This document shows, piece by piece, positions 1 through 3,964 of a DNA stretch of 3,964 nucleotides. The position numbers were made by a program, and so were the translations under genes. Under the pieces are notes generated by a model that saw nothing but the letters and a program-made list of their open reading frames with translations, made no database searches and had not been told where the DNA came from. The stretch's first letter is position 1. Each line of letters opens with the position of its first letter. The stretch lies in assembly GCF_003334385.1 (NCBI RefSeq), contig NZ_QOWN01000090.1. One strand, written 5' to 3'. The DNA comes from Escherichia coli. Its GTDB lineage: Bacteria; Pseudomonadota; Gammaproteobacteria; Enterobacterales; Enterobacteriaceae.

Positions 1-314
<314 letters not shown>

Positions 315-318
315 CAAT

Positions 319-341
319 TAATACGACTCAGTATGGGGAGA
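319..341 (+). promoter_or_regulatory. T7-group phage RNA polymerase promoter-like element P1, with predicted +1 at G336.
   Basis: TAATACGACTCAGTATGGGGAGA matches the T7 consensus TAATACGACTCACTATAGGGAGA at 21/23. The differences are at -5 (C to G) and -1 (A to G). The -12 to -8 specificity block CGACT and the GGGAGA initiation region are intact. It starts 5 nt after the upstream stop codon. Confidence 0.7.
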
Positions 342-428
342 GGGCCTCTGACGAACCCACAGATAGTGTGGTCTCATGCCCTTAGTTGCCCATATCTATT
401 TACGAATCCACCTTAAAGTCAATAGAAA

Positions 429-451
429 CAATACGACTCGCTAATGGGAGA
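429..451 (+). promoter_or_regulatory. T7-group phage RNA polymerase promoter-like element P2, with predicted +1 at G446.
   Basis: CAATACGACTCGCTAATGGGAGA matches the T7 consensus at 19/23, with differences at -17, -6, -2 and -1. It shares AATACGACTC and GGGAGAG with P1. It has the same orientation as P1, and the two +1 positions are 110 bp apart. Confidence 0.6.
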
Positions 452-472
452 GCGGTGACAAAAAGTTTTCCC
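446..472 (+). other. Predicted 5' leader stem-loop of the P2 transcript, resembling the phi10 leader.
   Basis: GGGAGAG (446-452) can pair with TTTTCCC (466-472) to give 7 bp including two G-U pairs, with a 13-nt loop. The T7 phi10 leader, as I recall it, is GGGAGACCACAACGGTTTCCCTCTAGA. Here the sequence is GGGAGAGCGGTGACAAAAAGTTTTCCCTCTATGA. Confidence 0.4.
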
Positions 473-640
473 TCTATGACAACTAACTGTAACTTATCGC
501 ATCCTTTCAGGGGCGGGATGACCAATTACAGACACCAAGCGTTCTACTTAAAGTGAATGCTTCCTGTGTGCTCTGGGTCAGTCGATAAGTGAATAGCAAT
601 AGACATCATATTAACTATGGTCTCTGGTCTACAGGGGCTA

Positions 641-780
641 AACTTAAAGTTTACTTAAAGACCTTAAAGTTATATTACTTGTTTACACAAGATAATAATA
701 AAAACTTAAAGAATAACTTTAAGAGTACTTATGATTATCTATCATTTAATCTTGTCATAATTCACTTTTGTAATAACTAA
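641..780. other. Strongly AT-rich tract, a candidate DNA-unwinding or origin-like region.
   Basis: I counted 28 G/C in 140 nt, about 80% A+T. The tract lies downstream of the two phage-type promoters and overlaps the densest heptamer cluster. It has no credible coding potential. Confidence 0.4.
650..678 (+). promoter_or_regulatory. Weak candidate sigma70 promoter with -35 TTTACT, a 17-nt spacer and -10 TATTAC.
   Basis: TTTACTTAAAGACCTTAAAGTTATATTAC has the same layout as the T7 A1 early promoter as I recall it (TTGACTTAAAGTCTAACCTATAGGATACT). The -10 lacks the final conserved T, so its activity is doubtful. Confidence 0.2.
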
Positions 781-844
781 CGATGTCTCCACAAGACACC
801 GATCCTATCAATCTCAAAGACATCCACAATGTTTACCCTTTGTT

Positions 845-879
845 CTGCTGGTCCTCCTTCATTTGAGGACCTTGGGCAG
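845..879 (+). other. Imperfect hairpin with an internal loop in the 5' UTR of the Rha-like gene.
   Basis: GGTCCTC (850-856) pairs with GAGGACC (865-871) as a perfect 7-bp stem with an 8-nt loop. It is extended by CTGC (845-848) pairing with GCAG (876-879) across an asymmetric internal loop. It ends about 30 nt upstream of the SD at 910-915. Confidence 0.35.
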
Positions 880-924
880 GTCAGTGGGTTGTGGCTCAGG
901 GTGCAAACAAAGGAGTACAACGAT

Positions 925-1629
925 ATGGCTCAACAAGTAATTAGCTTTAATAATGAATTCTCAATGTCTTCCTACGAGTTTCTGACCACGATTATCAATC
1001 CAGCCCGTGAAGAAGCAGGGGAGAAACCTGTCCGAAATAATGCCTTTATAGAGCGTGTCCGTGATGAATTGGACGGTTGCCAAAATTTGGTAAGCGATAT
1101 GGTTACACCAGCCGGAGGTGGTACTCCTATGGAAAACGTCATCCTCAATGGCGATCAATTACTTCTGGTCGGTATGCGAGAGTCTAAAGCTGTGCGTCGT
1201 AAGGTTCTGGAGTACATTCGACGAATTGAGAAGGCTAAGCAGTTATTGGAAGACCAGAAGAAACGAGCAGCTATCCAGTCAGCTAACCGTCGTGGCGTAA
1301 CGTGGGGTGATTTCTGTAAGGCCAACGAGCTACCCGCACAGAAACTACTACTTGCGCTCAGGAAGCAGGGACGCCTATTACGCTGGCGCATGGATAATAC
1401 TGTCACGGTTCATCCGCATTTTGCGCAATACTTTCGGATCATCAAATATAATGATGCGAAGTTCAGCTCTACAGGTATCAACTTCAGGTTGAACACCAAG
1501 GGGGTGGAGTTCTTCTCACAACCCGACCGTGTGGCCCGCTTCCGGGAAATCCTTGTTGAGCAATACGGGTCTGATATTGACAAGCAACGTCTATTGCAGT
1601 CGAAAGCGCGGCAGGCTGTAGAGTTATGA
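925..1629 (+). CDS. Phage-type regulatory protein of 234 aa. The N-terminus is Rha/Bro-like and the C-terminus is KilA-C/ANT (antirepressor)-like.
   Basis: A consensus SD AAGGAG at 910-915 lies 9 nt before ATG 925. The ATG at 829 given in the ORF track has no RBS. The N-terminal part (SSYEFLTTIINP...VRNNAFIERVRDEL...DQLLLVGMRESKAVRRKVLEYI) and the C-terminal part (VTWGDFCKANELPAQKLLLALRKQGRLL...TKGVEFF) resemble phage Rha/antirepressor modules by eye. The family call has not been checked with an HMM search. Confidence 0.8.
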   Translation: MAQQVISFNNEFSMSSYEFLTTIINPAREEAGEKPVRNNAFIERVRDELDGCQNLVSDMVTPAGGGTPMENVILNGDQLLLVGMRESKAVRRKVLEYIRRIEKAKQLLEDQKKRAAIQSANRRGVTWGDFCKANELPAQKLLLALRKQGRLLRWRMDNTVTVHPHFAQYFRIIKYNDAKFSSTGINFRLNTKGVEFFSQPDRVARFREILVEQYGSDIDKQRLLQSKARQAVEL

Positions 1630-1739
1630 ATAAGAGTATCAAGCTTGGCCCTCGTACACCAGAAAGCCGCAAAGCGTTACACCTGATGACAGTCGATAGT
1701 GCTTCCATTGTGCCCGCTTTGGGTTTGCCCCCCTCTTGA
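1626..1739 (+). CDS. Possible translationally coupled small ORF of 37 aa (MNKSIKLGPRTPESRKALHLMTVDSASIVPALGLPPS). It may be a gene remnant.
   Basis: Its ATG (1626-1628) overlaps the upstream TGA (1627-1629) in an ATGA arrangement. I recognise no homology, and it is below the ORF-track size cut-off. Confidence 0.2.
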   Translation: MNKSIKLGPRTPESRKALHLMTVDSASIVPALGLPPS

Positions 1740-1830
1740 TGAACCCTGTCTACGTAAAGGCTGCTTTGTGCCTCATCATAGTTGTTGTGGGATTATCATC
1801 TAAAGATTCTCATGGTTGATATAGGTGTCG

Positions 1831-1868
1831 GCGATCAATTTCAAATTATCGATCGAGATAAACGATCG
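1831..1868. promoter_or_regulatory. Cluster of three GATC sites and two CGATCG palindromes. It is a candidate operator or Dam-sensitive site upstream of the 158-aa gene.
   Basis: GCGATC lies at 1831-1836, with CGATCG at 1850-1855 and 1863-1868. The GATC cores are at 1833, 1851 and 1864. The cluster lies 60-100 nt upstream of GTG 1930. Confidence 0.3.
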
Positions 1869-1929
1869 GTGTGATGGCTGCAATCACGTTATCCTTTGGG
1901 CACCCTTCTGAAATTTTGAGGATATAAAT

Positions 1930-2406
1930 GTGTTTGGGCTTTTTAAGAAAAAGACAAAAGCGGAAAGACGCTATGATGTGACACGCATTCAGTACGAATT
2001 GGTCGTGATGTCATCTGGACTGATAAGCAAACAAACTGTGATGTTCAATGCTATGATGGATAAGGAGCGTAGAGAGTTAGAGGGCTCTCCGTATTTATCT
2101 GCGGGGTACATTACTCCTTGGGTTATTGGGTATATCACTGGCATTTTGGATGCGGTTACTCAAACTGAGGCTAACAGGATGGCATTTACGTCGGAAATGC
2201 TTGGGCTTATTTTTTCAGTCGTTTTCGGTGATGATAAGTCTCATGACGCCATGGTAACTTATATAGCCTGTAACGAAGCCTCCTCACCAGACCATGAATT
2301 TCATGTTACGTACGAGCTCTATATGACTGGTCTTGCGAAAGCTTTTAATGAGGTATGTGAGAATAAACCTGTAATAGGGCTCATGAACTATTTAATGCGG
2401 GATTAA
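1930..2406 (+). CDS. Hypothetical protein of 158 aa with a GTG start and no family that I recognise.
   Basis: GAGGA at 1917-1921 lies 8 nt before GTG 1930. The frame is clean and open with protein-like composition (MFGLFKKKTKAERRYDV...). The ATG at 1928 is in another frame and terminates after 17 codons. Confidence 0.7.
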   Translation: MFGLFKKKTKAERRYDVTRIQYELVVMSSGLISKQTVMFNAMMDKERRELEGSPYLSAGYITPWVIGYITGILDAVTQTEANRMAFTSEMLGLIFSVVFGDDKSHDAMVTYIACNEASSPDHEFHVTYELYMTGLAKAFNEVCENKPVIGLMNYLMRD

Positions 2407-2865
2407 AATTTCCTACAAAAATCTGAGCGTCTATCTAATAGTTCATCCTCTCGCGTTGTCCCCGTAGCCCTCCTTGAGTTTGCCCTGAAGCGAGGGAAGC
2501 TCCCCCCTTCAAGTCGAAAGATTGGGAACCTTCCAGATGTTCTGGCCTTGGTTCTATTCCGTTTGTGGGAATATTACAGGTATCCGACCTTGACCAGAGA
2601 TCACTCAGTGTGTAACCATAACTGTAACCAAATGGATTCATTATATCTTTAAGAAACAAATGGTTATTGAGTGATTGTCTTCGATGCTTCGATTCCCTTC
2701 GCCCGCTCCAATTTATCTTCGCCGTAATACTTCCCCATTTTGTTGTAAATAAAAAGCGTTTACGCAATGCAATCCTTTTGTAACAACCCAGGTAAAACAC
2801 CTTATTTTCAAGTTGTTAAATAAGTGGTTATCTACGCTTTTAACAAACGATTGATGGAATATTTT

Positions 2866-3891
2866 ATGAAAGGGAAATCTGCATTAACTCTTCTGCTCGC
2901 TGGTATATTTTCGTGCGGCACATGCCAGGCGACAGGGGCAGAAGTGACGAGTGAATCTGTATTTAACATTCTTAATTCCACGGGGGCAGCAACAGATAAA
3001 AGTTATTTATCGTTAAATCCAGATAAGTATCCTAATTATCGTCTTCTGATTCACTCAGCCAAATTACAAAATGAAATAAAGAGCCACTATACCAAAGACG
3101 AAATTCAAGGATTGCTAACATTAACAGAAAACACACGAAAGTTAACGTTGACGGAGAAACCCTGGGGAACGTTTATTCTTGCTTCTACTTTCGAAGATGA
3201 CAAAACAGCGGCAGAAACCCACTATGATGCTGTCTGGTTGAGGGATAGTTTATGGGGCTATATGGCATTAGTATCAGATCAGGGAAATAGTGTAGCCGCA
3301 AAAAAGGTTCTGCTCACCCTGTGGGATTATATGTCTACGCCCGACCAGATTAAGCGGATGCAGGACGTCATTAGCAACCCAAAACGACTGGATGGAATTC
3401 CCGTGCAAATGAATGCTGTGCATATCCGATTTGACAGCAACTCCCCCGTGATGGCAGATGTGCAGGAAGAAGGCAAGCCGCAGCTGTGGAACCATAAACA
3501 AAATGATGCTTTAGGTCTTTACCTTGATCTCCTTATACAAGCAATCAACACTGGTACTATTAACGCTGAAGATTGGCAAAAAGGTGACCGATTAAAGTCG
3601 GTTGCGCTGCTGATTGCTTATCTGGATAAAGCCAATTTCTATGTTATGGAAGATTCCTGAGCATGGGAAGAAGATGCCCGATTAAACACATCTTCCGTTG
3701 CACTGGTGACCTCTGGACTGGAACGTTTGTCAAACCTACTCTCGAAGAAAGACTCTGTTTTTGTCTCTGATTTACTACGCGAAGCTAAAGTCAATGAACT
3801 GGATGAAACTCTTTCAACAACGAGGTTGAACCACCTCATAGATAAAGGTTATGAAAGAATAACGTTACAGCTTGATTTAGGGGGAGAATCC
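2866..3891 (+). pseudogene. Exported GH15-family (glucoamylase / phosphorylase-kinase-like) glycoside hydrolase. It is inactivated by an in-frame TGA at 3658-3660 and 3'-truncated by IS186.
   Basis: It has an N-terminal signal peptide MKGKSALTLLLAGIFSCGTCQA. GH15-like motifs are YDAVWLRDS, NHKQNDALGLYLD and EDS*AWEED. The last corresponds to the conserved G-x-WEE catalytic-acid region, with TGA where GGA (Gly) would be expected. ORFs 2824-3660 and 3706-3903 are in the same frame. The reading frame runs straight into the IS186 terminus at 3892. Confidence 0.8.
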
Positions 3892-3964
3892 CATAAGCGC
3901 TAACTTAAGGGTTGTGGTATTACGCCTGATATGATTTAACGTGCCGATGAATTACTCTCACGAT
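3892..3964 (+). mobile_element. IS186 (IS4 family) terminal segment. It is the same end as at 1-75 and the element continues rightward off the window.
   Basis: CATAAGCGCTAACTTAAGGGTTG at 3892-3914 is the IS186 terminal IR as I recall it. The segment is the exact reverse complement of 1-75. The interior flank GGGGG-AGAAT-CC fits the IS186 target preference. Confidence 0.85.
3947..3964 (+). CDS. insL: IS186 transposase InsL, first six codons (MNYSHD). The CDS runs off the right edge.
   Basis: ATG AAT TAC TCT CAC GAT lies at 3947-3964 and matches the InsL N-terminus as I recall it. Confidence 0.7.

Follow-up and report, generated by a model that had tools for sequence, protein, structure and literature searches.

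What are promoters of the T7 type doing ahead of an operon in Escherichia coli? Few phages have been studied as thoroughly as T7, and to our knowledge neither a satellite of T7 nor a host element triggered by its polymerase has been described from nature. The window analysed here is a stretch of 3,964 nucleotides (contig NZ_QOWN01000090.1), in which the original prediction saw a cassette led by phage-polymerase promoters at 315-2406 and read it as a satellite of a T7-like helper, as an infection-triggered defence or decoy cassette (the two not being mutually exclusive) or, as the null hypothesis, as a decayed fragment of a T7-like genome. All of the features it listed are present and co-oriented, either exactly where it placed them or a few bases away (Table 1).

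Table 1. Features of the window, in window coordinates
Feature	Position	Strand	Remarks
IS4-family (IS421/IS186-like) end	3..87	.	Inverted copy of 3880-3964; cuts RAZR at ~75
RAZR/PD-T7-4, C-terminal 80 codons (DUF4145/HEPN RNase)	75..314	+	IS-truncated
T7-type promoter 1	319-341	+	TAATACGACTCAGTATGGGGAGA; 21/23 to T7 consensus, changes at -5, -1
T7-type promoter 2	429-451	+	CAATACGACTCGCTAATGGGAGA; 19/23 to T7 consensus, changes at -17, -6, -2, -1
Structured element, ~100 nt, conserved	492..590	+	Downstream of promoters; RNAalifold consensus, model R1
Heptamer array running into AT-rich tract	643..790	+	Candidate origin-like region; resembles T7 phiOL-A1 stretch
Leader hairpin, conserved	~828..909	+	Directly ahead of ribosome-binding site
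Ribosome-binding site AAGGAG	910-915	+	9 nt ahead of ATG at 925
Antirepressor (Ant/Rha)-like DNA-binding protein, 234 aa	925..1629	+	First gene of operon
Mini-ORF, 37 aa	1626..1739	+	Overlaps upstream stop codon (ATGA)
Orphan gene, 158 aa, predicted all-helical	1930..2406	+	Full-size islands have DUF6971 and capsid genes here instead
T7-group concatemer-junction left-boundary homologue	2403..2480	+	AAAAATCTGAGCGTCTA/TCTAATAGTTCA...CCCCGTAGCCC
Conserved motif GTGTAACCATAACTGTAAC	2610..2628	+	Probably integrase arm site of attP
attR	2682..2710	+	29-nt copy, 27/29 to tRNA-Gly(CCC) 3' end; right end of island
Second IS end	3880..3964	.	Inverted relative to 3-87; cuts ygeQ; beyond island

Phage-type promoters and candidate origin-like DNA

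A T7 class III-type promoter was defined by the 23-bp consensus TAATACGACTCACTATAGGGAGA with an intact recognition region at -17 to -7. At the sequence level both window promoters are of this type, with the -16 to -7 recognition region unchanged, and none of 200 shuffles contained a match. The site of promoter 1 is a perfect T7 promoter (23/23) in the loci L002, L005 and L006, and among phage sequences it is closest to the phiOR region of the T7 group; the site of promoter 2 reads TAATACGACTCACTAAAGGGAGA in relatives. Across the Enterobacterales, 20 related loci have promoters with differing -17 to -8 regions. These specificity regions vary by host genus and some are of the Klebsiella-phage type, for which 66 of 67 matching records were Klebsiella T7-like phages. 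The islands carry between one and four promoters for single-subunit phage RNA polymerases, ahead of the same operon and always on the same strand. All 19 matches to the promoter core fell inside islands, on the plus strand, with none in 125 kb of flanking DNA. A simple scan of the plus strand upstream of the first gene revealed no sigma-70-like promoter, in agreement with the original prediction, which had likewise seen no convincing one. The sequence ATCTATT at 394 was considered as a T7 class II pause site and set aside, as it is not conserved in relatives.

Downstream of the promoters lies a candidate origin-like region. The heptamer CTTAAAG is present in nine copies against 0.65 expected (six of them on the plus strand between 412 and 711), and the array is kept in relatives. 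GC content falls to 0.19 at 650-749, in the AT tract. In a T7 origin, two T7 promoters have AT-rich DNA close behind them, where initiation takes place. In the window the promoters are 110 nt apart and the AT-rich tract starts about 200 nt further on, with the structured element in between.

The closing stem of the structured element covaries across five sequence types, and Rfam matched no family anywhere in the window, this element included. The leader hairpin has 27 predicted pairs, and for 9 of them one or more of the 12 sequences compared, drawn from several genera, keep the pairing with both bases changed; in shape and position the hairpin resembles an RNase III processing site. The compensatory changes indicate that both the leader and the structured element are under selection.

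Genes of the operon

The product of the first gene matched PHROG anti-repressor Ant families with E values down to 1e-8, its N-terminal 100 amino acids share 45-50% identity with antirepressor-type proteins of temperate phages, and 404 homologues were found. No Pfam family matched above threshold, and this includes Phage_pRha (PF09669). The same slot in relatives encodes Rha- or KilA-N-type proteins, whose matches to Phage_pRha stay below threshold (E = 0.009-0.099). The gene in this first operon position varies among islands. Because its matches are to PHROG Ant families and temperate-phage N-terminal domains, with no Pfam Rha match, the protein is called only antirepressor-like here.

The mini-ORF that follows is a truncated member of a conserved family of small proteins (54-76 aa, motif DPRTPEGRKAL...LGLPP). 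When ten members of the family were compared with the window by tblastn, E values reached down to 9e-17, with the C-terminal part in another frame. Only 26 homologues of the orphan gene were found, all of them in Enterobacterales or on unlabelled metagenome contigs. AF2 gave one confident model of its protein among five (pLDDT 82). No family in Pfam, PHROG, PADLOC or NCBIfam matched the protein, BFVD contained no similar fold, and a profile comparison with DUF6971 proteins was negative too. Full-size relatives of 6.2-6.5 kb encode an HK97-fold capsid protein, a gene that the window type is without.

An integrative island found across the Enterobacterales

The cassette is part of a larger unit. 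In strain H7 this is an island of 4,768 bp, integrated at tRNA-Gly(CCC) with a 29-nt att repeat at its bounds; the window holds the right-hand part of the 4.8-kb island, with attR as its sole att site. Intact copies begin with an integrase of ~535 aa, followed by RAZR/PD-T7-4. Carriers of an intact island include K. pneumoniae ATCC 13883 and E. coli NMBU-W12E19, FWSEC0003 and ESY002. The island thus has its own integrase and attachment sites, as expected of a phage satellite that is a discrete mobile element. Relatives are known from at least 12 genera of Enterobacterales, with sizes of 4.5-6.5 kb. The recurrence that the original prediction had asked about is clear, as the cassette was seen as a unit in other strains and genera, behind phage-polymerase promoters every time. 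Gene order and the size of 6.2-6.5 kb are kept across several genera, with ORFs and att sites intact, and the same core was also found with an unrelated integrase at a different insertion site. Full-size islands consist of int and five or six further genes, the coat protein being the sole structural one, and the window type has three ORFs past the promoters. Islands of this type are without most virion, lysis and replication genes, which is again in keeping with a satellite. The slot after the integrase is variable, with RAZR as its usual occupant, and there are no transfer genes among the annotated genes of the 4.5-6.5-kb islands.

Profile searches of the window and its relatives detected no gene for a polymerase, replisome, portal, tail or terminase. 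When 50,697 phage records were searched by BLAST, there was no match at 1e-5 and no contiguous phage fragment, only matches the size of a promoter or a genome end. Neither the contiguous similarity nor the RNA polymerase, replisome, portal or terminase genes that would identify an Autographiviridae prophage or fragment were found. Judged by these searches the window is a piece of no known phage, and the null hypothesis was not borne out as stated. That hypothesis can be put as a T7-like temperate prophage that has decayed and serves no function today. Deletion could leave an integrase beside promoters of the T7 type, DNA from a genome end and a capsid gene, and the window copy, with its IS-cut, its truncated small ORF and its mismatched promoters, would suit such a history. 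However, decay does not explain a compact gene order with intact ORFs and att sites in many genera, a core that also occurs with a second integrase, the traceless absence of the phage genes named above, or phage matches at promoter or terminus scale only. Nor does it fit with a capsid protein that has no sequence relative in the 50,697 phage records, or with the selection indicated by the compensatory changes in the leader and the structured element. A remnant of this kind is therefore considered very improbable.

Some of the same searches also count against a satellite. The lack of a phage relative of the capsid protein is one such result, and no replication or small-terminase gene was recognised. 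A pattern search of IMG/VR and JGI metagenome contigs for the excised (attP) junction returned no match, and the plasmid collection gave one partial match only, so that the element is not plasmid-borne. Short metagenome contigs (4.2-5.3 kb) with the orphan gene were considered as circles and proved to be integrated copies broken at the att repeat. Similarly, IMG/VR matches to the structured element were discarded as virion data, being islands within isolate genomes. Whether the island fits a whole number of times into 40 kb is uninformative, because any unit so small has a multiple within 34-41 kb.

A copy of the T7-group concatemer junction

The original prediction spoke of packaging-like DNA. 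Such DNA is present, but mainly at 2403-2480, beyond the 315-2406 cassette, rather than in the heptamer array. By homology, this element covers the point where the unique right-hand sequence ends, the left-end cut site and the first part of the terminal repeat, and it lies just inside attR, downstream of the operon and on the same strand. More than 300 phage records match it, mostly of the T7 group, and among the matches listed all 16 with a terminal repeat or 'right' end in their annotation overlap it. Comparison of the window with the BA14 junction gave z = 14.5 across -24 to +47 of the repeat start, z values for homology to T7, T3 and BA14 were 8-18, and the junction of a Klebsiella relative matched T3-like phages at E = 1e-5. 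The junction element and the exact layout of the cut site are conserved in islands of every genus. This left-boundary homology provides what a satellite would need as a helper-matched cis signal, namely a putative packaging site.

The right boundary of the terminal repeat was not demonstrated in the island, which counts against the satellite reading. The candidate was GTGTAACCATAACTGTAAC at 2610, and its likeness to phage ends is weak (z 0.5-3.1). In the six copies where a regular expression found the motif (five islands and the window), it keeps a distance of 88-101 nt to the att core, whereas islands with a different integrase do not have it. The weak similarity to phage ends, the fixed distance and the absence with another integrase make it more likely that the motif is an arm site of attP.

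RAZR/PD-T7-4 and damage to the window copy

The gene at the left edge of the window is full-length in locus L001 (11611-12240; window positions are L001 positions minus 11926), where it matches PADLOC PD-T7-4 at E = 2.9e-100 as well as Pfam DUF4145. The full-length protein has a zinc ribbon and a DUF4145/HEPN domain, and only the last 80 codons are left in the window. RAZR/PD-T7-4 is a published anti-T7 abortive-infection RNase, which kills T7-infected cells once the T7 portal assembles (PMC13017515). A published remark that PD-T7-4 often overlaps an integrase gene (PMC13017515, PMC9519451) describes the same locus type as the intact islands of this study. The T7 promoter is mentioned twice in the main text of the RAZR paper (PMC13017515) and not at all in that of the PD-T7-4 paper (PMC9519451).

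The IS arms at either end of the window are 85 nt long and 95% complementary, an IS421-family transposase is annotated in H8 at the window edge, and identity with strain H7 starts at window position 75. With no capsid gene, a truncated small ORF, two and four mismatches in its promoters and RAZR cut by an IS, the window copy is a reduced and decaying island.

The identity of the upstream gene bears out part of the second reading in the original prediction, defence. A defence or decoy island would be triggered by the phage and never packaged: the invading polymerase would turn on toxic or interfering genes, which would back up RAZR as a second line, the promoters and the junction copy would titrate polymerase and terminase, and the island would spread by other means. 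The position of RAZR/PD-T7-4 directly upstream (PMC13017515) agrees with this, as do the variable post-integrase slot and first operon gene, which recall defence hotspots, the window type without a capsid gene, and the lack of any packaged or circular form in IMG/VR and JGI metagenome contigs. However, such an island leaves three things unexplained: why an HK97-fold capsid gene is conserved, how a 4.5-6.5-kb element with no transfer genes among those annotated came to spread so widely by horizontal transfer, and why the cut-site layout of the junction copy is exactly the same in every genus. Defence without packaging is considered rather unlikely. RAZR also sits awkwardly with a satellite, since it kills T7-infected cells while the satellite would rely on a T7-like helper.

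Proposed origin and function of the island family

The data presented here suggest that these islands are mobile elements of Enterobacterales that respond to T7-group phages and are probably their satellites, the window holding a reduced and decaying copy. The att sites and integrase, the concatemer-junction homologue downstream and the HK97-fold capsid gene of full-size relatives all lend support to the satellite reading first raised by the original prediction. A more specific model, whose chances we would put at about even, is a new family of 4.5-6.5-kb satellites of virulent T7-group phages. By mimicking the helper's promoters they would be induced directly by its RNA polymerase, the helper replisome would copy them, and a mimic of its terminal-repeat junction would bring about their packaging; full-size members would have a small capsid of their own, made from a single coat gene, and anti-T7 cargo.

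Under the satellite model, the element would stay quiet in the absence of a matching T7-like phage. On infection, the phage polymerase would transcribe the operon and continue through the junction-like site, and transcription over the promoter and AT-rich region would let the phage replisome copy the element, as at T7 origins. The phage terminase would cut the copies and package them, whether as multimers inside helper heads or in capsids made of the island's own coat protein, and packaged island DNA would start at TCTAATAG (window position 2434). In the next host, the integrase would insert the element into tRNA-Gly. It is also probable that the element interferes with its helper during this cycle.

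If this is true, T7, T3 and Klebsiella T7-like phages, including candidates for therapy, would gain a tractable satellite-helper pair. It would also represent a new principle of induction, in which a parasite reads the helper's own polymerase, and a natural route of gene transfer via phages held to be strictly lytic and non-transducing. Additionally, the published RAZR defence gene would sit within a larger phage-responsive element, and some wild E. coli and Klebsiella would carry perfect T7 promoters, which is relevant to T7-based expression and to phage therapy.

Comparison with known systems

In the literature searched, neither T7 promoters nor T7-type junction DNA had been described from a bacterial island. 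Several satellite systems nevertheless offer partial parallels. The cf-PICIs (e.g. EcCI2) are ~10-15 kb long, with a full head and packaging module and temperate helpers. Their complete module of coat, portal, connectors and small terminase was not found in the island family, which has only the coat and DUF6971 proteins in 6.2-6.5 kb, together with phage-polymerase promoters, and the window copy is without the coat gene. PICMIs and VEIMEs are thought to travel as multimers in full-size helper heads, and some of their helpers are virulent. We know of no reported use of helper-polymerase promoters or terminal-repeat copies by either, and no primase, AlpA or Fis-type genes like theirs were recognised in the island. 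Marine VEIMEs and PICMIs are, like the island, very small integrative elements, and VEIMEs are packaged as 8-17-mers (PMC9618062).

In the P4/P2 pair, the genes of the satellite are turned on by the transcription machinery of the helper, as is proposed for the island. P4 depends on activator proteins acting on the host polymerase, has a cos site, encodes a primase of its own as well as Sid, and is unrelated to the island in sequence. Like the island, P4 carries its defence genes within a hotspot (PMC13586616). The RAZR/PD-T7-4 system adjoins the operon in intact islands, whereas the window has a mere fragment of it.

In its DNA the island also resembles the genome ends of the T7 group themselves (phiOR, junction, terminal repeat, heptamer arrays, phiOL). 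The promoters, the AAAAATCTGAG...TATCTNATAG cut-site region, the CCCC(C)ATAG motif and the C(C/T)TAAAG heptamers are common to both. The arrangement differs, in that 2 kb separate the island promoters from the junction copy downstream of them, which is followed by attP, int and RAZR, and unlike the genome ends the island has no phage gene. As the title of Chung & Hinkle 1990 states (cited in PMC13172314, PMC9860248), T7 packages plasmids with a T7 origin and the concatemer junction. In such engineered transducing plasmids these sequences suffice for infecting T7 to replicate and package the DNA. The island differs from them in being natural, chromosomal and integrative, with genes of its own and the left boundary only. 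The cis logic is the same in both, T7 promoters with AT-rich DNA together with concatemer-junction sequence.

Phage-type signals in the cassette

All features listed in the original prediction were found, co-oriented on the plus strand (see table), and 200 shuffled controls gave zero promoter matches. CTTAAAG occurred nine times against 0.65 expected, with six plus-strand copies at 412-711, and GC in the AT-rich tract fell to 0.19 at 650-749. A simple plus-strand scan upstream of the first gene found no sigma-70-like promoter, in agreement with the prediction that a convincing one is lacking there. Of the Rha/antirepressor-like naming of this gene, the antirepressor part was borne out by PHROG antirepressor family matches; zero Pfam families were above threshold. 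Its own N-terminal 100 aa are like temperate-phage antirepressors, and its C-terminal half is common to relatives whose N-terminus appears Rha-type by eye. The 158-aa gene is an orphan as described, with no match in Pfam, PHROG, PADLOC or NCBIfam and only 26 homologues; the protein is predicted to be all-helical (one of five models confident), with no fold match in BFVD.

Features of the window
Feature	Position	Strand	Remarks
T7-type promoter 1	319-341	+	21/23 to TAATACGACTCACTATAGGGAGA; -16..-7 recognition region intact
T7-type promoter 2	429-451	+	19/23 to TAATACGACTCACTATAGGGAGA; -16..-7 recognition region intact
RNA-like element	492-590		about 100 nt, downstream of promoters
Antirepressor-like gene	925-1629	+	preceded by AAGGAG at 910-915; PHROG antirepressor family matches
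Mini-ORF	1626-1739	+	37 codons; overlaps stop codon of antirepressor-like gene
158-aa orphan gene	1930-2406	+	
Junction copy	2403-2480		
3' non-coding region	2407-2710		conserved across genera
Conserved motif near attR	2610-2628		
tRNA-Gly(CCC) 3'-end copy	2682-2710		29 nt, 27/29
ygeQ	2866-3892		in-frame TGA at 3658-3660
IS ends	3-87, 3880-3964		inverted copies of each other

Upstream of the ribosome-binding site, the leader is predicted to form a long hairpin of 27 pairs, 9 of which survive a change of both bases in at least one sequence, across genera; in position and shape it resembles a T7 RNase III site. The closing stem of the RNA-like element, which encloses a loop of conserved sequence, covaries over five sequence types, and this element had no match in Rfam.

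Genomic setting

Window 75-3892 matches E. coli H7 at 100% identity. In that strain actS and tRNA-Gly(CCC) are followed by genes for a 535-aa tyrosine integrase and a DUF4145 protein, then by a promoter region of 610 bp, both cassette genes, ygeQ and the ETT2 secretion island. The window contains a copy of the 3' end of this tRNA, which makes the whole unit an island of 4,768 bp flanked by attL and attR. Since the same IS4-family (IS421/IS186-like) end lies inverted at both edges, the window is an IS-bounded segment, possibly an entire short-read contig; in this genome the IS interrupts the DUF4145 gene near 75 and ygeQ near 3892. The TGA also splits ygeQ (glycoside hydrolase family 15), which is a single 1,611-nt gene in some other strains.

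Just past the tRNA, the island left end (9869-9918 in L001, a locus with the full DUF4145 gene, and equivalents) carries a conserved TTCTTAAAGT heptamer and ACTTACTGAATCCTAAGGGATACGGCTT, possibly part of an attP arm or of the integrase promoter. At 13361-13440 of L027 (Morganella psychrotolerans), attR runs straight into a second island left end, which suggests two islands in tandem.

Phage-type promoters in related islands

Recurrence of the cassette elsewhere had been proposed as a check, and the island core with phage-type promoters was found in other E. coli and other Enterobacterales genera. Elsewhere in E. coli, islands at this tRNA have a perfect 23/23 T7 promoter followed 109 nt downstream by TAATACGACTCACTAAAGGGAGA; relative to these sisters, both window promoters are changed within the -6..-1 region. 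E. coli ESY002 and K. pneumoniae ATCC 13883 have four promoters each: a perfect T7 promoter, AATTAGGGCACACTATAGGGAGA, a copy of AATTAGGGCACACTATAGGGAGA with one mismatch (...GGGGGA) and AATTAGGTAGCACTATAGGGAGA. The AATTAGGGCA type is that of Klebsiella T7-like phages in 66/67 matching records.

An integrase-based scan using one genome per species gave 20 loci, in Rouxiella, Lonsdalea, Klebsiella, Pectobacterium, Citrobacter, Buttiauxella, Shimwellia, Enterobacter, Proteus, Serratia, Edaphovirga, Morganella, Limnobaculum, Escherichia and Shigella. Most share the promoter core CACTATAGGGAGA with differing -17..-8 regions (for example AATTAACCCA, AATTAACTAT, ACTTAACTAT, ATGAGACCCA and AATAACGACT). 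At no more than one mismatch, the core matched 19 times in 11 delimited islands (64 kb), 19/19 on the plus strand, and zero times in 125 kb of flanking DNA. Judged from sequence, the island promoters are a conserved, selected feature.

Comparison with phage genomes

A blastn search of window 77-2450 against 50,697 phage records returned nothing at 1e-5. At relaxed thresholds the promoter region matched T7-group phages at their promoters only (best, phiOR), and matches of Proteus-type and Klebsiella-type regions were likewise confined to promoters. By this comparison the window belongs to no known phage genome: phage records match at promoter or terminus scale with no contiguous piece, and the null hypothesis of a decayed T7-like genome fragment was not borne out. 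A decayed prophage is an unlikely account of the island family, although the window copy shows decay of its own. That copy looks degraded because of its truncated mini-ORF, the promoter changes and the IS cuts.

The junction copy, a homologue of the left boundary of the T7-group concatemer junction, has matches in over 300 phage records, most of them T7-group; among the matches listed, 16/16 annotated as terminal repeat or 'right' end overlap it (BA14, Kvp1, T3, FE44, SH1 and others). Single E-values are weak (0.03-4), and the Klebsiella island copy matches T3 37944-37988 at E = 1e-5 (T3 repeat start, 37978). Local alignments, with z from shuffled controls and spans relative to the phage repeat start, gave z 14.5 for the window against BA14 (-24 to +47), z 18 for the Klebsiella locus L011 against T3 (38/45 identical; -33 to +11) and z 17.5 for the Proteus locus L023 against T3 (-40 to +71). 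The common layout is AAAAATCTGAG, five bases, TATCT(A/C)ATAG, then CCCC(C)ATAG. The predicted packaging-like DNA thus exists as a T7-type genome-end copy, but just beyond the 315-2406 span first assigned to the cassette.

No right boundary of the terminal repeat was found in the window 3' region by comparison with phage ends, which counts against a satellite. The conserved motif near attR, weakly like phage TGTGTCCCT then ATCTGT, was rejected as this boundary; its sequence context makes an attP arm site more likely, because its spacing from the att core is constant and no copy was found in other-integrase islands. A 24-nt inverted repeat (83%) between 1085-1108, inside the antirepressor-like gene, and 2610-2633, at this motif, may be chance.

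Gene content of the island family

In most relatives int precedes a variable slot, which usually holds RAZR. A promoter-bearing stretch of non-coding DNA (0.6-1.4 kb) comes next, then genes for a Rha/Ant/KilA-N-like protein, a small protein of 54-76 aa, a DUF6971 protein and a protein of 326-402 aa, and finally the junction copy and attR. Six loci from five genera measure 6.16-6.45 kb. The 326-402-aa protein matched no sequence family and had no sequence relative in the 50,697 phage records. Its AlphaFold model (pLDDT 69) has an HK97 fold with 149 BFVD matches at E <= 1e-3, almost all capsid or head proteins among the matches listed; on this modelled fold, the family encodes a capsid protein. 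The window subtype (4.45-4.77 kb) has the 158-aa orphan in place of the DUF6971 and capsid genes, and its mini-ORF encodes a truncated form of the 54-76-aa protein family.

A second lineage sits within a molybdopterin oxidoreductase gene; its integrase is 30% identical and its core proteins 86-95% identical, and it has its own phage-type promoters and the junction motif. In this lineage (E. coli L041-L043, about 5000-11300) the post-integrase slot holds an HNH_3 protein, and hundreds of E. coli contigs encode its antirepressor-like protein.

PADLOC identifies the DUF4145 gene as PD-T7-4 (E = 2.9e-100), now named RAZR, an abortive-infection HEPN RNase active against T7 and T3 and activated by the portal protein of either phage (PMC13017515). 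PD-T7-4 often overlaps an integrase gene (PMC9519451). A term search of the main texts gave two mentions of a T7 promoter in the RAZR paper (PMC13017515) and none in the PD-T7-4 paper (PMC9519451). Unrelated 139-201-aa proteins without any family match replace RAZR in L006 (3786-4391), L020/L021 (about 9643-10062), L013 and L017, and could be candidate defence genes. Among IMG/VR proviral calls from isolate genomes, L029 and L030 each have three perfect T7 promoters, spaced by about 120 nt, and L031 has a single one; none of these three islands shows a RAZR match between integrase and promoters.

A possible helper-driven cycle

From the observed sequence features we infer a cycle of induction, replication, packaging and integration driven by a helper. 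The operon would be silent without a phage polymerase, and an infecting T7-like phage would transcribe it on through the junction copy. The phage replisome would use the promoter and AT-rich region as its origin, copies would be packaged by the terminase, and a new host would receive them by integrase insertion.

Further points count against such a satellite: a helper-killing RAZR on the same element, no attP junction or circular form in IMG/VR or metagenome contigs, one partial match only in the plasmid collection, and no replication or small-terminase gene recognised among island genes. The strongest competing explanation, a defence or decoy island triggered by the phage polymerase and never packaged, accounts for RAZR and the variable genes but leaves the capsid gene and the spread of the element unexplained.

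For the satellite reading, plasmids with a T7 origin and the concatemer junction, reportedly described by Chung and Hinkle in 1990 (cited in PMC13172314 and PMC9860248), are a precedent. No T7-group satellite family using polymerase-promoter and terminal-repeat mimicry was described in the literature searched, where subscription papers were incompletely covered and a prior description is therefore possible. Satellites as such are already known, and small ones from the sea, packaged as 8-17-mers, provide a further precedent (PMC9618062).

Follow-up and report, generated by a model that had tools for sequence, protein, structure and literature searches.

Tandem T7-type promoters in a worn glyU island of Escherichia coli, a member of a known island class, as a probable control module read by phage RNA polymerase

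Islands carrying tandem T7-like promoters are a published class of element (Chen & Schneider 2006, Nucleic Acids Res 34:1133, PMC1380254). No later experimental paper on the class was found in the literature that we searched. The original survey reportedly comprised 12 prophage-like islands of 4-13 kb in nine enteropathogens, each said to have two or three tandem T7-like promoters within 150-620 b and no RNA polymerase (RNAP) gene. The islands also reportedly have an upstream tyrosine integrase, terminal direct repeats of 17-24 b, and a few (two to five) phage-related non-structural genes 3´ of the promoters, with mosaic recombination between islands. Chen & Schneider are said to have proposed that the islands may be satellite phages.

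The gene next to the promoters analyzed here has a literature of its own. PD-T7-4 came out of a selection for protection against T7 and, as its description notes, "often overlaps an integrase gene" (PMC9519451). Under its new name, RAZR, it is described as a ring-activated zinc-finger HEPN RNase, which forms its assembly on the portal rings of the phages T7, T3 and SECphi18 and causes infection to abort (PMC13017515). Promoters 3´ of the gene are not mentioned in either paper (PMC13017515, PMC9519451). The initial annotation of the DNA described below reported two promoters without this context, that is, a tRNA-integrated mini-island with the anti-T7 gene RAZR, belonging to an island class published in 2006.

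The window, as we call the whole stretch of 3,964 nt analyzed here (E. coli contig NZ_QOWN01000090.1), is 100% identical from 75 to 3892 to the complete chromosome of E. coli H7. It contains the right-hand part, about two thirds, of an island of ~4.8 kb at the tRNA-Gly(CCC) gene glyU, together with chromosomal flank; an intact copy of the island is present in H7 (locus L001, 9869-14636). The gene order there is tRNA-Gly(CCC), a 535-aa tyrosine integrase (L001 10003-11610; Pfam Phage_integrase, 8e-18) that lies outside the window, a 209-aa DUF4145 protein, a gap of ~610 bp with the promoters P1 and P2, ORFs of 234 and 158 aa, a 23-bp repeat of the tRNA 3´ end, ygeQ, and the ETT2 secretion genes. 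The 209-aa protein is intact RAZR (L001 11611-12240), identified by PADLOC as PD-T7-4 (E = 2.9e-100) and by Pfam as DUF4145. In the window it is cut at about codon 131 by IS186, which leaves the C-terminal 79 codons (75-314, + strand, codons ~131-209 plus the stop). The window had been described as IS-flanked, and indeed 1-74, which interrupts RAZR, and 3893-3964 each carry one and the same IS186/IS421-type end, inverted relative to each other, found as an 85-nt inverted repeat (I1) and identical once reverse-complemented. The IS is missing from the otherwise identical H7 locus, and an IS421 family transposase is annotated beneath the window match in the genome H8.

The right boundary of the island is marked by attR (2688-2710, + strand; TTCGATTCCCTTCGCCCGCTCCA), an exact 23-bp direct repeat of the tRNA-Gly(CCC) 3´ end at L001 9846-9868. 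Outside the island, the flank at 2866-3892 (+ strand) holds the ygeQ pseudogene, a truncated glycoside hydrolase 15, and the next ORF, as annotated in L001, L002, L004 and L005. The empty site predicted by joining tRNA-Gly to window position 2711 onward does exist, as an identical match of 274 nt, and 3432 of 5426 complete E. coli genomes have a place that covers 80% or more of it. Given the 23-bp repeats and the exact empty site, the island is an insertion precisely bounded by att sites. Intergenic DNA related to that of the window was detected in 201 complete E. coli genomes (~4%), at the same locus each time, and related islands were found in E. coli, Klebsiella, Yersinia, Buttiauxella, Shimwellia, Pectobacterium and 25 metagenome contigs. 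The cargo changes from island to island while the promoter/leader module is conserved. The locus is itself mosaic, since from the conserved leader block A onward the window differs from the Yersinia island at 2 of 142 positions but has an E. coli-type promoter region.

No phage RNAP gene is present in the 4.8-kb island of L001, whose contents are the integrase, RAZR and two or three small ORFs. Because its promoters, the lack of an RNAP gene, the integrase, the 23-bp repeats, the length of 4.8 kb and the cargo all agree with the features reported for the tandem T7-like promoter islands, with nothing essential different, the glyU island belongs to this class, which is already known. The aspects that may be unreported are the link to RAZR, the swapping of promoter types within slots and the Studiervirinae-type integrase.

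P1 lies at 319-341 on the + strand (TAATACGACTCAGTATGGGGAGA; predicted +1 at G336) and matches the T7 consensus TAATACGACTCACTATAGGGAGA at 21 of 23 positions, the two mismatches being C>G at -5 and A>G at -1. P2, spaced 110 nt from P1 and also on the + strand, lies at 429-451 (CAATACGACTCGCTAATGGGAGA; predicted +1 at G446) and matches at 19 of 23, with T>C at -17, A>G at -6, T>A at -2 and A>T at -1. Both sites had been reported, and their coordinates and sequences check out, as do the CGACT block at -12 to -8 and the GGGAGA(G) start; GGGAGAG is kept from +1 in both, as is an A/T-rich -17 to -13 block. Positions -4 to -1 read TATG in P1 and TAAT in P2, versus TATA in the T7-type promoter. The initial annotation placed the substitutions in the -6 to -1 region, where all of them fall except the -17 T>C of P2. 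With a position weight matrix (PWM) based on the 17 promoters that the T7 genome record lists, P1 scored 30.7 bits and P2 27.3 bits, compared with 26.5-40.4 for T7's own promoters and -6.2 for the next-best site in the window. Among those 17 promoters, the -5G of P1 is shared with phi1.3 and the -17C, -2A and -1T of P2 are found in class II promoters; the -1G of P1 and the -6G of P2 occur in 0 of 17.

Matches with four or fewer mismatches are expected 1.4e-4 times per window (0.18 per 5-Mb genome) and were seen in 0 of 300 shuffles; a match of P1 grade, with two mismatches, was seen in 0 of 200 shuffles of the window. These figures bear on the possibility that the sites are chance similarities or derive from a T7-promoter cloning vector. 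The T7 promoter is common in vectors, and nothing further speaks for such an origin; against it stand the expectation of 1.4e-4 even for the weaker site P2, the identity of the segment to the H7 chromosome, its occurrence at one locus in ~200 genomes, and the fact that neither site equals the vector sequence. Chance and vector contamination, both of which had been argued against from the outset, are refuted by these data, and the probability that we give them is negligible. It had also been asked whether the sites are embedded in a conserved coding region. The TAG stop of the upstream gene is at 312-314 and P1 begins 5 nt later, so P1 and P2 are outside coding sequence. In view of the statistics, the PWM scores within the range of natural promoters, and the consensus sites found in homologous slots of related islands, P1 and P2 are genuine T7-type (CGACT-specificity) promoters for a single-subunit RNAP, with their activity predicted from sequence.

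The slot homologous to P1 is a 23/23 match to the T7 consensus in L002, L004, L006 and many metagenome copies, and the slot homologous to P2 is a 21-22/23 match in relatives (CAATACGACTCACTAAAGGGAGA or TAATACGACTCACTAAAGGGAGA). Islands lacking RAZR have one or two perfect T7 promoters, and two contigs from the viral collection have three such promoters each, ~120 nt apart. Among loci retrieved through RAZR, taking one genome per species, K. pneumoniae ATCC 13883, Buttiauxella and Shimwellia have phage-type sites 15-60 nt past the RAZR stop, in which the core CACTATAGGGAGA is constant and the -17 to -8 block varies. The same holds among slots, where the -7 to +6 core is invariant while the -17 to -8 specificity block changes. 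Yersinia enterocolitica and Pectobacterium, retrieved through the 158-aa protein, have the same architecture with more degenerate sites. A metagenome scan with a 22-mer from the conserved leader as query gave 25 loci, and phage-type sites at fixed offsets from the leader block were present in 24 of them, that is, in all 24 with upstream sequence.

We also searched viral contigs for the types other than T7. The type ATTAGGGCA-CACTATAGGGAGA was found in 61 stretches of ~40-kb viral contigs and the type ATTAGGTAG-CACTATAGGGAGA in 82. In T7-like Klebsiella phages of ~40 kb, KP32 isolates among them, sites of the GGGCA and GGTAG types each number 9-12 per genome. Judged by these matches, the two non-T7 slot types are real promoters of Klebsiella phages. 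A single island may hold the T7 type together with both Klebsiella types, and the GGGCA and GGTAG types also take each other's place in one slot, depending on the island. No owner phage was found for the ATGAGACCCA-type promoter of Buttiauxella and Shimwellia. In two comparisons between related islands, differences in promoter columns and spacers numbered 2/46 versus 44/161 (p = 5e-4) and 5/46 versus 63/165 (p = 3e-4), so that promoter columns are conserved ~6-fold better than spacers. On these counts, the homologous sites in related islands, which are usually perfect or nearly perfect consensus promoters of the T7 type or of one of the two Klebsiella types, are under purifying selection.

The promoters of the window itself were compared with the closest consensus allele in the same way. 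Changes were seen at 4 of 46 promoter columns versus 15 of 158 spacer positions (p = 1), and each promoter has two extra substitutions. The initial annotation called the promoters "divergent" and suggested a comparison with the promoters of known phages to find the cognate polymerase. The exact variants of P1 and P2 occur in 0 of 2.9 million viral contigs, and retuning to another polymerase was rejected as an explanation. Because the promoter columns change at the flank rate and the variants are absent from these viral contigs, the substitutions are better read as drift of formerly consensus promoters under relaxed constraint than as a new specificity or as adaptation to another polymerase. 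The same two observations, together with the absence of -1G and -6G from the 17 T7 promoters, indicate that the window copies may be weak or dead; residual activity is nevertheless plausible, since their scores match the range of weak natural T7 promoters. The window thus holds a known element in a worn form, disrupted by an IS.

The origin of the island was approached through its integrase. The closest phage relatives are the integrases of Warsawvirus vB_PsyP_3MF5, phTUNSm/v and vB_PaeM-G11, with 28-31% identity over 96% of the length and E values down to 7e-59, and all of these are integrase-bearing Studiervirinae, that is, complete phages of the T7 subfamily. As the only close phage relatives of the island integrase are theirs, the comparison suggests that the island descended from, or exchanged with, integrase-bearing T7-like phages. 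In such phages the integrase is at the genome end, adjoining phage-RNAP promoters. The phages are complete, at ~40 kb, with their own RNAP and structural genes, whereas the island has neither.

This relationship, the drift of the window promoters at the flank rate, the IS insertion in RAZR and the degenerate copies in Yersinia and Pectobacterium would all be compatible with an inert relic, the remains of a decayed temperate T7-like prophage whose promoters have no present function. A relic does not readily account for a compact unit with exact att boundaries that recurs in many genera with no remnant of RNAP or structural genes, for family-wide purifying selection on promoter columns, or for promoter types swapped to match different real phages. 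We regard this explanation as improbable; it may fit this individual copy, not the family.

All promoter sites point toward the cargo. Between them and the first cargo gene lies a leader of ~475 nt with two conserved blocks. Block A (484-645, + strand) is 76-97% identical among E. coli, Klebsiella and metagenome islands and has a predicted long-range stem (ACTTATC at 492-498 with GATAAGT at 584-590), with one compensatory change in the L006 lineage. Block B is ~78% identical even in the Buttiauxella and Shimwellia islands and has a consensus hairpin (844-880, + strand), just 5´ of the ribosome binding site of cargo gene 1, with one compensatory pair. With one compensatory change per block, RNA structure in blocks A and B is suggested; a scan of the window with Rfam gave no family match. 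A crude scan of the + strand 5´ of the cargo found no sigma70-like promoter, and read-through from RAZR into the cargo is possible.

Cargo gene 1 (925-1629, + strand) has a strong ribosome binding site (AAGGAG, 909-914) and encodes a 234-aa Ant/Rha-type anti-repressor-like protein. It matches the PHROG anti-repressor families phrog_10324 (1.3e-8) and phrog_20910 (5e-12) and, by tblastn, antirepressors of temperate phages. Over its C-terminal 145 aa the protein shares 48% identity with a Buttiauxella island protein, and the N-terminal domain differs, having been swapped. The stop of this gene overlaps (ATGA) the start of a small ORF (1626-1739, + strand), a shortened copy of 37 aa that is 58% identical over 33 aa to L006 6378-6608 and belongs to a family of 64-76 aa with a "DPRTPEGR" motif. 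The third gene (1930-2406, + strand) encodes a 158-aa orphan protein with no match in Pfam, PHROG, NCBIfam, PADLOC or phages. Its relatives form 26 clusters, all from Enterobacterales, and in Yersinia and Pectobacterium it occupies the corresponding place in the island. The protein is predicted to be all-helical, though the AlphaFold2 model is unstable (one of five models confident), and a Foldseek search against the PDB gave no match (best E = 0.66). In fuller islands the cargo also includes a DUF6971 protein and a protein of 330-400 aa without an assigned family. None of the three cargo genes of this island, Ant/Rha-like ORF1, the small ORF and the 158-aa ORF, is structural.

Taking promoters, leader and cargo together, we consider it probable that P1 and P2 are the control module of the tRNA-Gly island, through which the cargo would be transcribed by the RNAP of an infecting T7-like phage. 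The island has no polymerase gene of its own for these promoters. A T7-like phage would make its RNAP a few minutes into infection and so turn on a cargo operon composed of the structured leader, the Ant-like protein, the small ORF and the orphan 158-aa protein. If RNAP switches the cargo on in this way, then the phage's own polymerase would be the infection signal. The likeliest consequence would be interference with the phage, by abortive infection or by parasitism, alongside RAZR, whose action against T7 has been validated independently, and mobilization of the island as a satellite could occur in addition. Whereas promoter identity, conservation, type-matching to real phages and the island boundaries are observed, we infer transcription by phage RNAP and the effect on the phage; the literature searched contained no experimental evidence of phage-RNAP initiation at such sites or of a cargo effect on phage. 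Phage-RNAP-dependent transcription of the cargo is the mechanism best supported by these comparisons, and its outcome may be defense, satellite mobilization, or both.

This control would be separate from that of RAZR. The RAZR system senses infection via the phage portal protein, and P1 and P2 lie past the RAZR stop, point away from it and do not drive it. The gene directly 5´ of P1 is PD-T7-4, yet some islands keep the promoters without RAZR.

A fuller version of this mechanism, which we hold tentatively and to which we give somewhat less than an even chance, is that slots for up to three RNAP specificities (T7-, K11- and KP32-type) hold orphan effectors silent until infection, and that these effectors abort or parasitize the infection as a second layer beside RAZR. 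The element would then be a miniaturized descendant of integrase-bearing T7-like phages and a satellite of virulent ones. The effectors in question would be the Ant-like protein, the "DPRTPEGR" peptide, the DUF6971 protein, the 330-400-aa protein and the 158-aa protein.

Known phage satellites (P4, PICI, PLE) are alike in being small integrase islands at a tRNA or att site that are silent until a specific phage infects, with defense genes and a mosaic, variable cargo. They differ in that they respond through derepression or an activator protein, as opposed to the direct use of phage RNAP proposed here. The target phages of the glyU island would be virulent T7-like phages, and the island has no recognized replication or packaging genes and no evidence of excision or packaging.

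The tandem promoters might instead be mainly a signal for origin function and mobilization. In such a satellite, transcripts from the tandem promoters would prime the T7 replisome in the AT-rich region, and the island would be amplified, packaged in T7-like capsids and transferred. This explanation is close to the idea in the initial annotation, which drew a parallel to phi1.1A/phi1.1B of the T7 primary origin, and to the proposal of Chen & Schneider. The T7 primary origin has two co-oriented promoters, 75 nt apart versus 110 nt in the window, and in both cases AT-rich DNA with CTT(T)AAG-type words lies downstream. In the window, a tract with 80% A+T is found at 661-780 (composition in 40-nt steps), and CTTAAAG occurs six times on the + strand between 412 and 711 (at 412, 547, 643, 654, 663 and 705), compared with 0.076 expected and a count of six in 0 of 2000 dinucleotide shuffles. 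The repeats resemble the end-proximal arrays of T7, which have 11 copies of the one-base variant CCTAAAG in nt 1-340 and 5 in the last 270 nt, and the flank of P1 is similar to that of T7 phiOR. Mobility is also consistent with the integrase and exact att sites, the presence/absence polymorphism of the island, its mosaic nature and spread over several genera, and the integrase lineage common to the island and integrase-bearing T7-subfamily phages.

The likeness to the T7 origin is nevertheless limited to architecture. When the intergenic region was aligned to the complete T7 genome, the promoters alone matched, with just 10-11-nt words shared with the origin (T7 5831-6010) and the genome ends, and no significant similarity between the window and the primary origin. 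The AT-rich tract of the window begins ~210 nt past P2, and a structured leader and operon follow. T7 primase pentamers are enriched in the window intergenic region (8 versus 3.1 expected, 14/2000) and strongly enriched in the tandem arrays of islands L161 and L163; because enrichment is absent in L006 and L010, primase sites were set aside as evidence for an origin. The tandem 13-mer arrays of islands without RAZR have no phage match, and the class II pause signal ATCTGTT is absent from the + strand. No gene for replication, packaging or capsid remodeling was recognized in the island. Circular or concatemer junctions were found in 0 of 25 metagenome and 3 viral-collection contigs, the integrase being upstream in every case, and the island measures just 4.8-8 kb versus a 40-kb capsid. 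We consider it unlikely that the promoters serve mainly as an origin and mobilization signal, and we favor transcription of the cargo by phage RNAP.

Strictly virulent, T7-like phages are used as models and are often candidates for therapy against E. coli and Klebsiella; K. pneumoniae ATCC 13883 and ~4% of complete E. coli genomes carry these islands. The practical message of this window, a worn copy, is modest. The island class is now tied to RAZR, a defense gene with a solved mechanism, whose strains and phages offer a ready experimental system. If phage RNAP is the trigger, the islands would constitute an unusually direct infection sensor and a source of uncharacterized anti-phage effectors and possibly the first satellites of T7-type phages.

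Judged by its sequence, the island is a mosaic. When window positions 484-925 were compared with the related island of Yersinia enterocolitica (L167), leader block A (window 484-645) differed at only 2 of 142 positions, whereas the promoter/spacer part differed at 47 of 163, indicating that islands from different genera have recombined. For the first cargo protein, encoded by ORF1 (window 925-1629), comparison with positions 8629-9330 of L017, another of the loci compared, revealed a C-terminal domain conserved across genera (48% identity over 146 aa). The N-terminal DNA-binding-type domain is exchanged between islands, taking Ant/Rha-like and KilA-N-like forms.

Promoter arrays also were examined in related islands. 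Klebsiella-type islands carry up to four promoters per array, with three specificities: T7-type (CGACT), K11-like (GGGCA) and KP32-like (GGTAG). Such arrays are found at L006 4793-5370 and L010 7642-8218, as well as in the metagenome contigs L173-L197. One slot, a fixed promoter position, is occupied by GGGCA in part of these islands and by GGTAG in others, and the array of E. coli ST167-like strains is identical to that of K. pneumoniae ATCC 13883. The islands of Buttiauxella and Shimwellia have the promoter type ATGAGACCCA-CACTATAGGGAGA (L013 7655; L015 7677); the specificity block of these promoters was absent from all viral contigs searched, and the cognate phage may be unsampled.

Window 412-711 contains six copies of CTTAAAG on the + strand, against 0.076 expected, and CCTAAAG, one base different, is arrayed at both T7 genome ends. 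Neither motif is known to have a function. The leader of the transcript from promoter P2 (window 429-451) shares TTTCCCTCTA (window 467-476) with the T7 phi10 leader (T7 22919-22928), and GGGAGA...UUUCCC in this transcript could form a 5´ stem-loop resembling that of T7 late mRNAs.

In islands lacking the defence gene RAZR, GATGACCATAGGC is repeated in tandem, as many as 12 times, directly after the integrase, and CCTATGTGGTCC-type repeats come next (L161 4102-4380; L163 4276-4400). These repeats are strongly enriched for the pentamers of T7 primase recognition sites (31 versus 6.2 expected) and had no match to phage sequences. A short RAZR coding remnant persists at the integrase/repeat junction in a further locus, L162. 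In the window, RAZR is split at approximately codon 131 by the left of two IS186/IS421-type insertions, whose ends (window 1-74 and 3893-3964) are inverted relative to each other and whose targets are both of the form G-run...C-run (GGGTTACCTCCCC and GGGGGAGAATCCC); the window is perhaps no more than a contig assembled from short reads that terminates in IS copies.

The island arm adjacent to attR (window 2590-2690) is kept across variants, and a pseudo-ORF, ...TRDHS(V/M)CNHNCN, recurs in this arm in three compared loci (L004, L005 and L015). Repeated GTAACCA words in the window arm (GTGTAACCATAACTGTAACCAAAT) could be integrase arm-binding sites, and this region also pairs with 1085-1108 within ORF1 as a 24-nt imperfect inverted repeat. 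In the right flank, the glycoside hydrolase family 15 gene ygeQ (window 2866-3660) is truncated, stopping at an in-frame TGA (3658-3660); an intact 1611-nt ygeQ occupies the corresponding place in other strains (L004 8465-10075; L005 7300-8910).

Integrases of the island's lineage are present in complete T7-subfamily phages, Pseudomonas phage vB_PsyP_3MF5 (L198, 39105-40963) and a second phage (L200, 72-1532), where they lie at a genome end, adjoining the phage promoter that comes last or first. Their presence and position there hint at the origin of these islands.

Follow-up and report, generated by a model that had tools for sequence, protein, structure and literature searches.

Tandem T7-like promoter islands of enterobacteria are the subject of a 2006 paper by Chen & Schneider (Nucleic Acids Res 34:1133). 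These islands are said to carry T7-group promoters in tandem, two or three in the space of a few hundred bases, with a tyrosine-recombinase integrase upstream and a few phage-related non-structural genes downstream, and reportedly lack a cognate RNA polymerase gene, end in direct repeats of 17–24 bases, and range from 4 to 13 kb in size. A satellite lifestyle was reportedly proposed for them in the same work; the papers searched held neither follow-up work on these islands nor an experimental test of the T7-dependent satellite idea. T7 is a strictly lytic phage, and we know of no T7 satellite that has been demonstrated experimentally.

Two further systems are relevant. The anti-T7 defence gene PD-T7-4 has been renamed RAZR (PMC13017515), and is described as a protein acting alone from its own promoter, with no mention of downstream T7 promoters, or of an island or satellite context, in either of the two publications (PMC9519451; PMC13017515). 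In T7 itself, replication starts at phi1.1A/1.1B, secondary origins include phiOR and phi6.5, and a T7 RNA polymerase promoter is required by every origin (PMC8373140).

Anatomy of the island

The window analysed here is a 3,964-nucleotide stretch of an Escherichia coli contig (NZ_QOWN01000090.1), for which an original prediction, made from its letters, had likened a heptamer array and an AT-rich tract to parts of the T7 genome. Unforeseen in that prediction was the setting, which is not ordinary host DNA but a mobile element, a 4.8-kb (4,791 bp) integrative island at the tRNA-Gly gene glyU. The island runs from an integrase through RAZR/PD-T7-4, two T7-type promoters, a structured leader, the AT-rich heptamer tract, an Ant-like gene and a 158-aa gene to attR. 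The integrase lies outside the window; in E. coli H7 (NZ_CP010171), which is 100% identical, a 535-aa Phage_integrase protein is encoded between glyU and RAZR. Genes and end structures within the window are as follows.

75–314, + strand: 3' part of the RAZR/PD-T7-4 gene (DUF4145 HEPN RNase, anti-T7 defence), stop codon 312–314
845–919, + strand: conserved module before the first downstream gene, with hairpin GGTCCTC...GAGGACC (850–871) and AAGGAG ribosome-binding site (911–916)
925–1629, + strand: first downstream gene, Ant/anti-repressor-like, 234 aa
1930–2406, + strand: second downstream gene, 158 aa, of no known family
2610–2653, unstranded: attR arm, with paired TGTAACC repeats (2610–2633) and an inverted CTTAAAG (2647–2653) 41 bp before the attR core
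2688–2710, + strand: attR core, a 23-bp direct repeat of the glyU 3' end (TTCGATTCCCTTCGCCCGCTCCA), forming the right end of the island

Directly before the promoters lies a gene closely homologous to PD-T7-4 (PADLOC PD-T7-4, E = 2.9e-100; Pfam DUF4145); the tract is not part of RAZR as defined. In the window this gene is cut at about 75–87 by an IS end, and its region is 100% identical to that of E. coli H7, where the CDS is intact. The first downstream gene belongs to a phage-regulator family in every island, its position being taken by KilA-N-like or Rha-like genes in sister islands, and the 158-aa gene is 80–83% identical in three of them. The module at 845–919 shows 78–80% identity in L009, L012, L017 and L019–L023, and occurs too in islands from other genera in which the leader core is missing.

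This anatomy fits the features reported for the tandem T7-like promoter islands: the locus lies beside a tRNA gene, a tyrosine integrase stands upstream (in H7), two tandem T7-type promoters are separated by 110 nt, the end repeat is 23 bp, the length is 4,791 bp, and the gene content is confined to the integrase, RAZR, the Ant-like gene and the 158-aa gene, with no cognate RNA polymerase gene. Many Enterobacterales have related islands, whose promoters belong to different T7-group types. The island also resembles phage satellites (P4, PICI, PLE) in being small and integrase-bearing, with defence genes and with cis sites apparently meant for a specific helper phage. It differs from them in that no Rep, primase or initiator family was found among its proteins and no capsid-remodelling or packaging gene in the island, and in that its helper would be a strictly lytic T7-group phage, linked to it through the phage RNA polymerase. 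An iteron-type origin is likewise not supported, as repeats are there but the search of the island proteins yielded no initiator family.

Promoters and the structured leader

The original prediction placed phage-type promoters ahead of the AT-rich tract, and two T7-type sites are indeed located there, followed by a conserved leader.

319–341, + strand: T7-type promoter P1 (TAATACGACTCAGTATGGGGAGA), predicted +1 at 336, 2 mismatches to TAATACGACTCACTATAGGGAGA
429–451, + strand: T7-type promoter P2 (CAATACGACTCGCTAATGGGAGA), predicted +1 at 446, 4 mismatches
489–592, + strand: conserved structured leader core, with an invariant stretch of ~40 nt (CGCATCCTTTCAGGGGCGGGATGACCA), closing helix ACUUAUCG/CGAUAAGU and apical hairpin at 534–559
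575–629, + strand: T7-primase-type pentamers, GGGTC at 575 and TGGTC at 618 and 625, on the strand that would be displaced by rightward transcription

P1 departs from the consensus at -5 (C>G, as in T7 phi1.3) and -1 (A>G), and in three sister islands (L005, L006 and L008) the site at this position matches the T7 consensus perfectly (23/23). The equivalents of P2 in sister islands have 1–2 mismatches and sister-island promoters overall 0–2, and the mismatches in the degenerate promoters of the window copy include -1 and -2. Because both promoters are degenerate and RAZR is cut by the IS, this copy of the island may be decaying. Elsewhere in the family, Klebsiella-type islands combine T7-type sites with AATTAGGGCA-type sites, which we take to be K11-type promoters, and the promoters of islands in other genera match those of other T7-group clades at 29/30 and 27/27 positions. 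No forward sigma-70 promoter is predicted in 315–924.

The leader core combines sequence and structural conservation. RNAalifold, run on 7 and 13 homologues, gave a compensatory UA>CG change together with wobble-compatible ones, leaving every pair of the three main helices intact, and the minimum free energy of the core has a z-score of -3.3. A search of the window against Rfam 15 produced no meaningful match (its single hit has E = 9.7), and no counterpart of the core was found in T7, against which it scores at noise level. The exact core occurs in three contigs only of the viral collection. Three primase-type pentamers within 80 nt make this the densest such stretch, and GGGTC and TGGTC are recognition sequences of the T7 gene 4 primase; they are nevertheless weak evidence, because GGGTC also forms part of an RNA helix. 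Short ORFs in this part of the window (386–556, 589–780 and a 12-aa ORF ending in the heptamer at 547) were rejected as genes, since 1-nt and 4-nt indels break them in relatives.

The heptamers and the AT-rich tract

Downstream of the leader lies the region with which the original prediction was concerned.

412–418, + strand: CTTAAAG between P1 and P2, variable among island variants and CTAGAAG in two
640–677, + strand: segment aligning to T7 5927–5966, the start of the AT-rich region after phi1.1B
641–780, + strand: AT-rich tract, with CTTAAAG at 643, 654, 663 and 705 and inverted at 717–723, 80–82% A+T over 640–760

The predicted motif counts held. There are seven copies of CTTAAAG within 412–723, six direct (+ strand starts 412, 547, 643, 654, 663 and 705) and one inverted at 717–723; four lie within 643–711, the starts at 643, 654 and 663 being 11 and 9 nt apart. 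With two further inverted copies, at 188–194 and 2647–2653, the window holds 9, against 0.65 +/- 0.77 expected, and at least 9 were seen in 0 of 200 dinucleotide shuffles. The predicted A+T content of about 80% for 641–780 also agrees with measurement (GC 18–20% in 60-nt windows over 640–760). Across 13 related islands with defined ends, CTTAAAG is about 15-fold denser than in their chromosomal flanks (1.33/kb versus 0.09/kb; 102 versus 10 copies), and is therefore not a general trait of host DNA. The seven copies are nonetheless a heterogeneous set, and do not all belong together. The copy at 547–553, for instance, sits in the loop of the apical hairpin of the leader, which is conserved in relatives while its CTTAAAG motif is lost. 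Tract 641–780 has no coding capacity in any island variant, as its indels are not multiples of three and no ORF is conserved.

CTTAAAG also recurs at the island ends, where it occupies fixed att-arm positions across genera, +9 and +48 after the tRNA end and 36–41 bp before attR. The attR-arm sites are found in Klebsiella, Pectobacterium, Citrobacter, Buttiauxella and Enterobacter islands, and in Proteus both core-flanking sites have lost one base together, giving CTTAAG. Such conserved positions would fit arm-type or accessory sites of the integrase, for the att-proximal copies and not for the tract. As the heptamers are conserved in both att arms, and the arms are unlike T7 (no resemblance to the T7 ends above noise level), a second role in protein binding is indicated.

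Protein binding might be extended to the whole set, with CTTAAAG recognised by the integrase (through its N-terminal DUF6538 domain), by an excision factor or by a DNA-bending protein of the host. The array inside the island would then act as a regulatory or architectural site, and the likeness to T7 would be secondary. The fixed att-arm positions in genera with differing promoter types, the joint loss in Proteus, the enrichment over the flanks and the 11–12-nt spacing of the two best-conserved tract copies all speak for this. Nevertheless, we regard it as improbable: the paired TGTAACC repeats are more typical arm-site candidates, the attR-side heptamer adjoins an IHF-like AAACAAATGGTTA and may be the mere AT-rich flank of that consensus, the number and position of the internal copies change from one variant to the next, no constant island protein other than the integrase is an obvious sequence-specific regulator, and the significant phage homologue of the internal tract, described below, would be left unexplained. 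Two specific binders were considered and rejected. TTAAAGNCA, which we take to be the P2 Cox box consensus, is fitted in its last two bases by 2 of 10 sites, the invariant 5' C falls outside the box, and there is no Cox-like gene; the Ant, KilA-N and Rha proteins belong to families that differ between islands sharing the heptamer.

The original prediction also likened the tract to the T7 replication-origin region, and this resemblance was borne out. By gapped local alignment on both strands, the best match of the tract in the whole T7 genome is T7 5927–5966, directly after phi1.1B, with a score of 34 against 25.9 +/- 2.4 in shuffles (z = 3.3; 1 of 100 shuffles scores as high). For four of five island variants the top genome-wide match is T7 5601–6200 (z = 3.3 in the window; 10.5, 7.0 and 4.6 in its relatives), a Klebsiella-type tract aligns over 65 nt with the phi1.1B-to-gene-1.1 region of the T7-like phage 64795_ec1, and in nine loci from five genera the segment most like the T7 origin tract occupies an equivalent place, on the + strand. 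A strict promoter scan located a site upstream of this segment in eight of the loci, at a distance of 200–280 nt. Taken by itself the T7 similarity of the window is marginal, and the case for homology rests on its better-preserved relatives; on these alignments, the tract at ~640–745 is homologous, though diverged, to the AT-rich region that follows phi1.1B in the T7 primary origin.

The two regions agree in that an AT-rich tract comes after T7-type promoters in tandem, with CTTAAG-type units and spacers in like order and the tract running in the direction of the promoters. They differ in that the tract of the window begins ~195 nt after the +1 of P2, the structured leader intervening, whereas the AT-rich region of T7 begins within a few bases of phi1.1B; in addition, the island tract is not followed by gene 1.1, and the window copy is strongly diverged. 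Within T7, the 80 nt downstream of the promoter are richest in A+T (71–76%), and CTT(A/T)AAG units densest, at phiOL, phi1.1B and phi6.5. The island's tandem pair ACTTAAAG-N-TTACTTAAAGA is also carried by about 50 contigs of T7-group phages, where it lies in the leader of a promoter that gene order identifies as phi6.5. P1 and P2, though both degenerate, would supply the promoter that T7 origins need.

The homology is visible only by gapped local alignment and with the better-preserved relatives: searches of 50,697 phage records by megablast and sensitive blastn, with the window and with 300–930 as queries, gave promoter-sized matches only, of at most about 43 nt. Other parts compared with T7 (the conserved core, the 780–924 module, the inter-promoter region and the attP arms) score at noise level.

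The likeness to the T7 left-end repeats, with which the original prediction began, fared less well. The T7 stretch quoted there exists (T7 264–302) and the common 11-mer CTTAAAGTTTA is real (window 643–653, T7 267–277), but the 11-mer is at chance level alone (E = 4.8) and T7 263–290 is only the second-best match of the tract, aligning at 20/23 to 25/28 positions with scores of 30–34, at the upper edge of the shuffle range and not significant alone. The tract shares with the T7 terminal short-repeat arrays direct-orientation heptamers of the C(C/T/A)TAAAG type. However, the T7 arrays, at both genome ends, are of CCTAAAG (22 copies on the T7 + strand), a variant that the window lacks on its + strand, whereas the tract has CTTAAAG only, in 5 copies versus more than 20 in T7. 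The island has no terminal repeat, and no comparison with T7 revealed a terminal-repeat-like sequence or a concatemer-junction signal.

It follows from these results that a packaging mimic, in which the heptamers copy the T7 end arrays and the island is cut and packaged in T7 capsids as a satellite, is highly improbable, the more so with attP arms at noise level and no packaging-related protein in the island. In its favour stand the second-best match just described, the satellite lifestyle that Chen & Schneider reportedly proposed, and P1 with its upstream flank, of which the best match is phiOR (28 nt at 93%; 43 nt at 84%).

A stronger alternative is that the region is an expression leader only, comprising a captured phage promoter and a gene 1.1-type leader for phage-polymerase-driven expression of the Ant-like and 158-aa genes, in which the tract is a relic of that leader, or at most an unstructured A/U-rich spacer or an H-NS-silenced stretch, and plays no part in replication. 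T7-group phages have the same units in mRNA leaders, where they merge into ribosome-binding sites (ACTTTAAGGAG before genes 9, 10 and 17; ACTTAAAGAGGAG before gene 6.5 in K11-like phages). The region has no host-type promoter, the first downstream gene is always of a phage-regulator family, and conservation is lower in the tract, which has many indels, than in the core beside it. Moreover, an origin-like tract is undetected in islands with Citrobacter-type, Proteus-type and Morganella-type promoters, and is therefore not essential to the island family.

Against an expression leader stands the conservation of the first two tract units, which show little or no variation among E. coli, Rouxiella and Klebsiella-type islands, in a place where the islands have no start codon or Shine-Dalgarno sequence after the tract, and where ~150 nt and the separate conserved module intervene. 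The phage leader function has thus not been retained, and as no ORF follows the tract in any variant, a ribosome-binding site does not explain its retention. In addition, the best T7 match is the region behind phi1.1B, and not the leaders of the non-origin promoters phi9, phi10 and phi17. On balance we consider the expression leader unlikely, while giving it serious weight.

Proposed function and significance

Most likely, by inference, the tract is a cis element for a T7-group RNA polymerase, and possibly for the phage replisome. Since it copies, in diverged form, the AT-rich part of the T7 main origin, a T7-like phage may transcribe, and perhaps copy, the island. In its fuller form, this reading takes the tract as an origin-type homologue in the control region of the island, through which the phage polymerase would drive both transcription and replication of the island; we favour it tentatively, at slightly under an even chance. 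The downstream module, having no recognisable host promoter, would be silent until infection by a T7-group phage, whereupon the phage RNA polymerase would fire at the island promoters and read on across leader and tract into the genes beyond. By analogy with T7 origins, which pair a phage promoter with an AT-rich region, the transcript in the easily melted tract could then pass to the phage DNA polymerase and helicase-primase, and the island might be replicated at the expense of the phage, replication being the most conjectural of these steps. The CTTAAAG units would accordingly be inherited features of an origin-type AT-rich region, rather than classical iterons for an island-encoded initiator.

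A bolder version, which we think quite unlikely, treats the island as a lytic-phage-dependent replicon, a minimal satellite or defence element without replication genes of its own that would be amplified, together with RAZR and the Ant-like genes, by the polymerase and replisome of the infecting phage, the structured RNA serving as primer or regulator, loosely like ColE1 RNA II. Of the ingredients of such a replicon, the islands hold a conserved structured RNA, the copy of the T7 primary-origin AT region and promoters that suit several T7-group RNA polymerases.

The idea of a T7-dependent satellite, which dates from 2006, is made directly testable by RAZR, by the clade-matched promoters and by the origin-region homologue. 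The islands carry, in RAZR, a validated anti-T7 abortive-infection gene, and many of them have, at a constant position downstream of the promoters, a homologue of the T7 primary-origin AT region. If the tract does not work as an origin, the locus remains a natural example of host genes under phage-polymerase control; if it does, a defence island would be using the transcription and replication machinery of its invader as both sensor and amplifier.

The RAZR-carrying island and its T7-type promoters

E. coli strain H7 has a chromosomal stretch 100% identical to positions 75-3892 of the window. In it, tRNA-Gly glyU is followed in turn by a tyrosine integrase of 535 aa, a DUF4145 protein of 209 aa, 610 bp of intergenic DNA (window 315-924), genes encoding proteins of 234 and 158 aa, ygeQ and the ETT2 secretion cluster. 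As the 3' end of glyU is directly repeated over 23 bp at window 2688-2710, the anatomy is that of a 4.8-kb integrative island, with ygeQ lying outside. The DUF4145 protein is PD-T7-4 (PADLOC E = 2.9e-100), renamed RAZR (PMC13017515), an HEPN RNase that protects by abortive infection from T3, T7 and other phages; its triggers are the portal proteins of T3, T7 and SECphi18 (PMC13017515). The control region is in every case followed first by a gene for an Ant, KilA-N or Rha-type phage regulator, these being of mutually unrelated subfamilies, and the second, 158-aa gene is conserved at 80-83%, its product having no family match in Pfam, PHROGs, NCBIfam or PADLOC.

Features of the window and the basis of their assignment
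75-314 (locus L001:7611-8240): RAZR/PD-T7-4 gene, flanked by the integrase gene and the tandem T7 promoters
319-341: promoter P1, 2 mismatches to the 23-nt T7 consensus, one of which, -5 G, also occurs in T7 phi1.3
429-451: promoter P2, 4 mismatches to the T7 consensus
About 452-640: core, from alignment of diverged variants
489-592: structured non-coding element, with invariant centre CGCATCCTTTCAGGGGCGGGATGACCA
641-780: AT/heptamer tract, from alignment of diverged variants
845-919: pre-gene module, directly upstream of the first downstream gene
925-1629: first downstream gene; equivalents at L002:8853-9344, L008:5715-6272 and L009:4884-5375 in related loci

The two ends of the window (1-87 and 3880-3964) are inverted copies of one IS terminus (85 nt, 95% complementary), and strain TOE17 has an annotated IS421 (IS4-like) at the matching place. 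In the window's source the left copy interrupts RAZR at about 75-87, H7 having the same DNA without the IS, and the window may be an entire short-read contig bounded by IS repeats. Beyond the island, the frame of ygeQ (glycoside hydrolase family 15; window 2867-3903) is broken by the stop codon 3658-3660 and resumes thereafter; the gene is intact, at 536 aa, in other strains (GF31).

The phage-type promoters originally predicted ahead of the tract are P1 and P2, and their identity is established. In other E. coli, sister islands inserted at the same site (L005, L006, L008 and L009) have perfect 23/23 T7 promoters, and one such type adds AATTAGGGCACACTATAGGGAGA-type and AATTAGGTAG-type promoters to a T7-type one. 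An integrase-anchored scan recovered 20 related loci, from Rouxiella, Lonsdalea, Klebsiella, Pectobacterium, Citrobacter, Buttiauxella, Shimwellia, Enterobacter, Proteus, Edaphovirga, Morganella and others; in nearly all of them T7-group promoter-like sites directly follow a RAZR-like gene, about 2250-2350 nt after the integrase start (L010-L028). The island promoters vary with host genus in their -8 to -12 specificity region and match those of different T7-group clades; the Citrobacter-type site matches Kayfunavirus-type phage promoters at 29/30 positions (six places per phage genome), and the Proteus-type site is identical over 27/27 to ICP3/N4-type vibriophage promoters (14 places per genome). 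Two islands, from Klebsiella pneumoniae ATCC 13883 and E. coli ESY002, hold four tandem promoter-like sites (L009:3793-4370 and L012:10260-10836) of three specificities, AATTAGGGCA twice and TAATACGACT and AATTAGGTAG once each, the AATTAGGTAG type being the promoter of many 40-41-kb phage contigs (e.g. L039 and L041).

Such islands were reportedly described by Chen & Schneider in 2006 as 4-13 kb long, with an upstream integrase, two or three tandem promoters and 17-24-bp direct repeats, and a satellite lifestyle relying on a T7-like RNA polymerase is said to have been proposed there. As the RAZR paper (PMC13017515) mentions neither islands, satellites, downstream T7 promoters nor the 2006 island paper, the two literatures seem unconnected.

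CTTAAAG heptamers in the tract and at the att sites

On the + strand of the window CTTAAAG starts at 412, 547, 643, 654, 663 and 705, with an inverted copy at 717-723, precisely the six direct and one inverted copies first counted; further inverted copies at 188 and 2647 give 9 in 3,964 bases versus 0.65 expected, a total reached in 0 of 200 shuffles. G+C is 18-20% across 640-760, in agreement with the predicted A+T content of about 80%. The heptamer is a feature of the islands rather than equally frequent in flanking host DNA: 48 of 52 copies in six E. coli loci lie inside islands, and density across 13 islands with defined ends is 1.33/kb versus 0.09/kb in the flanks. The copy at 412 is variable among variants.

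Further conserved copies are found 9 and 48 nt beyond the tRNA end and 36-41 nt ahead of attR, positions kept in Escherichia, Klebsiella, Pectobacterium, Citrobacter, Buttiauxella and Enterobacter regardless of promoter type; in Proteus both core-flanking sites read CTTAAG, a joint one-base loss. The att arms additionally hold paired TGTAACC repeats and an IHF-like AAACAAATGGTTA, and the attP arms have no similarity to T7. Given these fixed positions, the arm repeats and the absence of T7 likeness, the att-side copies look like putative recombination-related protein sites, a population apart from the tract. The tract, which shares the heptamer, could itself be a set of candidate binding sites for the island integrase or an accessory factor, a reading that we consider improbable.

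The attP architecture conserved across genera (window 2610-2710; L001:5869-6002) comprises the paired TGTAACC repeats, present in each arm, two ATACTTTAAGAA-type sites that flank the core in inverted orientation, a GGCTT(T/A)AAGCC palindrome and the IHF-like AAACAAATGGTTA. An inverted copy (83% complementary) of the attR-arm TGTAACC pair at 2610-2633 occurs at 1085-1108 inside the Ant-like gene, and may be due to chance.

The AT-rich tract and the T7 primary origin

In T7 the primary origin includes the AT-rich stretch that follows phi1.1B, and phiOL serves as a secondary one, as known from work of the Richardson laboratory. Among T7 promoters, the most AT-rich downstream 80 nt follow phiOL (76%), phi1.1B (74%) and phi6.5 (71%), and all three downstream regions carry CTT(A/T)AAG units; class II promoters except phi1.1B have none, and phi9, phi10 and phi17 have one each, which merges with the ribosome-binding site. 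T7 replication begins at phi1.1A/phi1.1B, phiOR and phi6.5 are among the secondary origins able to take over, and every T7 origin needs a T7-RNAP promoter (PMC8373140).

Blastn of the window region against phage and T7 sequences retrieved promoters only, and the 11-mer common to window and T7 is a chance-level match (E = 4.8). Gapped local alignment to the entire T7 genome, both strands included, places window 635-745 best at 5927-5966, directly following phi1.1B (window AAACTTAAAGTTT-ACTTAAAGA-CCTTAA-AGTTATATTA; T7 AACCTTAAGGTTTAACTTTAAGACCCTTAAGTGTTA-ATTA), with a score of 34 versus 25.9 +/- 2.4 for dinucleotide shuffles, reached by 1 of 100. The homologous tracts of better-preserved islands match the same 600-bp T7 segment considerably better, with z = 10.5 (Klebsiella-type), 7.0 (Rouxiella) and 4.6 (Pectobacterium), scores each reached by 0 of 100 shuffles; a fifth variant tested, RIT691, has its top T7 match elsewhere. 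Blastn of the Klebsiella-type region independently selects the stretch that separates the RNA polymerase gene from the next gene in T7-like phage 64795_ec1, where a 65-nt alignment is possible.

When whole 8-20-kb loci were searched, the best match to the T7 origin tract fell at the same relative place in nine loci of five genera: on the + strand, 870-1045 nt past the integrase gene, and 200-280 nt downstream of the promoter site in the eight with an upstream site by strict promoter scan. These comparisons demonstrate both the homology of the tract and its fixed position. Islands with Citrobacter-type promoters gave noise-level T7-origin matches only, and those of Proteus, Edaphovirga and Morganella none.

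The original prediction had likened the tract to the T7 left-end repeats as well as the origin, and the T7 sequence it gave is correct (T7 264-302). The origin resemblance holds; the left-end stretch (263-290) is the second-best match, with scores of 30 and 34, and the T7 terminal arrays consist of CCTAAAG (22 copies on the T7 + strand), which is absent from the window + strand. It is thus very improbable that the tract is a packaging mimic. Within T7 (L030), left-end CTATCTTAAAGTTTAAACATAAAGACCA (263-290) resembles primary-origin AACCTTAAGGTTTAACTTTAAGACCC (5930-5955), so the island tract resembles both.

About 50 contigs (40-41 kb) of T7-group phages also contain the island tandem pair ACTTAAAG-N-TTACTTAAAGA, about 20 nt downstream from a promoter situated between exonuclease gene 6 and an 81-aa gene, ahead of the portal gene; gene order identifies this promoter as phi6.5 and the leader as that of gene 6.5. 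We tentatively read the tract as a replication origin for T7-group phage machinery, at somewhat less than an even chance. Against this stand the 195-nt gap from promoter to tract, the decay of this copy, and several island lineages without a tract. The main rival, that the tract is a mere relic or spacer of a captured phage leader serving expression, is rather unlikely.

The structured core and the downstream module

Alignment of diverged variants resolves the intergenic region into separate modules: promoters, core, AT/heptamer tract and pre-gene module. The core centre is invariant even in Morganella and Edaphovirga, where flanks cannot be aligned, and the element at 489-592 is found in Escherichia, Klebsiella, Rouxiella, Edaphovirga and Morganella islands and 25 metagenome contigs, with no match in Rfam and no counterpart in T7. 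Its RNA folding is unusually stable (z = -3.3), and across 13 distinct homologues the three main helices contain no broken pair, all changes being compensatory or wobble-compatible (e.g. ACUUAUCG/CGAUAAGU to ACUCAUCG/CGAUGAGU), with compensatory changes in two helices. CTTAAAG at 547 sits within the loop of the apical hairpin; since the Klebsiella type retains this stem through several double changes and has lost the heptamer, the 547 copy is not part of a DNA repeat array. The pre-gene module contains a hairpin (GGTCCTC...GAGGACC), and is retained at 78-80% identity in other-genus islands without the core and origin-like tract.

No ORF follows the tract, and no forward host promoter is predicted in the intergenic region. 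The downstream module would be silent until a T7-group RNA polymerase appears, which would then transcribe the leader and the tract as well as the genes for the Ant-like and 158-aa proteins. If the tract is an origin, the transcript within it could prime phage DNA polymerase, as at T7 origins, and the island would be amplified.

Knowledge of the island family dates from 2006, and that of RAZR from 2022/2026. Three features appear undescribed in the literature consulted, and may have been partly anticipated by Chen & Schneider in 2006: that the islands carry RAZR, that a homologue of the AT-rich region of the T7 primary origin holds a fixed place in many of them, and that promoters and tract are separated by a conserved structured element.
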